Shown one piece after another: positions 1 to 64,000 of a stretch of 64,000 nucleotides of DNA; within the stretch, counting starts at the first letter, position 1, and every line of letters starts with the position of its first letter. The notes under the pieces were generated by a model. That model made no database searches and was not told the origin of the DNA. It saw nothing but the letters and a program-made list of their open reading frames with translations. The translations under genes and the position numbers were made by a program. The stretch is from a virus (Duplodnaviria; Caudoviricetes). The stretch covers positions 9,633 to 73,632 of the IMG/VR virus record IMGVR_UViG_2767802067_000003, one strand, 5' to 3'.

Positions 1-1
1 G

Positions 2-169
2 CGCCTGGTCCGCAGACTGCCGCCTCAGCTCCTGCCACCGGACCCCGACCCGGCCAAGCCACCGCACCGTGTACCGCGAGCCGTCTACCAAGCTCTGCGG
101 GACCACCACGGGTTCTTCTCCCGGGACGACCGGGGCCGGATCAGGTTCGACTTCTGGGGGTTCCAGTGA
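2..169 (+). CDS. 3' end of hypothetical protein (partial)
   Basis: Frame 2 is open from the window start with GC-rich third positions (...RAVYQALRDHHGFFSRDDRGRIRFDFWGFQ*); not in the ORF track. Confidence 0.5.
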   Translation, partial: RLVRRLPPQLLPPDPDPAKPPHRVPRAVYQALRDHHGFFSRDDRGRIRFDFWGFQ

Positions 170-267
170 ACGTCCCTGGGGGCTGGAGCAGCGGAATCAG
201 CATCGTGCGCCGCGACCTCAACGTCGTGCCGACGGGCACCCGCAGCTACGTACACCAGATCTGCTGA
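166..267 (+). CDS. Small hypothetical protein (33 aa)
   Basis: GTGA start/stop overlap with the upstream ORF; MNVPGGWSSGISIVRRDLNVVPTGTRSYVHQIC*; GC3-rich. Confidence 0.35.
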   Translation: MNVPGGWSSGISIVRRDLNVVPTGTRSYVHQIC

Positions 268-317
268 GCGCGAGGCAGGGCAAAGGAAAACCCGTGGCCA
301 TCGGCCTGCCAGGTCCA

Positions 318-323
318 TACGCT
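318..323 (+). promoter_or_regulatory. Possible -10 element (TACGCT) for the tRNA array
   Basis: TAnnnT hexamer 7 nt before the first tRNA; no clear -35. Confidence 0.25.
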
Positions 324-330
324 CATTCAC

Positions 331-408
331 AGCACCGTAGAGCAGCTCGGTCAGCTCGGCGGCCTCATAAGCCGCAGGTCGCGGGTTCGAATCCCGCCGG
401 TGCGACCA
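331..408 (+). tRNA. tRNA-Met(CAT), initiator-like
   Basis: Cloverleaf; GCGGC-CT CAT AA-GCCGC; TTCGAAT T-loop; encoded CCA; 1:72 mismatch and A11-U24. Confidence 0.9.
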
Positions 409-409
409 C

Positions 410-487
410 GCGTTGAGTGCTGGGACACGAACGGGCCTGTAAAGCCTGTGCCTTCGGGCTAGCGAGGTTCGATTCCTCGGCAGCGCA
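410..487 (+). tRNA. tRNA-Tyr(GTA), degenerate D-arm
   Basis: CGGGC-CT GTA AA-GCCTG; class II variable arm GCC-TTCG-GGC; T arm CGAGG-TTCGATT-CCTCG; no U8, short D arm. Confidence 0.7.
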
Positions 488-489
488 CT

Positions 490-565
490 GTGATCGTAGC
501 TCAACGGCTAGAGCACCGCGTTGTGGTCGCGGATGTTGCGGGTTCGAGTCCCGCCGATCACCCCA
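490..565 (+). tRNA. tRNA-His(GTG)
   Basis: GTGATCG/CGATCAC acceptor, C73, CCA; CCGCG-TT GTG GT-CGCGG. Confidence 0.92.
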
Positions 566-566
566 A

Positions 567-639
567 GGCGTCGTACCCCAACGGCAGAGGGAACCGGTTC
601 AGGACCGGTCCAGTGTGCGTTCGAATCGCACCGACGCTA
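567..639 (+). tRNA. tRNA-Leu(CAG), short variable arm
   Basis: GGCGTCG/CGACGCT acceptor; ACCGG-TT CAG GA-CCGGT; 5-nt variable loop; A73. Confidence 0.85.
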
Positions 640-644
640 CGCAA

Positions 645-719
645 GGCGCTGTAGCCCAACCAGGCAGAGGCGGCGGTCTGAGGGACCGCAGGTTGCAGGT
701 TCGACTCCTGTCAGCGCCA
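645..719 (+). tRNA. tRNA-Leu(GAG), short variable arm
   Basis: GGCGCTG/CAGCGCC; GCGGT-CT GAG GG-ACCGC; 5-nt variable loop; A73. Confidence 0.85.
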
Positions 720-724
720 CGCAT

Positions 725-809
725 GGAGGATTGGCCGAGCGGTAAGGCAGCGGCTTGCTAAGCCGTCGTCGGGGTCACACCCGCGCAGGTTCGATCCCTG
801 CATCCTCCG
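725..809 (+). tRNA. tRNA-Ser(GCT)
   Basis: GGAGGAT/ATCCTCC; GCGGC-TT GCT AA-GCCGT; long variable arm; G73. Confidence 0.9.
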
Positions 810-860
810 CAGGCTTCCACACTCACCGGCCCGTGAGGGTACGGCCGTGGAAGCTGCCCT

Positions 861-947
861 GGAAGGTCCGGCATGTGGCGTGCCAAGCGCTCTCGAAAAG
901 CGTGGCGGGTGACACCGCGGCGAGTTCGACTCTCGCACCTTCCGCCA
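861..947 (+). tRNA. tRNA-Ser(CGA)
   Basis: GGAAGGT/ACCTTCC, G73, CCA; GCGCT-CT CGA AA-AGCGT; long variable arm. Confidence 0.9.
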
Positions 948-948
948 A

Positions 949-1023
949 GCGGTCGTAGCTCAGGCTGGCCAGAGCATCCGGCTCCAACCCGGAGTGCCGC
1001 AGGTTCGAATCCTGCCGACCGTG
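949..1023 (+). tRNA. tRNA-Trp(CCA)
   Basis: GCGGTCG/CGACCGT; TCCGG-CT CCA AC-CCGGA; G73. Confidence 0.88.
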
Positions 1024-1028
1024 CTCGA

Positions 1029-1100
1029 TCCCCGTTGGTGTAACCGGCAGCACAGCAGGCTCTGGACCTGCGAGTCGAGGTTCGAATCCTCGGTGGGGAG
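1029..1100 (+). tRNA. tRNA-Gln(CTG)
   Basis: TCCCCGT/GTGGGGA; GCAGG-CT CTG GA-CCTGC; G73. Confidence 0.88.
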
Positions 1101-1104
1101 CCCA

Positions 1105-1179
1105 GGCCGGGTGAGCGCAACTGGCTGACCTCGCCCGCTCAAAACGGGCGGCCTGCGGGTTCGAATCCCGCCCCGGCCA
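1105..1179 (+). tRNA. tRNA-Leu(CAA), short variable arm
   Basis: GGCCGGG/CCCGGCC; GCCCG-CT CAA AA-CGGGC; short variable loop; A73; weak D-stem. Confidence 0.8.
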
Positions 1180-1286
1180 CCGTCCGGCCAGCTGTTTCCT
1201 CGGGAAACACCCCGGCGCCCGCATGGCCCCCGGGCGCCGGCTCAGCTCGGCGCTCGGCGGCCGACGCCACTTGAGGTCTCGTTCGG

Positions 1287-1724
1287 TCAGACCAAGACGA
1301 TCAGGAGCGAGGCGAGCCACAGGCAGAGCCAGTGCTGACTCTGGTCAACCAGGTAGCGGCCCTGCGGGTCCTTCGCCCACTGGGGGCTACGGGTGATTCG
1401 CATGAACAGGGCAACGGGCCACCGCCGATCCCAGAATCCATGCGTCACCACCAAGAAGGCGACCCCGGCCGCGCAGCCGGTGACGCCCACCCGCAGGTCG
1501 AGCGCGAATACCACGGCAGCGAGCATCACGATCATCACGGCGTGGTAGCTCACCAGGTGGCCGAGCATGGCCCGCCAGGACTCCGCGTTGGTCGTCCCGC
1601 TGTCGGGCCCGGGCCTGCCCTTGTGCGCCGCCTGGTGGTCCGTCTGCGCGCTGTGGTCACCCCACATATGGGCAACCAGGAGCGTCAACAGGACAGCGGC
1701 GAAGGTTGAAGCGTTGGTGTTCAA
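1287..1724 (-). CDS. DUF3307-like membrane protein
   Basis: AHMWGDHSAQTD and THGFWDRR...DQSQH motifs with hydrophobic helices; TTG start at 1724 after GGAGG. Confidence 0.75.
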   Translation of the reverse strand: MNTNASTFAAVLLTLLVAHMWGDHSAQTDHQAAHKGRPGPDSGTTNAESWRAMLGHLVSYHAVMIVMLAAVVFALDLRVGVTGCAAGVAFLVVTHGFWDRRWPVALFMRITRSPQWAKDPQGRYLVDQSQHWLCLWLASLLIVLV

Positions 1725-1938
1725 AGCCCCTCCGGTACAGAAGGGGCGACCCCAATAGTCGCCCGCCATAAGCGCGACGTGTCAAGTGGTTTGTTACAAA
1801 GCAGGGCGCAGACGGTGCCCGCCGCGCCCATGCTGCTGTTGCCCGGATGGGCTGACGAACCATTCCGCATTCCTGCGGGTCCTTTGCGACCTACCGCCCG
1901 TCATCCTCACCCCACCACCTGCGAGAGCGAGCCCTGGC

Positions 1939-2100
1939 ATGCGGATCACCGCCTCCCGCGGCGACAACAGCGTCACCATCGAGATCGACGGCGCCGACCC
2001 GAAGCTCCTGAAGCAGGCCGAAGAGGCCGCCCGCCGACTGCTCGGCGACAACGCCCCCAAGCCGCCGAAGCTGAAGATCGGCTTCGCCGCACCCGAGTGA
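1939..2100 (+). CDS. Small hypothetical protein
   Basis: MRITASRGDNSVTIEIDG...KIGFAAPE; typical codon usage. Confidence 0.55.
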   Translation: MRITASRGDNSVTIEIDGADPKLLKQAEEAARRLLGDNAPKPPKLKIGFAAPE

Positions 2101-2281
2101 CCGTCAGGGCCCAGCCCAGCGTCACCATCCGGCTGAGCCTCACCAGCTCCGCCCCCAAGCAGACCCCGCGCGGACGCAACCGATCCGGCGGGGCCTTTGA
2201 CGTCGGCCGCCGTGACTGAGGGGTCCACGGCGGCCGACCCCCCCTCCGACACGGGCCCCTCCCGAGCGAAGGACCCCTCAC

Positions 2282-2839
2282 ATGACCACCACGTACACCG
2301 GCAAGGTCGTCCTGGTCGAGCGCGTCAACCCGAGCGAGACGCACTCCTCGTACAACGACGGCCAGTACCTCATCTACGCCGAGACCGGCTCCCAGCTGTT
2401 CGGTCACCGCATGGACGGCTCCTACGGCGGCCTCGGCGTCTACGCCCTGAGCGGCCGCAGCGGTACCAGCGGCATTCCGCTGGCCGGTGAGGCCGCGTAT
2501 CGCGTCGTGGCCGTCGACAACGCGGAGCAGTGGATGCTCGACGCGCTGGACAGCGCCGACGAGGAGATCCGCGCCGTCCGCGCTGGTGAGCGGAAAGCCG
2601 ACTGGATCGGCGGTGTCTACGAGAGCGCGGAGAACCGCTCCCGCCAGCTCCGGAAGACGCTGGAGAAGGCCCTGGCCGAGCCCGAGCCCGAGCCCGGGGA
2701 GTCGGCGGGGTACGAGGACGAGCCGCTGGCAATGGAAGAGCACACCAGCACGGCCCTCTTCTTCGCGTCGGTCCCGCTGCCGCCCACCGTACGGATCACC
2801 GTCCCGGCCGGCGTCCAGGTCCTGGTCACCACCGAGTAG
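2282..2839 (+). CDS. Hypothetical protein
   Basis: 185 aa, GAAGGA RBS, GC3-rich. Confidence 0.7.
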   Translation: MTTTYTGKVVLVERVNPSETHSSYNDGQYLIYAETGSQLFGHRMDGSYGGLGVYALSGRSGTSGIPLAGEAAYRVVAVDNAEQWMLDALDSADEEIRAVRAGERKADWIGGVYESAENRSRQLRKTLEKALAEPEPEPGESAGYEDEPLAMEEHTSTALFFASVPLPPTVRITVPAGVQVLVTTE

Positions 2840-2921
2840 ACCTCGCCTCCAGCCTTCGCAGACCTCCCACCCAACGGGTGCGGAGGTCTTCGCATGCCCG
2901 CCACCAACCTGGGAGCACCCC

Positions 2922-3233
2922 TTGGACACTGACCCGGCCGTCGACACCACCACCGCCACCCTGACCCGCGCCGAGCGCCGCCGCCGACACCGCGAGGAGC
3001 GCGCCGCCAGTGTTCGCCGCGCCCCGCAGCCCAGCCGCAACCGTCGCCAGCGCCGCGACCTGTTCGGCCCGCCCCCGGCCGTCCATGCCACGCACCGGCT
3101 GCCGCGCCGCGCGAGGAACGTCCTGGCCGCCGTCACCCCGACGTCCGGCCAGGCCCGCGTGAACGCCAAGCGCCTGGACCGCGCCGTGTTCTGGGCCAAC
3201 GCCTACTTCGACGGCCGCCTCCTGACCGTCTGA
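2922..3233 (+). CDS. Arg-rich hypothetical protein
   Basis: TTG start after GGAG; ends ...RLDRAVFWANAYFDGRLLTV. Confidence 0.55.
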   Translation: MDTDPAVDTTTATLTRAERRRRHREERAASVRRAPQPSRNRRQRRDLFGPPPAVHATHRLPRRARNVLAAVTPTSGQARVNAKRLDRAVFWANAYFDGRLLTV

Positions 3234-3374
3234 CCCAGCCCCTACCGGCCGACCCACGGCCCTGTAGACGGCCCGCGTCCGGCGGCGCGCGTGGACCCCC
3301 GCACCTGCAAGGGGGGCCACCCCGCCGGACGCGGGCGACCCACCCCCCACTCACCCCATTGCGAGGAAAACACC

Positions 3375-3821
3375 ATGTCTGCTCTCGATTCGCTCCACGA
3401 CGCCATCGACAAGCTGGAGGACGAGGGCCACAGCCTCTCGGGCCACCTGCGTACCATCGCCGAGCACATCAAGGCCGACCTGTTCGGCGCCGGCAAGAAC
3501 GAGGCCACCACGCTGGAGACTCTGGTCCATTCCCTGGCTTCCGCGCTGTCGCCGGTCCTGGACGCCGCCAAGGCCGACACCATCTCCCAGACCAAGTCGC
3601 TGTTCGCCGACGCCCTGGCCGTGGCCGAGCCGGTCCTCAAGACCGGCACCACCGAGGCCCACCAGGCTCTCTCCGACCTGGTGACCGCCCTCAAGAGCGC
3701 CCTGGGCGGCGCCCCGGACCCGGCCACCACCGCGCCGACCAGTCCGGACCCGGCTCCGGCGGCGGACCCGGCGGCCGCGACCTCGACCGCCCCGGAGGCT
3801 GCGGCCACCGTCGCGCCGTAG
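3375..3821 (+). CDS. Hypothetical helical protein
   Basis: GAGGA RBS then ATG at 3375; GC3-rich. Confidence 0.7.
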   Translation: MSALDSLHDAIDKLEDEGHSLSGHLRTIAEHIKADLFGAGKNEATTLETLVHSLASALSPVLDAAKADTISQTKSLFADALAVAEPVLKTGTTEAHQALSDLVTALKSALGGAPDPATTAPTSPDPAPAADPAAATSTAPEAAATVAP

Positions 3822-3938
3822 CCCAACCCCCGACCGCCACGACGGCCGCCGCCGAGCTTCCCGGCTACGGCTCCGGTCCGGACGCGCCCGCGCTGGCGGC
3901 CGTCGTGGCACCCCAACCCCCAGAGAGGAGGGAGCGCC

Positions 3939-4508
3939 ATGGCCGTCGAGTACGTAGAGACCCGCGCTGTCCCCCTGCGAGACCTGAGCCCGTACCCCGG
4001 CAACGCCAAGCGCGGCGATGTCCCTGCGATCCAGCAGTCGCTGCGCAAGACCGGCCAGTACCGCTCCCTCGTCGTCCGCGACACCGGAAACGCCCTGATC
4101 GTCCTGGCGGGCAACCACACGCTCAAGGCCCTGAAGGCCAACGGCGAGAAGACCGCCCGCTGCGAGGTCATCACCTGCACCGACGCCGACGCGCGCCGCA
4201 TCAACCTCGCCGACAACCGGCTCTCCGAGCTCGGCACCTTCGATGACGACGCCCTCGCCGAACTCCTCCAGGCCATGGCCGACGACGGAGGCCTGGACGG
4301 CACCGGCTACACCACCGCCGACCTCGACCAGCTCCTCGCCGACGACGACGCAGCCACCTCCGCCGCCATCGAAGGCGACGCCGACCAGGGCGACGACGAC
4401 CACGGCCTGTGGGGCGTCATCGTGACGTGCGCCAACGAGGACGAGCAGGTCGAACTCCTCGACCGCCTCAGCGCCGAAGGCCGGCACGTCCGAGCTCTCA
4501 TCACCTGA
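3939..4508 (+). CDS. ParB/Srx N-terminal domain protein (phage DNA-modification associated type)
   Basis: PYPGNAKRGD...SLRKTGQYRSLVV...LAGNHTLKA...LADNRLSELG. Confidence 0.85.
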   Translation: MAVEYVETRAVPLRDLSPYPGNAKRGDVPAIQQSLRKTGQYRSLVVRDTGNALIVLAGNHTLKALKANGEKTARCEVITCTDADARRINLADNRLSELGTFDDDALAELLQAMADDGGLDGTGYTTADLDQLLADDDAATSAAIEGDADQGDDDHGLWGVIVTCANEDEQVELLDRLSAEGRHVRALIT

Positions 4509-4519
4509 CGGAGCCCTGC

Positions 4520-5623
4520 ATGCACGCCCACATCGAAGTCTCCACCCCGATCCACTCCAGCGCCCGCGTCCTCCAGGCCAGCGGCCTGTTCGACGTCCCG
4601 ATCGAGGCGAAGACCACGCTCAGCTGGGACGCCGACCTGCCCCTGGAAGACAAGGACTGGAACGTCGGCCTGATCGTCGGCCCGTCCGGCTCCGGCAAGT
4701 CGACTCTCGCCCGGCACCTGTGGCCGGACCAGCTCGCCACCACCTACGACTGGTCGACCGACCGCAGCCTGATGGACGACTTCCCGGCCAAGATGAGCGT
4801 GCGGCAGATCGTCGCGCTCCTCAACGCCGTCGGCCTGTCCTCCCCGCCGGCCTGGCTGCGCCCCCACCACACCCTGTCCAACGGCGAAGCCTTCCGGGCG
4901 ACGATCGCCCGGGCCCTGGCCGAGACCGATGACGCCGACACTGTCGTCATCGATGAGTTCACCTCCGTCGTGGACCGGCAGGTCGCCAAGGTCGCGAGCC
5001 ACACGGTGCAGAAGACGGTCCGCCGCCAGAAGCGCCAGCTGGTCGCTGTCACCTGCCACTATGACGTGGAGGACTGGCTGCAGCCCGACTGGGTGTACGA
5101 CGTCGCCGCCGGCTCGTTCAGCTGGAGGTCGGTTCAACCCCACCCTGAGCTCGAACTGCGGATCCACCGCGTGGACCGAGCCGTCTGGCCCACCTTCAGC
5201 CGTCATCACTATCTGAGCGCCGACCTCGCCAAGTCCGCTCAGTGCTACGGCGGCTGGATCGACGGACAGCTGGTCGCGTTCACCTCGTACATCCACCTGC
5301 CCCACTCCAAGATCCGGGACATGAAGATGGCCCACCGCACGGTCGTCCTCCCGGACTTCCAGGGCCTGGGCATCGCCGGGAAGATGGTGGAGTTCGTCGG
5401 CCAGTCACTGCACGAGAAGGGCTACCGGTTCCGGCGCGTCATCGCGCACCCGGCCGTCATCGCGTACTGCCTGCGCTCACCGCGGTGGCGCGAGAACGAG
5501 AAGCCCGGCGGCCGCAGCAACTTGCGCTCCCGCAGTGTGTCGCCCGCCTTGCGCGCCCGGTTCGCTGACCCCCGCCGCCTACTCACCCGCTCCTTCGAGT
5601 ACCAGCCGCCGGCCAAGCGCTGA
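4520..5623 (+). CDS. ABC-type ATPase fused to GNAT acyltransferase
   Basis: Walker A GPSGSGKST, signature LSNGE, Walker B VVIDEF, H-loop TCHYD; C-terminal HHYL...RTVVLPDFQGLGIAG acetyl-CoA motif; ATG at 4520 after GGAG. Confidence 0.88.
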   Translation: MHAHIEVSTPIHSSARVLQASGLFDVPIEAKTTLSWDADLPLEDKDWNVGLIVGPSGSGKSTLARHLWPDQLATTYDWSTDRSLMDDFPAKMSVRQIVALLNAVGLSSPPAWLRPHHTLSNGEAFRATIARALAETDDADTVVIDEFTSVVDRQVAKVASHTVQKTVRRQKRQLVAVTCHYDVEDWLQPDWVYDVAAGSFSWRSVQPHPELELRIHRVDRAVWPTFSRHHYLSADLAKSAQCYGGWIDGQLVAFTSYIHLPHSKIRDMKMAHRTVVLPDFQGLGIAGKMVEFVGQSLHEKGYRFRRVIAHPAVIAYCLRSPRWRENEKPGGRSNLRSRSVSPALRARFADPRRLLTRSFEYQPPAKR

Positions 5624-6244
5624 CCCTGCAAAGGCGTCCCTCCAGGTGTGGGGCGCCCGGAACATGCCCAGCTTCCCCTGGCACGTGATGAGCTGGTCGG
5701 CGGCTATCGGCTGGGTGAGCTCCCAGTGCCACATACCCGGCACGGCCCACGACGAGGTCGAGTCCTGAGCGCAGCCGGTGACCGTGACCGCTCCGACGAT
5801 GTGCCCGTAGCGACGGGCCTCGTCCGGCACGGCGATGCCGCGGGCCTTCAGCGCGGTCTCGCCCGCGTCCGCCCACCGGCGCCCTGCGTGGATCAGCAGC
5901 GGGCCGCGCAGGCGGGTGAGCCGGCTGCGGTTCTCGATGTCCTTCCCTGCGTGGATGATCGCCCAGGCCCACGGCTGTCGGACCGTCAGCACCATGGGTG
6001 AGACCTCGGCGGGGGCAGCCTGGACGCGTTCGCCCAGGAGCAGCTTGAGCCGGTGAGGCTGGAAGCGGTCGAGCCGGATCCGCGTCGCACGCTGTGGAAG
6101 AGCCACGACGGCCTTCTGCGGCGTCACCGCGACCGGCTGGAGCGTCGCGTGTGTCGCGTCCACCGCGTCGACCCGCAGCTTGCGGCCGCCCGACCGGCTG
6201 CTGATGTCCTGCCAGACCTGGCCGACCTCTACGAGCACGCTCAC
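5579..6244 (-). CDS. ASCH domain protein with N-terminal extension
   Basis: LTVRQPWAWAIIHAGKDIENR...LLIHAG...GKLGMF. Confidence 0.85.
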   Translation of the reverse strand: MSVLVEVGQVWQDISSRSGGRKLRVDAVDATHATLQPVAVTPQKAVVALPQRATRIRLDRFQPHRLKLLLGERVQAAPAEVSPMVLTVRQPWAWAIIHAGKDIENRSRLTRLRGPLLIHAGRRWADAGETALKARGIAVPDEARRYGHIVGAVTVTGCAQDSTSSWAVPGMWHWELTQPIAADQLITCQGKLGMFRAPHTWRDAFAGSALGRRLVLEGAGE

Positions 6245-6732
6245 TGGGAGCCGTCCTTGCGTTTCGGGCCGCCGCCGGCCCCTCGGCCGGGGCGCCGGTG
6301 GTTACGGATTACCTCCGCTGGCCATGTCGGTGTGCGCCCGCGCATCGTCGCCTCCGGCAGGACACCGGGCCGCATGCGGTACGTGCGCACCGACTCCACG
6401 CTGATGCCCCAGTACACGGCGACGTCCTGCATCGTCCACACGTCCTTGCCGTTGAGCTCCTCCAGCTGCTTCGCGCGGGCGGCGTCCAGTTCCTGCTGCT
6501 GGGTCCCCGGGCGCGGATGGTCGCGGATCGTGTCAGGCTTCCACACCGGCGCCCGGTTGATCGTCTCGTCCGGATCCGGCAGGAAGCCGGCACGCGTGAA
6601 GCGGTAGGTGCGTACCGACTTCGGACTCATGTTCCAGTACACGGCGATGTCGTCGTAGGTCCAGTACGGCTTGGCGTTCAGCTCCTCGAGCAGCTCTGTT
6701 CGTTCGTCGTCGGGCTTGTCTGCAGCGCTCAT
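6241..6732 (-). CDS. Tandem winged-HTH (AlpA/excisionase-like) DNA-binding protein
   Basis: Two internal repeats WT(Y/M)xDxAVYW...SVRTYR...W. Confidence 0.75.
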   Translation of the reverse strand: MSAADKPDDERTELLEELNAKPYWTYDDIAVYWNMSPKSVRTYRFTRAGFLPDPDETINRAPVWKPDTIRDHPRPGTQQQELDAARAKQLEELNGKDVWTMQDVAVYWGISVESVRTYRMRPGVLPEATMRGRTPTWPAEVIRNHRRPGRGAGGGPKRKDGSQ

Positions 6733-6831
6733 ACCGACAGTGTAGCGCCGACATAGACAAAGTTACGGTGTGCACTCTCGATAGTCCACGCCACATGGAC
6801 ATTGTTTCTGTCTAGAGATCGGGGGGAACCT

Positions 6832-7161
6832 ATGTCGGCCGCCAGCAACGAAGACCACCAGCGGGCTGTCACCGCTCTCAACCTCAAGCTGGCTGGCGTC
6901 GACTGGGACACCATCGCGGACCGCCTCGGCTTCGCCGACCCTGTTGACGCGATCGACGCGGCCCAGGAAGTCGCCGCCACTCACTATGACGGCCAGAGCA
7001 TCGACCCCGCCCTGATCCTCGAGGTCCTGCGCCTGGACAAGCTGCACACCGTCGCCTGGAAGGAAGCCCTCAAGGGCGACCTCAACGCGGCCCGCCTGGC
7101 CCTCGACATCGGCGACCGCCGCCAGCGCCTGCTCCGCGTGAACCAGAGGAGCCGGGATTGA
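6832..7161 (+). CDS. Terminase small subunit-like HTH protein
   Basis: ALNLKLAGVDWDTIADRLGF...RLDKL...KGDLNAARLAL.I.DRR.RLL; directly upstream of the packaging genes. Confidence 0.65.
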   Translation: MSAASNEDHQRAVTALNLKLAGVDWDTIADRLGFADPVDAIDAAQEVAATHYDGQSIDPALILEVLRLDKLHTVAWKEALKGDLNAARLALDIGDRRQRLLRVNQRSRD

Positions 7162-7793
7162 GCAGCACTCGAAGCCAGTACCGGGAGACCGGCGAGTGGA
7201 CCCAGAACCGCCGCCCACCGGACCAGTGGGACTTCCCCCGCTGCGGGGCACGCCTGCGCGGTGACCCGTCCCGTACCTGCGGCCAGAAGGCCGGTATGGG
7301 CACCGACCACGCCGGGTTCGGACCCTGCAAGTACCACGGCGGCAACACCGCGGCGCACCGGATGCGGGCCGCCACCGAGATGGCCGAGCACCAAGCCAAC
7401 CAGATGCTCGCCGACATGCGCGTGCAGGCTGTCGAAGATCCCTTCGCCGCGCTCGCCAAGCTCGCCGGGCAGGCCCTGGCCTGGCAGGAAGCCCTCGGGA
7501 AGATCGTCAACCGCCTCCAGGACCGTCTCCGTTACGAAGGCGCCGGCGGCGCCGAGCAGCTGCGCGCCGAGGTCGCCCTCTACGAGCGGGCCATGGACCG
7601 GGCCGCAGCGATCCTCGCCCGCATCGCCCAGCTCGGCATCGAAGAGCGCATGGCCAGGATCACCGAGCGGCAGGCCGAACTCGTCCTGTCCGCGCTCGAA
7701 GCCGCGCTGTCCCACGTCGGCGTCACCGGCACCGACGCGGCCGAAGCCCGTGCGGTCGCCGCCCGACATCTACGCGCAGTCCCGGCCGCCTGA
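7158..7793 (+). CDS. HGGxSTG-type Zn-binding protein, candidate terminase small subunit
   Basis: RCGARLR...CGQKAGMGTDHAGFGPCKYHGGNT then helical C-terminus. Confidence 0.7.
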   Translation: MSSTRSQYRETGEWTQNRRPPDQWDFPRCGARLRGDPSRTCGQKAGMGTDHAGFGPCKYHGGNTAAHRMRAATEMAEHQANQMLADMRVQAVEDPFAALAKLAGQALAWQEALGKIVNRLQDRLRYEGAGGAEQLRAEVALYERAMDRAAAILARIAQLGIEERMARITERQAELVLSALEAALSHVGVTGTDAAEARAVAARHLRAVPAA

Positions 7794-7883
7794 ACCTCGG
7801 AGCCAACCAAGCGGCGCAGAGCAGGACCTATCCGATGGCCCCAACTTCGACGGTCACACCGAACGGTTCAGGGGGGTGGCCGG

Positions 7884-8387
7884 ATGCCTGAGCCTACTCA
7901 ACGACGTCTGCGGATTCGCCCGCTGAGCTTCGCAGCGGCGTGCGCGTTCGTCACCGAGCACCACCGCCACCATGCCCCGCCACAGGGCCACAAGTTCTCT
8001 CTCGCCGTCGTCGCCGAACCGGACGACCAGGTCGTCGGCGTTGCCATTGTCGGTCGACCGGTGGCCCGTCCGTTTGACGACGGCTTGACCCTGGAGGTCA
8101 CCCGCGTAGCCACTGACGGCACGGCGAACGCCTGCTCTGCGCTGTACGGCGCGGCTTGGCGGACCGCCCGGGCGGCGGGCTACCAGCGGCTGGTGACCTA
8201 CACCCAGGAAGAGGAGAGCGGAGCGAGCCTGCGCGCGGCCGGCTGGCGGCTGGTCGCACGCCGACGTCCGCGCCCGGGCTGGAACGTACCCAGCCGACCG
8301 CGCCGCCTACAGGGCACCGAGAACACGGGCCGACTGCTGTGGGAGAACACCACCCAACACGCTCCGCCCCTGCCCCAGGCCGACTGA
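7884..8387 (+). CDS. XF1762-family (Mom-like GNAT) protein
   Basis: FVTEHHRHH...GVAIVGRPVAR..DDG.TLEVTR.ATDG..NACSALY.AAWR...GY.RLVTYT...ESGASLRAAGW. Confidence 0.85.
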   Translation: MPEPTQRRLRIRPLSFAAACAFVTEHHRHHAPPQGHKFSLAVVAEPDDQVVGVAIVGRPVARPFDDGLTLEVTRVATDGTANACSALYGAAWRTARAAGYQRLVTYTQEEESGASLRAAGWRLVARRRPRPGWNVPSRPRRLQGTENTGRLLWENTTQHAPPLPQAD

Positions 8388-8424
8388 CGCACCGTCGCCC
8401 GCACGTGGAAGGGGTGATGACGCG

Positions 8425-10002
8425 GTGGTCGACTTCGCCAATGCGCTGGCACTGGCCGCATCTCGCCTGGAAGGCCTGTCACAGGCGACGGATCGCTTCC
8501 CGACCCCCCACGACCTCGCGAAGGCGCTCGACCCGCGGGTAGTCACCACGCCCGCGCTGGCACTGCTCGACCGCCACCTCATGGACGTCGCGGCCGGAAA
8601 GACCCGGCGCCTGATCTGGACGATGCCCCCGCAGGAAGGCAAGTCGCAGCGCGTCAGCCGTACCTTCCCCGCCTGGCTTCTCGCCCGCAACCCCGACCTG
8701 CGGATCGCGATCGCCAGCTACGAGTTTGGCACCGCCCGCCGGTGGGGCCGCGCCATCCGCAACGACATCTCTGCCAACACAGACCTGTTCGGGCTGCGAG
8801 TGCGCCATGACACCGGTGCAGCCCACGAATGGCAGCTCGAGAACCATGACGGCGGCGTCTACTCCGTCGGCATCGCCGGCGCCCTGACCGGCCGCCCAGT
8901 CGACGTGCTGATCATCGACGACCCGATCAAGGGCCGCGCTGAGGCGGAGTCGCTGGTGCAGCGGGAGAAGGTCTGGGACTTCTGGGTCGACACCGCACGC
9001 ACGCGTTTCGGTCCCAATACCGCCGTCATCGTCGTCTTGACCCGCTGGCACGAAGATGACCTCGCCGGCCGGCTCTTGGAGGCAGACAAGGCGGTCGGGG
9101 AGTGGACCTACGTCAACATCCCGGCGCAGGCCGAGACCGCTGACGACCCGCTCGGCCGCGAGCCCGGCGAGTACCTGGTCTCCGCCCGCGGCCGCGGCGT
9201 CGCTGACTGGGAGTCCACTAAGCGGGACGTCGGCGCCCGTACCTGGACCTCGCTCTACCAGGGCCGCCCCGCGCCGGCCGAAGGCGGGCTGTTCCGCCGC
9301 GACCACTGGCGCTGGTACCAGGCCCCGAAGGCCGACCAGCGCGCCGATGGCTCGTACTGGATCCCGAACGCCACCGAGGTCATCCAGTCCTGGGACATGA
9401 CGTTCAAGGACAGCAAGAGCGGTGACTTCGTCGTCGGACAGGTCTGGGCGAAGATCAACGGCCAGGTCTACCTCATGGACCAGGTCTGCGACCGCCTCGA
9501 CTTCCCCGCCACCTGCCGCGCCGTCACCGCTCTTTCCAAGCGCTGGCCGCAGGCCCACGCGAAGTTGGTCGAAGACCGGGCGAACGGGCCTGCTGTCATC
9601 TCACAACTGCGCTCCACCGTGCCCGGGCTGATACCGGTCACCCCGAAGGAGTCCAAGTTCGCGCGCGCCTCCTCCGTCGCGCCGTTCGTGGAGAGCGGCG
9701 TCGTCTGGCTTCCGGCGCCCGAGATCGCCCCTTGGATCGGCTCCTTCCTCGAAGAGACCGCCGGCTTCCCGAACGCCTCGCACGACGACCAGGTCGACGC
9801 GATGACGCAGGCCCTGCACCGGCTCCTCGCCGGATCGAACAGCGCCGACCGCGCCATGGGCTGGCTCGACTCCTACACCTCGATCCCCCGACCCGCACCG
9901 GGAACCCCCCTGGACTACCTCGATGGGAGGGCACCGCATGGCCCGATGGCCCTTCCCCCGCAAGAAGACCCCGACCCCGACGCCCCAGATGACGGGCAGT
10001 GA
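8425..10002 (+). CDS. terL: Terminase large subunit
   Basis: MPPQEGKS Walker A, LIIDDPIK Walker B, QSWDMTFK and HDDQVDA nuclease motifs. Confidence 0.95.
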   Translation: MVDFANALALAASRLEGLSQATDRFPTPHDLAKALDPRVVTTPALALLDRHLMDVAAGKTRRLIWTMPPQEGKSQRVSRTFPAWLLARNPDLRIAIASYEFGTARRWGRAIRNDISANTDLFGLRVRHDTGAAHEWQLENHDGGVYSVGIAGALTGRPVDVLIIDDPIKGRAEAESLVQREKVWDFWVDTARTRFGPNTAVIVVLTRWHEDDLAGRLLEADKAVGEWTYVNIPAQAETADDPLGREPGEYLVSARGRGVADWESTKRDVGARTWTSLYQGRPAPAEGGLFRRDHWRWYQAPKADQRADGSYWIPNATEVIQSWDMTFKDSKSGDFVVGQVWAKINGQVYLMDQVCDRLDFPATCRAVTALSKRWPQAHAKLVEDRANGPAVISQLRSTVPGLIPVTPKESKFARASSVAPFVESGVVWLPAPEIAPWIGSFLEETAGFPNASHDDQVDAMTQALHRLLAGSNSADRAMGWLDSYTSIPRPAPGTPLDYLDGRAPHGPMALPPQEDPDPDAPDDGQ

Positions 10003-12583
10003 CGCCTCCAGCCTGGAGAAGTCCACGCAGGCAGCGGCCGTCCACACCTTCTCCTCGGAGCAGGTCGCAGCGCTGCTCGCCTCCACCCAGCTCGGCGCCG
10101 GCACCACGGGGTCGTTCAGCCCTCTGCCGCGCATCGAGCCCATGGTCGCGTTCGGCCCCGGCATGCCGCTGCTGCCGACCGCGTTCGACCCGGTCAACCC
10201 GGAGACCGGCCGCACTCCGCCGCGCTTCTCCGAGTACCCGGTCAGCGTCAACCTTCCCGGCATCACTGACCGCCTGGTGCCGTGGAAGGTACTGCGCGAC
10301 TCCGCCGAGGTCGGCTTGCCCCGCCGCTGCATCGAGATCCGCAAGTCACACGTGGTCTCCCTGGAGTGGGCGATCGTCATCTCCAAGGACGCGATCGCCC
10401 AAGCCCAGGCTGCGAACCCGTCTGCCCCCCGCGCAGAGATCGAAGCCGATCTGCGGCGCAGTCTCGGATCCGAGATCGCGCGGTGCACCGCGTTCTGGTC
10501 CAGGCCGGACCCTGGCCAGGACGAAGAGTGGCCCGAATGGATCAGCAAGCTGCTGGAGGAGCAGCTGGTCCTCGACGCGATAGCGATCTACCCGCGCCGC
10601 ACCCGCGGCGGGGGCCTGTACGCCCTGGAGATCGTGGACGGCTCCACGATCAAGGTCCTGCGGGACCACCGCGGCGGCAAGCCGCTGCCGCCGAACCCGG
10701 CCTACCAGCAGCTCCTGTGGGGATTCCCCCGGGGCGAGTACACCGCGGACACCGACGACGACCAGAACATCCTGAACCCGTACGACGACGACACGCTGAT
10801 CTACAAGCGGCGCAACGTCCGCTCGTTCACCCCGTACGGGTTCTCCGCTGTCGAGCAGTGCCTCACCGACCTCGACGTGTGGCTGCAGCGCCGCAACTGG
10901 ATCCGTTCGGAGTACACCGACGGCACCGTCCCCACCGGATTCCTCAAGATGTCCTCGGACGCCGTCGGCTGGACGCCGGCCCAGGTCCGCGAGTACGAGA
11001 CCGCGATCAACGACATGTGGTCCGGCCAGCACGCCGACCGGCACCGCATGCGAATGTTGCCACCCGGCATCGACCTCGCCACCAACAGCGACGTCGCCGA
11101 GCGGTACAAGCCCGAGTACGACCTGTTCCTCATCCGGCTACTCAGCTCGCACTTCGGCGTCACGCTGCCCGAGCTGAACTTCAGCGAGCCCGGTGGCCTC
11201 GGCAGCACTGGCTATCACGAGGGCCAGGCCGATGTGCAGGAACGTTCCTCCACGATGCCTGACTACCGCTGGCTGCAGAAGCTGATCACCAGCATCTCCC
11301 ACCGGCACCTGCACATGGCGCCGCAGCTGGAGTTCAAGATTCTCGGCCTGGAGGACGAGGACGACGCTGCGGCTGACGCCGTCGCACAGGAACGCGTGCA
11401 GTGGGGCCGCACCACCCTCAACGAGGACCGGGACCTGCGTGGCCTACCGCGCTACCCCTTTCCTGAGGCGGACATGCCAATGCTCATGACGCAGCGCGGC
11501 GTCGTGTTCCTCGAAGGCGCCGCCCGGCTGGCACCGTCAGGGGAGACCGTGGGCCCTGTCCAGGCCCCGCCCGCCACCGACGAAGACGGCGACGGCATCA
11601 TCGACCGGTTCGAGGATCCGGACGCGCTTGCTGGAGACGAGGACGACGGCGCCCGCGACCAGGCGGTGAAGACCGAACTGGCCGCCTACCGGCGGTGGGC
11701 CCGACGCAACCCGCGCCCCAGCCGACCGTTCACCTTCAACACCGTCACCAAGGCCGACGCCCCCGCGCTACAAGGCGCACCAGTCGTGTTCGCCGCCGGC
11801 GGTGGTCCGGACCCAAAAGCCGGTAGCCCGGCCGTCTGGCCGGGCTGGGGCCGCGACACCGCCACCGCCGCCGCGTGGGCACCGCGTATCACGCAGGCCT
11901 TGGCCGGTGCGCTCGACTGGAATGCCCTTGCAGCAGCCTGGATCACCCACATCCACCTGGCCAAGGCCGACGACTGGGACCTGGCCCAGGCCAGCGCCTG
12001 GCTCACCGGCCAGGGGATCGACCTGAACCCGGTCATCACCGACCTCGTCCTCGGCCTGCGCACCGAGGGCTGGGCGATCGGCAGCACCGCGGCCACCGCC
12101 GCCGTCGCCGGTGAGAGCACAGCCACCTTCAACTGGACGCCTGGTGATGAGGCCGCGGCCACCCACACCCTGACCGCGACCAACCGACACGACCTGGCGG
12201 CCCATCAAGAGCAGGCCGTCAGCCAGGCCCGCGAGATCGCAACGAACCGGCTGCGCCGCCTCGCCCAAGCCCTGGCCGAGGCGAAGAACACGGGCCTCAC
12301 CGCCAGCCAGCTCGCCGACGAGCTGCGCGCAGCGATCGCCGACGCCCCGTGGGCCCGCATGCTCGCTCTCACCGAGCTGCTGCACGGCCAGTCCGCCGCC
12401 ACCACCAGCACCTACCAAGGTGCAGGCGTCAGCAGCGTCCAGTGGACCTGCGAAGACGAACCGTGCACCGCGTGCCTGGACAACGAGGACGCCGGCTCGC
12501 TCCAGCTCGGCCAGGCCTTCCCCTCCGGCGTCACGGCCCCGCCACAGCACCCCAGCTGCCGCTGCAGCCTTCTCCCCGCCTGA
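9938..12583 (+). CDS. Portal protein fused to Mu gpF-like minor head protein
   Basis: Portal N-terminal ~620 aa (IVDGSTIK, AYQQ, YGFSAVE); C-terminal WTCEDEPCTAC...PPQHPSCRC MuF motif; ATG 9938 after GGAGG. Confidence 0.9.
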   Translation: MARWPFPRKKTPTPTPQMTGSDASSLEKSTQAAAVHTFSSEQVAALLASTQLGAGTTGSFSPLPRIEPMVAFGPGMPLLPTAFDPVNPETGRTPPRFSEYPVSVNLPGITDRLVPWKVLRDSAEVGLPRRCIEIRKSHVVSLEWAIVISKDAIAQAQAANPSAPRAEIEADLRRSLGSEIARCTAFWSRPDPGQDEEWPEWISKLLEEQLVLDAIAIYPRRTRGGGLYALEIVDGSTIKVLRDHRGGKPLPPNPAYQQLLWGFPRGEYTADTDDDQNILNPYDDDTLIYKRRNVRSFTPYGFSAVEQCLTDLDVWLQRRNWIRSEYTDGTVPTGFLKMSSDAVGWTPAQVREYETAINDMWSGQHADRHRMRMLPPGIDLATNSDVAERYKPEYDLFLIRLLSSHFGVTLPELNFSEPGGLGSTGYHEGQADVQERSSTMPDYRWLQKLITSISHRHLHMAPQLEFKILGLEDEDDAAADAVAQERVQWGRTTLNEDRDLRGLPRYPFPEADMPMLMTQRGVVFLEGAARLAPSGETVGPVQAPPATDEDGDGIIDRFEDPDALAGDEDDGARDQAVKTELAAYRRWARRNPRPSRPFTFNTVTKADAPALQGAPVVFAAGGGPDPKAGSPAVWPGWGRDTATAAAWAPRITQALAGALDWNALAAAWITHIHLAKADDWDLAQASAWLTGQGIDLNPVITDLVLGLRTEGWAIGSTAATAAVAGESTATFNWTPGDEAAATHTLTATNRHDLAAHQEQAVSQAREIATNRLRRLAQALAEAKNTGLTASQLADELRAAIADAPWARMLALTELLHGQSAATTSTYQGAGVSSVQWTCEDEPCTACLDNEDAGSLQLGQAFPSGVTAPPQHPSCRCSLLPA
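11812..11846 (+). promoter_or_regulatory. Programmed -1 ribosomal frameshift signal
   Basis: In-phase C CCA AAA (11812-11818), 6-nt spacer, perfect stem AGCCCGGCC-gtct-GGCCGGGCT (11825-11846); -1 frame stops at TAG 11824-11826. Confidence 0.75.
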
Positions 12584-12633
12584 CGCGGGGCTACCCACCA
12601 CCGCCTCAGCCCCCAACCAGAAGGAGGGGACCC

Positions 12634-13917
12634 TTGAACGTTTCCTACGCCTGGTCGCCGATCACCAAGTCCGAGAAGCAGCCCGACGGCACACTCCTCG
12701 TCTACGGCCCGGCCGCCACCAGCGCCCTCGACCGCGACAATCAGCGCCTCGACCAGGACTGGCTCGACCGGGCCATGCCCGCGTGGATGTCCGAAGGCGG
12801 CAACGTCCGCGAGCAGCACGACAGCAAGCGCGCGGTCGGCGTCGGCGTCGGCCTGTCCAAGGGCATCGACGGCAAGCACCTGCTCACCGCGCACATCGTG
12901 GACCCCATCGCCGTGACCAAGGTCGAGAGCAAGGTGCTCAAGGGCTTCAGCGTCGGTATCAAGAACCCGCGAGTCGAGTTCGGGCACCCCGACGCCCCGA
13001 ACGGCCTGGTCACCGACGGAGAGATCATCGAGGTCTCCGTCGTGGACCGCCCGGCTAACCCCGAGTGCGGGATCCAGGTCGCCAAGGCCGACGACACCGG
13101 GTCGCTGGCGGCCGTTCCCGACGCCGCGCTGGTCGAGACCCCTACCACCCCGGCACCAGAGCCGACCGGCGCCCCCGAGCCGCAGCCTACGGCCAGCACC
13201 CGCACCGACCCGGCACCTGCCCCGGTCGCGGCCGCGCCCGACCCCGAGACGGTGCTGCGCGCCGCCGAGGTCATCGTCCAGGCCCGCGCCCTCATCAAGG
13301 CCGACACCGCCGCCCCGGCGGCCGCCGAGGGCGAGGACGAGACCAGCGACATCAACGGCGCCCAGCAGGCCATCGCCATCATCGCCGCGCTGATCATCAG
13401 CGAAGCCGAGTCCCTGGCCATGGGCAACCTCAACGAGGCCTGCGACATCGCCACCCTCCTCGACGCGGTGAGCGCCCTGAAGTGGTTCTCCCACCGCGAG
13501 GAGGCCGAGCAGACCGGCACCGCCATGGAGTTCGCCGACACCGCGGATCTCCACAAGAACGACACCGCCACCCCGGCGGCCCCCGAACCGCAGATCACGA
13601 AGGCTGACATCGCCGAGCTGGTGAAGTCCGCCGTGGCAGAGGCCACGACCGCATCCGAAGAGCGCATGAAGACGCTGGAAGCGGATCTGGTGAAGGCCAA
13701 CGGCGAGCTGGAGACCCTCAAGGCCCAGCCTCTGCCCGGCGGGCCCGCGCTGACGCGCACCGCCGCCCAGGAGGACAGCGCCCGCAGCGCCGACGCGCAG
13801 CGGCTCATCGCCGAGGCCAACCAGTACCTGGCCAAGGCCGACGCGGTCAGTGACCGCGACCTCAAGGACGGCTACCGGCAGAAGGCCAACGCGCTGCTGG
13901 ACCGCGCCAACGTCTGA
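12634..13917 (+). CDS. Capsid maturation protease with scaffold-like C-terminus
   Basis: LLVYG.A....DRD.Q...NVREQH...AVG...GFSVG...EVSVVDRPANP; TTG start after AGGAGG. Confidence 0.85.
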   Translation: MNVSYAWSPITKSEKQPDGTLLVYGPAATSALDRDNQRLDQDWLDRAMPAWMSEGGNVREQHDSKRAVGVGVGLSKGIDGKHLLTAHIVDPIAVTKVESKVLKGFSVGIKNPRVEFGHPDAPNGLVTDGEIIEVSVVDRPANPECGIQVAKADDTGSLAAVPDAALVETPTTPAPEPTGAPEPQPTASTRTDPAPAPVAAAPDPETVLRAAEVIVQARALIKADTAAPAAAEGEDETSDINGAQQAIAIIAALIISEAESLAMGNLNEACDIATLLDAVSALKWFSHREEAEQTGTAMEFADTADLHKNDTATPAAPEPQITKADIAELVKSAVAEATTASEERMKTLEADLVKANGELETLKAQPLPGGPALTRTAAQEDSARSADAQRLIAEANQYLAKADAVSDRDLKDGYRQKANALLDRANV

Positions 13918-13966
13918 CCCCACCCCTGACCTTCCCTTCCCTGCTGCCTCCCGATAGGAGTCAACT

Positions 13967-15691
13967 GTGGCTCTGCCCACCGCAGATGTACTGTTCGGCG
14001 AGTCGCCGGACGCCCCCCGCCTGGCCAAGACTGACCTGGCGGACCGCTTCGACAACCTGATGAAGGCCGTCGACGCGATGCCGACCCGGCACCTCGACCT
14101 CGCCGCCATGAACCAGGCCTTCAGCCAGGGCCGCGGCATCGACTTCACGCCGCAGCCGACCACCGTGCACGGCGCCCTGGTGAAGACCCTGGAGTCGCCG
14201 GAGATCGCCAAGTCGCTCTCCCCGGACCAGCTGAGCTCTCTCACCGCCGCACTGGGCCAGCTCAAGGCCCAGGCCCCGGACATGGTGAAGGACATCACCA
14301 ACACCACGCCGATCGCGTCCGGCCTGGTCGCTTTCGACCTGGAAAGCCCGGCCAAGATGCTGGCCCCGCGCCCGACCCCGCTGCGCAACCGCATCCCGCG
14401 CAAGAAGGGCGTCGGCCTGTCCCACCGCTTCAAGGTGATCAGCGGATACACCGGCACCGGCACCGGCGGCGTCTCCACCATCCACCCCGGTATCTCGGAC
14501 GCGACCCAGACGAACTTCGCGCCGCAGGGCTCCGGGAACCCGCTGTACTACGCGCGCGGCCCGAAGATCAGCTACGCGGGTTACGACGTCGTCGTGCCGT
14601 ACGCCCAGTTCTCGGTGTCGGACCAGGTCACCTGGTCCGCGCAGTACCAGGGCCAGGGATACCAGGACATCCGTCAGCTGTCCCGCACCAGCCTGCTCTA
14701 CGCCTCGATGCTCCTCGAGGAGCGCATGTTCCTGATGGGCCGTGGCACGGCGGCGAACAACTTCCTCGGCGCGGTCGCGGCCCCGGGCAACGTCACCGTC
14801 ACCGCCCGCGCGGCCGCCGCCGGTGAGACCCCGATCAGCGGCAGCGCCGGCAACGTGTACGTCAAGGTCACCAGCGACGCCGGTGACTTCGGCCAGTCCG
14901 TACTGTCCGGCATGGTGTCCGTCGCGGTCTCCGCCGGCCAGGTCGTGGACGTCACGTGCAACCTGCCCGCCGGAGCACTCGGCCAGCGCGTCTACGTCGC
15001 GACCGGCGCCTCGGCCGACCCGGGCGACGCCACCCGCTTCTACGCGGGCCGCTCCGGCTACAGCACCTTCACCATCCAGGGCGCTCTGCCGACCAGCGGC
15101 GCTGTCGCCGCCTCGGTCGTCGCGGACACCACCGCGTACACCAACGGGTACGACGGCATCCTGCCCATCTGCACCGGCCCGCAGTCCGGCTACACCCGGC
15201 AGCTCAACACCCCCCTGTCGACCTCGAACCCGGGTGGCGAGTTCCAGACCGCGTTCGCCGCGCTCTACCAGTCGGTGAAGGCCGACCCGGACCGGGTGCT
15301 GTTCAACGGCTCGGACCGCAAGCAGCTGTCCGACTCGCTGAAGTCCGCGTCCAGCAGCAACTACCGGCTGACGCTGACCCAGGACGAGGTGTCCGGCGTG
15401 ACCCTGGGCGACGTCGTGAACACCATCATCAACGAGGTCACCGGCAAGGGCGTCACCGTTGAGGTCCACCCGTGGATGCCGCAGGGCAACACCGCGATCC
15501 TCTCCGACACGCTGCCCATGCCCGACACCGACGTCTCCGACGTGTGGGCCGCCTGGAACGTCCAGGACCTGATGGGTGTGGACTGGCCGGTCACCCAGTT
15601 CGCCTACGAGTCCAGCTCGTACTGGCTCGGCACCATGGTCTGCTACGCGCCCGGCTGGAACGGCGCCATCACCGGCATCAAGGCCGCGTAA
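13967..15691 (+). CDS. Major capsid protein with inserted beta-sandwich domain
   Basis: Follows the protease; FDLESPAKML.PRPTPLRNRIPR motif; ~130 aa beta-rich insert. Confidence 0.85.
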   Translation: MALPTADVLFGESPDAPRLAKTDLADRFDNLMKAVDAMPTRHLDLAAMNQAFSQGRGIDFTPQPTTVHGALVKTLESPEIAKSLSPDQLSSLTAALGQLKAQAPDMVKDITNTTPIASGLVAFDLESPAKMLAPRPTPLRNRIPRKKGVGLSHRFKVISGYTGTGTGGVSTIHPGISDATQTNFAPQGSGNPLYYARGPKISYAGYDVVVPYAQFSVSDQVTWSAQYQGQGYQDIRQLSRTSLLYASMLLEERMFLMGRGTAANNFLGAVAAPGNVTVTARAAAAGETPISGSAGNVYVKVTSDAGDFGQSVLSGMVSVAVSAGQVVDVTCNLPAGALGQRVYVATGASADPGDATRFYAGRSGYSTFTIQGALPTSGAVAASVVADTTAYTNGYDGILPICTGPQSGYTRQLNTPLSTSNPGGEFQTAFAALYQSVKADPDRVLFNGSDRKQLSDSLKSASSSNYRLTLTQDEVSGVTLGDVVNTIINEVTGKGVTVEVHPWMPQGNTAILSDTLPMPDTDVSDVWAAWNVQDLMGVDWPVTQFAYESSSYWLGTMVCYAPGWNGAITGIKAA

Positions 15692-15768
15692 CCGACCCAT
15701 CCCCACCACTGGAAAGCCCGCGGCCCGCCTTGGACCGCGGGCCTTCCGCGTTCCCGGAAGGAGGGAGC

Positions 15769-16047
15769 ATGGCCCGGCTCTGCCTGCCTGACAGTGCCGT
15801 GCGCGGCGTCGACATCAAGGGCGCCCGCCTCGGTTTCACCACCAGCTACACCCCCGGCCGCGACGGCACCGTAACCGTCGACAACCCGGCCCATGAGAAG
15901 GCCCTGCGCCAGCTCGGCGCCTTCGCCGCCAACCTCGGCGGCGCCGTGCGGCACAGCAGCGGCTACCGCTGCGCCAACTGCGGCCATGGTTCGTACTTCG
16001 CCCGCTGCGGCAAGTGCGGCACGACTTGCAAGCGGGAGGACCAGTGA
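15769..16047 (+). CDS. Small Zn-ribbon protein
   Basis: CANCGHGSYFARCGKCG; GGAGG RBS. Confidence 0.7.
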   Translation: MARLCLPDSAVRGVDIKGARLGFTTSYTPGRDGTVTVDNPAHEKALRQLGAFAANLGGAVRHSSGYRCANCGHGSYFARCGKCGTTCKREDQ

Positions 16048-16298
16048 CCGACACCACCGAGCCGCTGGGCGCCGAGACCGCAGCTGCGCCCGATCAGCAG
16101 CCCCCGGCCGACACCAAGCCGGCACCCGCCCGAGCCAGCGCCCGCAAGGCCCCGAAGGGCGCCAGCACGCCGGTCGTGGACCTCGAAGTCGCCTTCAAGG
16201 CCGAGCCCGAGGCGCCCATCTGCGAGATCTGCATGCCCAGGGGCTGGCCCGACGGAGCGATGGCCGTGGGCTGCGAGCACGGCCACTGGACGCGCTGA
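16044..16298 (+). CDS. Small hypothetical protein with CxxC...CxH motif
   Basis: GTGA coupling; CEICMPRGW...GCEHGHW. Confidence 0.6.
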   Translation: MTDTTEPLGAETAAAPDQQPPADTKPAPARASARKAPKGASTPVVDLEVAFKAEPEAPICEICMPRGWPDGAMAVGCEHGHWTR

Positions 16299-16317
16299 CC
16301 CGGAGGGAGGAGGCCAC

Positions 16318-17199
16318 GTGCTCACTCTCCCGTACGTGACCCCGGCCGCGTTCCGCGCCCATCCGACGTTCCTGGACACCTACAACCTGCGCTCCGGGAA
16401 CTCCTCCCTGGCCGCGCAGGACGCCGAGCTGACGAACGTCCTGCTCATGTCGAGCCAGTGGGCTGACAACTACTGCCGTCAGCCGCTCGCAGTGCACCAG
16501 ACCACACAGCAGCACACCGCGCGCTACGACCGCGCCGGGAACCTGCGGATCCGCGCCGACCACACCCCGGTCCTGTCCGTCCAGAGCATCGCCTACGGCC
16601 ACAACCCCACCGCGCTGACCGTCGTCAACCAGCCCGCCTACTGGGACGACAGCGGGAACCTCGTGTTCCCACCCAACATCGGCCCATGGAGCGGCGCGCT
16701 CAGCTTCACCAGCCCCCAGCTGGGCGGAAGCGTCTTCGCACGCGTCACCTACCTCGCCGGGCACGTCGCCACCGTGCTGACCGCGCCGCAGAGCGCCGGC
16801 GACCAGAGCGTCAGCGTGCCGGATATCACCGGCCTGCAGCCCGGCCAGAGCTACCGGCTGTGGGAACCCGGCGCCGAGGAGACCATCACCGCCTCCTCCA
16901 CCTGGAGCCCGCCGGTCCCGACCGGTCAGCCGATGCCCGGCATCGTGCCGCTCGCGTCCCCTCTGCTGTTCGCACACACCGCCGGGATGGGCCTGTCCGG
17001 GCTGCCGGCCGACGTCCACCTGGCCGTCATCAACTACGCCACCGCGTCGCTGATGCGTCCGGACACCGCAGCCGAAGACGCCTTCCCCGACACGAGCCTG
17101 TCCGCCGGGATCCGGCAGCGAGACTCCCGCAGGGACGGATCCGGTCTGGTCGCCGAGGCCCAGCGCCTCCTCGCCCCCTACCGGCGGGTGGTGCCCTGA
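16318..17199 (+). CDS. Head-to-tail adaptor (putative)
   Basis: Synteny; N-terminal YVTPAAFR and C-terminal EAQRLLAPYRR typical of adaptors; internal insert. Confidence 0.65.
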   Translation: MLTLPYVTPAAFRAHPTFLDTYNLRSGNSSLAAQDAELTNVLLMSSQWADNYCRQPLAVHQTTQQHTARYDRAGNLRIRADHTPVLSVQSIAYGHNPTALTVVNQPAYWDDSGNLVFPPNIGPWSGALSFTSPQLGGSVFARVTYLAGHVATVLTAPQSAGDQSVSVPDITGLQPGQSYRLWEPGAEETITASSTWSPPVPTGQPMPGIVPLASPLLFAHTAGMGLSGLPADVHLAVINYATASLMRPDTAAEDAFPDTSLSAGIRQRDSRRDGSGLVAEAQRLLAPYRRVVP

Positions 17200-17729
17200 T
17201 GAGCATTCAGAGCGTCATCAACGGCATCGGCACCTTCCTGGGCGGACCCTACGATCCGGCGACCCGGACCTACCGCAGCTCACCAGTGCACGGCGTCGGC
17301 GTGGTGCGTCGCGCATTCGCGAAGGCCGACGACCACGCCGACTACTACCGCGGCATGCCGCCCGGCACCCGCACTGGCTGCCAGATCGTCATCACCATCC
17401 CCGACCAGTCCGAGTACCGCGAGACAGTCGGCCCAGAAGGCGTCGGCCTGATGCGGGTCCTGTACACGGTCGAGCTGAACGTCTTCATCCGCTCCGAGTG
17501 CGAGTACGCCGAGGACGCCCAGGACGACGTGTACGCCCTGCGCGACGCCCTCCTCGCCCGGCTGCGCTCCGACCACACCCTCGGTGGCTGCGTGTTCCAG
17601 GCCGGCGAAGCCGTCGCCGGAGGCAGCGCAGCGATCAGCGTCCGCTACGGCCAGCCCAGCTCCAAGGCACAGCTGACCAAGCAGTACATGCAGATCAAGT
17701 TCACGGCCGTAGAGCTAACCGCCGTCTGA
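17199..17729 (+). CDS. Tail terminator/completion protein (putative)
   Basis: TGATG coupling; LRDALLARLRSDHTLGG; position before the tail tube gene. Confidence 0.6.
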   Translation: MSIQSVINGIGTFLGGPYDPATRTYRSSPVHGVGVVRRAFAKADDHADYYRGMPPGTRTGCQIVITIPDQSEYRETVGPEGVGLMRVLYTVELNVFIRSECEYAEDAQDDVYALRDALLARLRSDHTLGGCVFQAGEAVAGGSAAISVRYGQPSSKAQLTKQYMQIKFTAVELTAV

Positions 17730-17774
17730 CCTGCGCCCTCACTTCTTCCCTTCTCCGTGCAGGAGCAGCCCCCC

Positions 17775-18140
17775 ATGCCCACAGCCAAGTCGGCTGCGGC
17801 GCAGGACGACAGCGCGCAGACCGCTCCGGCCGCCGCGCCCGCGCCCGCAGCCGAGCCAGCGACCAAAGCGACCGAAGCCCCCACCCACGCCAACGGACCG
17901 GCCGCCTACCAGTACACGGGCGCAGTCGAGCTGGTCTACCTCGCCGTCCCGCTCACCGCCCGCCCCGCGCGCCCGGCCCGGCCCTCCACCGACGACGACC
18001 CCGGCGCTCCCGCGACGCCAGCGACGGTCTTCGCCTGGCCTGACGGCCCGCCGGACGACGGCCGCTGGACGCCCACCGCTGAACCGCCCAACCAGCACCC
18101 CGACAACGAGCCCCAGCCGGGCGCGAGCAGCAAGGAGTAA
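17775..18140 (+). CDS. Hypothetical protein (Ala/Pro-rich)
   Basis: AGGAG RBS; between terminator and tail tube genes. Confidence 0.55.
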   Translation: MPTAKSAAAQDDSAQTAPAAAPAPAAEPATKATEAPTHANGPAAYQYTGAVELVYLAVPLTARPARPARPSTDDDPGAPATPATVFAWPDGPPDDGRWTPTAEPPNQHPDNEPQPGASSKE

Positions 18141-18144
18141 GCCC

Positions 18145-19389
18145 ATGGCCGTCGCCGCGTTCGCGCCAGCACGCCAATTCCTGGGAATCGCCGCGGAGGC
18201 CACCCCCGGCCAGCCCGTCGCGATGACCAACACCCTGACCGTGGCTCAGATCAAGCCGTCCGACAAGGTCACCTACCTCGAGGACAAGGCGCTGCGCGGC
18301 GTCATGTCCACCGAGTTCAACGAGATCCTCGGCGTCGGCAAGGCTGAGCTGGACATCAACAGCCCCGCGTTCGCCGACCAGCTGCCGTGGTGGTGCCGCA
18401 ACATCCTGGGCGACGTCAGCGTTACCGGCACCCCGACCGGTACCGGCGCGACGACCCTCAGCGTCGCCGCGGCCGCCGGAGCGACCTCCTTCACCACGCA
18501 GGCCACCATCCCGGCCGGCACCCTGGTGCAGATCGGCACCGGTGCGAAGGCGGAGATCGTCACCACCGGCACCCCGACCGGCTCCGCCCCGAACTTCGTC
18601 ATCCCCGTCACGGTGCCCGCCACCGGAGGCCTGGCCTACGCCCACAGCGTTGGCGACGCCGTCACCCCCGTCACCGGTCCGTACACCTACGCCTACAGTC
18701 TGCTCAACAGCGGCACCGGCCAGCCACCGTCCCACACCGTCACGCACTACCTCGGCCCGGGCAGCACCGGCGCCCGCCAGTACCCCGGCTTCGCAGCCTC
18801 CGAACTGGCGCTGAAGTTCGCCGTCGAGAGTGCGCTGCTGGAGTACACCGTCAAGGGCACCTCCTGGCCGTCGGTGCCCGCCGCGGTCGCCCCGCAGGCC
18901 GCGCCCGGCACGACCATCCCGCTGCCGTCATGGAGCACCACGATCGGCATCGGCGGGAGCGTTGCCGGATCCCCGGTTGCGACGGTCTCCGAAGGCGAGA
19001 TCACCCTCAAGCGCGAGCTGGGGGTCATCTACACCGCGACTGGCGTCCGCGTGCCGTACGTGATCCAGCGCGGCGGACTCACCGTCGAAGGCAAGTTCAC
19101 GTTCTCTGCGGTCTCCGACGAGAGCCCCCTGCTGTACATGCTGACCAACAGCCAGCCCCAGGTGCAGGTCATCCACAGCAACGGGCTGACCGGCGTGAAC
19201 ATGCTCAAGATCCAGATCGACATGCAGCAGTGCGCGTTCACCGTCGCCGACCCGGACGCCGGTAAGACCGCAGTCGGCTACACGACCACCTTCAAGCCCC
19301 TGCTGAACACGGCGAACGCCGGAGGCAGCGGCGGCTACTCCCAGATCAAGATCTCGATCACCTGCAACGTCCCGCCCGGCAGCTTCTGA
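18145..19389 (+). CDS. Major tail (tube) protein with inserted domain
   Basis: Synteny; 414 aa, Thr/Gly-rich beta protein; EGEITLKRE...TVEGKFT. Confidence 0.8.
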   Translation: MAVAAFAPARQFLGIAAEATPGQPVAMTNTLTVAQIKPSDKVTYLEDKALRGVMSTEFNEILGVGKAELDINSPAFADQLPWWCRNILGDVSVTGTPTGTGATTLSVAAAAGATSFTTQATIPAGTLVQIGTGAKAEIVTTGTPTGSAPNFVIPVTVPATGGLAYAHSVGDAVTPVTGPYTYAYSLLNSGTGQPPSHTVTHYLGPGSTGARQYPGFAASELALKFAVESALLEYTVKGTSWPSVPAAVAPQAAPGTTIPLPSWSTTIGIGGSVAGSPVATVSEGEITLKRELGVIYTATGVRVPYVIQRGGLTVEGKFTFSAVSDESPLLYMLTNSQPQVQVIHSNGLTGVNMLKIQIDMQQCAFTVADPDAGKTAVGYTTTFKPLLNTANAGGSGGYSQIKISITCNVPPGSF

Positions 19390-19430
19390 TCCCGGCGCAC
19401 CCCTCCCACCTCTCCGAAGGAGCCCCACCC

Positions 19431-19814
19431 ATGTCCGAGCAGCACCCCCTCGCCTCGCCCGACTCCTGGGTCGTCCTGCGGGACCCCAAGGAGCTCAAGG
19501 CCGGCGCGAAGAAGCGCATCCTGCGGTCCGTCCAGGACAGTGCCTCCAACATCTCCATGGGCCTGGACGTCGCCGACGGCCTGATGGCCCTCCTGGTCGA
19601 GAACTGGCAGCTCCCGCGTCCCCTCCCGCTGCCGTCCGTGTCCCCGGACTCGCTGGACCTGATGGAGATCGAGGACTACGACAAGCTCGCCGAGCTCATC
19701 CGCCCGGCGCAGCAGCTCCTCTTCCCGGGCAACCCCGACCCGACCGACGCGAAGGACCAGGCCGCGCAGGAAGCCGACCCCGCTTCCCCTACCGCGCCTA
19801 CCGTCGCCTCGTAG
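19431..19814 (+). CDS. Tail assembly chaperone (G)
   Basis: Between tail tube and tape measure genes. Confidence 0.75.
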   Translation: MSEQHPLASPDSWVVLRDPKELKAGAKKRILRSVQDSASNISMGLDVADGLMALLVENWQLPRPLPLPSVSPDSLDLMEIEDYDKLAELIRPAQQLLFPGNPDPTDAKDQAAQEADPASPTAPTVAS

Positions 19815-20044
19815 CGGCCCTCGACCGTAGGCCCATCCCCGGCGAGCACCCCGCCACCCCGCTCGACGAGGCCGCATTCCCCTACGGCTGGTTCGCTCAA
19901 GTCCACCACTGGCCTCCGTCGGTGGTCGACGACCAGCCGTGGTGGCTGATCGAACAGCTCCCGGTCATCGCCCGCGCGTACGCCGAAGTCGAAGAGGCCC
20001 GCCATGAACGGGCCCGGGCCGAGGCGGAAGCCCGGCACCGGTAG
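19784..20044 (+). CDS. Tail assembly chaperone C-terminal extension (T), -1 frame
   Basis: Overlapping -1 frame FPYRAYRRLVAALD...WPPSVVDDQPWWLIEQL...RHR*; no start codon of its own. Confidence 0.65.
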   Translation, partial: FPYRAYRRLVAALDRRPIPGEHPATPLDEAAFPYGWFAQVHHWPPSVVDDQPWWLIEQLPVIARAYAEVEEARHERARAEAEARHR

Positions 20045-20058
20045 CGGGAGGGAGGCCT

Positions 20059-20517
20059 GTGGGAGTCTCCCTGAGCGGCGGCGACGAGCTGCGCCGCGCC
20101 CTGACCGGCATCGGCGTCCGCGCCCAGGCCGCGACCCCGCTCGCCGTCGCTGAAGCCGCCGCCCTGTTCGCACACTCCGTCGAACGGCAGTTGACCCGCA
20201 TGAGCCACGAGCGCGGGACACCGACGCCGTCCCGGCCTGGCGAACCACCCGCGATGGTTGTGCCCAGCACCAGCCGGTCGTTGCACAACTCCCTCACCGT
20301 CCTCGGCCCCACCAGGACCAGTCCCGGCGAGTGGCTTGCCGTGACCGGCCCGACAGCCGCGTACGCCCGCATCCAGGAACTCGGTGGCGTCACCGGCCGC
20401 GGGCACGCGACGACCCTGCCACCTCGCCCCTACATGCGCGCTGCATACGACGAGGTCGCCCACGACCCCGCGCTGCGCGCCGCCTTCATCCGAGCCTGGG
20501 GCGCGGCACTCACCTGA
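20059..20517 (+). CDS. HK97 gp10-like tail completion protein
   Basis: GEPPA....SL..S...YARIQELGG...TLPPRPYMR. Confidence 0.75.
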   Translation: MGVSLSGGDELRRALTGIGVRAQAATPLAVAEAAALFAHSVERQLTRMSHERGTPTPSRPGEPPAMVVPSTSRSLHNSLTVLGPTRTSPGEWLAVTGPTAAYARIQELGGVTGRGHATTLPPRPYMRAAYDEVAHDPALRAAFIRAWGAALT

Positions 20518-20542
20518 CCCTCCGAACACGAGGAGGTGCCAG

Positions 20543-23500
20543 GTGTCTGACTCTCTCCTCCCTCCGGTCACCGCCGAGTTCCTCGGCAACGTCGCCCCAC
20601 TGCTGTCCGCCATCGAGGCGGGCGTCGCCGCATTCGAGGACTTCGGCGCGTCGATACGAGCGATCGCCGCCCAGGTCGACCTCGTCTTCACGTCGGTGGG
20701 CGAGTCGGCCCGGGCCATGTCCGGCAGCCTGGCCGAGACCGGCGGCGTCACCGACGCGTCGTTGCAGGGCATCGCTGTCAGTGCCGAGGAGATGGCCGCC
20801 GCCGTCCAGACCAGCTCGGTGAAGGCCTCGACGTCGCTGTCAGCCGTCAGCGATTCCGCGCGGGCGATGGCCACCAGCGTCACCGAGAGCAGCACCGCTA
20901 CCGACACGTCGCTGCAGTCCATCGGCGCGAGCGCCGAGCGGATGGCCGTGTCTGTGCAGGCCGCGTCGGCAACGACCACCGAGTCCCTTACCGCCGTCGG
21001 TGCCGCCGCCCGCAACAGCGCGACGGCCACCGATGCCGCCTCCACCGCGTCCGCTGCTTCGGCCGGCGGCGCGATGGCCACCATCAACAACGTCGGCAAG
21101 GCCGTCACGGTCGCCGGCCTCGCCGGTGGCGCCGCGAGCGTCAAGATGGCCGCGGACTTCCAGAGCGCCACGATGGTCCTCGTCACCGCCGCTGGCGAGC
21201 AGGAAGCCAACCTCAACGCCGTCCGAGACGGCATCAAGAACATCGCCGCCGACACCGGTACCAGCTGGCACCAGGTGACCGAAGGCATGTACGAGGCCGA
21301 GAAGGCCGGCTACAAGTTCGCCAACGGCGGCCTGGACGTTGTCCGGGCCGCCGCGCAGGGCGCCCGTGAGGAAGGTGCCCCGCTGAACCAAGTCGTGGAC
21401 GCCATGACCACGACGATGAACGACTACAACATCCCGGCGTCGAAGTCCGTCCAGGTCATGAACGCCCTGAAGACGGGCGCTGGAGAGGCCAAGACCAACT
21501 TCGGGCTGTTCGCTTCCTCGCTGTCCACCGTGCTGCCGTCCGCGTATGCCGCGCACGTGTCCTTCGAGGATGTCGTCGGTGACCTCGCGTCGATGACGAC
21601 GAAGGGTGAGACCGCGCAGCACGCCGCGCAGCTCATGGCAGGCGCGATCCGTTCGCTCCAGTCACCGAACTCCACGACGTCCGCGACCCTCCAGCAGCTG
21701 GGCCTGTCAGCCACTCAGGTCGCGCAGGACATGGGCAGCAAGGGCCTGTCCGGCGTCATGAACGAGATCGTGGAGGCGATCGGGCGGCGCCTCGGTCCGT
21801 CCGGGCTCTACGCGGTCGGCGTGTTCAAGCAGTCTGCGTCGGCCGCGCAGGACGCCGCGAAGATGGTCTCGGCCATGCCGCCGGCCCTGCAGAAGCTCGC
21901 GCAGGCCTACGAGCAGGGCCAGATCTCCCAGAAGGAGTTCAAGCAGCAGGCCAAGGACCTGCCAGGCGCTCTCGCGGCGCAGGCCGAGCAGTTCCAGTCC
22001 TTGTGGGATAAGAGCCAGGGCTTCTCCGACCAGGTCAAGGCCGGTAACCCCGAGCTGACCACCTTCTCCGACCTGCTGCGCAAGGCAACCGGTGGCCAGT
22101 CCGGTCTTCAGACCGCGCTGATGCTGACCAGCGAGGACGGCAAGAAGACCAAGGAAAGCATCGAGGCCGTCAGCAAGTCGTTCAACGACGGCGGCCACGA
22201 GGTCGAGGGCTGGACCGCGACCAACGAGCAGATGACCGTCCAGATGGCCAAGCTCAAGCAGGGCCTCGAAGTCACGGCCATCAGCATCGGCGAGAAGCTG
22301 ATTCCGCCGATCTCCGCGATCCTCGGGTTCTTCCAGCAGAACTCGACAGCAGCCGGCGTCCTCGCCGACGTCGTGGCGGGCGGCCTGTCCGCCGCGTTCA
22401 CCGTCTTCGCCGTGAACAAGATCGCCGGGGTGGCCAAGGGCGTCCAAGGCCTGATCGGCGACATGGCGTCCGGTGCTCGAGCCGCCGCCCAGTTCGCGTC
22501 TGCGGTGGCGGGCGCTCAGGTCGGCGAGAACGCCGGAGGAGCGGCCCGGGCCGGCGCCGCGGTGCGCTCTGGGGCAACCGCGGTTGCCTCCACCGTCTCC
22601 AGCGGCACGCAGAAACTCGCGTCAGGCGTCGCCAGCGGCGGCCAGGCCGCCGCAGCATGGATCGGCACCGCCTCCCGCAACGCCGCGGACCTCGCTGTCA
22701 ACATCGGGCGGGCCACCGCGGCGGGCGCCGCATCCGCGTGGAGCGGCATGGTCCAGGGCGCAGCCGCCGTCGGCGGGGCGCTGAAGACAGCGGCCGTTGC
22801 CGCAGCTGAGTACGCGCTCAGAGCGGGCGAGGTCGCGCTTGCCTCAGCCCGTTCCGCGATCGCGTTCGTCGCGGAGAAGGTCGCCATGGTGGCCTCCACC
22901 GTCGCCGAGGGCGCGATGACGGCAGCCCAGTGGCTGCTGAACCTCGCGATGGACGCCAACCCGATCGGGCTGGTCGTCCTCGCCCTGGCCGCGATCGTGG
23001 GCGGTTTGATCTACGCCTACAACCACGTCACGTGGTTCCGCGTCGGAGTGCAGGCCGCCCTGAAGCTCGTCGTTGAGGCCTTCGACTGGCTCGTGTCGGG
23101 CGGTGAGCGTGCCATCGGCTATCTGGCCAGGCTGCCCGGGATGGTCGTCAGCTTCTTCTCTGGTGCTGGGTCCTGGCTGATCGACGCCGGAAAGAACCTG
23201 CTGATCGGCCTGTACAACGGCGTGATCTCGATGAGCGCCTGGCTCGCCTCGAAGCTCACGGGTCTCATCAAGGACATCGTCCCCGGACCGGTCCTGAGGG
23301 TCCTCGGGATCCACTCGCCGTCGCGGGTGTTCCACGAGATCGGAATGCACGTCGCCACGGGTCTTGCCAACGGCATCGTCGCCGGTAGCGACCCCGTCTC
23401 CGAGGCCGCCACGGGCCTGGCGCAGAACGTCATCACCAGCGCCCAGGGCATCACCACGGACGCCGTGCGCGTCACCGCCTCGGTCGCGGCTGCCGCCGGG

Positions 23501-23704
23501 CGGCCCGCTGGTCCGGTCGCCGTCGGCACCCTGCCATCGGGCACCTCAGCCGCCGGCGGAGGGCCGGTCCACGTCACCCATAACTGGAACATCACCGTGC
23601 AGGGCTCGGCCGTGACGACCAAGCAGCTCGCGGACGACATCGAGACGGAGTGGCTGCGCCGCGGTATGCGCAACTCCACCACCTACCCCGCCTACCGGCG
23701 CTGA
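20543..23704 (+). CDS. Tape measure protein
   Basis: 1053 aa, Ala-rich helical, MDANPIGLVVLALAAI and LGIHSPSRVF motifs; GTG after GGAGG. Confidence 0.92.
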   Translation: MSDSLLPPVTAEFLGNVAPLLSAIEAGVAAFEDFGASIRAIAAQVDLVFTSVGESARAMSGSLAETGGVTDASLQGIAVSAEEMAAAVQTSSVKASTSLSAVSDSARAMATSVTESSTATDTSLQSIGASAERMAVSVQAASATTTESLTAVGAAARNSATATDAASTASAASAGGAMATINNVGKAVTVAGLAGGAASVKMAADFQSATMVLVTAAGEQEANLNAVRDGIKNIAADTGTSWHQVTEGMYEAEKAGYKFANGGLDVVRAAAQGAREEGAPLNQVVDAMTTTMNDYNIPASKSVQVMNALKTGAGEAKTNFGLFASSLSTVLPSAYAAHVSFEDVVGDLASMTTKGETAQHAAQLMAGAIRSLQSPNSTTSATLQQLGLSATQVAQDMGSKGLSGVMNEIVEAIGRRLGPSGLYAVGVFKQSASAAQDAAKMVSAMPPALQKLAQAYEQGQISQKEFKQQAKDLPGALAAQAEQFQSLWDKSQGFSDQVKAGNPELTTFSDLLRKATGGQSGLQTALMLTSEDGKKTKESIEAVSKSFNDGGHEVEGWTATNEQMTVQMAKLKQGLEVTAISIGEKLIPPISAILGFFQQNSTAAGVLADVVAGGLSAAFTVFAVNKIAGVAKGVQGLIGDMASGARAAAQFASAVAGAQVGENAGGAARAGAAVRSGATAVASTVSSGTQKLASGVASGGQAAAAWIGTASRNAADLAVNIGRATAAGAASAWSGMVQGAAAVGGALKTAAVAAAEYALRAGEVALASARSAIAFVAEKVAMVASTVAEGAMTAAQWLLNLAMDANPIGLVVLALAAIVGGLIYAYNHVTWFRVGVQAALKLVVEAFDWLVSGGERAIGYLARLPGMVVSFFSGAGSWLIDAGKNLLIGLYNGVISMSAWLASKLTGLIKDIVPGPVLRVLGIHSPSRVFHEIGMHVATGLANGIVAGSDPVSEAATGLAQNVITSAQGITTDAVRVTASVAAAAGRPAGPVAVGTLPSGTSAAGGGPVHVTHNWNITVQGSAVTTKQLADDIETEWLRRGMRNSTTYPAYRR

Positions 23705-23726
23705 CCCCACGACAGGAGGCGCCGGT

Positions 23727-26700
23727 ATGGCGAAGCTCTCCGCACTTCAGGACCCGTTCACCTCGCCCGGTCTCAACACCGCCCTGTGGAATGCAAGCAG
23801 CGTCGCGGCCTGCACCGTCGATCCGGTCAACCAGTTGGTGCAGGTCGCGGTCCCCACCGGCGCGAACACCTACAACACCGTCGGGTCGGCGCCGTGGGAC
23901 GCGACCGGTTCCAGCATCCATGCGGAGATCACCCCGGCGCCCAACGGCAACGGCGGCACGCTCACGATCTTCAGGCTCGCCGCAGACGGCAGCAACTGGA
24001 TCAACGCGCAGCTCGCTGCAAGCGGCGTGTTCAGCCTGCGGCTGCAGGTCGCCGGAGTGTTCACCACCACGCCGCTGCCGACCTACAACCCTGACACGCA
24101 CCGCTGGTGGAAGCTCTCCGAAGCGAACGGCTCGTTCACCTTCTCCACCAGCCCGGACGGCCGTGCCTGGACGGCTCAGGCCACCATCGCCCATGCCTTC
24201 CCGGTGACCGGGGTGCAGTTCTTCTTCCAGACCGGCGCGACGGACAGCGAGCCGGCCGGGATGGTCGCCACCATCCGCAACGTCAACACCATCAGCGCGC
24301 AGCCCAACAACCCGAACTGGCCGACGATCGAACACGGCTGGGGAGCATCGCTGGGCGTCCAGGGTGGCAACGTCCCCTTGAACAACTACGTCGACGTCTC
24401 CAATCTCACACGCAACCAGGTCGCCTCCAGCCGAGGCAAGCAATACGAGCTCGACCAGATCCGCAGCGGCGAGCTGCGCCTGCAGCTCGACAACAACGAC
24501 GGCCGGTTCGACCCCCTCAACGCCGCCGGGCCGTACTACGGCCACGTCCATCCCTACCAGCCGTACCGGTTGCGCGCGCAGTGGCCGCCGACCCGCAACT
24601 TGCTGCGACAGTCTCAGGCCACCGGTGGAGACGTCGGCGGCTACTCGCTCGGAACGCTCGACACCAGCGACAACGGCCCGGGAATCTACTCGCGCACCGA
24701 CAGCGGCGGGGGCGCCTTCGTCGCCTCCAGCTCAGCCTGGGCTGGCGGCACCGTAGCCCAGTTCGCGGTACCCGCCTCAACCGCCGGCTCGACCGCCGTC
24801 GCCTACATCCAGCAGCCCAGCTTCGAGCCCGGCGCGACGTACAGCGCGCAGATGCAGGTCCGGAACGTCACGGCTGGCACCACGGTTCCGCTCTACCTGG
24901 CGCTGCGCTTCTTCAGCGCGGACGGCAGCACCCTGCTGCAGATGGTCCAGGGCACGACCATCACTCTCACAGGAGCCACCGCAGCGTCCTGGACACGCTT
25001 CACCGTCACCGGCACCGCCCCCGCCGGAACCGCCTTCTGCGCCGTCTCGCTTCGCACGAACGCCTCCCCGTCGGCGTCGTGCAACGTCCAGGTCGACGGC
25101 TGGCAACTCGAGCGGGCCGCCGCCCCGTCAGCCTGGTGCGCTCCAGGTACCTGGTACCCGATCTACAGCGGCTTCACCGAGCGCTGGGGCTCCAGCTGGG
25201 GGCTGTCGGGCACGTACGGGCAGACCCAGGTCACGGGCGTGGACACGCTCAGTCTCCTCTCGCAGGTCACCCTCTCCGACCCGTGCTCCGAGGAGATCAA
25301 GTCCTACACACCTCGGTTCCTGTACCGGCTGGACGACCCACAGGGTGCCGCCACCTTCGCCGACAGCATGGGCAACTACCGGCCCGCGACGCTCTACATC
25401 TCCAAGAACGGGCCCGGAACTCTCACCACGGGCAACAGCGTGACCGCGAAGGACCCCGTGAACGGCGTCTTCGCCGGCTCGGGCGGGACCGTCATGACGA
25501 TCAACAACCCGAGCCCAGGGCAGGCCGGTGCCTTCGCTGGCTCGGCGCTCTGCCTGTCCGATGCAGGCATCACTGGCCCGGCGAACCCGGCACTGTTCAG
25601 CCGCCTCATCGCGTTCCGTTACACCGGCCCCGTTCCCCCGACCGTCACGTACGTCTGGGTGGGGACGGACGGCCAGATGACCAACGATCAGTTCATCGGT
25701 TCCAAGCTGGCCCTCGGGATCGACTCCAGCGGCCACCCGATCATGGTGGTCACCGGCCCCACGAACCACGGTTCGAGCTGCCTGCTGGCCGACCAGAACG
25801 GAAACATTCCCAACGTCGCTGACGGCAACTGGCACCTGGCGATCTTCGGCTACAACCAGCAGAACCAGCAGCTCCTCGCCTCCATCGACGGCGGCAACGC
25901 CTACCTCGGCAACATCCCGAACGACGCTGCCCCGACCGGCATCGTCTTCGAGAGCGTCGGCGGATTCGCCAACTGGGTCATCGGCGGCCCCTTCCAGGGA
26001 AACTTCCAAGGTGACCTCGCCTTCATCGGTGAGTTCACGCAGTGGTTCGGCGCCGACGACTGCCTGAACTTCTACAACGCGTGGAAGAACGCCTTCGCGG
26101 GCGAATCCAGCGACGCCCGCTACCAGCGGATCCTTGACTACGCCGGGTACCAGGGTGCACGCAGCATCGACACGGGCCAGACCCGAAGCCTGTCCGGGGC
26201 CAAGTTCTCCGGCCAGGACGCCCTGGCTGCCCTCGAAGACGTGGTGGCGACCGAGAACGGGCAACACTACGTCAACCGGACAGGTGCCATCACCTTCAAG
26301 TCCCGCGCTGCCCGGTACAACGCCACGACCCCCGTGTACACGTTCGGGGAGAACCAGGCTGGCGGGGAATGGCCGTATGAGGAAGCCGGCCTCGAGCTGG
26401 ATGCGACCCACATCAGCAACGAAGTCCGGGTCACCCAGCAGTCCAGCCAGCAGGTCTTCAGCGCCCAGGACACGGCGAGCGTCGCCGCGTACTTCCCCCG
26501 CACGATGACGCGCACCAGCTACGCCAGCAGCACCTTGGAAATCCAGGACAGCGCCAACTATCTGCTGTCGCGGTACAAGCAGCCAGCGCCTCGAGTCACG
26601 ACACTGACCCTCCACCCCTCGGCGATGCCCGCGATGTGGCCGGTCTGCCTCTCTCTGGAGCTCGGTATGCGCGTACGCGTGATGCGCAGGCCGCAAGGCG

Positions 26701-27164
26701 CTCCGCCGATCCAGGCGGACTGCTACATCGAGAAGATCGACTGGTCGTTCAACGACCAGACCGACGCCACGGTGACGCTCCAGTGCAGCCCTGCCGACCT
26801 GACCCCGTACGCCGTCTTCGCGGCGTTCCACACCACGCTCGCGTCGCCCGTCACGGCCGGAGCGACCACGGTCACCATCAAGGCCGGTCAGGACAACGTG
26901 AACCCCGCCCGGGCGCAGCTGGCCGCCGGTCAGCAGCTGGTGCTCGGCCAAGGCACACCCATGGCGGAGACCGTCACCATCGCACCTGGCGGTGTTCCCG
27001 CCACCACCTCCGGTTGGACGACATGCGTCCTGACGCTCACCTCGGCAGTGACGAATGCCCACAGTACGGGCGACCCCGTGTGTGAACCCCTCCCCAGCGG
27101 AGTGTCCGACCCGACCACCTGGGACAAGGTCTCGCAGTTCGACTCGACCGCGTTCGCCTACTAG
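23727..27164 (+). CDS. Large minor tail/tail-tip protein with LamG and CBM-like domains
   Basis: LDNNDGRFDP, RGKQYELDQ, VDGWQLE (CBM-like), ADGNWHL (LamG-like), YLLSRYKQP. Confidence 0.8.
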   Translation: MAKLSALQDPFTSPGLNTALWNASSVAACTVDPVNQLVQVAVPTGANTYNTVGSAPWDATGSSIHAEITPAPNGNGGTLTIFRLAADGSNWINAQLAASGVFSLRLQVAGVFTTTPLPTYNPDTHRWWKLSEANGSFTFSTSPDGRAWTAQATIAHAFPVTGVQFFFQTGATDSEPAGMVATIRNVNTISAQPNNPNWPTIEHGWGASLGVQGGNVPLNNYVDVSNLTRNQVASSRGKQYELDQIRSGELRLQLDNNDGRFDPLNAAGPYYGHVHPYQPYRLRAQWPPTRNLLRQSQATGGDVGGYSLGTLDTSDNGPGIYSRTDSGGGAFVASSSAWAGGTVAQFAVPASTAGSTAVAYIQQPSFEPGATYSAQMQVRNVTAGTTVPLYLALRFFSADGSTLLQMVQGTTITLTGATAASWTRFTVTGTAPAGTAFCAVSLRTNASPSASCNVQVDGWQLERAAAPSAWCAPGTWYPIYSGFTERWGSSWGLSGTYGQTQVTGVDTLSLLSQVTLSDPCSEEIKSYTPRFLYRLDDPQGAATFADSMGNYRPATLYISKNGPGTLTTGNSVTAKDPVNGVFAGSGGTVMTINNPSPGQAGAFAGSALCLSDAGITGPANPALFSRLIAFRYTGPVPPTVTYVWVGTDGQMTNDQFIGSKLALGIDSSGHPIMVVTGPTNHGSSCLLADQNGNIPNVADGNWHLAIFGYNQQNQQLLASIDGGNAYLGNIPNDAAPTGIVFESVGGFANWVIGGPFQGNFQGDLAFIGEFTQWFGADDCLNFYNAWKNAFAGESSDARYQRILDYAGYQGARSIDTGQTRSLSGAKFSGQDALAALEDVVATENGQHYVNRTGAITFKSRAARYNATTPVYTFGENQAGGEWPYEEAGLELDATHISNEVRVTQQSSQQVFSAQDTASVAAYFPRTMTRTSYASSTLEIQDSANYLLSRYKQPAPRVTTLTLHPSAMPAMWPVCLSLELGMRVRVMRRPQGAPPIQADCYIEKIDWSFNDQTDATVTLQCSPADLTPYAVFAAFHTTLASPVTAGATTVTIKAGQDNVNPARAQLAAGQQLVLGQGTPMAETVTIAPGGVPATTSGWTTCVLTLTSAVTNAHSTGDPVCEPLPSGVSDPTTWDKVSQFDSTAFAY

Positions 27165-27260
27165 CCGCATGCGCGAAGCCGCGCCACCACCGCCCCGGCC
27201 GCCAGCCCGGCCGGGGCTTCTGCCTGAGGCCTTGCGTGTCGCATCGAGAGGAGGACCAGC

Positions 27261-27782
27261 GTGGCGCTTTCCCTTCCGGCCCTGGCATCGCAGGTCCCAG
27301 GGAACTTCATCACCAGCGCGACGTGGAACGCCAACGTCTACACCCCGTTGTCGTTCCTGCTCAACCGACCCGTGTTCCGCGGTGTCCAGGCAGCGGCCCA
27401 GTCCATTCCGAACACGACCGTGACACCGGTGGCGATCGATACGACCGTCATCGACACCTACGGGGGCCACTCCAACACCGTCAACAACAGTCGCTACACC
27501 GCGCAGATCGCCGGCTGGTATCTGCTCATCGGCTCGGTCGGGATGGGCACCAGCAGCAGCGGCGCCCGTCTGGCACGCCTCCACAAGAACGGCTCGCTCA
27601 TCGCGGCAAGCCAGTTCGGCATCCCGAACCCCTCCTGGGACATCACCACCGCCATCCAGACCCTGGCCATCGTCCAGCTCGCAGTCGGCGACTACGTCGA
27701 AGTAGCGGCCTACCAGGCCAGCGGTGGGGCGCTGACCACCAACGGAGACTGCGCGCTCACTGTCCTCTGGATCCACGCCTAG
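27261..27782 (+). CDS. C1q/TNF-like tail fibre protein, copy 1
   Basis: Q..AQSIPN...IDTYGGH...SRYTAQIAGWY...VQLAVGDYVEV..YQ.SG.AL. Confidence 0.75.
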   Translation: MALSLPALASQVPGNFITSATWNANVYTPLSFLLNRPVFRGVQAAAQSIPNTTVTPVAIDTTVIDTYGGHSNTVNNSRYTAQIAGWYLLIGSVGMGTSSSGARLARLHKNGSLIAASQFGIPNPSWDITTAIQTLAIVQLAVGDYVEVAAYQASGGALTTNGDCALTVLWIHA

Positions 27783-27791
27783 GAGGCCCAG

Positions 27792-28121
27792 TTGCTCCTC
27801 CTCGACTCCACGAACATCAGCCGACCGCCGCAGAGCCACTGCTGGGTCCCCAATTGCACCGCGGCAACCGCCGTTCAGTGGCGCCGCCGCCACTCCGCCG
27901 GCGCCGACGACGTGCAGGCGGTGTTCGCCTGTACGGCCCACGCGATCAGCCTCGACGGAGCTACCCACATTCACCAGCCGCAGTGCGTCGCTGATCCGGC
28001 CCGCCTACCGGCCTGCGGCTGCATGCCGGAGCCGCTGCCCGCTGCGGCTCCGGTTGCTCCACGAGCTCGGCCAGCCGCCGACCTGCCGCCCGCCTGGGCC
28101 GCCCCCGCGCCGCGTACCTGA
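27792..28121 (+). CDS. Cys/His-rich partner protein, copy 1
   Basis: CWVPNC...VQWRRR...ACTAHAI...IHQPQC...LPACGCMPEPLP. Confidence 0.65.
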   Translation: MLLLDSTNISRPPQSHCWVPNCTAATAVQWRRRHSAGADDVQAVFACTAHAISLDGATHIHQPQCVADPARLPACGCMPEPLPAAAPVAPRARPAADLPPAWAAPAPRT

Positions 28122-28172
28122 CCGACCGCCACCCCCACAACCGGCCTGGCCAATTCAGAGAGGAGGAGCAAC

Positions 28173-28709
28173 GTGGGCCTTGCCGTTCCAACTCTGGCAT
28201 CAGAGATCCCCGGCAACTTCATCACCAGTGCATTGTGGAATGCCAGCGTCTACTCCCCGCTGACGTTCCTTCTGAACCCGCCGACCTTCGTCGGGTACCA
28301 ATCCACCAGTCAGTCTCTGAGCAATCAGAACTGGACGCCGCTGAACATAGACACGGTCTCCAGCGATCCCTACGGCGGCCATTCCTCCACCAGCAACACC
28401 TCGCGCTACACCTGCCAAGCGGGTGCGGGCGGCTGGTACACGGCATGCGGAGTCTACGCGCCGATCGGCAACAGCAACGGCTTTCGCGCAGTCAAATTGC
28501 AGGTCAACGGAACAGCTGTTCTCGGAGCCGCTGCATACCTTCCCGCGATGGGACCGGAAATTGGTCTCGTGACACCGGTCAAGGATATTTTCCTGAAACC
28601 GGGAGACTACATTGAGGTGTGCGGCTGGCAGAGCTCCGGCGGAGCACTTGGAACCGTTCTCGATTCCGACCTGCGGACCGGATTGTGGGTGAGGTTCTCC
28701 CATGTCTGA
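28173..28709 (+). CDS. C1q/TNF-like tail fibre protein, copy 2 (lower GC)
   Basis: Shares N-terminus LASEIPGNFITSALWNASVY; LKPGDYIEV. Confidence 0.75.
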   Translation: MGLAVPTLASEIPGNFITSALWNASVYSPLTFLLNPPTFVGYQSTSQSLSNQNWTPLNIDTVSSDPYGGHSSTSNTSRYTCQAGAGGWYTACGVYAPIGNSNGFRAVKLQVNGTAVLGAAAYLPAMGPEIGLVTPVKDIFLKPGDYIEVCGWQSSGGALGTVLDSDLRTGLWVRFSHV

Positions 28710-29061
28710 CCTGCTGAAGCTCGGAACGACTGCCTTGACCTGCAAGCTCTGTGGTGCTCCAGCGCTCGTGCAGTGGCGTCGCCGCCCTACGCCGACGGAA
28801 CTGACCGCGATGGCGACCCGGATCCCGGCATCCACGGCGGCCGACACAACGGTCACCGTCTACGCCTGCGGCCCGCACGCCATCAGCATGACCGCCGCGG
28901 CGCAGATCCACCAGGCGACGTGCACGGCACCGGACCAAGCCCACCTGCCGAACTGCTCATGTACTCCAGAACCACTGCCTGCTGCAAGGCCCGCCTTCGC
29001 CGCCGGCAGAACCGTCACCTTGGCGACCGGCTGGACGGTTCCTGCCCCCGCGAGCAGCTGA
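28702..29061 (+). CDS. Cys/His-rich partner protein, copy 2
   Basis: CKLC...VQWRRR...ACGPHAI...IHQATC...LPNCSCTPEPLP. Confidence 0.7.
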   Translation: MSDLLKLGTTALTCKLCGAPALVQWRRRPTPTELTAMATRIPASTAADTTVTVYACGPHAISMTAAAQIHQATCTAPDQAHLPNCSCTPEPLPAARPAFAAGRTVTLATGWTVPAPASS

Positions 29062-29133
29062 CCTCCTCGTCCCGACTCTCCCGGCCCGCCGCCAACGGGC
29101 GGCTGCTGCCGGCAGCATCCCTGGAGGGCCGTC

Positions 29134-29667
29134 ATACCCAACCTTCCCCCCGCACCGACCTGGGCCACCCAAGCCCCCGGCGGGTTCGTCACGAGTGCCC
29201 TGTGGAATGCCAACGTTTACGGCAACGGCTCCTTCCTGACGAACCCGCCTCTCTTCACAGCTCGTCAGGTCACCGCTCAGTCCACAGCCAACACCACTAA
29301 TGCGGCCATGATCTGGGACACCGTCGACACCGACACGTACGGCGGCTTCAATCCCTCGGTGGACGCCACCAAGTACCGCGCCCAGCAGCCCGGCACCCTC
29401 GACGTCGCCTACAACATCTGCTGGGCCAACAACAGCAACGGCTTCCGCGCGGTGTTCCTGCAGAAGAACGGCAGTGGCCTACCCGGTTCCTGGTGCTCCG
29501 CCCCGGCGTCGACCTACTACCCCACCTGCGGCGGCTTCTTCCGGGTCCCGGTCGCCGCCGGCGACACCCTCCAGGTCATCGTCCAGCAGGGCTCAGGAGG
29601 TGCCCTGTCCACCGCCGCTCCCGGTCAGGGCGCTCCCTGGTGGTCCATCCGCTGGTCGCACGGCTGA
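29134..29667 (+). CDS. C1q/TNF-like tail fibre protein, copy 3 (ATA start)
   Basis: GGAGG at 29123-29127, in-frame ATA at 29134; reads IPNLPPAPTWATQAPGGFVTSALWNANVY..., homologous to copies 1 and 2. Confidence 0.7.
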   Translation: MPNLPPAPTWATQAPGGFVTSALWNANVYGNGSFLTNPPLFTARQVTAQSTANTTNAAMIWDTVDTDTYGGFNPSVDATKYRAQQPGTLDVAYNICWANNSNGFRAVFLQKNGSGLPGSWCSAPASTYYPTCGGFFRVPVAAGDTLQVIVQQGSGGALSTAAPGQGAPWWSIRWSHG

Positions 29668-29682
29668 GAGGAACCCCACCAC

Positions 29683-30096
29683 ATGACCAACGTCCACCCT
29701 GCGGTGATCAGCGTCGGGGAGGCGACCTGCGGCATGTGCGGAGCCGGCGCTGTTGTGCAGTGGTGCCGCCGCCTCACCGCAGCGGAGTTCGCCGCTCACC
29801 TTGCCACCGTGAAGGAGGCTCGCAGCCGCGACCGTGCCGACCGAGCCACCAGTGTTGACCTGGAGCTCTGGCCAACGTCCGTCGACGTCACCATGGCGGT
29901 CCGTGCGTGCGCTGATCACGCGATCAGTCTGGAGGCCGCCGCGCAGATCCACAGCGCGGACTGCCCAGCTCCGCATCAGGACCACCTTCCTGCCTGTGGA
30001 TGCCGGCCCGAACCGGTCCCCGTCCTGGAGACGCCGAGCGCAGCCGAGGCTGTCCTGCCGCCCAGCTGGAGCGCGAACAGCCTGCCAACCGCCTGA
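29683..30096 (+). CDS. Cys/His-rich partner protein, copy 3
   Basis: CGMC...VQWCRR...ACADHAI...IHSADC...LPACGCRPEPVP. Confidence 0.7.
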   Translation: MTNVHPAVISVGEATCGMCGAGAVVQWCRRLTAAEFAAHLATVKEARSRDRADRATSVDLELWPTSVDVTMAVRACADHAISLEAAAQIHSADCPAPHQDHLPACGCRPEPVPVLETPSAAEAVLPPSWSANSLPTA

Positions 30097-30109
30097 CGAC
30101 CACGCCGCA

Positions 30110-30141
30110 CCCCCGACCCGTCGACCGGTCGGGGGCTTTTT
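30110..30141 (+). terminator. Intrinsic terminator after the tail fibre cassettes
   Basis: CCCCCGACC/GGTCGGGGG stem followed by CTTTTT. Confidence 0.7.
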
Positions 30142-30157
30142 CATCCCAGGAGGCAGC

Positions 30158-30604
30158 TTGACCACCCACCCGCACCGCGAGGTCGCCGCACACGACCAGC
30201 CGGCCACCCACCGGTACACCATGCACTTCCCGGCCCACGAACCCCGCGAAGACGACCCGCACTACGCGGCGTTCAACGCCTACCGCAAGCACCACCGCCA
30301 GGGCGCGGCCTGCTACGTCGGCGAGCGCGCCGGGCACGACCAGTGCGCCGGAAACCTCGAGCTACATCACGCGGTCCTCGAGTTCGCGGTCGCCAACGCC
30401 GCCGACGCCGAGGCCCTGCACAAGGACTTCCCCGAGATCAGCGAGCACGCCACTGCCGAGGAGATAACCGACTGGGCCGAGTCTTCGCCGGGCCAGTTCC
30501 GCTGGTTGTGCGCCTTCCACCACAGGGGTGCCGGCGGCGCGCACACCGCCAGCCACGCCGACTGGACCGCGCAGCTCTACGTCCCGGGGCTGATCAGCCG
30601 ATGA
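30158..30604 (+). CDS. HNH-like Zn/His protein
   Basis: CYV...QCAGNLELHH...WLCAFHHRG..GAH; TTG after AGGAGG. Confidence 0.65.
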   Translation: MTTHPHREVAAHDQPATHRYTMHFPAHEPREDDPHYAAFNAYRKHHRQGAACYVGERAGHDQCAGNLELHHAVLEFAVANAADAEALHKDFPEISEHATAEEITDWAESSPGQFRWLCAFHHRGAGGAHTASHADWTAQLYVPGLISR

Positions 30605-30945
30605 GCAACCTGACCAGCTTCAATGAGCGCCTGGCCGTCCTCGTCACCCGCGGGTTCGGCACGATGTGGGCCTTCTACGCCTTCACCATGTACGGCCTGC
30701 TGCCACTGCTGCTCCCCGCCGCGCAGGACCGCCTCCTGTACTGGTCCAACGTCATCCAGCTGGTGGCCCTGCCGCTGCTGATGGTCGGCCAGACCGTGCT
30801 CGGCCGCGCCGCAGAGCGCCAGGCCGGAGAGACCCACGACGCGGTCATGGAGGAGCTGTCTCTTCTGCGGCAGGCCCACGACGAGCTCAAGCAGATCGTC
30901 ACCGCCGCGCCCAAGGATCCGGCACCGGCAGGGGAGGCACTCTGA
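30601..30945 (+). CDS. DUF1003-like membrane protein, holin candidate
   Basis: RLAVLVT..FGTMWAFYAF...VIQLVALPLLMVGQ; directly before the endolysin. Confidence 0.65.
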   Translation: MSNLTSFNERLAVLVTRGFGTMWAFYAFTMYGLLPLLLPAAQDRLLYWSNVIQLVALPLLMVGQTVLGRAAERQAGETHDAVMEELSLLRQAHDELKQIVTAAPKDPAPAGEAL

Positions 30946-32672
30946 TGCCCAACGCTCGAGGCTACGACGTCTCTGACTACCAGGATTCGATCCCCGCCGA
31001 CGCCGAGTTCGCCATCATCAAGGCAACCGAAGGCGCGCACACCGACCAGCAGGGCTACCGGGCCAAGCTCGCCGACGCGCGCGGCCGCAGCCTCGTCATC
31101 GGCCACTACCACTTCTTCCACGCCGAAAACGACGTCCAGGGCGAGGTCGACCACTTCTGCGCGGTCGTCGGGGACATCCCGTCCGGTGAGTTCCTGGCTC
31201 TCGACTTCGAACCGTACGGCCAGGATGTCGACGACACCACGGCCACCGACCGTAAGAACCAGTGGCTCGCACAGGTGAAGGCCCGTTACCCAGGGCACCA
31301 GGTCGGCCTGTACGCCAACCTCGACTGGTGGCACCGCACCGACGACGAGTGCGGCGACTTCCTGTGGATCGCCGACTACGACTCCCCGCCCGGCGCCCCA
31401 GCCGTCCAACATCCGTGGGCGTTCCACCAGACCACTGACGCCCCGATCGACACGAACCTCTACAACGGCACGGTCGACCAACTGCATGCCTGGGCCGGCG
31501 TGCCCACGCCGACACCGCCAGCCCCCGCCCCGGACCCCGCGTCCCAGCCGGACACGACCCCCACTGAGGCCCCGCCCTCGAGCCCCACTCCGCAGTGGAA
31601 GCAGCTCCTGGACCACGTCGCATCCATCCCCGAGCAGATCTACGAGGGCTGGAACCCCAACGGAGGCTACGACAACCACACGCCGTTCGGGACGGAGTAC
31701 GGGGAGGACGGCGTCTCGTGGTGCGTCGAGTACTGCTGGGACATGTACCACGACACCGGCCTCGACTCGGCCGTGCCGAAGACCGACAACGTCACCGCCT
31801 TCTCCGACTGGGCCAAGCAGCACGGCCAGTGGTCGCTCTACCCGTCCATCGGAGCATGGGTCAACCTCGGCGACGGCCAGCACTGCGAGATCGTCACCGG
31901 TTGGGACGGCGACACCGTCTACACCAAGGGCGGCAACAGCATCGAGGCTGGCTCCCAGGACAGCGGGCAGGGCAACGGGGTGTGGTCGCACGCAACGCCA
32001 CGCCGAGCGGCCCGCGTCACCGGGTACTTCGCCCCAACGTTCCCGGACCACATTGCCCCGCCCACCGCAGACCCGCAGGACTACCGCGGCGGACCCGCCG
32101 TCGACTCCTTCAACGTCCCCAGCGCACAGCTCACACCTGCTCCCGCCCCGACGCCGACCCCCGCCCGCTACCAGGTCACCATCGCTGGCCTCCGGTACGG
32201 CTACGGCGCCGTCGGTGATCAGGTCACTGTTGTCGGACGAGCCCTGGTCGCTGCCGGGCACGGCACCCACTACCAGGTTGGTCCCGGCCCGGCGTGGGGC
32301 GACGCGGACACCCTGAACTACCAGGATTACCAGCTCAGCATCGGACTGCAGGGGACCGCCCCGCACCAGGACGCCGACGGCGTCCCGGGCCCGGAATCGC
32401 TGCGCCGACTTCTCGGCTACCTCCCCGGAGAGGTGCCGCCGTTCCCTGGCCGGCAGGCCTTCGCGGACGGCCAGTCCAACCAGTACGTGCTGATGCTCGG
32501 TGAGCAGCTGGTCCGCAAGGGCTACGGCAGCCACTACCGCATCGGCCCGTCCCCGGCCTGGAGCGAGGCCGACCGGCTCAACGTCGCCGACTTCCAGCAC
32601 GCCCAGGGCTGGAACGGCTCGAGCGCCGACGGCTACCCCGGCCCCGAGACCTGGCGCCTCTTGTTCACCTGA
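30945..32672 (+). CDS. Endolysin: GH25 muramidase + CHAP + two peptidoglycan-binding domains
   Basis: GYDVSDYQ...IIKATEG...GHYHF, LALDFE, LWIADY; SWCVEY...HCEIV..KGGN; two ..GP..W...ADG.PGPE repeats. Confidence 0.9.
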   Translation: MPNARGYDVSDYQDSIPADAEFAIIKATEGAHTDQQGYRAKLADARGRSLVIGHYHFFHAENDVQGEVDHFCAVVGDIPSGEFLALDFEPYGQDVDDTTATDRKNQWLAQVKARYPGHQVGLYANLDWWHRTDDECGDFLWIADYDSPPGAPAVQHPWAFHQTTDAPIDTNLYNGTVDQLHAWAGVPTPTPPAPAPDPASQPDTTPTEAPPSSPTPQWKQLLDHVASIPEQIYEGWNPNGGYDNHTPFGTEYGEDGVSWCVEYCWDMYHDTGLDSAVPKTDNVTAFSDWAKQHGQWSLYPSIGAWVNLGDGQHCEIVTGWDGDTVYTKGGNSIEAGSQDSGQGNGVWSHATPRRAARVTGYFAPTFPDHIAPPTADPQDYRGGPAVDSFNVPSAQLTPAPAPTPTPARYQVTIAGLRYGYGAVGDQVTVVGRALVAAGHGTHYQVGPGPAWGDADTLNYQDYQLSIGLQGTAPHQDADGVPGPESLRRLLGYLPGEVPPFPGRQAFADGQSNQYVLMLGEQLVRKGYGSHYRIGPSPAWSEADRLNVADFQHAQGWNGSSADGYPGPETWRLLFT

Positions 32673-32744
32673 CCCACCCTCACCCCGTTCAGCCCCCGTG
32701 GCCGCTGGCCCGGGGGCTCACTCATGCCCTCCAAGGAGGCACCC

Positions 32745-32924
32745 ATGGGCGCACCCCGCCCCACCGACCCCAACCCGAGCCAGGCGCAGCAGGCCGTACT
32801 GCTCACCGAGAGCGGCAACGGCCCCACCACTCCCGACGAGGCCGCGCTTCTGGCTGCGAAGTTCGGCCAGCCCAACAGCGCCGGCGTCTACGGCGCTCCC
32901 ACCACCGGAGGGAACCCCGCATGA
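32745..32924 (+). CDS. Small hypothetical protein
   Basis: AAGGAGG RBS; coupled to the next gene. Confidence 0.55.
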   Translation: MGAPRPTDPNPSQAQQAVLLTESGNGPTTPDEAALLAAKFGQPNSAGVYGAPTTGGNPA

Positions 32925-33667
32925 GCGTGGAAACCATGATCTCCCAGGCCGAGAAGAGCCTGGGGCTGAGTGGCCGACCCAACTACATCACTGAGGACTA
33001 CGCCTCCAGGGACGGCCAGGAGTTCGCCGATGCGCCGTGGTGCGACGAAGGGATCACCTACTGGGCCCGGCAGAGCGGCGAGTTCTCCGCGGTGTGCTTC
33101 GACACCGACTACGCGTACACCGTCGCCCACGCTGTCCGTTTCCAGGAGGCCGACCAGTGGCACGACGGCACCGACGGCATACAGCGCGGTGACGTCGTCT
33201 TCTTCGACTGGGACGGCGACCTGAGCGTCGGCGCAATCGACCACGTTGGTCTGGTCACCGACACCGACGGCAGCGGCAACGTCTACACCATCGAGGCCAA
33301 CACCGGGAACGCCGTCGCCCGCCGAGTGCGGACCGCTGCCGTGATCGTCGGCTACGGCCGCCCCCAGTACAGCGACCAGGCCTCTCCGGCCCCCGCCCCG
33401 GTCCCGGCGCCCGCCGGACCGGCGTGGCCGGGCGAGTACCTGCGCCAGCAGAGCCCCATGCTCCACGACGAGATCGTTCGAACCTGGCAGCAGCAGATGG
33501 CCAACCGCGGTTGGCGCATCACCGTCGACGGCTGGTACGGCCCCGCCAGCGCGAGCATCTGCCGGCAGTTCCAGCAGGACTCCACGAACCACGGCTGGCC
33601 GCTGACCGTCGACGGCATCGTGGGGCCCGCGACCTGGACCGCGTCCTGGAACCGACCTGTCAGCTGA
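32921..33667 (+). CDS. Second endolysin: CHAP + PG_binding_1
   Basis: APWCDEG...GDVVFFDW..DHVGLV...TIEANT; VDGWYGP and VDGIVGPATW. Confidence 0.9.
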   Translation: MSVETMISQAEKSLGLSGRPNYITEDYASRDGQEFADAPWCDEGITYWARQSGEFSAVCFDTDYAYTVAHAVRFQEADQWHDGTDGIQRGDVVFFDWDGDLSVGAIDHVGLVTDTDGSGNVYTIEANTGNAVARRVRTAAVIVGYGRPQYSDQASPAPAPVPAPAGPAWPGEYLRQQSPMLHDEIVRTWQQQMANRGWRITVDGWYGPASASICRQFQQDSTNHGWPLTVDGIVGPATWTASWNRPVS

Positions 33668-33686
33668 CCCACCCAGGAGGTAGCAA

Positions 33687-33998
33687 GTGGACCTTGCGAC
33701 GGCTGCCGGCCAGGCCGATGCCCTCGCGGTCTGGTGCGGCGCGGTCGCTGCGGTGTGTGCCGTCGCAGGCATCCTGTGGCGGGCGACGCGTGCCCTGCAT
33801 CACGCCGCGCGCAATGTCGAGGACTTCGTGCGGGACTGGGCTGGTAACGACGAACACCCGGGCGTCATCCACCGGCTCGACACCATCGAGGACACGATCA
33901 ACCGCATCGATCACGAGCTTCACCCCAACTCCGGCGGCAGCCTTCGAGATGCCGTCGACCGGGTCGACAAGCGCACTCAGCACCTTGACGGCACGTAG
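33687..33998 (+). CDS. Single-TM lysis-cassette membrane protein (DUF2746-like)
   Basis: N-terminal TM; PGV..RL..IE...HELHPNSGGSLRDAVDR. Confidence 0.7.
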   Translation: MDLATAAGQADALAVWCGAVAAVCAVAGILWRATRALHHAARNVEDFVRDWAGNDEHPGVIHRLDTIEDTINRIDHELHPNSGGSLRDAVDRVDKRTQHLDGT

Positions 33999-34003
33999 GC
34001 GGC

Positions 34004-34041
34004 CTGGTGCGGCACCCACCGATCAGTGGGTGCCGCACCAG
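34004..34041 (+). terminator. Hairpin terminator ending the lysis operon
   Basis: 16-bp perfect stem CTGGTGCGGCACCCAC/GTGGGTGCCGCACCAG. Confidence 0.7.
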
Positions 34042-34047
34042 CCGGTG

Positions 34048-34086
34048 TGTCCGATACGGTCTTGCACTAATAGGAGCGCCCAGGCT
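34048..34086 (-). repeat. 39-bp inverted repeat, left copy
   Basis: 35/39 identical to the reverse complement of 46801-46839. Confidence 0.85.
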
Positions 34087-34108
34087 CCCTGAAAGCTTCT
34101 GAGAACTG

Positions 34109-34150
34109 GGCTCTGCTACTGGGGGAGGGGGCCGTCCCAGTAGCAGAGCC
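34109..34150 (-). terminator. Hairpin terminator for the minus-strand cargo gene
   Basis: 15-bp perfect stem GGCTCTGCTACTGGG/CCCAGTAGCAGAGCC. Confidence 0.65.
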
Positions 34151-34155
34151 GGATG

Positions 34156-34758
34156 TCAGTGGTCCGGGATGAGGGTGGGATCGGGGGCGATTGTGGTAGC
34201 GCGGGCAAGCGGGTCGGCGATCACCTGGCGCAGGGCCTGGTCGTCCCAGCCGCGCATCATCGCCACCACGTCGAGGGCCATGCACGCCGTCTGCCAGTCC
34301 TCGGGCAGGTCCGGCCACATCCGCAGCAGGAAGGCCTTCGCCGCGCGGTAGGCGTCTGTGCGCACGCGCTCGTCCTCGTCGGCGCACCAAACCCTGCGAG
34401 CCCGCACGGCGACCATGGCCTCGACCGGGTACCAACCGGGCGGTGCCTCGTCCGGGCGGGCCGGGCGGCGCGGACGAAGTACGACGACGTCCGCCCACGC
34501 GGGGTAGGTCTCGTTGGTCTCCTGCCGGGTGAGGGCCTGGGCGGAGTTGGCGACCAGGGCGGCGAGGACTTCCTCGGCGGGGGCGGTGAAGTCGGGCCGG
34601 GGTCCGACCGGAAGGCTGGTGGACAGGAGGTAGCCGATGGTGGAGACCTTCAGGTCGCGGCCCTCGGCGAGGCGGCGGCGGGCTTGCATGAAGGTCTCGC
34701 CGGTGAGGCGCTGGCGGGCGCGGATTTCCTGCTTGCCGGGGTAGTTGTGCTCGGTCAT
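34156..34758 (-). CDS. Hypothetical protein with short N-terminal helical motif (KQEIRARQRLTGETFMQARR)
   Basis: ATG at 34758; GC3-rich. Confidence 0.65.
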   Translation of the reverse strand: MTEHNYPGKQEIRARQRLTGETFMQARRRLAEGRDLKVSTIGYLLSTSLPVGPRPDFTAPAEEVLAALVANSAQALTRQETNETYPAWADVVVLRPRRPARPDEAPPGWYPVEAMVAVRARRVWCADEDERVRTDAYRAAKAFLLRMWPDLPEDWQTACMALDVVAMMRGWDDQALRQVIADPLARATTIAPDPTLIPDH

Positions 34759-35000
34759 CGTCGCGTCGTCTCTGGCCGCGCGTCCCACGCCCGCGCCGGC
34801 CGGGTCAACGGGACGGCGAAGAGCAACCGCGGTTGGAGAGCCTTGATCGCTGGCCGGAGGCGTGGGCACGGGTACCGGCGTGGATGACGGGACGCCGCGG
34901 AGCGCCCCCGCTGGAGACGTTACCCCGTCGGGGGGAACCGGCGCGGGTGAACGCGCCGATTCCCCTGGTGTTGATGCCCGGTGCCGCCCGGCGCGGGCCT

Positions 35001-35495
35001 TCAGCGACCGCGTCGGCCGGAACGCTTCTTGCCAGCGCGGGCGCGACTGCTGGCGCCCGACGAGCGGGGTGCTGACTCCAGCGCGGGCGGTGGGCAGGTG
35101 GGACACCAGACTGCGGTGACGGACATCGGCCCGGCCGGCGCCGCGTACTCGACTCCGCCTTCCAGCGTGCCCCGGGCCCCGCACCCCTGGCAGGTGCGGG
35201 CCTCCTTCAGCCTGCGCGCCAGATCGCACGGCGGGCAGCACACCGTCTCCGGCGCCTCGATCCACAGCACCGTAGGCGTTGAGACGAGCCGGTCTTCCCG
35301 GATATGCGCGCATCGTCGTGCCGTTCCGGCCCAGACTGCGGCCACGAGGGCTTCCATGGCCGGGCGTTGCCAGGTCGGTGAGCCCACGGAAACTGGAGCG
35401 GAGGCCCCTCGGGCGGTCAGGAAGGCATCACTCTCGGCGGCCGCGGCGTCGATTTGGTCGCGCAACGCGGAATCGGCGGGGTTGTTCTTCGTCAT
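35001..35495 (-). CDS. Cys-rich (Zn-binding) hypothetical protein
   Basis: CAH, CCPPC, CQGC, WCPTC. Confidence 0.55.
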   Translation of the reverse strand: MTKNNPADSALRDQIDAAAAESDAFLTARGASAPVSVGSPTWQRPAMEALVAAVWAGTARRCAHIREDRLVSTPTVLWIEAPETVCCPPCDLARRLKEARTCQGCGARGTLEGGVEYAAPAGPMSVTAVWCPTCPPPALESAPRSSGASSRARAGKKRSGRRGR

Positions 35496-35860
35496 GGCGA
35501 AGACAGTAAACCCACAACTACCCATCGTAGAGCCAGAATTGGGCCCGTGCAATTTCGTATCTCGGGAGCGGGCGATTGTGTCCGGAACCGCTTTCCCCGC
35601 TGGCTGGAACCCGACCCGACGGCCACCCGCGATGGCCCCAGACACCGATCCGCGTCGCGTCGTCCGCATCCGCTCAGGACTGCCATGGGCCGGTACAGTA
35701 GGCCGTGGCTGGACACGCACGCCGATCGTCGCTGCCGCCCCGTCCCACGCCGGGAGAGCACCGTTCGACCAAGGGGTCCCACCCGACGCCCGTGGTGAAT
35801 TCACCGTGCCCTTCTCCGGGCGGGGTGCGTGGGCGACCCGCCGGATGTGAGAGCACCGTT

Positions 35861-36808
35861 GTGACCAAGCAGAACCAGTCCCGTGCCGGCCGCCGTGCCC
35901 GTAAGGCGCAGCAAGACGGCTCCACTGCCCAGTACACCGAACTGCTGCGTGCTGGAGGCAAGGAGCCGGACGCTCGGCCAGCCGTCCCGATCGCGTCAGC
36001 TACGCCGGGCGGTGAAGGCAAGACGACCCACGCCGTTGACCTTCGAGCGGGCCTGGCTGAGTACGGCCAGCGTGTAGTCCTGGTCGACCTCGACTCGCAG
36101 AACGACGCCCGGCTCAGCGCGGCCTCTCAGGAGGAGCCAGCTGGCGGCTGGCCCTACCGGCTGGTCGATGCCCAGTGGCAGGGCTGGCTCACTGCGGGGA
36201 ACGGACTGTACCGGGCGTCCTCCAGCCTGAACAGGCCGGGCTTGGAGGAGCCGTGGCCCTACGCCCGGATCGTCGCCGAGCGCGGCCCCGTGCGCCCCGT
36301 CAACCACCCGGTCGAGGGCGACGACTCCACGGAGAGGCTGGCCGCGCTGTGGGACAAGGCGGGTCGGAAGGCGGTCGCGTCCACCCTGGTGGCGCTGTAC
36401 CGGGCGGTGCTGCGCTTTCCGGCGTCCCTCTACGGCCCGCATCCGCTGACCTCCGGGCGGGAGGGCAGCTGGGAGTCCGCCCGGCTCTTGAACCTGGCCT
36501 ACACCGTCGGCGGCGACCTGGATGATCGGCCGAAGCGGTTCGACCCGGAGGTCGCCGATGGCGTCGCGGACGTTCTGGAAGGCTGGGTGCGGCGTCCCGA
36601 GACGTACACCGAGGTCGCGGAGAACCTTGCTGGCATCTTCGGCCGATACGCCGACCGTGCCGGCGGCTGGACGAAGGTTGCCGATCAGTGGCTGCAGCCC
36701 GGCGCCCGCGCCGGCCACGATCCTGACACCGTCTTCGCGGTCGGCTCCTGGCTGCTCTTGGGCTCCTCCGAGCATCTGCAGGCGTTCCTGGACTCCGCGC
36801 ACCGGTAG
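35861..36808 (+). CDS. Hypothetical protein containing a ParA-like Walker A fragment
   Basis: PGGEGKTTHAVDLRAGLAEYGQRVVLVDLDSQ followed by unrelated sequence. Confidence 0.65.
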   Translation: MTKQNQSRAGRRARKAQQDGSTAQYTELLRAGGKEPDARPAVPIASATPGGEGKTTHAVDLRAGLAEYGQRVVLVDLDSQNDARLSAASQEEPAGGWPYRLVDAQWQGWLTAGNGLYRASSSLNRPGLEEPWPYARIVAERGPVRPVNHPVEGDDSTERLAALWDKAGRKAVASTLVALYRAVLRFPASLYGPHPLTSGREGSWESARLLNLAYTVGGDLDDRPKRFDPEVADGVADVLEGWVRRPETYTEVAENLAGIFGRYADRAGGWTKVADQWLQPGARAGHDPDTVFAVGSWLLLGSSEHLQAFLDSAHR

Positions 36809-36929
36809 TCGGTAGCGCGGCGGGCAGCGGTGCCAGACCACCGCTGCCGGCCGCGGCCGCCGGGCTGTCGGCGGCTCCGGCTAACCTGTCCGAGACCCTG
36901 CAACACCCGCACCTGCGCGAGGATCTTCG

Positions 36930-37250
36930 ATGGCTCTGGAAATCAAGTCGACCGACGACCCTCGCAGCATGGAGCTCCACGACGAGACGGGCCGGGTCGG
37001 ATTGCTCTTCTATGTCGGCCCTGATGAGGGGGATCCGGACGACAGCGCCGTGGGGTGGGTGGCTCGGGTGCACGGCTTCGCCTACAGCGGCAGCCAGGAG
37101 ACCAAGTTCTGCAACTCTGCACCTGAGGCGTTCGCCGAGGCGCTTCCGCTGTACGACCAGGTTTTGGAGCAGCGCCGGACGGCCGAGCGCTTCCACAAGA
37201 ACCAGCCGGTCCACATGATCAGTACCCCGATGGGCGGCCAGCCCCGCTGA
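36930..37250 (+). CDS. Hypothetical protein
   Basis: 106 aa, GAGGA RBS. Confidence 0.6.
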   Translation: MALEIKSTDDPRSMELHDETGRVGLLFYVGPDEGDPDDSAVGWVARVHGFAYSGSQETKFCNSAPEAFAEALPLYDQVLEQRRTAERFHKNQPVHMISTPMGGQPR

Positions 37251-37273
37251 GGGCCGTGCCGCGCTACCGCTGG

Positions 37274-37765
37274 TCAGCTGTTCCCACTGAGCAGGCCCGG
37301 GCCGACGCCGAGCCAGCGGCCGACGTCGATCGTCGGCTCGGAGCGGGGCCGGCCGCTCATGGCGAAGGCGGTGTCGATGAGGCGGCGCAGTGCGTCCCGC
37401 TCGGTCTCGGGGGCGCGTACGCCGCCTCGGACGTCGGCCTGGATGGGCCGTAGCGGGTAGGCGTCGATGGTGATCCGGCCCCGGGTGTGCTTGGTCAGGT
37501 GGCGGTTGCCGATCCAGAACCAGTCTGAGCAGTCGAGCCGTGCGGTGAGAGCGGCCTGGTCGATGCGGTCGCCGAGCGGGGCGCCGCCAGTGGTCCAGGA
37601 GTACCAGATCCTGGCGCCGCCGTCGGGACGGCGGAAGGCGATCCACAGGAACGTCTCGGGTTCGAAGTCGGCGGCGATGCCCTCGGTGACGGCCTTCTCC
37701 ACGGGGGTTGGGTCATTGCTGGCGCTCAGAGCGACCGGGAGGCGGGTCAGGGTGTCGGTGGTCAT
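37274..37765 (-). CDS. Hypothetical protein
   Basis: 163 aa, GGAG RBS, downstream of the nuclease-like gene. Confidence 0.65.
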   Translation of the reverse strand: MTTDTLTRLPVALSASNDPTPVEKAVTEGIAADFEPETFLWIAFRRPDGGARIWYSWTTGGAPLGDRIDQAALTARLDCSDWFWIGNRHLTKHTRGRITIDAYPLRPIQADVRGGVRAPETERDALRRLIDTAFAMSGRPRSEPTIDVGRWLGVGPGLLSGNS

Positions 37766-37780
37766 GGCGGTCTCCGGGGT

Positions 37781-38755
37781 CTACAGCTCGACCAGGACGA
37801 TGCCGGCGGCGTTTTGGGTGATGTCCGTGGGCGGGTCGCCGTCCAGGCAGGCCTGGACGTATTCGGGCAGTTGCGGGCGCAAGCCGCGCTGTATGTGCCG
37901 TACGAATTCGCTGCTGAAGTAGTTCCGGATCCGAGGCCCCAGGGTTTGCATTCGGTGTGGGCCGTCATAAATGAAGTCGGGCTCATGGCCGCGATAACTG
38001 CCGAGCATGTTGAACATCGTCCTGGCGATGCGCGGGGCGCCGATTTGGTCGACTTCCAGGAATGGCCGAAGTTCCTTACGAATTCCGGACAGTGCCAGTT
38101 CGGTGAAGGGGGTTTCCGGCGCGTTTGGGTTGGAGAGGTCGACGATCGGGGTGGCCTGGTGGAAGACGCTCACCGCGTCGGGGCCGCCCGGCAGGTGCCG
38201 AAGCCGGGTGGCGGCGATCGCTTCGTCCTTGGTCTCGTCGCGGACGGGCAGCGCGGGCAGGAGGGTCACGCCTGCGCCTTCCCGCAGGTGACAGGCGGTG
38301 TCACGGTGCCTGCTCGGGCAATTCATGGCCGACCGGTAGTCCACATCCCCGGCGTACAGCATGAGGCCGGCGGGCAAGCCCAGACGGTCGGCACTGCGTA
38401 GCAGGAGGGTCAGCTGCTGCTCCAGCTTCAGAGGGGCGTCAGAGCCGACTTTCCATTTCCGCCCGATCCGCTTGAGGCTTTTCGCCTGAATCAGGCAGCC
38501 GAAGGACTGGCCGGAACGGTCAACCCACCACCACATGTAGTCGGCTCCGGTGCGCTTTTCCTGCGGACGGTTGAATTTTGCATAGCGGACCTCTGGAAAC
38601 ATTTTCTCGCACAGCTCGTGCGTGATATGCTCCTCTTCCCAAATGGCATATCCATGGTTGATCTGAGTGGCCATTTTCTGCTCTGCATGCCGAGTCCCGC
38701 GCGTGAATGCGACGTGGGCGGGCGGGATGTAGTCGGCACGCTCGGCAAGGCTCAT
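37781..38755 (-). CDS. PD-(D/E)xK nuclease-like protein (DUF6615-like), lower GC
   Basis: EEEHIT...QEKRTGADYMWWW...LIQAKSL. Confidence 0.7.
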   Translation of the reverse strand: MSLAERADYIPPAHVAFTRGTRHAEQKMATQINHGYAIWEEEHITHELCEKMFPEVRYAKFNRPQEKRTGADYMWWWVDRSGQSFGCLIQAKSLKRIGRKWKVGSDAPLKLEQQLTLLLRSADRLGLPAGLMLYAGDVDYRSAMNCPSRHRDTACHLREGAGVTLLPALPVRDETKDEAIAATRLRHLPGGPDAVSVFHQATPIVDLSNPNAPETPFTELALSGIRKELRPFLEVDQIGAPRIARTMFNMLGSYRGHEPDFIYDGPHRMQTLGPRIRNYFSSEFVRHIQRGLRPQLPEYVQACLDGDPPTDITQNAAGIVLVEL

Positions 38756-39265
38756 GGGCGCATCTCCCGGGAGGCGAGGGGCATCGTGCAGTCCATCATC
38801 TCGCACGGCACTGACGCCGCGTCAGCGCCAGTCGGCCGCCGCTCGCTGGTGGACGCGCCGCCGACAGACGATCAGTGGCCGCTGGTCCTGCGGGTCGCCT
38901 GGGGCCGCCTGGACCACCGGGGCCGGACGAAGGAGCGGGGCGTCGGCGTCATCTTGGCCTGTGGCTCCTCGGCACTGTGGGGCGATCTCGACAACTCGCT
39001 GTCGGGAAAGCCGTGTTCGCGCTGCGCCCAGCGAATCGAGCGGGACAACAGCGCTGCGATCACTGCGCCCGCCGCGCTGCTCGCCGCACTTGATCGGAAG
39101 GCGCCGGCCGGTCAACTGTCACTCCTGCCCGCGGCCGCGCTGCTTGATCTTGTGCGCGCCAGTCGGATAGCGCCTCGGCGGCCGACCGCGCTCGCGCGCC
39201 GGTCGGCTGTCCGCTGACGCCCGCTCAACCGCCCTTCGAGGCCCCGCACAGCGCGTTAACGATGG

Positions 39266-39299
39266 TTAGCCTCGTATATCTGGCAATATACGAGGCAAC
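39266..39299. other. loxP-like recombination site (13-8-13)
   Basis: TTAGCCTCGTATA-TCTGGCAA-TATACGAGGCAAC; arms are inverted repeats (11/13); 10/13 and 9/13 identical to the loxP arms. Confidence 0.8.
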
Positions 39300-39350
39300 C
39301 GCTGTGAGAGGGCTTCCCTCGCAAGCACCGTTTTCCGGCAGGAGGCCATC

Positions 39351-39707
39351 GTGGCGACGTCGACCGAACCCGGGACGCCGCTCGGGCGCCTGCTGGACGA
39401 GCTGGCCGGCTTCGTCCGGGCCCGGGTCGCCGAGCGTACCGCGGACCCCGAGCGGCCGGCCCCCGAACGCGAGCACTTCACCCACCTGCTCCCGCGGCTC
39501 GACCAGGTCCTCGCCCACGCCCACGACAGGGGCGCGCTCCAGCAGCTCCACGCCCTGCGCCTGTTCCGGGAGATGTCGCTGCTCTGGTACGGCCACGACG
39601 AGCACCCCGACAACCCGTGGCTCGAACAGCTCGCCACCACCGACCCCGAGGCCGCGCTGCGCCAGCTGCGGGACGTCCAGGACCGGGTCGACCGCATGAC
39701 AGACTGA
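39351..39707 (+). CDS. Hypothetical protein (DUF6221-like)
   Basis: LDELAGFVRARVAE...LWYGHDEHPD. Confidence 0.6.
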   Translation: MATSTEPGTPLGRLLDELAGFVRARVAERTADPERPAPEREHFTHLLPRLDQVLAHAHDRGALQQLHALRLFREMSLLWYGHDEHPDNPWLEQLATTDPEAALRQLRDVQDRVDRMTD

Positions 39708-39763
39708 TCACCAACATCGCTCTCGCGCACCGCAGTTGAGCCGACCGAACAGGAATCCAGCCC

Positions 39764-40534
39764 GTGCCGTCCGAACCGTCCGGCCGCCCCGCCGCCGCCG
39801 CCGCCGACCAGCTTCACGCCTTCGTCGGCTTCGTGCGCTCCCGGCTGCACGAGGAGCTGGCCGCCCCCGGTCTGCACCACTCCACCCGGCGCGCCCTGCA
39901 GCGCCGGCTGGCCCTGGTTGGCGAGATCGCGGACCAGGCCGACGGCACGGCCCCGGCCTCCCTGATGGGCCGGGCGGCGAACGGCGTCGAACTGGTCGAC
40001 CTCGCCCAGCGCTGGCGCGACCACCCCGACTACCCCGGCACCCGCACCACCCCGGAGGCGGCCGCGCCCGGCCGGGAGCTGCCCGCCGCGGTGACCCACA
40101 TCTACGAACGCGGCATCACCGCGGATCTGCTGTCCGAGGTCGGCGGCTACCCGGGCCTGCACGAGGAGGCCCGGACCGAGCTCGCCGACAACCACCCCTG
40201 CCGCCGTGCCGAACCCACCGCGCCCGTGCCGGTCACCGTCACCTCCGACGGCACCGGTTTCCTCACCGTCCGCGCCGAGATCCGCTGCACCGACCGGGCC
40301 TGCCGGATCGAGGCCGCCGCCGTCGCCCGCTACGAACCGCTGCTGGCCGCCTACGAGGTGGCGCGGGAGTCGCTGCGCGGCGCCGACCTGCTGCTGCAGC
40401 AGCCCAACCTGGTCACCACCCCGGACCCGGAGCAGCTCCGGCGGCAGTGGGCCCGGCGGGAGAAGGCCATCCGCGAGACGCTGCGCACCGTGATCGACAC
40501 GCTCGCCCCGCACGCCGCCCCCGCCGCCGAGTGA
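39764..40534 (+). CDS. Hypothetical protein (DUF6221-like)
   Basis: FVGFVRSRLHEE...LAQRWRDHPDY. Confidence 0.6.
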   Translation: MPSEPSGRPAAAAADQLHAFVGFVRSRLHEELAAPGLHHSTRRALQRRLALVGEIADQADGTAPASLMGRAANGVELVDLAQRWRDHPDYPGTRTTPEAAAPGRELPAAVTHIYERGITADLLSEVGGYPGLHEEARTELADNHPCRRAEPTAPVPVTVTSDGTGFLTVRAEIRCTDRACRIEAAAVARYEPLLAAYEVARESLRGADLLLQQPNLVTTPDPEQLRRQWARREKAIRETLRTVIDTLAPHAAPAAE

Positions 40535-40626
40535 ACCCGACCCCGGCCAACGGGCCCGCCGGACGCACCCCGCCAGCCGCCTTCGTGCTGTTCCCGTTCC
40601 GCTCACACCCCGTCAAGGAGACCCGG

Positions 40627-40953
40627 ATGACGTACGACGACCCCGAGGACCGCGCCGAAGCCGAGGCCCAGACCAGGCAGCGGCAGGCCGCCGACCTGGA
40701 GCACATCGCGGCCTACTACAGGCTGGAGCGCCGCCTGGGCATCACGGTCGCGCTCGGCGGCCGGGTCCGCCACGACGGCCGCGAAGGCGTCATCGTGGAC
40801 ACCGCCGGCCAGCGGCTCAAGGTCATGTTCTACGGCGACCAGCAGGCCAGCATCTGCCACGCCACCTCGCAGATGGAGTACGAGACGGCTACCGGCTGGA
40901 TCACCGCCACCCCCGTCCCGGACCCGTGGGCCGCCGGCCCGGCCGCCGCATGA
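40627..40953 (+). CDS. Hypothetical protein with SH3/KOW-like core
   Basis: AAGGAG RBS; GGRVRHDGREGVIVDTAGQRLKV. Confidence 0.65.
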   Translation: MTYDDPEDRAEAEAQTRQRQAADLEHIAAYYRLERRLGITVALGGRVRHDGREGVIVDTAGQRLKVMFYGDQQASICHATSQMEYETATGWITATPVPDPWAAGPAAA

Positions 40954-41510
40954 GCGTGACGGACAACGAGTCCGCCGCCGCCCGCGCGTTCTGGGCCGAG
41001 GGCGAGCAGGTGGTCCCGGCACTGAGAATCCGTCCACCCGAGAACGCCACCGAGCAGGCCCTGCTCGGCTGGATGAACATGCACATCACCATGGAACGCG
41101 AGGCGAACCGGCCAATCAGCGGCTGGGCGTACCGGTCCGTGTTCGAGCTCGTCCTCGAACACGGACGCTGGTTCAACCCGGTCAGCCTCCCTGCAGCCAT
41201 CCCGCGTGGCCCGGAGAGGGAGTGTTTTCACAACGCGGCCGCCATCGAGCGGGCGCACCCGCACCTGCGCTACGTCGAGGGCTTCGCGATCGTTACCGGC
41301 AGCCCGGTGGCTACCGCCCACGCCTGGTGCACCGACGGCGACGGCAACGCGATCGATCCCACGTGGACTGAACTCGGCGAGGACACAGCGTACTTCGGCA
41401 TCCCGTTGGCCCCGACGCTGCGCCCGAACCCCCGGTTCAGCAGCGGCGTCCTCGAACGCCCCGAGACCCTGTACCCGCTGCTGCAAGACGGGCTGACGGC
41501 CAGCACCTGA
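40950..41510 (+). CDS. Papain/transglutaminase-like Cys-His-Asp protein, paralog 1
   Basis: ECFHNA...YVEGFA...HAWCTD..G.AIDPTW. Confidence 0.7.
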   Translation: MSVTDNESAAARAFWAEGEQVVPALRIRPPENATEQALLGWMNMHITMEREANRPISGWAYRSVFELVLEHGRWFNPVSLPAAIPRGPERECFHNAAAIERAHPHLRYVEGFAIVTGSPVATAHAWCTDGDGNAIDPTWTELGEDTAYFGIPLAPTLRPNPRFSSGVLERPETLYPLLQDGLTAST

Positions 41511-41536
41511 ACAGCACCGACCAGAGAGGCACTTCC

Positions 41537-42640
41537 ATGGAGCAGTACCCGCACGATCACGCCGAAGAACTGGAGCGCGCCGGGTACCGTGACCGGATCC
41601 ACCGGCTTCACCAGGTCATCGCCGCGCGCGTGAGCGACCACCGCGTGGCCGGCGAGGCCGTCGACGCGGTGGTCGCCCGCCTGGCGGCCCGTTCCGTGGA
41701 GAACCTGCTGAGCGAGGCCACGCTTCTCGGCGAGGGCGCTGCGGCGGACGGCTTCACCGAGACGGTGGCGCTCCACCAGCTGGAGACTCTCCTCGACCGG
41801 GCTGCCCGGCGCGCGTGGCCCACCGAGGCAGCGCCGTTGGACGACATCGCCCGCCTGCGCAAGGACACCAACGTGCAGGTGGCCGCGCTGCTCGCCGGTC
41901 GGCAGCCCGGGCCGTCGGCCGTGCGAGTCCGCGACCAGGTCAACGAGCTGGCCGGCTTCATCAACCGCCGCGCCCAGGAACCGGTCCACAACACCGCCGA
42001 AGGCCTGCACTCGGGCCTCGGCCAGATCCTGCGCACCACCTCCTACGCCCACGGAGCCGTGGACACGGCACTTGCCGCTGGCCGCCTGGACTTGGCCGCC
42101 AAGCAGTTGCGCCACCTGGTCCAGCAAGCACAGAAGTGGGCCGATCAGGCGGAGTACCCGTCCGCTCTGGTGGCTGACCTTCTGCGGACCGCGGAAGCGG
42201 CCGATCCACACAACGAACCCGCGCCCGGCCCGGTCGTTCCGGAAGCAAGGACCGCCCAGCGGGCCGTAGCGGGCAGTCCCGCGAAGAAGATCACGCTCGC
42301 TCAGGCTGAGCGCCTCTTCCGCGCGATGGGTCTGGCCATCGGCAGCGACGGCCAGGAGGGCTTCACCTTCCGGGCCCGCGGCGGCCGCGACGGCTCGCGG
42401 GCAGTCAAGTCCTCCCACCAGATCGAGGTGCGGTACCGCCTCGCCGGGGGCTACACCCTCATGGGCAACGACCTCGACGGCCTCCCCGAGGTGATCGAGC
42501 ACTACCGGTGGGCCGTCGAGAAGGCCCCTCAGCACGGCTACACCGTGACCTGGAGGCCAGCCAACGTCTGGATGGAAGTCACCCGCACTCCGGTTGCCCC
42601 CGAGACGCCCGCCGACCGACCGCAGGAGGCCGCATCGTGA
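41537..42640 (+). CDS. Hypothetical protein (367 aa)
   Basis: GAGG RBS, GC3-rich. Confidence 0.7.
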   Translation: MEQYPHDHAEELERAGYRDRIHRLHQVIAARVSDHRVAGEAVDAVVARLAARSVENLLSEATLLGEGAAADGFTETVALHQLETLLDRAARRAWPTEAAPLDDIARLRKDTNVQVAALLAGRQPGPSAVRVRDQVNELAGFINRRAQEPVHNTAEGLHSGLGQILRTTSYAHGAVDTALAAGRLDLAAKQLRHLVQQAQKWADQAEYPSALVADLLRTAEAADPHNEPAPGPVVPEARTAQRAVAGSPAKKITLAQAERLFRAMGLAIGSDGQEGFTFRARGGRDGSRAVKSSHQIEVRYRLAGGYTLMGNDLDGLPEVIEHYRWAVEKAPQHGYTVTWRPANVWMEVTRTPVAPETPADRPQEAAS

Positions 42641-43203
42641 CCGGCGCCGCCGACGAAGCCGAGCAGAAGCTGCGGCACTGGGTGGACACGTACGCCCAAC
42701 TCCACTCCGGTGACGAGAGCTGGCGCTTCCGTAGTTTTGCCGCGCTCGTTGCCGCCTTCGGAGTCCTCTACCACCCTGCCCCCTGGCCGGCGGATCAGCC
42801 CCGGGGGCGGCTGGGCCGCTGCTTCGAGGAGGCCAGCAAGTACGCCGACGCCACCGGCGCCACGTACGTCGAGGGGTTCGTCCTGGTCCCGGACGCCCCG
42901 CTGATGTTCCCGGTCTTCGAACACGCCTGGTGTCTGACACCTCAGGGCACCGTGGCCGACACGACCATCCCCGATGGCGGCGCCGTCCTCTACCTCGGCC
43001 TGCCGCTGCACGCCGCGTTCCGCCGCACCGCCCAGGCCCGGCGACGGACCTGGGCGGTGCTCACCTACGACACGGACAATCTCCTAGCCGGCGTCAACGA
43101 CGTAGTCCTGAAAGCTGGCCTGCCACCGGGCGCACTGGCCCTTCCGAACACACCTTCACCGCCCCCTGGTGGGCCTGGCCCCGTCGTACAGGAGGTTCCG
43201 TGA
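42637..43203 (+). CDS. Papain/transglutaminase-like Cys-His-Asp protein, paralog 2
   Basis: RCFEEA...YVEGFV...EHAWCL...VADTT..YLGLPL. Confidence 0.7.
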   Translation: MTGAADEAEQKLRHWVDTYAQLHSGDESWRFRSFAALVAAFGVLYHPAPWPADQPRGRLGRCFEEASKYADATGATYVEGFVLVPDAPLMFPVFEHAWCLTPQGTVADTTIPDGGAVLYLGLPLHAAFRRTAQARRRTWAVLTYDTDNLLAGVNDVVLKAGLPPGALALPNTPSPPPGGPGPVVQEVP

Positions 43204-44543
43204 CCACCCTCGATCAGTCAACTCCCGCCGAGGTCGTCGACGCCGAACTGCTGGACGACGACGAGCAAGCCCTTCCCGCAGTACGCGAGCCCCTGGGCTT
43301 GGACCTCAGCGACTTCACCCGGGACACCGTGCTGGTCGCCGGGCGGCCGATCCCGGCCGCCTTCGTCGCGCCGCAGTACTCCGCCGCGGACTACGTCATC
43401 TCCGAGGACGTCGCCGAGCTGATCGAGGCGGCCCGGCCGGAGAACACCGAACGCAACCGGCGCAGCCAGATCGGCCTGTTCCAGCGCTGGTGCGACGACC
43501 GCGGCCGGGTCGCCCTGCCGTGCACCACCGCGACGCTGATCGAGTACATCGGCGGTCTCATCCAGCGCGGCCTCGACCCGGACACCATCGCGGCCCACAA
43601 GAGCACGGTCGTCACCTGGCAGGAGGAGGAGACCCCGGGCAACACCCGGCCCGGAACCCGGCAGGTCTCTGCGATGATCGCGGCGTACCGGGCCAGGTGG
43701 AGCCGCACCAAGACCGACAAGCAGTCACCGGCGATCCGCGAGGTCGACCTGGAGCTGATGGTCGCGGTCTGCGACGAATCCGGTCGGCCTGCCGACCTGC
43801 GCGACGCGGCCATCGCCTGCCTGGGCTTCCACCTGCTCACCCGTCGGATCGAGTTGGCCAGCCTGCTCGTCACCCACGTCACGCTGGAGCGCGATGGCAT
43901 GCACGTGCGGCTGGTGGACCGCAAGACCCACAAGGACGGCACGGTCTTCGAGGCTTGGATCCCGGCCCGGGACGACGCCCCCCATATCTGCCCCGTCCGC
44001 CGGGTGCGGGCCTGGCTGGAGTACGGCCGCCTGATCCACCAGCCGCAGGACCAGGCGCTCTTCCGGGCGTTGGACAAGGCCGGCCGCCTGGCCGTGCGCC
44101 TCACCCCGCAGACCCGACCCAAGCACCCCGACGGCACCGACAAGCAGGACCGCGAGCTCACCGCAGAGGACTGGACGCGGCTGTCGATGCTCTCCGGCGA
44201 GGCCATCAACAAGTTCGTCAAGGCCCTCGCCAGGAAGGCGTACGCCAAGATCGCACACCTCACCGAGGAGCAGCGCGTCGGGCTCGGCCACAACGCGCTG
44301 CTCAACGAACAGACCGCCTCCTCCGTCACCTCGCACGGCCTGCGGGCCGGCGGGGCAACCGAGCTGTACGAGTCGGACGTGCCGGAGGACGTTATCGCGA
44401 TGCTCGGTGACTGGGCCAAGGGGTCCGCGGCGATGAAGCGCTACTTCCGGAAGATCCGGACCAGCGGTGAGAACGCCTGGGCGGTCGCCCGGCAGGCCCG
44501 GGAGAGGATGCGGCTCGCGGCGAGCCAGACGGTCGTCGCGTAG
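43200..44543 (+). CDS. Cre-like tyrosine recombinase
   Basis: Cre-type N-domain (FQRWC...ALP.....IEYI..L.QRGL.PDTI); catalytic R (LLTRRIEL), K (RKTHK), HGLR, W (LGDW), Y (MKRYFR). Confidence 0.92.
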   Translation: MTTLDQSTPAEVVDAELLDDDEQALPAVREPLGLDLSDFTRDTVLVAGRPIPAAFVAPQYSAADYVISEDVAELIEAARPENTERNRRSQIGLFQRWCDDRGRVALPCTTATLIEYIGGLIQRGLDPDTIAAHKSTVVTWQEEETPGNTRPGTRQVSAMIAAYRARWSRTKTDKQSPAIREVDLELMVAVCDESGRPADLRDAAIACLGFHLLTRRIELASLLVTHVTLERDGMHVRLVDRKTHKDGTVFEAWIPARDDAPHICPVRRVRAWLEYGRLIHQPQDQALFRALDKAGRLAVRLTPQTRPKHPDGTDKQDRELTAEDWTRLSMLSGEAINKFVKALARKAYAKIAHLTEEQRVGLGHNALLNEQTASSVTSHGLRAGGATELYESDVPEDVIAMLGDWAKGSAAMKRYFRKIRTSGENAWAVARQARERMRLAASQTVVA

Positions 44544-44661
44544 GCGGTTACCGCTCGGGCAGATCAGCCCATGGCACCCGCCGGGCCGCCCGGGGCCACG
44601 CGGTTGCCGCTCCCGGCCCGCCCGAAAAATGGCCAGCGGATGCGGATGGTCGTGGGAGAAG

Positions 44662-44952
44662 ATGCTCGACATGTCGAACGCGTGGACCGCCCCCGACACC
44701 GGCTGGTACCGACTCGCCCCTGGAAAGGTGCCGGAGTATCTGGGCAAGCAGCTTCCTGATCCCGCAGCACAAGGCCAGTGGACGGTCGTTCCGCTGAACG
44801 CCTCGCCTCTGGCCGGGCCCCGCCCGGTCACCATGATCGGCGAAACGACGGCGAGCGTCATGCACTTCCAGCGCGGCGATATGACCATGAACAGCGGCGG
44901 AACGCTGCGGGGGACGCCAGCGCCCGCGCTCACGGTCCCATGGCGGCCATGA
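44662..44952 (+). CDS. Hypothetical protein
   Basis: GGAG RBS; MSNAWTAPDTGWYRL... Confidence 0.45.
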   Translation: MLDMSNAWTAPDTGWYRLAPGKVPEYLGKQLPDPAAQGQWTVVPLNASPLAGPRPVTMIGETTASVMHFQRGDMTMNSGGTLRGTPAPALTVPWRP

Positions 44953-45063
44953 TGCGACCCCAGAGCTGACCGCCGCGAGACCTCACCCGTCTCCGACGCA
45001 CGATCCGGCGGAGTTCTGCCCGGGCGCTCACAGCGAACGCTCCGCTGCCCGTACGCTCTTCCC

Positions 45064-46002
45064 ATGAGCGGCGGTGAGGCCTTCGACCACTTGAACGACG
45101 TCCTGCGGGTCGCTCTCGCGGACCGTGACATCCACACCAGCGAGAAGCGAGGCGAGCGCCTCAGGGTGACCGTGGCCACCGTCGAGCGTGGCCTGACGTT
45201 CCTGGCCCGTCCCCTGCTACGGGTTCCCGGTGCCCTGCTGGACGAGCAGGTCGTCGGGTACCACGAGTGGCCGCTGACCCTGCTCGGGCACATCGCCGCC
45301 GGGCAGTGCCGGGCGAAACCGCCCTACAACCGCCTGAAGCCCTCCAGCGTCCGGTACATCATGGACGGCCTGGCGGACCTGAACAGGGCAGCCGGGAACC
45401 GCCCGTACTGGTGGGAGGCCAAGGGCATGCGGCCGTGGGCCGGCCACACCAAGAACCCGGTCGCTCCGCTGGAGCACGTCGTCCTGCGCCGCGAGTTGAG
45501 CGAGCCCGGCCCCCAGCGCTGGGAGCCGTACCGGCTGCGCCTGCTCGCCGCCGTCGAGTTGCTGTGGGACACCGGGACGACGCCCAGCGGCCTGGTCGCC
45601 GCCAACGTGGACGACTTGTCCGCTGACTTCTCGCGCATTCGACTCGCGTGGACCGCGCCAGGGCGGCACACCGAGCGGGTGGAGCAGGAGTGCCTGCTGC
45701 ACCCGAACACGACGGCCGCGTTGAAGATGTGGCTTCCGGTGCGAGACCAGGTCGTACAGGACACGCTTCGCCAGGGCCTGGAGGGCTCCCGGGCGCTGTT
45801 CATCACCCTGCGGCACACTACGGGCGCGCAGAAGGACGGATCGCCTCGGCAGGTCCCGCCCGGCGTCAGGATCCTGCGCACCGGCCTGGACACCGCTTGG
45901 CTGTCGTGGATCCGGAGAGCGAACAGCCACCACGCCGGGGAAGCCGGATGGCCGATCGCCACCGACTTCTACCGGGTCGCCCGGGGAGACGGCCCTACAT
46001 AG
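45064..46002 (+). CDS. Degenerate tyrosine recombinase-fold protein lacking catalytic residues
   Basis: [27 protein letters not shown]...ALKMWL..R...ALFIT; no catalytic Arg, HxxR or Tyr; TACGCT just upstream suggests a leaderless mRNA. Confidence 0.65.
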
Positions 46003-46010
46003 CAAAATCT

Positions 46011-46040
46011 TTGACAAAGGCGGCGCGAGGCACTAAAAAT
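46011..46040 (+). promoter_or_regulatory. Near-consensus sigma70/HrdB promoter
   Basis: TTGACA-17 nt-TAAAAA(T) in an AT-rich patch. Confidence 0.65.
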
Positions 46041-46076
46041 GGGTGCCGGCCACCCGTCACTCCACGAGGACTCGAC

Positions 46077-46736
46077 ATGACGCTGCCTCTGCTCGAAACG
46101 CTGCCGACCCGAGACCCTCGCATGGTGCGCGACAACAGCCCCTACCGCCGGCTGGCCCAGGAAGTCCTCAAGGCCCACGCCGAGAAGAACACCGACCAGC
46201 TCGAAGCCCTTCTCAAGGCCTACACCCTGATGGTGCATCCCCTGCCGAGCAGCCGCACCAAGGCCGTGACCATCGTCCGCCAGGAACTCGCCGACAGTGA
46301 CACGTTCTGGAACACCCCGCCCCTGGAGCGCTACGACCTCATCCCCGCCGACGCCCGCGGAGACGGAGGCCGGTACATGACCCTGCGAGGAGTCTGCCTC
46401 CTCGACGCGCAGCGCTCCGAGTACGGACCGGACGGCAAGCGCTGGAACAACCGGACCTTCAGTGAGCGGTTCGGTGTATCGCGCGGCCGCATCGACCAGC
46501 TGCTCCAGGCCGCCAAGAAGGCCGCCGACTACGATCTGACCCTGGTCGAAAACTGCTGCTCCCCGGCGCCGGGGGACCCGATCGTCGGCTTCACCACCCG
46601 CGGCAACGACGTCTCGGTGCACCGCGCCGACTGCGTCAACGTCGAGGCACTGAGCCAGCAGCCCGAGCGGCGGATGATCGACGTCGAGTGGGCGGCCACC
46701 GAGCCCTCGGTAGTCGTGGTGGACGCCAAGAGCTGA
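46077..46736 (+). CDS. HTH protein fused to a RelA/SpoT CC (zinc-finger/RIS) domain
   Basis: [19 protein letters not shown]; [30 protein letters not shown]...[10 protein letters not shown] matches the RelA CCxPxPGDxIxGxxTRGxGxxVHRxDC motif. Confidence 0.8.
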
Positions 46737-46800
46737 CACCAGCCCCCGACTAACCTCTACCGCTTCCCAGTAGCTGATCCGGCTTGGGAAGGCGACAGGC

Positions 46801-46839
46801 AGCCTCGGCGCTCCTATTAGTGCAACACGGCATCGGACA
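46801..46839 (+). repeat. 39-bp inverted repeat, right copy
   Basis: AGCCTCGGCGCTCCTATTAGTGCAACACGGCATCGGACA; includes one arm of TAGTGCAAC...GTTGCACTA (46818-46852). Confidence 0.85.
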
Positions 46840-46867
46840 ATGCGTTGCACTAGGGGTGGCGAGTGCT

Positions 46868-47668
46868 TCAGGCGCCGGCCAGGTGAACAGCCCAGGCTGC
46901 GGCGGCTTCACCCGACCAGGCGGCCGCGCTGGTGCTGTGCCCGCAGGAGCAGGTGATGGTGTGGTTCCCGCGGCCGCCGCGCTGGGTGGGGTAGTGGTCG
47001 CTCAGGTGGCGGCCGTAGGGCTGGTGGTTGTCGCAGACACGGCCGACGTTGGCGTACGACATCCAGTAGCCCGTGATGGTCCCGGAGGGGTCGTAGTCAC
47101 GGCTGCAGTCCGGGTGGAGGCACGTCTCGCGGGACAGGTACTTGGTCGGCAGGCGGCGGGAGATGTGCTCGTGGGCGAGCTTGGCCCATTGGGCGTCCGC
47201 CACCGGGTGGTGATGGTCTGCTGGCCGCGGCGGCATGTCGGGCATCCCCGCGAGCGTCCGCAGGGTGCGCAGGTCGTTGACGTGCATCGGGATCTGACGG
47301 TGGTTGTTGTTCCAGTCACTGTCGAAGAGCATCTGCAGGTTCACTTCGTCGCGGGCGCCGTAGTAGGCGTACAGCTCGGCGGGCTCGTCGCCGGGGGTCG
47401 CGGTGAACCAGGCGGTCAGGTCGTCGCGAATCTGCTCGGGGGTCTTCACGTCCGGGTGCGCGAGGTCGAGTTCGCCTGCGCGGGTGGGCAGGTGAGGCCA
47501 GACGTTGTCGCGTAGCCAGGGGTGGGCGCGGGCGGCGTCCTGGTCCATGGCCGCGTTCACGGCGAAGTACGTGTTGCCGGAGCCGTCGGTGATGGCGAGT
47601 TCGAGCAGTCCCCCGATGGTCCGGCGGTCGGGGTGGTACTCGGTGTCGAGGTAGGTGTGTCGGGTCAC
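46868..47668 (-). CDS. DEDDh 3'-5' exoribonuclease (Rv2179c/RNase AS-like) with C-terminal Zn-binding extension
   Basis: YLDTEY...LAI...YFAVN...WLRDNVWPHLP...LYAYYGARD...DLR...HHPVADAQW. Confidence 0.85.
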   Translation of the reverse strand: MTRHTYLDTEYHPDRRTIGGLLELAITDGSGNTYFAVNAAMDQDAARAHPWLRDNVWPHLPTRAGELDLAHPDVKTPEQIRDDLTAWFTATPGDEPAELYAYYGARDEVNLQMLFDSDWNNNHRQIPMHVNDLRTLRTLAGMPDMPPRPADHHHPVADAQWAKLAHEHISRRLPTKYLSRETCLHPDCSRDYDPSGTITGYWMSYANVGRVCDNHQPYGRHLSDHYPTQRGGRGNHTITCSCGHSTSAAAWSGEAAAAWAVHLAGA

Positions 47669-47800
47669 TGGTGGGGCTCCTGAAACTGGGGGTGTGGTTT
47701 GCCGGGAGATTTCAGTACGATGTCTGCGTCTGGGTTGTCCTTCCGCACAGTTGGTGCGGGCGGGGCAGCCCTTTTTGCTTGGCTGACGACAGTCTAGCCG

Positions 47801-47826
47801 TATTCAATTGCGCGCGCATTCGAATA
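47801..47826. promoter_or_regulatory. 26-bp pseudo-palindromic operator 1, overlapping -35 TTGCGC (47808) of a promoter with -10 TAGCGT (47831)
   Basis: TATTCAATTGCGCGCGCATTCGAATA; 17-nt spacing between hexamers. Confidence 0.7.
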
Positions 47827-47864
47827 GCTGTAGCGTCGGGATCATCAGCAACCGAGCGCGTCAG

Positions 47865-47890
47865 TACTTAGATGCGCGCGCAATTGAATA
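47865..47890. promoter_or_regulatory. Operator 2 (inverted copy)
   Basis: 47872-47890 is the exact 19-bp reverse complement of 47801-47819. Confidence 0.7.
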
Positions 47891-47903
47891 GGAGGACACT
47901 GGC

Positions 47904-48449
47904 GTGAGAACGCGCACCGCGCGTCCGCCCACCGTCCCGAGCGGTGGGCGTCCGCCCAGCAAAGGACACCCCACGATGGCCACCCGATCCACGACCAAGG
48001 CCAGCGGTCTCGGCCACCGCCTGCTCGCCGCCGCGACGTTCCTCAAGGAACTGGGAACCCCGGAGGCGGCCGAGCATGCCGCTGCCGTCGCTGAGGCGGC
48101 CGCACGGGAAAGCCGTGTCCGTTCACGGCCTGACAACCCGACCCTGACCCTGTACGTCCACACGGACACGTGGAAGCAGGCGCAGGAGGACGCCACCCCC
48201 GACCATCCGGTCACGGCTGAGGTCGATGAGGGTCTGCAGCTCTTCCTCGCAGGCGAGTTCATTCCGGAGCGGCCGGTGCGTGCGAAGCGCGGCACCTCCG
48301 CCAAGGAGACCGTCACCGTTCGCAGCACCACGGAACGCCGCGACCAGGTCGCCAACTACGCGCAGGCCGAGGCCAGCGAACGCGGCTGGGAACCGACCGT
48401 GAACCAGGTCGCCGCCGCGTGGCTGGAGCACCGCTACCCGCCGCGCTGA
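47904..48449 (+). CDS. Putative repressor with tandem ribbon-helix-helix-like domains
   Basis: TLTLYVHTDTWKQAQ..VTAEVDEGLQLF and TVTVRSTTERRDQV..TVNQVAAAWL; alternative start 47976. Confidence 0.55.
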   Translation: MRTRTARPPTVPSGGRPPSKGHPTMATRSTTKASGLGHRLLAAATFLKELGTPEAAEHAAAVAEAAARESRVRSRPDNPTLTLYVHTDTWKQAQEDATPDHPVTAEVDEGLQLFLAGEFIPERPVRAKRGTSAKETVTVRSTTERRDQVANYAQAEASERGWEPTVNQVAAAWLEHRYPPR

Positions 48450-48535
48450 TGTCCAGGCGGGCGGCAGGTTCCCGGAAGCCGACACTGGGCTGCCCCCGCC
48501 TCCATGAGCCCCCTTTCGTCTTGGAGTACCCCCAA

Positions 48536-49627
48536 GTGCCACCGAAGATCAAATCCCGCAAGCCAACCGGCATCGTGCCCTTCCCTCTGATCCTCATCGA
48601 GGGTGATGAGGGAGCCGGGAAGACGTACAGCGCGATCGAGTTCAGCGCCTCCGACAAGGTCGGCCAGATGTATGTGCTCGATCTCGCCGAAGGCTCGGCC
48701 GACGAGTACGGGGCGATTCCCGGTGCCCGGTTCGAGGTGATCGAGCATGACGGTTCCTACCTGGACATCGCCGAACAGGTCGAGGCGGTCAAGGCCGAGG
48801 CCCGCCGCGTTGCTGAGGCCGGCGAGAAGCCGGTCGTCCTCGCCATCGACTCCGGGACGGCCCTGTGGCGGATGCTCTCGGACTGGGCCTACGAGCGTGC
48901 CCGCCGAACCGACAACAACCGGGCGAAGCTGGAGCGCAACCCGGACGCGAACGTCGACGTGACGCGGAACCTGTGGAACGACTCCACCAACCGGTGGTAC
49001 CGCGTCATCCACGCACTTCAGACCTTTCCCGGTATCGCGATCATCCTGGCCAGGGGCAAGGACATCTCCGCGACGGACGAGAACGGCCAGCCGCTGCTCG
49101 ACGAGCGGCGCCGCGTCGTGCGGGAGTGGAAGGTCGCGGCCCAGAAGGACCTCGGGTTCGACTCCACCGTCTGGATTCGGATGCGCCGCGACCAGGACCC
49201 GCAGCTGATCAAGGCCCGCACACTTCGCTTCCGCGTCGAAAGCGGCAAGCCCATGCCGTTGCCTGGGTTCTCCATCGAACGCCTGGTGTTCGATCTCCTG
49301 GGGTGCTCGGCCGAGAGTCAGCCCCGGAACATGCCGGCGCTCACCGGGGACCGCACCGGGCCGTGGATGGCGCGTATCGCGGCGGCCCTGGACCGCGACG
49401 CGTGCGTGAAGCTCTGGAAGGAGCTCGACGCCGGGCCCGCTACCGGGCTGAGCGAGACCGAGTGGAAGACCGTGCGCCTGGCCGTCCAGGAACGGGTCCG
49501 ACAGCTTGCCGCACCCGCCGCCGACATCGATGGCACTCCTGACGACGATGCCAGTCGTCTGCGGGCGGCAGCGGAAGCACAGCAGGCGGAGGCCGACGCC
49601 GAATTCACCGGCCAGGAAGCGGCGTAG
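48536..49627 (+). CDS. AAA_24/Sak4-like ATPase (single-strand annealing)
   Basis: LILIEGDEGAGKTYSA; VVLAIDSGT; adjacent to an exonuclease. Confidence 0.8.
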   Translation: MPPKIKSRKPTGIVPFPLILIEGDEGAGKTYSAIEFSASDKVGQMYVLDLAEGSADEYGAIPGARFEVIEHDGSYLDIAEQVEAVKAEARRVAEAGEKPVVLAIDSGTALWRMLSDWAYERARRTDNNRAKLERNPDANVDVTRNLWNDSTNRWYRVIHALQTFPGIAIILARGKDISATDENGQPLLDERRRVVREWKVAAQKDLGFDSTVWIRMRRDQDPQLIKARTLRFRVESGKPMPLPGFSIERLVFDLLGCSAESQPRNMPALTGDRTGPWMARIAAALDRDACVKLWKELDAGPATGLSETEWKTVRLAVQERVRQLAAPAADIDGTPDDDASRLRAAAEAQQAEADAEFTGQEAA

Positions 49628-49742
49628 GCGCCCCCTGACCGCCGTGGTGGGCAGCCCGGGCGGGCTGCCCACCAGCTTCCGTCCCCACGAATCAGCGCAC
49701 CCGCGAACGCGGGACCGCGTGCCTACCGGGAAGTGCTCACCC

Positions 49743-50873
49743 ATGTCCGCCCCTCCTGCGCCGTCCCCCTCGATCTGGATAGCGGCCGATGCCGTCGACC
49801 GTGCTCGACCACGATCCAAGCAGCGGCAGCTCGGTGCCTCGGACACGGTGTGCGAACGCCGTGCCGCATACGTCTATCACGGGTGGCCCCGCACCGATCA
49901 CGTCATCAGCCGGGCCGCCATCCTCGGCACGTACATCCACGAAGGCCTGACTACCGCCGCGAAGCGGGAGTTCGGGTGGCTGGTGGAGAAGCGCGTCGCC
50001 GACGAAGAGATCCGGGGCACCATCGACATCGTCCAGTTAGACCAGGCGACAGCCCGGCGACTGCCCCGCCGGCTCCGACCGAAAGTCCCCGCCGACGTCA
50101 ACACCGTCGAGGACATCAAGACGAAGACCGTCCGACGCTGGGACCGGGTGCTCCGGTATGGCGCGACCGATGCCGAGCTTCGTCAAGTCCATACCTACGC
50201 CCGTGTCCTACGCACCCATGGCTTCCTGGCGGTGGACGGGCAGCGGGCCCTGGCCCGGCTCGGGCCGATCCCCGTCGAGAGGATCCGGATTCGGTTCATC
50301 GACCGGGACTCCGGCGAGGAGCACGTCCAGGAGATCCCGTACGACCCGCAGCGTGCGGAGGAGGCCCGCTGGTGGCTCCAGCGCATCACCGAGACGAAGT
50401 CACCCGAAGACGCCCGTAGGGACTTCTACGGCCCCGGGATCGACACGGTGTGCGACTTCTGCCCCTTCGCAACCGCTTGCTGGGGCGCTCCGGCAGCCGG
50501 TCGTCCCGTGCAGGCGAACATCGTGCGCACGGACGCCGACGTGGCGCAGAAGCTCGCGGACTACACCGCCGCGCACGAGCAGTGGTCCGCCGCCAACCGC
50601 ATCAAGAAGTTCGTCCGCAAGGCAGTCGACGCCACCCCCGAGGGCCAGTACGGCGCGCACCTGCTGGAATGGCGCAGCCCCGAAAGCGCCCAGGAGGAGC
50701 CCGACTTCCGGCAGATCATCGAGCTGTACGACGACCTGCAGGTGCCGATCCCGACCGTCCCGGACAAGGAGCGGATGGTCAAGGCGCTGATCACTGCCGG
50801 CATTGCCGTTCCCATGCGGAAGATCAAGAAAGCGGCGTCCCGCGCAATCAGCGTCTCCACCGCTGCCAAGTAG
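49743..50873 (+). CDS. PD-(D/E)xK (RecB/Cas4-like) exonuclease
   Basis: LGASDTVCERR, GTYIH, RGTIDI, EDIKTK, QVHTYA, CDFCPFATAC; contains a TTA codon. Confidence 0.85.
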   Translation: MSAPPAPSPSIWIAADAVDRARPRSKQRQLGASDTVCERRAAYVYHGWPRTDHVISRAAILGTYIHEGLTTAAKREFGWLVEKRVADEEIRGTIDIVQLDQATARRLPRRLRPKVPADVNTVEDIKTKTVRRWDRVLRYGATDAELRQVHTYARVLRTHGFLAVDGQRALARLGPIPVERIRIRFIDRDSGEEHVQEIPYDPQRAEEARWWLQRITETKSPEDARRDFYGPGIDTVCDFCPFATACWGAPAAGRPVQANIVRTDADVAQKLADYTAAHEQWSAANRIKKFVRKAVDATPEGQYGAHLLEWRSPESAQEEPDFRQIIELYDDLQVPIPTVPDKERMVKALITAGIAVPMRKIKKAASRAISVSTAAK

Positions 50874-50971
50874 GGGTCGAGCGGCCCGTGCCATGTCCGG
50901 CCGGGCCGCTCGACCTGCCGCAAGGAACTCGAGCACGACGAAAGAGCCAGTTGCCAAGACAGGGGGAGCCA

Positions 50972-51349
50972 GTGGCAGGGCAGCGAGGGCAGCCAGCCCG
51001 TATCCAGCCGAAGCAGTACACGCGTCTGATCGTCGTGCTGCGTGACAGCCCGACGATCGCGGCCGCGGCGGCCGCGATGAAGGTCGATCCCAGCACCATC
51101 TACCGGCTTTTGAAGCGCGAGCCCGTTCTCGCGCAGATGGCTGCTGCGGCACGGGCGATCGCCGCTGGCGACAAGCCCACTCCGCAGCGGGAGATCTGCG
51201 GTACCGAGTCCCGGTACGTGCTGGAGGGCTGCCGCTGCACCGACTGCACCGAGGCCGCCACGTTGGCGCGCGCGAAGCGCCGCCAGAACCTGGCTGCCGT
51301 CTACGACTCCGTCGTCCCGATGCCGATTCGGCGGGAGGACGCTGCCTGA
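50972..51349 (+). CDS. HTH + Zn-finger protein
   Basis: TIAAAAAAMKVDPSTIYRLL; CGTESRYVLEGCRCTDC; GTG after GGGAG. Confidence 0.65.
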   Translation: MAGQRGQPARIQPKQYTRLIVVLRDSPTIAAAAAAMKVDPSTIYRLLKREPVLAQMAAAARAIAAGDKPTPQREICGTESRYVLEGCRCTDCTEAATLARAKRRQNLAAVYDSVVPMPIRREDAA

Positions 51350-51363
51350 AGGGGGGAGCAATC

Positions 51364-52107
51364 TTGACGTCCATCTATCACGACGCCGCTGTTGTCCGAG
51401 CTGGCCGTGCGGCAGGCCCGGCTGACACCCCGGTCTGCCAGTGCTGCCCGCGCCGGCTGAAGCGCGAGGAGCTGAGCGCTGGTCGCGGAGTCTGCTGGCT
51501 CTGCGAGGACCGGATCGCGAGCGGGCTGCAGGAGATCCGCACGCTGTGGCCGCGGCTCAGCGAGGTGGTGCACCAGGGCGCAGCGCCCCGGGAGGAGGGC
51601 ATGCCCAAGCCGCCCAGCGGGCCGGACGGGTCTACCGCGCCCGGCAACCTGGAGGCTTATGACCTGCTGGCCGGAGGAGTCACCGGTCCGCTTCTGGCCC
51701 GTGAGGACGAGTGGCGGGCAGAGCTGCGCCGCCACGATCCTCGGTGGCCGTTGACGCCTCATCGCGGCGGTCAGGATCAGACGGTGGCTGGGGTGCTGGA
51801 GTTCCTCGGCGCCAACCTGCGCTGGGCCTGTGGCGGCGGGTACAGCGACGTGGACGATCTCGACACCGACGTGCGCCTGCTGGTGCGGCGGATGACCGCC
51901 GTGGTCAACAACGACCGCCGGCGGCCATGCACCCTGAAGGCGCCGTGTCCGCTGCCGTCCCGCACCGACCCGTCCGGCACGTGCGGCGGGGAGCTGGTGT
52001 ACGAGCCGGTTCCGGAGGCTGTGATCCGCTGCGGGCTGTGCAAGCAGCGGATCGGCTACCAGTACTGGACCGACCTGGTCGACGCCGCCGGTCTTCTGGC
52101 CGCCTGA
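51364..52107 (+). CDS. Multi-Zn-ribbon protein, possible late-gene regulator
   Basis: CQCC, CWLC, CP....CGG.L, CGLC. Confidence 0.65.
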   Translation: MTSIYHDAAVVRAGRAAGPADTPVCQCCPRRLKREELSAGRGVCWLCEDRIASGLQEIRTLWPRLSEVVHQGAAPREEGMPKPPSGPDGSTAPGNLEAYDLLAGGVTGPLLAREDEWRAELRRHDPRWPLTPHRGGQDQTVAGVLEFLGANLRWACGGGYSDVDDLDTDVRLLVRRMTAVVNNDRRRPCTLKAPCPLPSRTDPSGTCGGELVYEPVPEAVIRCGLCKQRIGYQYWTDLVDAAGLLAA

Positions 52108-52117
52108 CGAAGGGAAC

Positions 52118-52351
52118 GTGTTGGTGATGTTCAAGGGTGGGCGAGAGCCGACAGCCGAAGAGACCGCCCGTCAGATCGGCGTCAACCTGATGGACCTGGC
52201 GGTGGTCCTGGCTCCGTTCTTCGACGTGGCTGACGGCATCAAGCGGGAGATGCTCGGCCGCGGCTGGTCGTCAGCCGCAGCCGAGGCTGCTGCCCTGGAA
52301 TGGCTGCTGGGCATGCTGCGCCGCATGACGGCCGAGGCCGGACGTCAATGA
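52118..52351 (+). CDS. Hypothetical protein
   Basis: 77 aa, GC3-rich. Confidence 0.55.
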   Translation: MLVMFKGGREPTAEETARQIGVNLMDLAVVLAPFFDVADGIKREMLGRGWSSAAAEAAALEWLLGMLRRMTAEAGRQ

Positions 52352-53084
52352 CGCTCCGGACGACGCTGTCCAGGCATCCGCCCTGGTGACGGCCCTTTCG
52401 CTGGCCAAGCGGAAGCGGTGGTCGCCATTCCTATTAGTGCGACGCGAGTGCCGGTCCCGGTCTAGAGTGAGCCGGGCGGGTCGTTGGCTACGTCCGGTAA
52501 CAAGGGGGTACGCTACAGCCTTGGCGTCTTTGCCCTGACGGGCAGTGACATGACCTCGCCTCAAAAATCGAACTGGGGCCTTCCCGGTCTCGCGCGGCGT
52601 CGGAACCGCGTGTGCGAGTGGGAGACCCCAGGTGCAGTAGCGCCCGTTCGTGGAAGTCCGGGCCTTCTGCCGACGACACACAACCCGTCTTAGAGGAAGC
52701 GCAGTGCCGCAGGCCGATGATAGCGGGCGCCTGCCCGCATCCACTACCCCGACCCGCCTTGCCGCCGTCGAGCATCCCGCTCCGGCGCCGCATGGCGGGT
52801 CGTCGTGTTCCCGGACCGGATCTGGTCAGGGTGGTTCTCCCGAGAAGGCAGAGAGTATGAGGTAAGCCGCACGTAGGCAGCCCTCCGGGCCGCCAGGCCG
52901 GCCGAGATGTTCCACCATCTCAAGGCCAGCCGCAATGTCACCCCGCCGGGTCGAGTACCAGCTCTTCCCTGCGGACTTCACCCCCGAAGGCCTCCGGTTT
53001 CCAGGCCACCGGCCGACGGGGTTCACACCCAGAGCACCGAGACGGGGCTCTGTCGCGCCCTCTTCAGGAAGGAGGCGCACCATC
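52352..53084. other. Candidate replication origin / rep control region
   Basis: About 730-bp lower-GC intergenic region directly upstream of the HTH Rep gene; contains TCCTATTAGTGCGAC (52429-52443). Confidence 0.4.
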
Positions 53085-54377
53085 ATGGTGCCTTACCACG
53101 CCCCTGTTCGCCAATCCACCGAGAATGCAAGCGCGTCGAAGTCCACCCGGAAGTGGTCGCCTGCCCGGACTGAGACCATCACCGGCACCACGTCCCGGCG
53201 GACTACCCCGGCCCGGTGGTGGCGCGACGTTCAGATCGCCTACCAGGCCGGACTCATCCCCGGGGCGACAGCCACCACGCTGACTGTCGCTCAGGACCTC
53301 GTTCCCCGCATGGACTGGACCACTGGTCGGGTCCGCTACTGCTGGGCCGGTGTGATGAACCGCACAGGCCTATCCCGGACCGCCGTCGCCACCCACATCC
53401 GCCACCTACGCGCCGCCGGCTGGCTTGCCTGGGCCGAGCACGGCAGCCACTTCAACTCCAAGCGGGCCCGCGGCCAGGAGGGATACGCAGCGACGGCGAC
53501 GGTGTACGCCGCCGTGGTCCCTCCACTGTTCGACCAGCACGTCGGAAACCGGATCGAGGGCACGGGGTACACCGCCCGGGTCATCGGGGTGACCGAGCGG
53601 GGCCGCCAGGAGCGCATCGACCGGGTTCAGCAGGACGCGGCGGCAAAGGCGTCGCGTACCCCTTCCTTGAGGGTGGTTAAGGAAGAGGGTCAGGTTCAGG
53701 TAAGTGATGGGTTTTCAACTACCACGCACGCGCGGCCGACGAAAAGCAAGCCCCGGAGGACGATTCTCGGAGCAACGGTCACCCGGGCCATGGCCGACCG
53801 CGCCGAGCGGGCTGCCCGGTACATCCGGCCACTGGTGACCTGGTGCCAGACTGCGAGCCTTCGGCAGCTGTCATGGACACTGCTCGACCTGGTCGCCCGA
53901 GGCTGGGACGAGATCCGCATCCTGGTGTGGGTCCGCGAGCAGGCGAAGACCGCTCGCGGAGGGGTGATCTGGCGGCCCGACCGGCCGCACCGCTACCTGG
54001 CCGCGTGTCTTCACCTGGAGCGCATCCTGGAGGCGGAAGCAGCCCAGCGCGCTGCCGAAGCCGAGAACCGCGCCGCTCCGGACACCAACCCGGAGTGGAT
54101 GGCCTGGCTCGACACCCGGTCTGCGGCGGCCAAGGTGCCCCCACCGGACATTCAGCCGGAACCGGACCTGACAGTTGACGGGCTCACCCTGGAGGAGATC
54201 AACGACCTGCGCACCCAGGCCCGGGGAGAACTCGCAGCAGGCCGAGGGGAACTGGTGCGGGTCATGGTCGAGGCCCACGGTCTGGACGTCGCCCGCCGAC
54301 TGCTCGGTCAGGTCGTAGACCCGGCACTACGCCTCTCCTGGGTGTCCCGGCGGACCCGACTGGCGGTGGTGGCATGA
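53085..54377 (+). CDS. HTH replication initiator (plasmid-type Rep, putative)
   Basis: RMDWTTGRVRY....MNRTGLSRTAVATHIRHLRAAGWLAW.EHGS...ATATVYAAVVP; AAGGAGG RBS; coupled to DciA. Confidence 0.7.
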   Translation: MVPYHAPVRQSTENASASKSTRKWSPARTETITGTTSRRTTPARWWRDVQIAYQAGLIPGATATTLTVAQDLVPRMDWTTGRVRYCWAGVMNRTGLSRTAVATHIRHLRAAGWLAWAEHGSHFNSKRARGQEGYAATATVYAAVVPPLFDQHVGNRIEGTGYTARVIGVTERGRQERIDRVQQDAAAKASRTPSLRVVKEEGQVQVSDGFSTTTHARPTKSKPRRTILGATVTRAMADRAERAARYIRPLVTWCQTASLRQLSWTLLDLVARGWDEIRILVWVREQAKTARGGVIWRPDRPHRYLAACLHLERILEAEAAQRAAEAENRAAPDTNPEWMAWLDTRSAAAKVPPPDIQPEPDLTVDGLTLEEINDLRTQARGELAAGRGELVRVMVEAHGLDVARRLLGQVVDPALRLSWVSRRTRLAVVA

Positions 54378-55153
54378 GGGACCACGCGCCGGTCGGACCC
54401 GACCTTGCCCGGATAGCACTCGCCCAGGCCCGGGAAGCCGCTCGGCAGCGAACATTCGCACCCAAGCGAGCCGAGCCCAAGACGCCGAAAAGGGCGGCTG
54501 CCCACTCCGGAGGCCGTGAGCCAGCGGCCTTCGCCGCAGTGCTCGAGCGCCTGGTGGAGGAGGCAGGCTGGAAGCGCGGCGCCTCCGCCGGCAGCATCCT
54601 CGACCAGTGGCCCGGGCTCGTCGGTCCGGACCGCGCGAAGAACTGGCGCGCTGTCGGGTACGACCCGAGCGCCAAAGTCCTGACCATCAGCGCAACGAGC
54701 GCAGCCTGGTCCACGGCGCTGCGCTTGGAGCAGGCCCGTCTCCTCGCGCTCCTGGAGCAACGGTTCCCCGGGACCGTCGGCAGCATCCGGGTGCGCACCG
54801 GCACTACCCACCCGGCAGAGCCCGAGCCGGTCGACCAGCACCGGCCTGTGTCCGCGGGGCGCCCAACGCTCAAGGGCTGGAGCGGGCAGCCGCCCGGGGT
54901 TGAGTACTGCGCTGTGCGACAGCAGCTGCGTACCGCGAAGAACAGCCCCGAGGACAGCGAGGCGGTCAATCCGTTCCTGCCCGTGGGGTACGGCCGGCTG
55001 GGACGCGAACCGGAGGACCGGTTCCTGCCCGGCCGCGATCTGGCCCGTGCTGTGGCCGAAGCCCAGCAGTTCTCCTCTGCTCGGCGCTCGCTCGAATCCC
55101 ACTACCGCGCACTTGCCACCGCACGTCAGCAACGAAGGGAGCAACCAACGTGA
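54374..55153 (+). CDS. dciA: DciA (DUF721) helicase-loader family protein
   Basis: DLARIAL..AREAAR...REP...LV...GW...ILDQWP.LVG...VLTISATSAAWSTALRL. Confidence 0.8.
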   Translation: MRDHAPVGPDLARIALAQAREAARQRTFAPKRAEPKTPKRAAAHSGGREPAAFAAVLERLVEEAGWKRGASAGSILDQWPGLVGPDRAKNWRAVGYDPSAKVLTISATSAAWSTALRLEQARLLALLEQRFPGTVGSIRVRTGTTHPAEPEPVDQHRPVSAGRPTLKGWSGQPPGVEYCAVRQQLRTAKNSPEDSEAVNPFLPVGYGRLGREPEDRFLPGRDLARAVAEAQQFSSARRSLESHYRALATARQQRREQPT

Positions 55154-55359
55154 ACGACACCGGGTCAGCCGCCAGCGCCCCGCGGGCTTGCCTGCTCCAC
55201 CACGACGTCCATCCGATGACCAGCGTGTGCTGGGAGGCGGTGTCCGCCTGGGTCGGCAGCGAGAAGACCCGCTACCCGCACCGCACCGTCTGGGAACTCC
55301 AGGACGCTTACGAACTCACGTTCGAGCGCTCCCTACTCGATCAGCTCGTTAACACCTGA
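55150..55359 (+). CDS. Small hypothetical protein
   Basis: GTGA coupling after GGAG. Confidence 0.5.
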   Translation: MNDTGSAASAPRACLLHHDVHPMTSVCWEAVSAWVGSEKTRYPHRTVWELQDAYELTFERSLLDQLVNT

Positions 55360-55377
55360 ACCCCCGAGGAGACTTCC

Positions 55378-55584
55378 GTGGCAACGATCGCTTCCGGCCT
55401 GTCTGCACGCCAGCTTCAGGCTCTGCAGCAGACCACCCTTCTTGCCCGGCGCGCGCGGGCCGCCTCACCCGGCCACATGGATCGAGCTGGCGTTGACCAG
55501 CTGTTTCTCGAGCCCCACTACATCGACGGGCTGCCGTACCACGAAACCCGGGGCTTGACGGGCCCTTTTGACGACTGGGACTGA
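55378..55584 (+). CDS. Small hypothetical protein
   Basis: GAGGAG RBS. Confidence 0.5.
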   Translation: MATIASGLSARQLQALQQTTLLARRARAASPGHMDRAGVDQLFLEPHYIDGLPYHETRGLTGPFDDWD

Positions 55585-55938
55585 CCTCTGAATTCCGCAA
55601 CAACACATCGGACAGGATCAAGAGTTCAAGGGCCGAGCAACTTCGGTCATCAGTGGCGGAGAACCGCCGCCGTCGTGACAGAGGCTGACGAAGTGTCTAG
55701 AATCCCCGGCTGGGAGTACGCCTCCCAACTACCTCGCTACCCCCGCCAGATGGCGGGGGTAGAGGGGGCTCATACCCCCCTTGCTGCACTGTCAATCCTT
55801 GTCGGCAACACGGTGTCAGTGCAGGAGGGGGGAAATGACAATGGCCATAAGAGACTCTTAAATCCTGGCCGTGCACTAGCGCCTTCGAGGGGTTTTTGAA
55901 ACCCTTTGCCTGCCGGACCCACGATCGGAGCCCTCTGC

Positions 55939-56319
55939 ATGTCCCCGAGTGCCGCGTTGACCGACGACGTACCCGAGCATCGGTCACCCCGTCTCGCTCC
56001 CGTGGTGAACCTCGCGTCCTGGCAGGCCCGGTCGGCGTCCGCCGCTGCCGCCGATGAGGCAGTCTCCCAAGCACGCGAACACTGGACCAGGGTTCTCACC
56101 ACAGCCGGTCTGAGCTGGTCAGCTCCCAGCTCGGTGAGCCAGGTCGTCACCGTCGTCGCCGAAGAACTGGAACGCCTCGTCGGCGGCCTGCACGCGATAC
56201 GCGAAGGCGGCGGGCCTCTCGGCTTGCCCCCCAACCCCGACGCCGGTCTCGACCTCACCGGCGCCCTGGCGGTCCTGGAACTGCTGAAGGACCTCGAGGA
56301 CGTGGCCAAGGCCCGCTAG
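55939..56319 (+). CDS. Hypothetical protein
   Basis: GGAG RBS; 126 aa. Confidence 0.55.
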   Translation: MSPSAALTDDVPEHRSPRLAPVVNLASWQARSASAAAADEAVSQAREHWTRVLTTAGLSWSAPSSVSQVVTVVAEELERLVGGLHAIREGGGPLGLPPNPDAGLDLTGALAVLELLKDLEDVAKAR

Positions 56320-57344
56320 TCCAGGTGCTGCTCCCGGCTGGTAGCCCACCAGTAGATGACCTGATCGCGGGTCGGGACCGTCTGGAACTCACCGAGCTCG
56401 GCGAGTCTCCGTCGGAGCGCGCCCAGTGCCTGCTTGACTCGGCTCACCGAGACGGACAACTCCCGCGCGATGACCTCGTAGGTGCGGCCGGCGACCAGTG
56501 AGCGCAGGATCGACCGTTCCTGCTGCGTGGTCACCGGCCCGGTCCCCTGGTCGTCGCTGCGGTCGGCCTGCCATGGCTCGGCGCGGTCCCAGGCGAGATT
56601 GAAGACCTCGACGATGAACGCCACCATCGCCGGGGCGGTCACGATCCAGGCCGGCGCCGAGCCCTTCTCCGGCGGCGTGTGGAAGCTGGGGATGAACGCG
56701 GTGGACTCATCGATGACGATGAGGCGGGTAAATGGCGCGGCCAGCAGGCGGACCTGGGCGCCGAGGCCGGTCATGTAGTCCACCCACTCCCGGGTAGCGG
56801 TCCCGTCCGATCCCGGGGCGATCGCGCTGGAGTGGTAGAGCGTGCGCATGGCGACGCCGCGGCGGATCGCCTTGCTGTCCCGTTCCCAGGAGTACGCCAG
56901 CTTCTTCGGGGAGCGGGCCCCGCCGGGCTGTGCGGTCAGAAGGCTATGGCTGGCGCCCTCGATCTTCTCATCAATGGCGTAGTTCACGTTGCAGCCGTAG
57001 ACGTACTCGATGCCGTTGGTCGAGGTGCAGCCTTCCCTGGACAGGCTCCCCATGAGGATGTGGAGACCGCGAACCTTGTCCAAGGTCTCCTGCAGGGTGT
57101 CCAGGGCCGTGGCCGTCGCGCGACGTTCGAACACCTCCAGCGGTACTGCGGTGTACCGACCTGGCTCGACGCTCGCCGGCACCAGCAGGCCCAGTGTGAG
57201 CAGAAGGTCCAGGTATGGGCTGTCGTCCGGGATGCGCTCGTGGCGAAGGGCGCGCTGCCAGAGGACAAGCGCAGGTCGCGGCAAGGCGCCTGACGTCAGG
57301 GCAGCCGCTGCGGCCGCCGCTTTGTCCGATTCTTCAGTATTCAA
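56316..57344 (-). CDS. TrmB/PLD-like sensor domain + C-terminal LuxR-type HTH regulator
   Basis: GVAMRTLYHSS...VRLL..PFTRLIVIDESTAFIP...F..AWDRA..W; TTQQERSILRSLVAGRTYEVIARELSVS; TTG start after GAAGG. Confidence 0.85.
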   Translation of the reverse strand: MNTEESDKAAAAAAALTSGALPRPALVLWQRALRHERIPDDSPYLDLLLTLGLLVPASVEPGRYTAVPLEVFERRATATALDTLQETLDKVRGLHILMGSLSREGCTSTNGIEYVYGCNVNYAIDEKIEGASHSLLTAQPGGARSPKKLAYSWERDSKAIRRGVAMRTLYHSSAIAPGSDGTATREWVDYMTGLGAQVRLLAAPFTRLIVIDESTAFIPSFHTPPEKGSAPAWIVTAPAMVAFIVEVFNLAWDRAEPWQADRSDDQGTGPVTTQQERSILRSLVAGRTYEVIARELSVSVSRVKQALGALRRRLAELGEFQTVPTRDQVIYWWATSREQHLD

Positions 57345-57501
57345 CGATGTACCTTCGGACACCGGACGGACGTGCACCAACGCTCCCCTTGATCGGCATA
57401 TGCGGTCAGGGCGAACCTTAGTGCGGATGATCATCCAATTGCACTCAAACCAACGGCCTAGTACCGGCCACCGAATCCCATCCACCGATCCGAGAGACCC
57501 G

Positions 57502-57759
57502 ATGTACCTCACAACCAACCTCCGCCGCGCCGCCGTAGCCGTCCTGCTGCCCGTCCTGGCAGCCCTCGCCCTGTACAGCACCTACGCCACCACCCGAGCC
57601 AGCGCAGCCGACTCCACCTGGGGCCACGGTGACCAGGACACCGCGGTCGTCGCGGACTCCACCTGGGGCGTGATCGCGCCACCTCCGGTTGGCGATCAGA
57701 CCGGTCGGACCGGCCAGGACCAGAACCCGGACACCCCGGACGACTCCACCTGGGGCTGA
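57502..57759 (+). CDS. Secreted peptide precursor with three DSTWG repeats
   Basis: Sec signal (RR + hydrophobic core + ASA); DSTWG at 57610, 57655 and 57742 (the last ends at the stop codon). Confidence 0.8.
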   Translation: MYLTTNLRRAAVAVLLPVLAALALYSTYATTRASAADSTWGHGDQDTAVVADSTWGVIAPPPVGDQTGRTGQDQNPDTPDDSTWG

Positions 57760-57840
57760 ACTGATTCGTGGGCTGAGCTCGTCTGAGGGCTCGAGCCCAG
57801 AGTGCGGGGGCGGGTGCCAATAAACGGGGGGAACAGAGAA

Positions 57841-58368
57841 ATGCGCCACCAGCAGGCCCGGACGAACGCTGCTCACCGGGTCGCAGAAGACAACCACTGG
57901 ATCACAGCCGGCTCTACGAGGGCGGGCGCGGTGGTGACAGGGGACCGGCCCGCGGCCGGCCCAGAGGTTCCGCTGAACCTGCGCGTGTATGAGGTCGCCG
58001 AGCTTCTTGACCGTGAGCTGGCGGAGTTCGCGCAGCGCCACGCCTCCGGACCTGCCCCGATCGGGCGCAAGAACTTGGCGGCGTACGCCTACTCCATCGC
58101 CCAGCAGGCCGACGCCAGCGCCCGAAGCGAGTACGAAGTGCTGCAGATGGCCTCGAACCTTCGCGCCGCGATGGAGACCGGGGATGCCGACCAGGCGGTG
58201 GGGAAGCTCACCTGCCCCGGTTGCCTCTGCTGGTCACTGATCAGCGCGCGCATCCGCGGCCAGTGGCACTGCGTCTGCCTCAACCTGCGGTGTGCACCGA
58301 CTCCTGACGCGCCGCGCAGCTGGGCGCTCGCGGACGTCGCCCGGCACAACCTCGGCGCAGCCTCGTGA
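57841..58368 (+). CDS. Zn-binding hypothetical protein
   Basis: CPGCLCWSL...CLNLRC...LADVARH. Confidence 0.7.
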   Translation: MRHQQARTNAAHRVAEDNHWITAGSTRAGAVVTGDRPAAGPEVPLNLRVYEVAELLDRELAEFAQRHASGPAPIGRKNLAAYAYSIAQQADASARSEYEVLQMASNLRAAMETGDADQAVGKLTCPGCLCWSLISARIRGQWHCVCLNLRCAPTPDAPRSWALADVARHNLGAAS

Positions 58369-58646
58369 CCGCCCGGACGAGGCCGGCCTGCCCGACCCGT
58401 CGTTACCTGTCTGGTCGGCCCCGAGATCTGGTCACGTGGGCGCAGGCCGCTGAGGCCATCGCGCAGTCGCCTCATCCGATGTCGGAGCGCAACCTGCGTC
58501 GGCTGTACCGGATGTACGGAGGGTGCGTGTACCGGCTGGTCGGCGTCCGCGGTGAGCTGGTGAGCAGGACCGCGGTGTTCGAGTGGCACCGCAACTACTG
58601 GAGAGGCTGGTCGCAGGCCCCGGCGCGACCCCCCGCGCGCCGTTAG
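58365..58646 (+). CDS. Small HTH (excisionase-like) protein
   Basis: DLVTWAQAAEAIA...MSERNLRRL. Confidence 0.55.
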   Translation: MTARTRPACPTRRYLSGRPRDLVTWAQAAEAIAQSPHPMSERNLRRLYRMYGGCVYRLVGVRGELVSRTAVFEWHRNYWRGWSQAPARPPARR

Positions 58647-58656
58647 TAGATCCGCG

Positions 58657-58700
58657 CACGAATGCCCTGGACAGGCCACCTGACCAGGGCATTCGTGTTT
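58657..58700 (+). terminator. Hairpin terminator
   Basis: 14-bp stem CACGAATGCCCTGG/CCAGGGCATTCGTG then TTT. Confidence 0.7.
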
Positions 58701-58712
58701 CCGCCACCCCTC

Positions 58713-58748
58713 TACTCAATTGCGCGCGCATTTGAGCAGAGCTAGGAT
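58713..58748 (+). promoter_or_regulatory. Operator 3 overlapping promoter TTGCGC-17-TAGGAT
   Basis: TACTCAATTGCGCGCGCAT is 18/19 identical to operator 1; -35 at 58720, -10 at 58743. Confidence 0.75.
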
Positions 58749-58837
58749 TGGTAGTGCCGAAAAGGACTCGTTGCGGGGCCCTTCGACATGCGCCGTCGAG
58801 GGCCCCGCAACGGCACACCAATCCCCGCGGAGCCCCC

Positions 58838-59230
58838 GTGAGCACTGTCCGTGATCCACCCATGCCCCAAACCGGCCGCAGCCCAGGATGCCGCCGCGTG
58901 CCGTGGGACACCCTCGACGCCGAGCAACAGCACCTCGTCACAACGGTCCTGGACCTTCTAGGAACCGCCAACGGCCTCACCGAGGACGAAGCCCCCGTCA
59001 CCGCGCCGCCGGCCAGGGCCACGCTCAGCACGCTGGCGGCCGCCGTCGCCGGTCTCACCGTCACCTCCGGAGCAGAGCTCGCCCAGTGCTACGACTGCAC
59101 CGACCTGGTCGACGGATACGACACCAACGTGACCAACGGCGGAGTCATCATCTGCGACGACTGCCACCACCTCCGGAACGCCGCCGACCCGGACTTCTGG
59201 AGGCCCGATACCACCCGCTACGACGACTGA
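58838..59230 (+). CDS. Hypothetical protein with CxxC...CxxC
   Basis: CYDC...ICDDC; GGAG RBS. Confidence 0.55.
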   Translation: MSTVRDPPMPQTGRSPGCRRVPWDTLDAEQQHLVTTVLDLLGTANGLTEDEAPVTAPPARATLSTLAAAVAGLTVTSGAELAQCYDCTDLVDGYDTNVTNGGVIICDDCHHLRNAADPDFWRPDTTRYDD

Positions 59231-59372
59231 TGCCCAACAGCCAGCCGCCAGCCGCGCGCCCCGCTCGGGTCTGCACCCGCCACGAGCCGCACCACAAACC
59301 CGCGAAGCCGGTCCCCTGCCGACTTCCCCGATCCCGTCCTGCAACCGGACGGTCCCCACCTAGGAGACGCCC

Positions 59373-59912
59373 TTGCTTGAACAATCCGCGGCCGACCCCG
59401 CGAGCCGTCCTCTCTTCGAGTGCACGGTCTTCGGCACGCCCGCCCCCCAGGGCAGCAAGTCACCGAAGGGCCTTCGACGTACCAAGAAGGGCAACCTGGT
59501 CTCGAACCTGGTCGAGTCAAGCAAGCTGGTCGGTCCCTGGCGCGACGCCGTCAAGGCCGCCGCGATCCGGACCAGACTTGCCCTACCGACCTGGCGAACC
59601 CTGGACGGTCCCCTCGTCGCGGAGATGCACTTCACCCTCCCCCGCCCCAAGAGCGCCCCCGCCTCGCGCACCCGCCCCGACCGCTACCCCGACCTCAGTA
59701 AGCTCGTTCGCTCAACCGAAGACGCCCTGACATCCGCTCAGATCTGGCGCGACGACGCCCGCGTGGTCGAGTACGAGGCTCTGGCCAAGCACTACGTCGG
59801 CAGCAAGGACCCCCGCGCCCTGGCACGACCCGGCGTGATCATCCGTATCTGGAGTCCACGTGACCCGCACCACCAACCTGCTTGCCGCGACGCATCTGCG
59901 GCATCTCACTGA
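59373..59912 (+). CDS. rusA: RusA Holliday junction resolvase
   Basis: GTPAPQGSK...WR..V...PDLSKLVRSTEDAL...DDARVV. Confidence 0.9.
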   Translation: MLEQSAADPASRPLFECTVFGTPAPQGSKSPKGLRRTKKGNLVSNLVESSKLVGPWRDAVKAAAIRTRLALPTWRTLDGPLVAEMHFTLPRPKSAPASRTRPDRYPDLSKLVRSTEDALTSAQIWRDDARVVEYEALAKHYVGSKDPRALARPGVIIRIWSPRDPHHQPACRDASAASH

Positions 59913-60735
59913 CACGGGGAGCAGCCCGGCTGGCATCCGTGACCTCGCCGGTCTGAACCAGCCCACCTACCGGGCGGCCTGGCGCAACCGCCCCGTTCCC
60001 CCGCTCGTCCACACGCGCGTCCTCGCCCTGCCGCTGCCCGCATCGCTCGAGATCGCCGCTGAGAAGCCCAGCTTGGGTACGCGCCGCCGACTGCGGGCGC
60101 TGGTGCATCAAGGCTTCCCGCCGACGTTCCTCGCCGGGGAGCTCGACTGGCCGGCCGACCACCTGCAGACCCACCTGCGTGCCCACAGCGCCCGGCACAC
60201 TGTCCATCGTCACGCCCAGGTCCGGGCTCTGTACGACCAGCTCTGGGACCAAGAGCCAACCCACCACGGCGTGTCCGTCGACCAGGCCGAGGCGGCCCAG
60301 CAACTGGCTCAGGAGCAGCGGTGGCCCGGCCCGCTGCACTGGGACGACGCGATGATCGAGCAGCCCGTCGGGCATTCGAGGCTCACCTCCACAGGACAGC
60401 TGCACCCGCCACCTGACATGGCGGCCGTCATCCGTGCCTTCGATGGTGAACCGATCGCCCTGCGCGCAGCTGACCGCAGCGCAGCGATCGTCCGAGCACA
60501 CCTCCAGCAGCGTCTGGACGCCGTCACCATCGGCAAAGCCCTCGGTCTGAAGCCCGACAGCGTCAAACGAACCTGGGACCGCGCCAAGAAGCGTGCGGTC
60601 AAGCACAACGAGCCCTGGGCGCCGTTGATCCCCTACCTCGCCGAGGCCGCCATCGACGTCGCGAACAGCAACCGCCAGGTCGACCTCGTCCGCACCATCC
60701 ACTACACCCGCCCCGTCATCCGTACCGCTGCCTAA
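59860..60735 (+). CDS. Multi-HTH phage protein
   Basis: RRRLRALVHQGF...VRALYDQLW...PLHWDD; C-terminal IGKALGLKPDSVKR. Confidence 0.7.
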   Translation: MTRTTNLLAATHLRHLTDTGSSPAGIRDLAGLNQPTYRAAWRNRPVPPLVHTRVLALPLPASLEIAAEKPSLGTRRRLRALVHQGFPPTFLAGELDWPADHLQTHLRAHSARHTVHRHAQVRALYDQLWDQEPTHHGVSVDQAEAAQQLAQEQRWPGPLHWDDAMIEQPVGHSRLTSTGQLHPPPDMAAVIRAFDGEPIALRAADRSAAIVRAHLQQRLDAVTIGKALGLKPDSVKRTWDRAKKRAVKHNEPWAPLIPYLAEAAIDVANSNRQVDLVRTIHYTRPVIRTAA

Positions 60736-60747
60736 GGAGCCGCCCCC

Positions 60748-61269
60748 GTGGCTGGAGAAACGCTCATAACCCTGACCGGCAACCTTGTCGACGACCCCGA
60801 GCTGCGCTTCACCCCCTCGGGGGCTGCGGTCGCGAAGTTCCGGATCGCCTCCACCCCCCGCACCTTCGACCGCCAGACCAACGAATGGCAGGACGGCGAG
60901 AGCCTCTTCCTCACCTGCAACGTCTGGCGCCAGTCGGCCGAGAACGTGGCCGAGTCCCTGCAGCGCGGTATGCGCGTCATCGTTCAGGGCTTCCTCAAGC
61001 AGCGCTCCTACGAGACCAAGGAAGGCGAGAAGCGCAGCGTCTTCGAAGTCGAGGTCCAGGACGTCGGGCCCTCTTTGCGAGGTGCGACGGCCAAGGTGAC
61101 GCGCTCGCAGCGATCCGAGCGCAGCAGCACGAACGGGTGGCAGCAGAGCCGCGGCGGTGGGGAAAGCCGGGGCCCGTCGCAGCCCAACCCGTGGACCACA
61201 CAGGGGCCAGTGGGCGATCCGTGGGGCAGCGACACGCAGGGCGGCCTCAACGAGGAGCCACCGTTCTGA
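60748..61269 (+). CDS. ssb: Single-stranded DNA-binding protein
   Basis: [38 protein letters not shown]...EEPPF. Confidence 0.97.
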
Positions 61270-61286
61270 TAAGCGTGCGGGGCGTA

Positions 61287-61320
61287 CGGTCAGGGCCCGG
61301 GCGCCCCGGGGCCCTGACCG
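61287..61320. terminator. Hairpin between convergent ssb and parA
   Basis: 12-bp stem CGGTCAGGGCCC/GGGCCCTGACCG. Confidence 0.55.
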
Positions 61321-61526
61321 GCGAAGGCCCCACTGTACGACCGGTCCCAGCGCGTCCATGCTGCCAGCCGTTCTCGCGGGCTAAGCCAGGTCCCTGATGG
61401 GCGATCAGCCCTGACGTTGTCCTTGCTTCTCGGTAGGGTGGCTGAGCAGGCACAAGGCCCGTACAGAGCGCGGGAGTCACTACCTTCCGCGGTCCGTACG
61501 GGCCGTTGTGCTTGCTGCTGCGGAAC

Positions 61527-62465
61527 CTACTCGCCGGGCTCCAGGTCCGGGAACCCGAGAGCGTCCACGACGGCTTCGTAGTCGAGGGCCGGGGCCGAAG
61601 AGTCGGCGCTGATCGACACCGGGCACTGCTTGGAGTACTGAGCCGCCGCTACGCCGCTGTACCGGACGTACGGGAGGATCTTGCCGGGGTTGTCCAGCTC
61701 CACCTTCTCCACGGTCTCGTGGTACTCCTTGGCGCTGTGCGAGGGCGTGGGAGTCGCGCACAGCAGGATGTTGTGCACGGTCGGATTGGCGGGCGCACCG
61801 CGACCGACGTTGTCGTCGCGCATCTTCTCCAACGCCTTGTAGAGCTTCTTGAGCGCGCCAGCCTCCTTGCCGGTCACCAGAAGCGGCGGGATCACCTCGT
61901 CCTCCTCCTCCATGGCGATCATCGACGTGACGGTGACGCCCTGGTAGTTGGCTGGCAGGTCGAGGAGCCAGATCTCGTTGTCGTCAGCGGTGAGCTTGCC
62001 GTCCTCGTAGGCCGCCGTGAGGTCCGCGAACCAGTAGAACTTCTGGCGCTGCGTGGCGAAGATGGTGTCGGCGTCGATCAGCTCCGGGTCGCCCGGGACG
62101 ACGTACAGGTTCGGGATCTCCCGGAAGCAGTCCTCCGACGTGCCCAGCGCGACGCGGAAGCGCCCCGGGAGCAGGGTCTCCTCGAGAGTCGCCCTCTTGT
62201 TGATCAGGTCCCAGACGGTCTTGCTGCCGGGCTTACGCTGCTCCTCGCCCTGGCACAGGGTCTCGGAGGCGTTGCTCTGCGCGTCGAGGTCGAAGACGAC
62301 GACCTTGTAGCCGCGCAAGGCCAGGATGCAGGCGATGGCGACGGTGCTCGTCGTCTTCGCCGTGCCGCCGGCCGCGAGAAGGAACGCGATGATCAGCGGG
62401 TGCAGGCGGTCGTTGGGCCGCAGGCGCTTGCGGATCTCCTGCATGGGGAGGAGCTTCGTGCTCAC
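61527..62465 (-). CDS. parA: ParA-family ATPase
   Basis: AGGTAKTT...GYKVVVFDLDAQSNAS...LYVVPG...WLLDLP. Confidence 0.9.
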   Translation of the reverse strand: MSTKLLPMQEIRKRLRPNDRLHPLIIAFLLAAGGTAKTTSTVAIACILALRGYKVVVFDLDAQSNASETLCQGEEQRKPGSKTVWDLINKRATLEETLLPGRFRVALGTSEDCFREIPNLYVVPGDPELIDADTIFATQRQKFYWFADLTAAYEDGKLTADDNEIWLLDLPANYQGVTVTSMIAMEEEDEVIPPLLVTGKEAGALKKLYKALEKMRDDNVGRGAPANPTVHNILLCATPTPSHSAKEYHETVEKVELDNPGKILPYVRYSGVAAAQYSKQCPVSISADSSAPALDYEAVVDALGFPDLEPGE

Positions 62466-64000
62466 AAGGACTCCTGGTCGGTCAGTTCCGCCTCGTCACG
62501 GGCCGCTTCGCTCAGGGCAACTCCCAGACGCGTCAGCGATTCCCGCTCCCAAGCGGTCTCGGGTACATAGCCAGCTGCGGTGATCAGGAACTGCACGTGA
62601 GCTGCGTCGTGCGCGTCCCAGTTCGGCCGACGACGGTCGGCTGCGCGGCCCTCGCCGGTAGCAAGAGCAGTGGCGAGAGAGGCATGGTGAATGAGGTCAG
62701 CGGATTTGGAGGACAGTACCGCCTCGAAGTAGCTTTCGGGATCCTTCACGCTGATCCCGGCCTGCCCGGCCTTCTGCAGCCAGTCGTGGGCGCGAACCCG
62801 GGCGGCCTGGTTGGTGCCACCGAGCAGAGCCCTCGAGATCACCCCGTCGACGCCCTCCAAGGTGTAGGCGTGGGGATCGCTGAGCAGCGAGATGCAAGCC
62901 TGCTCACGGTCTGCCGAGGCGACCCGTCGCTCCAGCGCCCGCTTCCCTTCCGCCTTCTCAGCCCGGCTCTGAACGGGAGCGGCCGGGGCCGGCCGGGGCT
63001 GGGCGGGAGCAGCCGAGGCCTCCGCAGCGGCGGGCGCGGCAGCGGCGCTCTCCCGAGGCTCCGCAGGCGTTGACACAACAGCGGGCTCCGCCGCCGGAGG
63101 CGCTGCCGCAACGGCCTCGGAAGCAGTCTCAGCTTCCGCCTCGTCCACTTCCGTCGGCCGTTCGACCTCGACCTCGGGCTTGGCGGCCTCGAGTGACTCT
63201 TCCTCTTCCGCACCGCGCTGGTGTCCGAGCAAGACGTGCCGCATCGCATCGTCCAGCGTCATGTCCTTTCCCCGGACCAGCTCCCAGGCCTGGACGGCCT
63301 GTTCCTTGTCCTCGAACCCCAGCAGCTTGCGTGCGTCGGAGTAGCCCAGCTCCTTCTTGGCCATGGCCTGCTGGAGCTCCTGCGGGAGCTTGAGAAGGTC
63401 CAGGCGCTTCTGCACCGTGCTGTGGCTCTTGATGTTGAGCCGGCGGGCGATCTCTCGGACGGACATGCCCTCGAACAGGCCGAACTGCAGCGCCTCCTCG
63501 TACTCGGTGGGTTGCTTGCGGTGCCAGTTCTCCTTGATCAGCTCTTCGCGGATGGTCGGGGCCAGGTCATCGCGCAGTACCGCGCGGATGCGCCGCAGGC
63601 CGGCCAGGAAGTGAGAACGCCAACGCCGCTCACCGAAGCCCAGCACGTACTTCTGCGTGATGCTCTCCGCAGCTTCCGGATAGAACCTTGCGAACTCCTC
63701 TCGATGCATCACCGACACGGGCTCCAGCAGACCGGCCGGCTGCTTGAGGCTCTCCGCGATTTCCTCGAGGTCGCCCATATCGCGGAGGTTGTACGGGTTC
63801 GGTGCGATCTGGTCCAGCGGGATGTTGAGGATGTCCCAGTCGCGGTCCGGTACGTCGGTCACCTTGGGACCGCTATCGGCAGCCGGCTGCTCAGCGACGG
63901 TGGGTGGCGCCGAGCCTGCGCCGCCGCCTTCTGCATCCTTCGATGCCGAAGCAGTTGACGGCTTGAGGTTCCGTCCGGGCTTGTCCACCTTGATCGCCAC
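62462..64000 (-). CDS. parB: ParB/RepB/Spo0J partition protein (start at or beyond the window edge)
   Basis: IPLDQIAPNPYNLR...LEEIAESL...GERRWR...EN..R; HTH MSVREIARRL. Confidence 0.9.
   Translation of the reverse strand: MAIKVDKPGRNLKPSTASASKDAEGGGAGSAPPTVAEQPAADSGPKVTDVPDRDWDILNIPLDQIAPNPYNLRDMGDLEEIAESLKQPAGLLEPVSVMHREEFARFYPEAAESITQKYVLGFGERRWRSHFLAGLRRIRAVLRDDLAPTIREELIKENWHRKQPTEYEEALQFGLFEGMSVREIARRLNIKSHSTVQKRLDLLKLPQELQQAMAKKELGYSDARKLLGFEDKEQAVQAWELVRGKDMTLDDAMRHVLLGHQRGAEEEESLEAAKPEVEVERPTEVDEAEAETASEAVAAAPPAAEPAVVSTPAEPRESAAAAPAAAEASAAPAQPRPAPAAPVQSRAEKAEGKRALERRVASADREQACISLLSDPHAYTLEGVDGVISRALLGGTNQAARVRAHDWLQKAGQAGISVKDPESYFEAVLSSKSADLIHHASLATALATGEGRAADRRRPNWDAHDAAHVQFLITAAGYVPETAWERESLTRLGVALSEAARDEAELTDQESL

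Follow-up and report, generated by a model that had tools for sequence, protein, structure and literature searches.

A predicted dnaX-like -1 frameshift at the junction of a phage portal-MuF fusion gene

The products tau and gamma of the Escherichia coli dnaX gene are the outcome of a programmed -1 frameshift at the slippery sequence A AAA AAG, and -1 shifts are likewise described for lambda gpG/gpGT, T3/T7 gene 10 and Lactobacillus phage A2, the last of which had been invoked by an earlier, sequence-only reading of the locus studied here (covered by the recoding review PMC5009743). Portal-MuF fusion genes are annotated in Microbacterium phage clusters EA3, EA5, EA8 and EB (PMC7302621). In phage SPP1, each capsid holds 1-2 copies of the MuF homologue gp7, bound to the portal (PMC5576092), which confirms the low copy number that the sequence-only reading had stated for gp7-like proteins. 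This MuF-type protein enters the procapsid via the portal in 1-2 or 'a few' copies (PMC5576092, PMC6316719).

The window analysed here is a 64-kb (64,000-nucleotide) stretch of phage DNA in which portal and MuF functions share one open frame at 9923-12583 (+ strand). With ATG 9938 as the start codon, which is preceded by a GGGAGGG Shine-Dalgarno sequence 6 nt upstream, the 0-frame portal-MuF fusion ORF spans 9938-12583 (+) and encodes 881 amino acids (95.9 kDa). ATG 9923 is an alternative start, and its use would change the lengths of the unshifted and shifted products from 881 and 629 to 886 and 634 amino acids. The terL gene (8425-10002) ends inside this ORF. Its upstream domain is a phage portal protein of the PF04860 fold, by both sequence and fold similarity. 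The PHROG family phrog_2662, 'portal protein', matches residues 81-885 (E 2e-81), all 60 Foldseek matches with E <= 1e-3 are portals, and a PDB profile search finds portal 8q7d (E 8e-10). PF04860 itself aligns to residues 204-506, with a score for the window's protein (28.9) that falls under the Pfam cut-off of 39.1 and with matches in 25 of 26 relatives. The limits of tblastn HSPs, an AF2 model, the portal folds and 8q7d place the portal domain at 10103-11797 (+), or approximately residues 61-625 counted from ATG 9923.

The downstream domain is a MuF (gpF/gp7-like) minor head protein encoded directly after the portal, which is the position described for MuF-type genes (PMC5576092). PHROG minor-head and head-morphogenesis families also match the fusion protein, and PF04233 (Phage_Mu_F) aligns to residues 781-883 (E 2.9e-4), under the Pfam cut-off for the window's protein and with matches in 21 of 26 relatives (best E 7.6e-13). 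This domain occupies 11837-12580 (+), from a conserved WPGW motif beginning at W639 to an invariant Cys/His cluster; the invariant residues are W639, C848, C851, H876, C879 and C881, and MuF HSPs from tblastn begin at residue 637-640 in nearly all relatives. In the AF2 model, pLDDT is approximately 90 across residues 640-886, and residues 626-635 form the only low-confidence stretch between the two folded domains. The putative frameshift site lies inside this stretch.

At this junction the codons GAC CCA AAA GCC (11810-11821) contain the heptamer C CCA AAA (11812-11818, +) in the X XXY YYZ phase expected of a slippery site, followed by a G at 11819 that is invariant among relatives. The 6-nt spacer GCCGGT (11819-11824) separates the heptamer from a candidate stimulatory hairpin (11825-11846, +), whose arms at 11825-11833 and 11838-11846 (AGCCCGGCC/GGCCGGGCT) form a GC-rich stem of nine perfect base pairs, possibly extended by a U-G pair, around a GUCU loop. 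The 3' arm of the hairpin consists of the WPGW codons. A ribosome that shifted to the -1 frame would read AGC CGG and then meet a TAG stop at 11824-11826 (+), two codons past the shift, and would release a product of 629 amino acids (69.7 kDa, from ATG 9938) ending in DPKSR. Upstream, a candidate Shine-Dalgarno (SD)-like element, GGCGGTGGT (11798-11806, +), is complementary to the 3' end of 16S rRNA and ends 5 nt before the heptamer; its predicted anti-SD duplex of -14.3 kcal/mol is the best of all windows in the gene. The sequence-only reading had described the in-phase heptamer of rare codons, the spacer with its perfect hairpin, and the -1 frame AGC CGG TAG that distinguishes a 629-aa portal from an 881-aa fusion, and each of these elements is indeed present, with the lengths holding for a start at ATG 9938.

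The 45 nt past the heptamer fold with a predicted energy of -26.5 kcal/mol, compared with -13.6 +/- 4.4 kcal/mol for windows of this length sampled elsewhere in the gene. The hairpin region is the most stable such window, and no sampled window equals its stability. A 96-nt fold of the junction does not go beyond dinucleotide shuffles (z = -0.73), and CCCAAAA occurs in the 64-kb window at chance frequency (2 found and 1.9 expected). Neither of these two statistics counts as support. Within the window alone the site is not beyond chance, and it is the relatives that give it significance. The codon AAA is absent from the 13 other Lys codons of the window's portal domain. An Rfam scan places no family near threshold at the junction, and we rejected an intrinsic terminator as an identity for the hairpin because no T-run follows it. 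We also looked for a phage-encoded tRNA-Lys or tRNA-Pro that might tune the site and found neither, as none of the ten tRNAs at 331-1181 is specific for either amino acid.

Relatives were gathered solely by means of peptide motifs in the portal domain, and the metagenome relatives represent the best 80 of 330 matches. Among the matches listed, 65 of 68 distinct junctions have a slippery heptamer in phase, CCCAAAA in 63 and GGGAAAA in the other 2. The base directly after the heptamer is G in all 64 relatives compared, and the eight signal bases carry 1.8-2.0 bits each, compared with approximately 0.1-0.8 bits at flanking positions. The rarity of the codons involved also holds across the relatives, where CCA accounts for 3.6% of Pro codons and AAA for 10.7% of those for Lys, and where CCA-AAA encodes not one of 64 other Pro-Lys dipeptides. 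The signal is kept at the nucleotide level beyond what the protein sequence needs.

This conservation extends upstream of the heptamer, where a GGTG(R)T motif complementary to the anti-SD sequence is present in in-frame relatives. The upstream anti-SD duplex averages -9.0 kcal/mol over 64 relatives versus a background of -3.65 kcal/mol, with 41 of the 64 in the top 5%, and it is these duplex energies only that point to a role for the SD-like element. Third codon positions -9 and -6 are T in 34 and 36 of 64 relatives, respectively, versus 5% in general. The same heptamer, a GGTGGT motif and a hairpin are also found in two cultured Arthrobacter phages, Sonali and Mufasa8, whose portal is only ~25% identical to that of the window and whose -1 stops stand at the same place, as TAG in one and TGA in the other. 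Other relatives are fused and carry no slippery site of any kind, namely L048, L028 and Brevundimonas phage Strzyga, and so a portal ring composed entirely of fusion protein may be viable. L028, from a Nevskia MAG, was the one distant fused relative recovered by a search of genome contigs with the single protein, and it has no heptamer; Strzyga, which has no CCCAAAA, came from a phage collection that yielded distant relatives only.

The same heptamer precedes MuF in more than one frame. Thirty-nine relatives are in-frame fusions like the window, 26 have MuF in the -1 frame (the split class), and two have MuF in the +1 frame. Seventeen of the 26 split relatives lack any start codon from the upstream -1 stop as far as the WPGW motif, so that this part would be reachable only via a shift. 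The in-frame clade is well supported and deeply diverged, and all but one of its members keep the heptamer even though synonymous sites around the signal are randomised. At least four changes of frame arrangement are needed on the tree.

In-frame relatives have -1 stops close to the heptamer far more often than the null predicts. Such a stop occurs within 2 codons in 39% of 38 in-frame relatives (null 4.2%), within 12 codons in 68% of the 38 (null 15%), and within 49 codons in 100% of in-frame relatives (null 45%), and TGA, TAG and TAA are all used. Downstream structure also differs between the classes. RNAalifold applied to 32 junctions found no alignment-wide consensus structure, because hairpin registers differ between lineages, and we used per-sequence tests in its place, which compare each junction with its own gene or with shuffles of its linker. 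The median percentile of the downstream structure within its own gene is 0.033 for the in-frame class (20 of 38 below 0.05) and 0.39 for the split class, and 17 of 33 in-frame junctions versus 1 of 18 split junctions pass the linker-shuffle test at p<0.05, a link between hairpin strength and arrangement that is confounded with phylogeny because the in-frame forms are largely one clade. The wobble base of the WPGW Pro codon co-varies with its partner in the linker.

We weighed three other explanations for what is observed, namely the anatomy of the signal, its nucleotide conservation, the two frame arrangements, and the enrichment of stimulators and -1 stops. If an ancestor had MuF in the -1 frame and an indel then fused the two frames, the heptamer could be a leftover in a gene from which only the fusion is functionally made. 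The split forms do constitute a basal grade on the outgroup-rooted tree, and the fused L048, L028 and Strzyga do without the heptamer; but the tree is rooted with a single long-branch outgroup, itself a fused form, and such a tree does not establish polarity. The in-frame clade is old enough for portal identity to have fallen to ~42-45%, yet 39 of its 40 members still keep the heptamer and its G. It is the in-frame class, not the split class, that has the strongest hairpins and the near -1 stops, which argues for continued, even reinforced selection after fusion. We regard a relic as very unlikely.

It also seems very unlikely that the junction serves only as a translational pause, in which ribosomes delayed by rare codons (GGT, CCA, AAA) and by the hairpin would give the portal time to fold or assemble before MuF emerges, with no change of frame. 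Hairpins and internal SD-like sequences are known in general to slow ribosomes, and the rare-codon cluster (GGT GGT ... CCA AAA) falls exactly within the disordered interdomain linker. However, a pause needs no particular heptamer, yet the X XXY YYZ identity and phase are invariant, and the one replacement seen for C CCA AAA, G GGA AAA, is itself slippery. A pure pause would have no part for the enriched -1 stops just past the site, nor does it fit the 26 relatives with MuF in the -1 frame, mostly with no start codon. More improbable again is a signal that acts on DNA or RNA and has nothing to do with decoding, for example in packaging, processing or regulation, or a site of transcriptional slippage. 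Nucleotide-level conservation by itself proves only selection on the nucleic acid, and to that extent such a signal is accommodated; but the hairpin, having no T-run, is not an intrinsic terminator, no Rfam family matches, and the strict codon phase, the frame in which MuF stands and the -1 stops are each features of a reading frame. Polymerase slippage occurs on runs of 7 or more, and the run of four A's at the site is too short for it.

We consider it likely that the junction is a dnaX-like programmed -1 frameshift site from which an 881-aa portal-MuF protein would be made by unshifted ribosomes and a 629-aa free portal by shifted ones. The core proposal of the sequence-only reading, a -1 site that yields both free portal and fusion, gains support from the heptamer in 65 of 68 relatives, and its assignment of the short form to the shifted product agrees with the enrichment of near -1 stops, hairpin and SD-like motif in in-frame relatives. 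That reading had also proposed homologous portals as a check, and among these the heptamer is kept across both arrangements, with hairpin and near -1 stop enriched in the in-frame class. That ribosomes actually slip here, and that the shift would control the portal:MuF ratio, we infer from these sequence comparisons.

According to this frameshift model, the site would act in a single prophage head gene, within the disordered segment that links its portal domain to its MuF domain. Without a shift, ribosomes would produce the 881-aa fusion. Others may be held by pairing with the upstream SD-like element (GGCGGUGGU) and by the strong hairpin 6 nt downstream; on C CCA AAA they would move one base backwards, decode AGC CGG and terminate at UAG, releasing a free portal of 629 aa with DPKSR as its last residues. 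The portal dodecamer would accordingly be a mixture in which only some subunits bring MuF into the head. We further suggest, as a tentative extension that we hold to be possible but short of probable, that the junction is a recoding switch whose polarity flipped several times while its output ratio was held by retuned stimulators. Where the shift yields the minor fusion product, the site would have weak or no downstream structure; where it yields the major free portal, as predicted for the window, the site may have acquired, under selection, a strong hairpin, an SD-like element and a stop directly after it. For in-frame relatives this would imply a very high rate of -1 shifting, well above 50%.

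We found no published account of a portal/MuF frameshift in the literature, and the word 'portal' is not mentioned in the searched part of the 2016 recoding review (PMC5009743) or in the PRFect paper. Two Burkholderia phage papers that contain 'cccaaaa' proved irrelevant, as the string appears only in tables of ribosome-binding sites. If the frameshift is real, then the portal, the central organiser of tailed-phage heads, would join the short list of phage genes decoded by frameshifting, and covalent tethering dosed by recoding would explain how a 12-subunit ring comes to carry few copies of MuF/gp7-type proteins. The relatives amount to a natural experiment, in which a single heptamer occurs with three placements of MuF (-1 frame, 0 frame and, in two cases, +1 frame) and stimulator strength tracks the arrangement. 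Such genes are currently annotated as plain fusions, or as a portal followed by a MuF ORF whose start is missing or wrongly placed, so that pipelines would miss one product. The two cultured Arthrobacter phages make the proposed portal-MuF frameshift directly testable.

Among known systems, dnaX offers the closest parallel. In both genes the full-length product is encoded in the 0 frame, a stop stands one or two codons past the site for ribosomes that shift, and the shifted product is without the C-terminal domain. The dnaX signal is tripartite, and the window matches it with a slippery heptamer, a stem-loop ~6 nt after it and, ahead of it, a candidate SD-like element. The window differs in its C CCA AAA heptamer, in its setting (a phage portal-MuF gene, with high-GC soil bacteria as hosts), in an SD-like element that lies nearer the heptamer than that of dnaX, and in that its shift is predicted from sequence; in addition, portal-MuF relatives with the opposite polarity exist, and such forms are not known for dnaX. 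The lambda gpG/gpGT-type shift of tail assembly chaperones and the capsid-extension shifts of T3/T7 gene 10 and A2 resemble the one predicted for the window in that a -1 shift in a phage structural gene sets how much of a virion or assembly protein is made in short and in long form, and their layout is exactly that of the split relatives, with MuF in the -1 frame. In contrast to these phage systems, the shifted product of the window would be the short one, and the portal-MuF gene pair is not among the phage frameshifts described. The 'reverse of the usual arrangement' claimed in the sequence-only reading thus stands against phage G/GT-type sites but not against dnaX, which has the same arrangement. 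The A2 heptamer is reported to be the same C CCA AAA, as that reading had stated. The actinobacteriophage portal-MuF genes (EA3, EA5, EA8 and EB; Sonali gene 3) have the same domain architecture as the window, and Sonali and Mufasa8 have the same junction signal, but these genes are described as plain fusions with recoding not mentioned. Finally, the portal (gp6) and gp7 of SPP1 are the products of two genes and associate non-covalently, whereas in the window the tether is covalent and the dosage of MuF would be set by recoding.

The portal-MuF open reading frame of the window (9923-12583, + strand) crosses its domain junction with the codons GAC CCA AAA GCC (11810-11821), which place the heptamer C CCA AAA (11812-11818, +) in the X XXY YYZ phase at the portal/MuF boundary. 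A -1 slip on this heptamer leads through AGC CGG to a TAG stop (11824-11826, +). A hairpin 5' arm, AGCCCGGCC (11825-11833, +), starts six bases past the heptamer and pairs perfectly with the 3' arm GGCCGGGCT (11838-11846, +) around a GUCU loop. Thus the heptamer, spacer, hairpin and -1 stop that a sequence-only reading had described are all present, and the product lengths it proposed, 881 aa (95.9 kDa) and 629 aa (69.7 kDa), hold from ATG 9938, which has GGGAGGG upstream at the right distance. That start has the better Shine-Dalgarno (SD) sequence of the two available to the reading frame, whose overlap with the end of the large terminase gene (9923-10002) is 65-80 nt depending on the start.

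Taken alone, the window site is unremarkable, since CCCAAAA occurs twice in 64 kb of 69.3% G+C against 1.9 expected, and a 96-nt fold at the junction is no better than chance (z -0.73 versus shuffles). The 45 nt after the heptamer fold at -26.5 kcal/mol versus -13.6 +/- 4.4 in the same gene, of which no sampled stretch is as stable, and the predicted anti-SD duplex upstream of the heptamer (-14.3 kcal/mol) is the best in its gene. A ten-tRNA array at 331-1181 (Met, Tyr, His, Leu x3, Ser x2, Trp, Gln) includes neither Lys nor Pro, and so the phage supplies no tRNAs decoding the slippery codons.

Relatives were collected without reference to the junction, from tblastn-confirmed IMG/VR matches to the whole protein, from two related genomes, and from metagenome contigs (best 80 of 330) picked out by two portal-domain peptide motifs. 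Removal of identical junctions left 68 with a MuF part opening at the conserved motif WPGW. CCCAAAA lies in the same phase a few codons 5' of WPGW in 63 of these 68 (locus L100 included), and two further junctions (L015 and L105) carry GGGAAAA, a canonical slippery heptamer, at the same place. The following base is G in all 64 junctions analysed. As had been claimed, the slippery codons are rare: in the relatives' portal domains CCA makes up 3.6% of Pro codons and AAA 10.7% of Lys codons, T and A each occupy about 5% of third positions, and none of the 64 other Pro-Lys dipeptides uses CCA-AAA. The residues flanking this P-K pair vary freely, and the eight signal bases carry 1.8-2.0 bits of positional information versus mostly 0.1-0.8 bits in the flanks. 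The conservation is thus at the nucleotide level and not that of the protein. Two contigs of a genome from another species in the window genome's genus (G005; loci L005/L006) carry a prophage portal-MuF gene only 27-33% identical to that of the window, yet at its junction (around 3489) CCCAAAA-G is in phase, GGCCCC and GGGGCC form a hairpin, and the -1 frame stops after four codons.

The junctions occur mainly in two arrangements. In 26 split junctions the -1 frame holds MuF, usually 14 nt past the heptamer, and the portal frame closes some 15 codons later; here, as is classical, the short form is in frame and shifting yields the long one. In 17 of the 26, the stretch from the preceding -1 frame stop to the W of WPGW contains no ATG, GTG or TTG, so that the conserved MuF N-terminus would be reached there only via a -1 shift; in several (L059, L067, L070, L085, L093 and L099) the next possible MuF start is far downstream or absent. 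The other 40 junctions, including the window, have MuF in the portal frame, and all except L048 (39 of 40) keep the heptamer. Two sister metagenome contigs (L041:4700-4760 and L043:4690-4730) read the heptamer bases as CCC AAA A and encode MuF in the +1 frame; a fusion would there depend on slipping by +1 at those seven bases, which would make a third arrangement. Two other loci (L011:4770-4890 and L016:3330-3430) lack the heptamer and also have MuF in the +1 frame; there MuF seems to begin at ATGATG within the conserved GCGGATGATG of the portal end and would be a separate, overlapping gene. In L024 and L026, both low-GC relatives, stop and start simply overlap in TAATG. A maximum likelihood tree of portal domains has a well-supported clade of deep divergence that consists mostly of in-frame forms and also contains split L013 and the two +1 forms; split forms otherwise fall into a basal grade and a clade of 18 members. 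The arrangement must have changed at least four times, and we claim no direction for these changes because the tree is rooted on one long-branch outgroup, itself a fused form.

For the in-frame class, the -1 stops, downstream stability and a putative SD-like element all point to a signal still in use. Among 38 in-frame junctions, a -1 stop falls within 2 codons in 39% (4.2% expected from every other position in those genes), within 12 codons in 68% (15% expected) and within 49 codons in all (45% expected); all three stop codons (TGA, TAG and TAA) are used at the two-codon position. The 45 nt after the heptamer have a median within-gene stability rank of 0.033 (below 0.05 in 20 of 38), and shuffling the linker alone removes this stability in 17 of 33 (p<0.05), whereas the split class has a median rank of 0.39 and 1 of 18 passes the linker shuffle, with no enrichment. 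The hairpin 3' arm is usually supplied by the WPGW codons, whose Pro wobble base co-varies with its linker partner: 23 of 24 G's face a C, 20 of 28 C's face a G, and U is matched by A or G. Other lineages pair the linker with downstream CGCGAC instead, and RNAalifold accordingly returned no single consensus structure across the relatives' junctions. The conservation expected by the sequence-only reading is therefore borne out for the heptamer (65 of 68) and, in the in-frame class, for the near -1 stop, whereas the stem is a feature enriched in that class and not in the split one. Both classes carry GGTG(A/G)TG at -11 to -5 upstream of the heptamer, complementary to the 16S rRNA 3' end, with T at its two third-codon positions in 34/64 and 36/64; the predicted anti-SD duplex averages -9.0 versus -3.65 kcal/mol and ranks in the top 5% of its own gene in 41 of 64.

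These data bear on other accounts of the junction. That the signal is a relic without present function is unlikely, given that the heptamer persists in a clade where synonymous sites have otherwise been randomised and that stimulators and near -1 stops are specific to the in-frame class, although fused proteins without a slippery site (L048, the Nevskia MAG L028 and Brevundimonas phage Strzyga) suggest that an all-fusion ring may be tolerated. A pure translational pause with no change of frame leaves unexplained the constancy of slippery identity and phase, the replacement by G GGA AAA, the start-less MuF frames and the -1 stops. For polymerase slippage, four consecutive A's are insufficient. 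An intrinsic terminator and a known RNA family at the junction were both excluded, the former by the lack of a T-run after the hairpin and the latter by an Rfam scan in which no family came near its threshold.

The window protein (residues counted from ATG 9923) matches phrog_2662 ('portal protein') over residues 81-885 (E 2e-81). Pfam Phage_portal (204-506) and Phage_Mu_F (781-883) both fall below curated cut-offs in it and are found in 25 and 21, respectively, of 26 full-length relatives. An AlphaFold model built with 26 relatives has a portal part to about residue 625, a low-confidence stretch (626-635) containing P631-K632, and a confident helical MuF domain (640-886), which places the heptamer exactly in a disordered linker joining two folded domains. 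All 60 significant Foldseek matches are solved portals, including those of phage 812, GTA and HK97, and a PDB-sequence profile search matches portal 8q7d. The MuF C-terminus (residues 848-886; 12464-12580) holds a Cys/His cluster (C848, C851, H876, C879, C881) that is invariant among 26 relatives and looks like a zinc-binding knuckle. The gene has the large terminase (8425-10002) before it and is followed by a protease/scaffold-like gene, a phrog_13692 protein (no assigned function), an adaptor and tail genes, so that the neighbourhood is an ordinary siphophage head module.

Cultured phages carry the same signal. Gene 3 of Arthrobacter phage Sonali, annotated 'portal and MuF-like fusion protein' (995 aa), has a portal only ~25% identical to that of the window. 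At codon 737 it has C CCA AAA G in phase, preceded by GGCGGTGGT; a CCCCUCC/GGAGGG hairpin follows 7 nt past the heptamer, and the -1 frame stops after 9 codons. Mufasa8 (61% identical to Sonali) has the same layout with TGA in place of TAG, and neither record carries a recoding annotation. Residues 536-669 of the Sonali protein (L110 3750-4150; NC_049478.1 gene 3) share 48% identity with a Streptomyces phage Gilgamesh 'hydrolase', and an extra enzyme domain seems to have been inserted between portal and frameshift site; the Mufasa8 RefSeq copy labels the entire portal gene 'MutT/NUDIX hydrolase'.

The heptamer, frames, stimulators and -1 stops of the relatives support the original interpretation of a -1 frameshift choosing between free portal and portal-MuF, and we consider it likely that the site works and gives both products. 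Ribosomes with CCA AAA in the P and A sites would be held by SD-like pairing from behind and by the hairpin ahead; some of them would re-pair on CCC AAA, read Ser-Arg and terminate, releasing portal without MuF, and the remainder would make the fusion. Portals are dodecamers, and if the two forms were mixed in the ring, the number of MuF domains loaded would be limited, in keeping with the low copy number previously stated for gp7-like proteins. For SPP1 that low number is supported: its MuF homologue gp7 binds the portal, and each capsid holds 1-2 or 'a few' copies of it (PMC5576092, PMC6316719). The stronger stimulators of the in-frame class would fit a need for abundant shifted product (free portal) there, a contrast partly confounded with phylogeny.

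Portal-MuF fusions of actinobacteriophages have been described without mention of recoding (PMC7302621), the word 'portal' is absent from the PRFect paper and from the first 300,000 characters of a large 2016 frameshifting review (PMC5009743), and a full-text literature search found no report of portal/MuF frameshifting. To this the window adds a clear in-frame example with a dnaX-like layout, along with the finding that stimulator strength differs between the two arrangements, a putative SD-like element upstream and the -1 stop enrichment. With its heptamer, stem-loop about 6 nt downstream, immediate -1 stop and a predicted SD-like element that sits closer to the heptamer than its dnaX counterpart, the junction resembles the architecture of E. 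coli dnaX, and we conclude that it represents a putative programmed -1 frameshift, laid out like that of dnaX, in a gene pair (portal and MuF) new to such recoding.

Follow-up and report, generated by a model that had tools for sequence, protein, structure and literature searches.

The closest described counterparts of the locus analyzed here are Cre/loxP of phage P1 and MrpA of the Streptomyces coelicolor plasmid SCP2*, with the Xer recombinases as more remote relatives. The loxP site is 34 bp long and consists of two 13-bp arms around an 8-bp spacer (13-8-13). It resides on a plasmid-prophage with a partition system, where lox, cra and cre lie on one strand, the site upstream of the recombinase gene and a gene between them. 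Among tyrosine recombinases, XerC and XerD separate replicon dimers through one site on each replicon (dif, cer or psi), and they work as two paralogous enzymes together with FtsK or accessory sequences. Reports on MrpA describe the resolution of plasmid multimers and, in E. coli, recombination at mrpS, a site of oligonucleotide size (Warth, Haug and Altenbuchner 2011; Warth and Altenbuchner 2013; via PMC3218068, PMC4685060 and PMC6486577). Further Cre-type pairs, namely Dre/rox, VCre/VloxP, Vika/vox, Nigri, Panto and the YR series, share one discovery logic with the pair described below, which is to look near a Cre-like gene for a palindrome whose spacer has 8 bp. The pipeline of Jelicic et al. 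(2023; PMC10250229) considered proteins of 300–400 aa and palindromes within 1 kb of the gene. According to that report, active Cre-type sites carry T at arm position 7 and (G/T)A(T/G)A beside the spacer; its main text makes no mention of Streptomyces or Actinobacteria.

The present analysis concerns a 64,000-nucleotide stretch of DNA (the window) from what looks like a phage-plasmid-like element of Kitasatospora. It contains a loxP-like palindrome at 39266–39299 and, downstream on the same strand, a gene for a Cre/MrpA-like tyrosine recombinase (Table 1). We consider it likely that the palindrome is the cognate core recombination site of this enzyme, of the lox/mrpS kind, and serves multimer resolution or cyclization, with autoregulation probable. 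This reading builds on the existence and rarity of the site, its co-occurrence and co-variation with the recombinase family, the Cre-like fold of the enzyme and its homology to MrpA.

Table 1. Features of the putative site–recombinase locus and its surroundings in the window.
Feature	Coordinates	Strand	Evidence or remark
ParA-type partition ATPase	35705..36808	+	Pfam AAA_31, CbiA; plasmid-maintenance region
Left 13-bp arm, TTAGCCTCGTATA	39266..39278	no strand	unchanged in 8/9 site-bearing related Kitasatospora loci
8-bp asymmetric spacer, TCTGGCAA; presumed crossover region	39279..39286	no strand	8 bp in all Kitasatospora sites
Right 13-bp arm, TATACGAGGCAAC	39287..39299	no strand	11/13 symmetric with left arm
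Right flank, cgctgtgagaggc-tt-ccctcg...	39300..39331	+	kept across Kitasatospora loci regardless of next gene
Cargo gene g1, 118 aa	39351..39707	+	GC3 frame; no family match
Cargo gene g2, 256 aa	39764..40534	+	GC3 frame; no family match
Cargo gene g2b, 140 aa	40531..40953	+	GC3 frame 0; GTGA overlap with g2 stop codon
Cargo gene g3, 194 aa, paralog of g5	40926..41510	+	GC3 frame
Cargo gene g4, 367 aa	41537..42640	+	GC3 frame; no family match
Cargo gene g5, 188 aa	42637..43203	+	GTGA overlaps at both ends, AGGAGG ribosome-binding site; no family match
Tyrosine recombinase, Cre/MrpA-like, 447 aa	43200..44543	+	Pfam Phage_integrase PF00589 at C-terminus, above cutoff

A preliminary description of this DNA had placed a 13-8-13 site at these positions, and an exact sequence check found it there (TTAGCCTCGTATA-TCTGGCAA-TATACGAGGCAAC). 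The same DNA can also be read as a perfect 11-6-11 core, GCCTCGTATAT-CTGGCA-ATATACGAGGC at 39269–39296, a likeness to Xer sites. A protelomerase-type site, in which hairpin formation requires a self-complementary spacer, was considered and rejected, as CTGGCA is not self-complementary. The architecture is that of loxP, and each arm shares its inner 7 bp with loxP, as had been claimed earlier and as both arms in the P1 record bear out. Over the full arm, the left side is identical to that of loxP (ATAACTTCGTATA) at 10 of 13 positions and the right side (TATACGAAGTTAT) at 9 of 13, and the spacers differ. Both features reported for active Cre-type sites, the T at position 7 of the arm and the (G/T)A(T/G)A motif beside the spacer, are present. 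Since the arm bases that Cre prefers most, at positions 5, 10 and 16 from the center, are conserved identically, the orthogonality of this site to Cre appears doubtful.

Within the window, the palindrome is the sole AT-rich inverted repeat with arms of at least 10 bp, and the single copy noted before is also the only one in the 8.78-Mb genome: TATA-N8-TATA occurs there once, at this site, and the 11-mer arm has no second exact match (0 mismatches). GC-rich 13-8-13 palindromes of a generic kind are frequent, with 26 on contig C13, so that the rarity of the site lies in its sequence and not in its palindromy. A perfect palindrome of 13-6-13 form is found inside g3 (41135–41166). A blastn search with the site and its flanks against a plasmid collection gave no match, and pattern scans of genome contigs with 14 specified bases returned only chance matches in unrelated taxa.

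The recombinase contains the catalytic residues of the tyrosine recombinase superfamily, including the tyrosine nucleophile, in its C-terminal domain: R215-x-x-E218, K242, H379-x-x-R382, W405 and Y415. These are invariant or nearly so across 35 homologs, and the HxxR motif, Trp and Tyr align with H289, R292, W315 and Y324 of Cre. The enzyme thus has the full R-E-K-H-R-W-Y set shared with Cre, with Trp (W405) replacing the second His, just as the first reading of the sequence had proposed. Cre is also its best sequence match in the PDB, with 23% identity over 137 aa in BLASTP (E 4e-6) and about 18% in a structure-based comparison. In a Foldseek search with an AF2 model (pLDDT 80), the first 33 or so ranks all go to Cre or to Tre, an engineered Cre variant, with a top match to Cre at E 3.6e-12, TM 0.67 on target length and about 360 columns. 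The next family is XerH (E 5.5e-6), followed by XerA (6.6e-5) and lambda Int (about 1e-4), so the Xer matches are far weaker than those to Cre. As modeled, the protein has a two-domain, Cre-like fold of the DNA-clamping kind, and Cre is by far the closest solved structure. Unlike the Xer systems, the locus pairs a single, element-encoded enzyme with a symmetric site. It differs from Cre in its high-GC actinomycete host and in the length of the protein, which exceeds that of Cre by 104 aa; members of its Kitasatospora clade have 436–465 aa. The target follows the Cre type in its two 13-bp inverted arms and asymmetric 8-bp spacer near the gene, at a distance of 3.9 kb, which is further than usual. 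With 447 aa and a site this far away, the pair falls outside the filters of Jelicic et al. (2023), whose limit of 300–400 aa narrows the search and is no criterion of mechanism. A dead recombinase fold considered at 45064–46002 found no support in sequence comparisons.

In sequence, MrpA is a closer relative of the enzyme than Cre is, whereas by structure Cre is the closest among solved proteins. Homology with MrpA is full-length (26% identity over 369 aa, BLASTP E 3e-15). MrpA likewise has Trp at the second-His position, comes from an actinomycete and shares an N-terminal EVVDAEL-DD motif. In a FastTree phylogeny rooted on Cre, it is sister to the clade that contains the window enzyme. The latter is longer (447 versus 371 aa); it is extended at the N-terminus and has about 45 additional aa inserted between the Lys and HxxR regions. 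On SCP2, a 13-8-13 palindrome, CTGGCTCTTGATA-ACGTTCCT-TCTCTAGAGCCAG, lies just upstream of mrpA and is a candidate for mrpS, identified from sequence only; in the window, six genes separate site and enzyme, and the arms of the two sites are unrelated (GCCTCGTATA against GGCTCTTGATA). In both cases a parA gene is close by, adjoining mrpA on SCP2, a 31-kb conjugative plasmid in contrast to the phage-plasmid-like element of the window. The claim of a new recombination system is therefore supported for the pair of site and enzyme, but not for its kind, of which MrpA/mrpS is a characterized relative.

The site heads a translationally coupled, same-strand run of six genes without known function, followed by the recombinase gene. 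GC3 frame analysis and GTGA start/stop overlaps confirm the six cargo genes counted in the preliminary description. The product of g2b matches PHROG 2730, a group of unknown function. Homologs of g1 follow the site in three related loci (L026, L029 and L030). The right flank of the site may be a leader or promoter-proximal element, judging by its conservation.

Homologs were reached by a genome search and a homologous-protein search; a search for related loci with the recombinase alone found no match in genome contigs or viral contigs. Among the close Kitasatospora homologs (58–77% identity), the recombinase operon is headed, in 9 of 12 evaluable loci, the window not counted, by this 13-8-13 site, oriented as in the window (L023, L024, L025, L026, L029, L030, L033, L034 and L036), with between 0 and about 7 genes separating it from the recombinase. 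The spacers vary at positions 1–5 and keep C[A/G][A/G] at the 3' end. The right arm has decayed to a symmetry of 8–10 of 13 positions in several loci (L023, L026, L030), and in L029 the arms are changed on both sides (TTAACCGCGTATA / TATTCGCGGTAAC). It counts against the proposed pairing, as does the decay of right arms, that the available DNA of three close homologs (L027/G200, L035 and L031/L032) contains no site; CGTATA-N8-TATACG is absent from the entire G200 genome, which suggests that some of these recombinases are orphans or use a site that was not recognized.

Matching sites also accompany distant homologs (31–42% identity) on Streptomyces plasmids, on an IMG/VR viral contig and in phage Gilgamesh, and are kept with the gene in more than 10 such loci besides the nine close ones. 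All nine Streptomyces plasmid records examined have one, 15–200 bp ahead of the recombinase gene or of the short operon that contains it. The viral contig has identical 10-bp arms, yet its recombinase is just 34% identical. The distant arms GCCCCGTATA, ACCCTCGTATA, TACCTCCTATA, CGCCTGCGATA and GCCGACAATA are each mirrored in the partner arm. From 77% recombinase identity down to about 31%, the 8-bp spacer length and the orientation relative to the gene are fixed, while the arms co-vary. One of the refuting conditions named in the preliminary description, that homologs would lack similar palindromes, came out in favor of the pairing, as most close loci and the distant ones carry them. The proposed pairing of site and enzyme gains support from the way the site travels with the recombinase, from the co-variation of the arms and from Cre being the best structural match.

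For binding, strand exchange, biological role and autoregulation, we infer the following course. Each 13-bp arm would be occupied by one recombinase monomer; synapsis of two sites would then give a tetramer, in which strand exchange would take place inside the asymmetric 8-bp spacer, by analogy with Cre/loxP and MrpA/mrpS. Multimers of the plasmid or phage-plasmid would in this way be converted to monomers before ParA-driven partition, and incoming phage DNA might be cyclized at the site. The locus most likely encodes a single-site multimer resolution or cyclization system, and, with one site per replicon, multimer resolution is the most likely natural task. Since the site heads the operon that ends in the recombinase gene, binding of the enzyme there probably also autoregulates the operon.

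This position at the operon head would be expected of a pure operator as well. We consider it unlikely that the palindrome is merely an operator or promoter element, bound by the recombinase as a repressor or by another regulator, with recombination taking place elsewhere or not at all. The site always heads a transcription unit, 15–230 bp before the first start codon, its flanks are conserved, and in the Streptomyces group the arm–spacer junction reads TATAAT and the spacer ATTTCCCT is almost invariant. Dual use as recombination site and operator is, moreover, common in resolvase-type systems such as Tn3 res/TnpR. However, 13-bp arms with a fixed, asymmetric 8-bp spacer are the core architecture of tyrosine recombinase sites, and at 34 bp the palindrome is far longer than typical HTH operators. 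It accompanies the recombinase and not the first operon gene, which differs between loci; a simple scan found no sigma-70-type promoter at the site; and the homolog MrpA is reported to recombine a short site. An operator bound by the recombinase would anyway be its recombination site. A hairpin in the 5' leader RNA, acting as an attenuator, processing or stability element in place of a DNA site, seems very improbable. The perfect 11-bp stem and its 6-nt loop would form a stable structure, and the symmetric double changes of L029 would keep the pairing, but no T-run follows the palindrome, and in Kitasatospora hardly any change is seen in the left arm, against uncompensated mismatches in the right arm (the decayed arms described above), unlike a selected stem. 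The arm sequence is also kept across proteins of 26–35% identity and resembles loxP.

It is similarly improbable, if slightly less so than the RNA hairpin, that the palindrome is an attP-type core at which the enzyme, as an integrase, inserts the element into the host chromosome. Relatives are annotated as "integrase", and some homologs occur in chromosome-like contexts, on a 1.95-Mb contig in G200 and among sugar-transport genes in L035; these chromosomal homologs, however, lack the site altogether. The genome contains one intact, near-symmetric site, without attL/attR halves or a second copy of either arm, and in four related genomes the 10-mer arm is restricted to the site. A single symmetric site does not fit a lambda-type integrase, which would have a separate attL/attR or attB partner, arm-type sites and an asymmetric core; Cre is structurally closer, well ahead of lambda Int, and the element encodes ParA. 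The window further contains a real and unique pair of 44-nt inverted repeats (34048–34091 and 46796–46839) that brackets a 12.7-kb block including the recombinase gene, and the enzyme might invert this block, with the palindrome unrelated to it. This we regard as highly improbable, since the repeats are missing from every related locus, in contrast to the palindrome, which is conserved with the gene, and on inspection of their sequence show just a short 5-6-5 inverted repeat in place of a recombinase-type core.

A broader and speculative extension, which we also hold to be unlikely, starts from the loxP-type arm (..C-T/C-T-C-G-T-A-T-A beside the spacer). This arm could be an ancient code common to P1 Cre and a large family of actinomycete MrpA-like enzymes, with mutual cross-reaction of sites, and the slot of 0 to about 7 genes could be an integron-like landing pad that captures circular DNA with a matching site. 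Relic or secondary sites, as expected under such capture, were not found in the cargo region. Independently of this idea, since the inner arms are nearly identical to loxP across phyla, cross-reaction with Cre is a practical concern before orthogonality is claimed.

The locus provides a natural candidate recombinase/site pair from an actinomycete of 70% GC that is computationally well supported, and its relatives form a ready panel of pairs with differing arms and spacers (TCTGGCAA against AGGTCCAA, for example). For genome engineering in Streptomyces and related antibiotic producers, where codon usage and expression can limit the use of E. coli-derived enzymes, pairs of this sort can serve as starting material for tools. 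They escape palindrome searches within 1 kb of proteins of 300–400 aa, since the site may head an operon of several genes.

The pair would add a putative Cre-like maintenance module to the poorly known Kitasatospora elements of 120–230 kb that contain phage structural and partition genes, a likeness to the P1 plasmid-prophage. The ParA gene lies 2.5 kb upstream of the site, and ParA/ParB genes also neighbor the recombinase in L030, L033, L043 and SCP2. Of the nine related plasmid records, seven are circular; the two annotated as linear count against a role in dimer resolution, which linear replicons do not need. On contig C13, no end overlap or terminal inverted repeats were found. The GC content of the contig is 70.1%, that of the chromosome about 73%. 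Lanthipeptide, GH15 and NUDIX genes occur in the first 90 kb of the contig.

Read directly, the 34-bp site consists of two 13-bp arms around an 8-bp spacer. The arms are symmetric at 11 of 13 positions, and the strict inverted repeat within the site is a perfect 11-6-11 (39269-39296). Compared with the loxP arms of the P1 record (ATAACTTCGTATA and TATACGAAGTTAT), the inner 7 bp are the same and the overall matches are 10/13 and 9/13, which bears out the loxP likeness claimed in the preliminary description. The single copy seen there also holds genome-wide: no other AT-rich inverted repeat with arms of at least 10 bp occurs in the 64-kb window, and in the entire 8.78-Mb genome the 11-mer arm is unique and TATA-N8-TATA occurs once. 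GC-rich 13-8-13 palindromes are frequent (26 on C13, the contig that carries the window), so the site is unusual by its sequence and context and not by being palindromic. C13 has a further AT-rich 13-8-13 palindrome outside the window, whose sequence is not related to that of the lox-like site (Table).

Table. Positions of the recombination module and of related features (in the window unless a contig or locus is named).
Feature	Position	Sequence or strand	Basis or context
ParA gene	35705-36808		Pfam
44-nt inverted repeats	34048-34091; 46796-46839	core CTTGCACTAATAGGAGCGCC	89% complementary
lox-like site	39266-39299	TTAGCCTCGTATA-TCTGGCAA-TATACGAGGCAAC	read directly
g1	39351-39707	same strand as recombinase	GC3 frame, start/stop overlaps
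g2	39764-40534	same strand as recombinase	GC3 frame, start/stop overlaps
g2b	40531-40953	same strand as recombinase	GC3 frame, start/stop overlaps
g3	40926-41510	same strand as recombinase	GC3 frame, start/stop overlaps
13-6-13 palindrome	41135-41166	GTCCGTGTTCGAG-CTCGTC-CTCGAACACGGAC	inside g3
g4	41537-42640	same strand as recombinase	GC3 frame, start/stop overlaps
g5	42637-43203	same strand as recombinase	GC3 frame, start/stop overlaps
Recombinase, 447 aa	43200-44543		AGGAGG ribosome-binding site; GTGA overlap
AT-rich 13-8-13 palindrome	C13 34375-34408	ATCACGGTACACA-AGTTACTG-TGTGTACCGTGTG	outside the window
pFP11 site		TTAGCCCCGTATA-ATTTCCCT-TATACAAGGCTAG	15 bp before CDS
Streptomyces sp. 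NBC_01689 plasmid site (NZ_CP109593.1)	L046 2377-2410	TCAGCTTCGTATA-ATTTCCCT-TATACGAAGCTGA	perfectly symmetric; 19 bp before homologous integrase gene
Phage Gilgamesh site (MN234216.1)	L038 2399-2432	GTAGCCGACAATA-AGTGCAAT-TGTTGTCGGTAAT	four small genes, then integrase
Metagenome contig Ga0170475_111269991	L284 1415-1442	spacer TCTCTACA	same 10-bp arms

The genes from the site to the recombinase lie on one strand and are translationally coupled, as judged from GC3 frame analysis and start/stop overlaps, which also uphold the earlier count of six cargo genes. Pfam, NCBIfam and PHROGs assign none of them to a functionally characterised family; g3 is a paralog of g5. The cargo genes belong to a common pool that is reshuffled among elements (window 39351-43203; homologous loci L026, L029 and L030). 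A search for relic sites among them found none, which leaves cassette capture without support. The perfect 13-6-13 palindrome inside g3 shows no sequence relationship to the lox-like site.

The Pfam match of the recombinase is confined to its C-terminal catalytic region, and a PDB sequence search returned only Cre and engineered variants as credible matches (E ~8e-4). Its HxxR, W and Y align with Cre H289, R292, W315 and Y324. Across 35 aligned homologs, R215, R216, E218, H379 and R382 are invariant and K242, W405 and Y415 nearly so, in agreement with the proposed Cre catalytic set with Trp for the second His. A Foldseek search with an AlphaFold model built from this alignment (mean pLDDT 80) ranked Cre or its variant Tre at positions 1 to ~33 (E 3.6e-12, TM 0.67 on target), followed by XerH (E 5.5e-6) and lambda Int (E ~1e-4). 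By sequence, the enzyme is nearer to MrpA, the integrase SCP2.07c of Streptomyces plasmid SCP2 (26% identity over 369 aa, E 3e-15, with a common N-terminal motif), than to Cre (23% over 137 aa, E 4e-6). In a FastTree phylogeny rooted on Cre, MrpA is sister to a clade of the Kitasatospora group and the group with Gilgamesh and the Streptomyces plasmids. An adjacent ORF (45064-46002), considered as a catalytically dead recombinase fold, found no support in Pfam (E up to 1), a PDB sequence search or BLASTP against the neighbouring recombinase.

The preliminary description had proposed a search for similar palindromes near homologs; these are present both at close Kitasatospora loci and at distant ones. 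Close homologs number about 22 (58-77% identity), mostly on 120-230 kb contigs, one of them labelled a plasmid. We obtained 13 of their loci, of which L028 is cut at a contig end; in nine of the 12 evaluable loci the 13-8-13 site recurs, in unchanged orientation, upstream of the recombinase, with no intervening gene in L025, L033 and L034 and about 6-7 in L029 and L030. The left arm TTAGCCTCGTATA is unchanged in eight of these nine, and L029 has two identical substitutions in each arm (TTAACCGCGTATA / TATTCGCGGTAAC). Several loci have a decayed right arm. The spacer is 8 bp throughout the group, with positions 1-5 variable (TCTGGCAA in three loci including the window, AGCATCAA, AGGTCCAA, TTCTCCAA, AGTTCCAG, ATCTCCAA, AGGTCCGA, AGTTGCAA), and in four related genomes the 10-mer arm is restricted to the site. 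Three close homologs (L027/G200, L035, L031/L032) have no recognisable site in the DNA examined, and CGTATA-N8-TATACG is absent from the whole genome of the relative G200, where L027 lies on a 1.95-Mb contig (G200:C2). Two of the site-less homologs sit amid ordinary chromosomal-type genes (sugar transport, amylases); such homologs in chromosome-like contexts may be orphans or may have been domesticated.

Each of the nine Streptomyces plasmid records examined, two of them annotated as linear, has a 13-8-13 site directly ahead of the recombinase gene or of the short operon that contains it. In the NBC_01689 plasmid, the inner 9 bp of either arm equal loxP; in the NA02950 plasmid, the site is followed by four small genes and the integrase. 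Further arm variants, each mirrored in the partner arm, occur in L010, L011, L016 and L018. An IMG/VR viral contig has the 10-bp arms of the window, yet its recombinase is just 34% identical. The isolated 129-kb Streptomyces phage Gilgamesh has the order site, four small genes and "tyrosine integrase" (gene 32, 31% identical to the window enzyme), and SCP2 carries CTGGCTCTTGATA-ACGTTCCT-TCTCTAGAGCCAG directly upstream of mrpA. The same 10-bp arms also occur on an AT-rich 1.8-kb metagenome contig with no recombinase within reach, where they may reflect chance or an unrelated system.

These comparisons make it probable that the palindrome is the cognate site of the recombinase, which would bind it and exchange strands there. 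The constant geometry and orientation, the co-travel with the recombinase through changes of every neighbour and the covariation of the arms are as expected for a sequence that the enzyme itself binds. The same reading draws on MrpA, for which resolution of plasmid multimers and, in E. coli, recombination at a short synthetic mrpS site have been reported, as has the mutational dissection of mrpS; on the features of active Cre-type sites, T at arm position 7 and (G/T)A(T/G)A beside the spacer (Jelicic et al., PMC10250229), both present here; and on the one-strand order lox, cra, cre in P1. Weighing against it are the three site-less close homologs, the decayed right arms and the two plasmid records annotated as linear. 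On a replicon with one such site, the system would likely serve to resolve multimers or to cyclise the replicon; the site probably doubles as an operator. A pure operator is an unlikely alternative. It is hard to tell apart from the cognate-site reading, since any operator to which the recombinase binds would also be the site at which it recombines. The size and geometry of the site speak against an ordinary HTH operator as well.

An attP-type core is still less probable, given a single intact symmetric site and a fold that is Cre-like, not lambda-like. We give little credence to an RNA hairpin, as the right-arm decay is one-sided and uncompensated. Least probable is that the recombinase acts on the 44-nt inverted repeats: they are real, have only two copies in the genome and flank a 12.7-kb block holding ParA, the lox-like site, the operon and the recombinase, but they are missing from all related loci. 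The repeats could serve as a pair of operators or promoters where the block begins and ends, or could mark the termini of a segment that was inserted or can invert.

The window occupies the end of the 154-kb C13 and elsewhere contains terminase, portal, tape-measure and lysis genes; the host element looks like a phage-plasmid. Positions 1-90000 of C13 (L285-L289) encode a lanthipeptide dehydratase, a GH15 glycosidase, a triple-NUDIX protein and many ORFs without a family match. The GC content of C13 is 70.1%, compared with ~73% for large contigs, and a search for an end overlap on it found none. C13 may be a single large plasmid, a phage-plasmid cointegrate or a chromosome arm that ends in a prophage.

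In mechanism and architecture the system looks like Cre/loxP, and its descent places it among the MrpA/mrpS-like enzymes from plasmids and phages of actinomycetes. The preliminary description called the Cre/lox-like system new; its kind is already known. On computational evidence, the candidate pair is useful, solid and well supported. Four features set it apart from characterised members: an enzyme of 447 aa, extended at the N-terminus and carrying an internal insertion; the sequence of the arms; a 3.9-kb operon separating the site from the recombinase gene; and a phage-plasmid-like host. It falls outside the filters of a published Cre-type search (300-400 aa proteins, sites at most 1 kb from the gene; Jelicic et al., PMC10250229). 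Rec-seq found Cre to be most selective within the half-site at positions 5, 10 and 16, counted from the centre. The window arms equal loxP at all three, and in full at 5-11, 13, 15 and 16, which makes cross-reaction with Cre a real possibility.

What the first reader, a model, noticed from the sequence alone, without database searches (positions are those of the whole stretch)
46011..46736. Captured RelA zinc-finger (CC/RIS) domain fused to an HTH protein behind a strong promoter
Seen: residues from 46554 ([46 protein letters not shown]) closely follow the RelA/Rel regulatory domain; no synthetase or hydrolase domain is present; TTGACA-17-TAAAAA lies upstream. Known: this domain contacts the ribosomal A-site finger, and overexpressed RelA C-terminal fragments dampen (p)ppGpp synthesis in E. 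coli. Inference: a phage-encoded stringent-response inhibitor or ribosome-sensing regulator; (p)ppGpp also controls Streptomyces development and antibiotic production.
Basis: partly seen in the sequence, partly recalled or inferred. Interest (0 to 1): 0.75.

Follow-up and report, generated by a model that had tools for sequence, protein, structure and literature searches.

The report
Phage gene with captured Rel zinc-finger
A gene on a Kitasatospora phage-like element recently gained, in frame, a 168-base piece of a host rel gene (the zinc-finger that anchors Rel to the ribosome); a sister element still has the gene without it, and the piece shows no sign yet of being kept for Rel's job.

Summary
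Window 46077-46736 (+) is a well-supported 219-codon gene (GC3 0.895, GAGGA ribosome-binding site) behind a TTGACA-18-AAAAAT promoter-like site. Residues 160-215 are a true Rel/RelA zinc-finger (ZFD/CC/RIS) core, with E 4.8e-16 to M. smegmatis Rel. No synthetase, hydrolase, TGS or ACT part is present.

The origin is resolved. A related element in another genome assembly matches the flanks at about 92% and skips exactly 46551-46720. Its protein, P0003, ends VEEDAES*. So 56 rel codons were inserted in frame near the 3' end of an orphan gene. The piece is 93% identical to the closest rel among 166 genus genomes and 88.5% identical to this host's own rel.

Since capture it has gained 8 amino-acid changes and one extra codon, against 1-3 silent changes. 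All fall at positions that are invariant in 30 Rel proteins, and one puts Asp in place of a near-invariant Gly. This fits neutral drift and differs from Rel-type constraint (Fisher p 0.0004-0.003).

The fusion is unique in every collection searched, and no RNA data exist. The N-terminal part has only weak sigma-region-4-like HTH signals.

My reading is a recent, tolerated domain capture on a phage regulator. A stringent-response inhibitor is possible but unsupported. The scan has not noted this kind of capture on other DNA.

The parts
46011..46040 (+). sigma-70-type promoter-like site, TTGACA-18-AAAAAT, in an AT-rich 74-nt gap after the stop of the upstream gene (46002)
   Evidence: 10 of 12 matches; 1 found against 0.2 expected; sequence. 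Consensus match only; no transcript data.
46066..46070 (+). GAGGA ribosome-binding site, 6 nt before the ATG
   Evidence: read directly. The NCBI-annotated relative P0003 starts at the same Met.
46077..46736 (+). coding sequence, 219 aa plus stop (P0001)
46077..46550 (+). ancestral orphan N-terminal part (codons 1-158), 90% identical to P0003 of Kitasatospora sp. NPDC085464
46434..46514 (+). probable helix-turn-helix, sigma-70 region 4.2-like (residues 120-146, ...[15 protein letters not shown])
   Evidence: helices 125-132 and 136-151. Weak; below the family cut-off.
46551..46720 (+). inserted segment, absent from the sister element, which has GA here (net +168 nt, 56 codons). Homology to rel runs 46553-46722. 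It encodes C160-V215 of the ZFD core.
   Evidence: joint 46550 to 46721; loose ends of rel contigs at 46553 and 46722
46554..46559 (+). Cys160-Cys161 (CC motif; with His182 at 46620-46622 and Cys186 at 46632-46634, the four zinc ligands)
   Evidence: alignments. The ligand role is from established knowledge of the RelA ZFD.
46608..46610 (+). Asp178 (GAC) where Rel proteins have a near-invariant Gly (RGNGVSVH becomes RGNDVSVH)
46668..46673 (+). CGG CGG: one extra Arg codon relative to every rel compared (PERM becomes PERRM)
   Evidence: table 4: 3 letters left out at 46667 in rel contigs
46721..46736 (+). ancestral 3' end (G GAC GCC AAG AGC TGA = ...DAKS*), matching P0003 ...DAES*
46761..46795 (+). 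hairpin after the stop codon; possible terminator without a U tract
   Evidence: fold; z -1.4, not significant
46796..46839 (.). right arm of a 44-nt inverted repeat (left arm 34048-34091). The sister element diverges right after 46839.

Best explanation
Shown: this is a real gene of a temperate phage or phage-plasmid-like element in a Kitasatospora-type actinomycete. Its ancestral form, still present in a sister element, is a 163-aa orphan protein. Inferred: that protein carries a probable sigma-region-4-like helix-turn-helix near its C-terminus and most likely acts as a DNA-binding regulator, made from its own promoter at the edge of the element's accessory block. Shown: a 168-nt fragment of a Kitasatospora rel gene was inserted between codon 158 and the last five codons, in the same orientation and reading frame as rel. 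The product therefore carries the Rel zinc-finger core (CC...H...C) as a C-terminal appendage. Inferred: the join arose by illegitimate recombination, because the junctions share at most 1-2 nt. Shown: the donor was closer to other species' rel (93%) than to the present host's (88.5%). Inferred: the element picked up the fragment in another host and moved on. Shown: since capture the piece has changed like unconstrained sequence, not like Rel. Inferred, and my committed reading: the ZFD is at present a tolerated, probably still zinc-binding knob on a phage regulator, and not an evolved inhibitor of the stringent response. The working part of the protein is the ancestral HTH domain.
For: The gene is real. 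ZFD homology is clear. The sister allele lacks exactly 46551-46720: its 20,178-nt contig matches 45014-46550 (113 differences in 1537) and 46721-46839 (10 in 119), with GA between the two, and its protein ends VEEDAES*. The rel contigs of three runs match only 46553-46722 and carry rel flanks as loose ends. GC3 of the insert is 0.964, like rel (0.976); the rest of the gene is 0.874, like the element (0.897 +/- 0.034). Identity is 93.3% to the nearest rel (G242) and 88.5% to the genome's own rel; synonymous differences are 3 against 9. On the fusion's own lineage there are 8 unique non-synonymous changes and one codon insertion against 1 unique synonymous change. pN/pS is 0.88 against the nearest rel, and 0.11 among rel genes. 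Fisher p is 0.0004-0.003 against the rel pattern, and the pattern does not differ from neutral (p 0.3-0.74). G178D falls at a near-invariant Gly, beside the position of E. coli R629. The fusion is unique: nothing like it was found in 1.84e9 representatives, 5.8e9 clusters, phage, plasmid or IMG/VR collections, or 566 family genomes.
Against: The insertion is in frame with both the recipient and rel, which by chance would happen about 1 time in 9 given the orientation. It starts exactly at the first zinc ligand and ends at the domain's last strand. All four zinc ligands and most core residues are kept. AlphaFold2 with an alignment folds residues 160-209 at block-mean pLDDT 76-85. An 8:1 ratio of non-synonymous to synonymous changes would also fit adaptive change. 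With 55 codons and about 11 changes, neutral drift and positive selection cannot be told apart. The HTH assignment is below every curated threshold. No DNA target, expression data or oligomer state is known.
Confidence: 0.55

Rival explanations
1. The captured ZFD still docks on the ribosomal A-site finger (23S H38). It either competes with Rel for starved ribosomes, damping (p)ppGpp synthesis, or it tethers the phage regulator to ribosomes as a sensor of translation state.
For: The Rel ZFD is the key anchoring point on the A-site finger (PMC5829649; PMC7058999). The CC motif, His and Cys are kept. The insertion is in frame and bounded by the domain. A strong promoter-like site is present. The ZFD part is predicted to fold.
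Against: Only 56 aa were captured, without the RRM/ACT, helical and TGS parts that share the ribosome contacts. Even full-length RelA did not bind or respond to an isolated A-site-finger RNA. The RelA-CTD effect needs high-copy expression of residues 406-744, is independent of RelA, and is absent at low level. Asp178 adds a negative charge beside the R629-equivalent position, and R629E was used to break this contact. Eight replacements fall at genus-invariant positions. The fusion is unique.
Confidence: 0.13
2. The ZFD has been put to a new use unrelated to ribosomes. It could serve as a zinc-dependent dimerisation or protein-contact module that alters the HTH regulator's DNA binding, or as a decoy that binds a host partner of Rel.
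For: Older work proposed that the ZFD mediates RelA/Rel CTD oligomerisation, through C612, D637 and C638 (cited in PMC6719525), and the equivalents C160, D185 and C186 are kept. HTH regulators commonly need a dimerisation module, and the insert lies right after the putative HTH. Fast amino-acid change (8 non-synonymous to 1 synonymous) is what a change of function would look like.
Against: Turnbull et al. found that intramolecular, not intermolecular, interactions dominate and could not reproduce the effect of those mutations. The ancestral protein works without the module (P0003, 90% identical). Nothing here tests oligomer state. The substitution pattern is equally well explained by drift.
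Confidence: 0.22
3. Artefact or dead gene: the join is an assembly chimera between rel and the phage gene, or the gene is no longer expressed.
For: Short-read contigs of the source run break inside the insert at 46610-46642, where a stretch is shared with rel (table 8). No RNA data exist.
Against: Each junction is spanned by a zero-mismatch contig that carries fusion-specific variants, at single-copy depth (74 and 79), while the host rel contigs differ at 7 of 87 and 11 of 110 positions. The deposited assembly and Logan's assembly agree. The insert differs from the host's rel at 19 of 165 sites, so it cannot be a mis-join with it. The frame is open with strong codon bias, and the promoter and ribosome-binding site are intact.
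Confidence: 0.04

Closest known systems
Zinc-finger domain (ZFD, also called CC or RIS) of long RelA/SpoT homologues: Rel of actinomycetes (M. smegmatis Rel on the 70S, PDB 8fr8), B. subtilis Rel (6htq), E. coli RelA (5iqr, 5kpx)
   Same: Clear homology over residues 157-215 (E 4.8e-16). It is 85% identical in protein to Kitasatospora Rel over 55 residues and up to 93% in DNA. The CC...H...C ligands are kept. The predicted hairpin-helix-strand fold superposes on 8fr8_I (49 residues, rmsd 2.3 A).
   Different: It stands alone, without synthetase, hydrolase, TGS, helical or ACT/RRM domains. It lacks the roughly 17 residues that precede CC in the E. coli domain. It has Asp for the near-invariant Gly178, an extra Arg, and six or seven other replacements at positions invariant in the genus. 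It is fused to an unrelated phage protein.
Overexpressed RelA C-terminal fragments (Gropp et al. 2001; Turnbull et al. 2019, PMC6719525)
   Same: A Rel regulatory part made without the catalytic half, which could in principle occupy Rel's ribosomal site.
   Different: Those fragments span residues 406-744 (TGS-helical-ZFD-RRM). The effect needed a high-copy vector, was independent of RelA, and was absent at low expression. Here only the ZFD core is present.
Phage and prophage RSH-derived genes: toxSAS toxins such as CapRel(SJ46) with its pseudo-ZFD, and phage small alarmone hydrolases (PMC7229694; bioRxiv 10.1101/2022.05.30.493996)
   Same: A mobile-element gene that carries a piece related to the RelA/SpoT world.
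   Different: CapRel's pseudo-ZFD lacks the cysteines, is described as analogous to classical zinc fingers, and sits on a toxSYNTH domain. Here the cysteines are present, the piece is a recent copy of the host's long-RSH ZFD, and there is no enzymatic domain.
Sigma-70 region 4 (Pfam PF04545) helix-turn-helix
   Same: A motif [12 protein letters not shown] like region 4.2; hhalign P 1.3e-4; Foldseek rows for sigma region 4 chains (1l0o_C TM 0.66, 3n97_A TM 0.68, normalised on the target).
   Different: Scores 12-13 bits against a cut-off of 24.1. It was not found by the family search of the genome. No region 2 was detected. The structural model is of low confidence.
Host gene fragments and morons carried by temperate phages
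   Same: Host-derived DNA with host-like GC3, in an accessory block, with its own promoter-like site and a downstream hairpin.
   Different: It is not a whole gene but one domain core, inserted in frame into an existing phage gene, and the pre-insertion allele survives in a sister element.

Membership tests
Long RelA/SpoT homologue (Rel/RelA/SpoT) | (p)ppGpp synthetase domain | tested here: not met
   NCBIfam TIGR00691 matches only profile positions 540-609 of 687 (50 bits against a cut-off of 499). Pfam finds nothing in residues 1-159.
Long RelA/SpoT homologue (Rel/RelA/SpoT) | HD hydrolase, TGS and ACT/RRM domains | tested here: not met
   Absent from the 219 aa. The protein ends 4 residues after the insert.
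Rel ZFD / CC / RIS domain | significant sequence homology to the domain | tested here: met
   phmmer against PDB gives 4.8e-16, 3.4e-12 and 3.3e-10; 170 nt are 85-92% identical to rel in 166 of 166 genus genomes.
Rel ZFD / CC / RIS domain | the four zinc ligands (Cys-Cys ... His ... Cys) | tested here: met
   C160, C161, H182 and C186 align with the near-invariant columns. Zinc binding itself was not tested.
Rel ZFD / CC / RIS domain | near-invariant Gly of the G-x-G loop before the His strand | tested here: not met
   D178 where 90% or more of aligned Rel sequences, and all 30 genus Rel proteins, have Gly.
Rel ZFD / CC / RIS domain | binding to the 23S rRNA A-site finger | not testable with these tools
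   Needs ribosome co-sedimentation or cryo-EM. Inference from PMC7058999 suggests that D178 is unfavourable.
Sigma-70 region 4 HTH (PF04545) | score above the Pfam gathering cut-off | tested here: not met
   12.1-13.0 bits against 24.1. Not among the 57 matches of the family search in this genome.
Sigma-70 region 4 HTH (PF04545) | profile-profile or fold similarity | tested here: inconclusive
   hhalign probability 54%, P 1.3e-4. ESM Atlas neighbours have TM about 0.35. Foldseek E is 0.6-1.9 on a low-pLDDT model.
CapRel-type fused toxSAS (pseudo-ZFD antitoxin) | toxSYNTH domain with a cysteine-less pseudo-ZFD | tested here: not met
   No synthetase part, and the cysteines are present. Definition.
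Host-derived insertion in a phage gene (moron-like cargo) | demonstrable host origin and a pre-insertion allele | tested here: met

The most novel reading that the evidence does not exclude
The insertion is an adaptive innovation. A phage transcription regulator has acquired the host stringent factor's ribosome-anchoring zinc finger and uses it to read, or to blunt, the starvation signal at the ribosomal A-site finger. The burst of amino-acid changes would then be retuning, not decay. That would be the first virus-borne regulatory domain of a long RelA/SpoT homologue, and it would come with a natural before-and-after pair of alleles.
Probability: 0.12. Interest if true: 0.8.

Novelty: new variant of a known kind. 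Interest (0 to 1): 0.4.

Why it matters
Phages are known to carry alarmone synthetases and hydrolases. I found no report or database example of a phage gene that carries only the ribosome-anchoring zinc finger of Rel. The main value here is evolutionary. The event is young enough that the donor gene, the recipient allele without the insert, both junctions to the base, and the first substitutions can all be read. That makes it a clean natural example of how a new domain fusion arises on a mobile element. It also provides a ready-made experimental pair, the fusion and the P0003-like allele, to test whether an isolated Rel ZFD does anything in a cell. If it did affect (p)ppGpp, that would bear on development and antibiotic production in Streptomycetaceae. 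The present evidence gives no reason to expect such an effect.

Tried and rejected
As a result dN/dS of the N-domain and conservation of the promoter could not be measured. Only the summary is available, and its difference table is cut.
- Genome contigs, viral contigs, phages and plasmids hold no relative of the N-domain and no other ZFD-only gene.
- The 25 'phage' tblastn rows cover only the ZFD, at 38-63% identity, in mostly unannotated records. The only annotated ones lie in Salmonella chromosomal records, under GTP diphosphokinase and SpoT genes. I did not inspect the unannotated records.
- All 8 IMG/VR loci hold Rel genes, not captures: seven are full-length open frames of 737-786 aa, and one is cut by the locus start.
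- The local Pfam copy gave no hit for the whole protein. Precomputed annotations list PF28438 for it, which the local copy seems to lack.
- AlphaFold2 on the single sequence was useless (pLDDT 38.6). With an alignment only the ZFD part became confident, so fold matches for the N-domain are weak leads only.
- P0022, a 2325-aa repeat protein (E 1e-5), matches residues 70-120 at 30% identity in many repeats. I treat it as uninformative.
- A 24-nt exact match to contig C26 lies in an unrelated gene and encodes AAKKAAD. It is chance.
- No RNA holder is listed for this stretch, so expression is untested.
- Soil-metagenome contigs about 90% alike cover 46065-46423 but not the junction. They say nothing on whether that relative has the insert.
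- There is no TTA codon in the gene.
- The hairpins after the stop are not significantly more stable than shuffles (z -1.4).

Full report
**1. What is there**

The finding's coordinates hold a single gene, window 46077-46736 on the + strand, 219 codons (P0001).
- The ATG lies 6 nt after GAGGA (46066-46070).
- GC at the three codon positions is 0.68, 0.46 and 0.895. A codon log-odds score trained on this genome's long ORFs is 82, one of the clearer genes of the window.
- In the 74-nt AT-rich gap after the upstream gene, the promoter scan finds one site, TTGACA-18-AAAAAT (46011-46040, 10 of 12 matches, 0.2 expected by chance).
- Two hairpins follow the stop codon. They are not significantly stable.

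The window is C13:89832-153831 of an 8.78-Mb, 253-contig genome. Around the gene lie:
- portal/MuF, prohead protease, tape measure, and GH25 and CHAP lysins;
- a tyrosine integrase, an RNase H/exonuclease-like gene, and Sak4-like and Cas4-like genes.

So the element is phage-like. The whole 154-kb contig has about 70% GC, against 73% for the genome.

**2. The Rel domain is real**

Residues 157-215 match the zinc-finger domain (ZFD, also called CC or RIS) of solved Rel/RelA structures:
- M. smegmatis Rel, 4.8e-16;
- B. subtilis Rel, 3.4e-12;
- E. coli RelA, 3.3e-10.

NCBIfam's spoT_relA model matches only its positions 540-609 of 687. Nothing else of a long RelA/SpoT homologue is present. With an alignment, AlphaFold2 folds residues 160-209 at block-mean pLDDT 76-85. 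Foldseek's best row is the ZFD of 8fr8 (49 residues, rmsd 2.3 A).

**3. Where it came from**

- The genome's own rel (C22, 809-aa frame) matches 170 nt of the gene at 87%. Homology starts abruptly at the CC codons and ends about 15 nt before the stop.
- All 166 other genomes of the genus have the segment in their rel at 85-92%. The closest, G242, is 93.3% identical over 55 codons, against 88.5% for the host's own rel.
- GC3 of the segment is 0.964, like rel (0.976). The rest of the gene has 0.874, like the element's genes (0.897 +/- 0.034).

**4. The event itself**

The N-terminal 159 residues are an orphan. HMMER against 1.84 billion representatives finds one relative, P0003 of Kitasatospora sp. 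NPDC085464 (163 aa, 90% identical). P0003 ends ...DYDLTKVEEDAES*. The window's protein reads ...DYDLTLVEN[CCSP...VVVV]DAKS*.

Laying the contigs of a 2025 genome run (X3) on the window shows this at the DNA level.
- One 20,178-nt contig matches 45014-46550 (113 differences in 1537 nt).
- It then skips 46551-46720, with GA in that place, and goes on over 46721-46839 (10 differences in 119 nt).
- The rel contigs of X3, of the source run X1 and of a soil metagenome match only 46553-46722. Their loose ends on both sides carry rel's own flanks.

The indel and the rel homology therefore coincide to within two bases. A net 168 nt (56 codons) of rel were inserted in frame, in rel's own frame and orientation, five codons before the stop. 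Microhomology at the junctions is at most 1-2 nt, so I infer illegitimate recombination.

Insertion, not deletion in the sister element, is the parsimonious direction, because the segment is host-like in both sequence and composition.

An assembly chimera is unlikely. Each junction is spanned by a zero-mismatch, single-copy contig that carries fusion-specific variants. The host rel contigs differ at 7 of 87 and 11 of 110 positions.

**5. What happened after capture**

In the 30 closest genus rel genes the encoded ZFD is almost invariant. These 30 were chosen by similarity to the query, which is a caveat.

Against them, the fusion carries 8 unique non-synonymous substitutions: T162S, V164A, V/I173T, G178D, Q208E, S209P, F212V and L213V. 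It also has one extra Arg codon, but only 1 unique synonymous change.
- Against the nearest rel, pN/pS is 0.88 (8 non-synonymous, 3 synonymous).
- Among rel genes it is about 0.11.
- The fusion branch differs from the rel pattern (Fisher p 0.0004-0.003). It does not differ from the neutral expectation of 75% non-synonymous (p 0.3-0.74).

Rel-type constraint is therefore gone. With so few changes, drift and adaptive retuning cannot be separated.

G178 is near-invariant across diverse Rel sequences. It follows the position of E. coli R629, which lies 3.5-5 A from A-site-finger phosphates and whose change to Glu was used to break ribosome recruitment (PMC7058999). An Asp there is, by inference, unfavourable for that contact.

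The four zinc ligands are kept. With 8 hits spread over 55 residues that has about a 50% chance under drift (my own calculation), so it carries no weight.

The synonymous distance is 3 differences to G242's rel and 9 to the present host's rel. This suggests the fragment was picked up in another Kitasatospora lineage and that the element moved afterwards.

**6. The N-terminal part**

Signals for an HTH are consistent but weak:
- Pfam Sigma70_r4 at E 0.075-0.15, 12-13 bits against a cut-off of 24.1;
- hhalign against 35 region 4 segments of this genome, P 1.3e-4, probability 54%, residues 120-146;
- ESM Atlas structural neighbours that are sigma factors or HTH proteins, at TM about 0.35;
- Foldseek rows for sigma region 4 chains, TM 0.66-0.68 normalised on the target, E above 0.6;
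- predicted helices 125-132 and 136-151.

I call it a probable sigma-region-4-like HTH, not a member of the family. The gene and its upstream neighbour (45064-46002) are syntenic in the sister element.

**7. Is the fusion found elsewhere?**

No.
- Nothing was found in the phage, plasmid or IMG/VR collections, or in 566 genomes of the family and genus.
- A ZFD-profile scan of IMG/VR returned 8 Rel genes: seven full-length open frames of 737-786 aa and one cut by the locus start.
- A search with the ZFD region alone returned only Rel fragments.
- Literature searches found no phage-borne long-RSH ZFD.
- Earlier notes of this scan hold no similar case on other DNA.
- No RNA run is listed.

**8. 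Reading**

The origin is settled with high confidence. For function, the weight of evidence favours a young, tolerated appendage on a phage regulator:
- the fusion is unique;
- the ancestral allele does without it;
- constraint is relaxed;
- Asp replaces an invariant Gly;
- only a 56-aa core was captured.

Turnbull et al. saw the effect only with the whole CTD at high copy. It was independent of RelA and absent at low expression (PMC6719525). Full-length RelA did not detectably bind an isolated A-site-finger RNA (PMC5829649).

Against my reading stand three points. The insertion is in frame on both counts. Its edges match the domain's edges. The excess of amino-acid change is also what a new function would produce.

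I therefore keep two functional rivals alive: ribosome or Rel interference at 0.13, and a new zinc-dependent contact or dimerisation module at 0.22.

**9. Verdict**

This is a new variant of a known kind, host-fragment capture by a phage. Its interest lies mainly in the captured event being readable base by base, and in the testable natural pair of alleles.

Noticed in passing
window 34048-34091 and 46796-46839: A 44-nt inverted repeat (89% complementary) brackets a 12.7-kb block that ends 60 nt after this gene. In the sister element (run X3), homology runs to 46839 exactly, and then 1627 other bases replace 46840-47541. The repeat arm is therefore a module boundary. Copies of the arm lie on other contigs of both genomes.
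   Followed up: partly
window 45000-46839 (run X3): The sister element's contig has word depth 163, against about 80 for that genome's rel contig. That is about two copies per chromosome, which would fit an extrachromosomal (phage-plasmid) state. In the source run the element and rel have similar depth (74-79 against 65-78).
   Followed up: no
contig C13 as a whole (window = C13:89832-153831): All 154 kb of the contig have about 70% GC, against 73% for the genome, and not only the phage genes. The mobile element may be much larger than the window, or the contig may be a separate replicon.
   Followed up: no
window 46868-47668 (-): A convergent 266-aa gene matches PHROG 2259 'RNase H' (4e-21) and, weakly, the Rv2179c-like 3'-5' exoribonuclease family. 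Its C-terminal third is rich in Cys and His. Most of it is replaced by unrelated DNA in the sister element.
   Followed up: partly
window 45064-46002 (+): The upstream 312-aa gene has no Pfam or PHROG match here. It is syntenic with the fusion gene in the sister element.
   Followed up: no
window 46041-46055: A GC-rich 5-bp stem with a 5-nt loop (GGGTGCCGGCCACCC) sits directly after the -10-like hexamer, at or near the expected transcript start. It may be an operator or a leader hairpin.
   Followed up: no
G000:C18:97279-97428 (L003): The genome has a second long RelA/SpoT-like open frame (748 aa) whose ZFD is only 34% identical to the captured piece. It was not the donor.
   Followed up: no
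window 46065-46423 (run X2, soil metagenome): Short low-depth contigs about 90-93% alike to the N-terminal part show a third relative of the orphan gene in soil. The junction is not covered.
   Followed up: no
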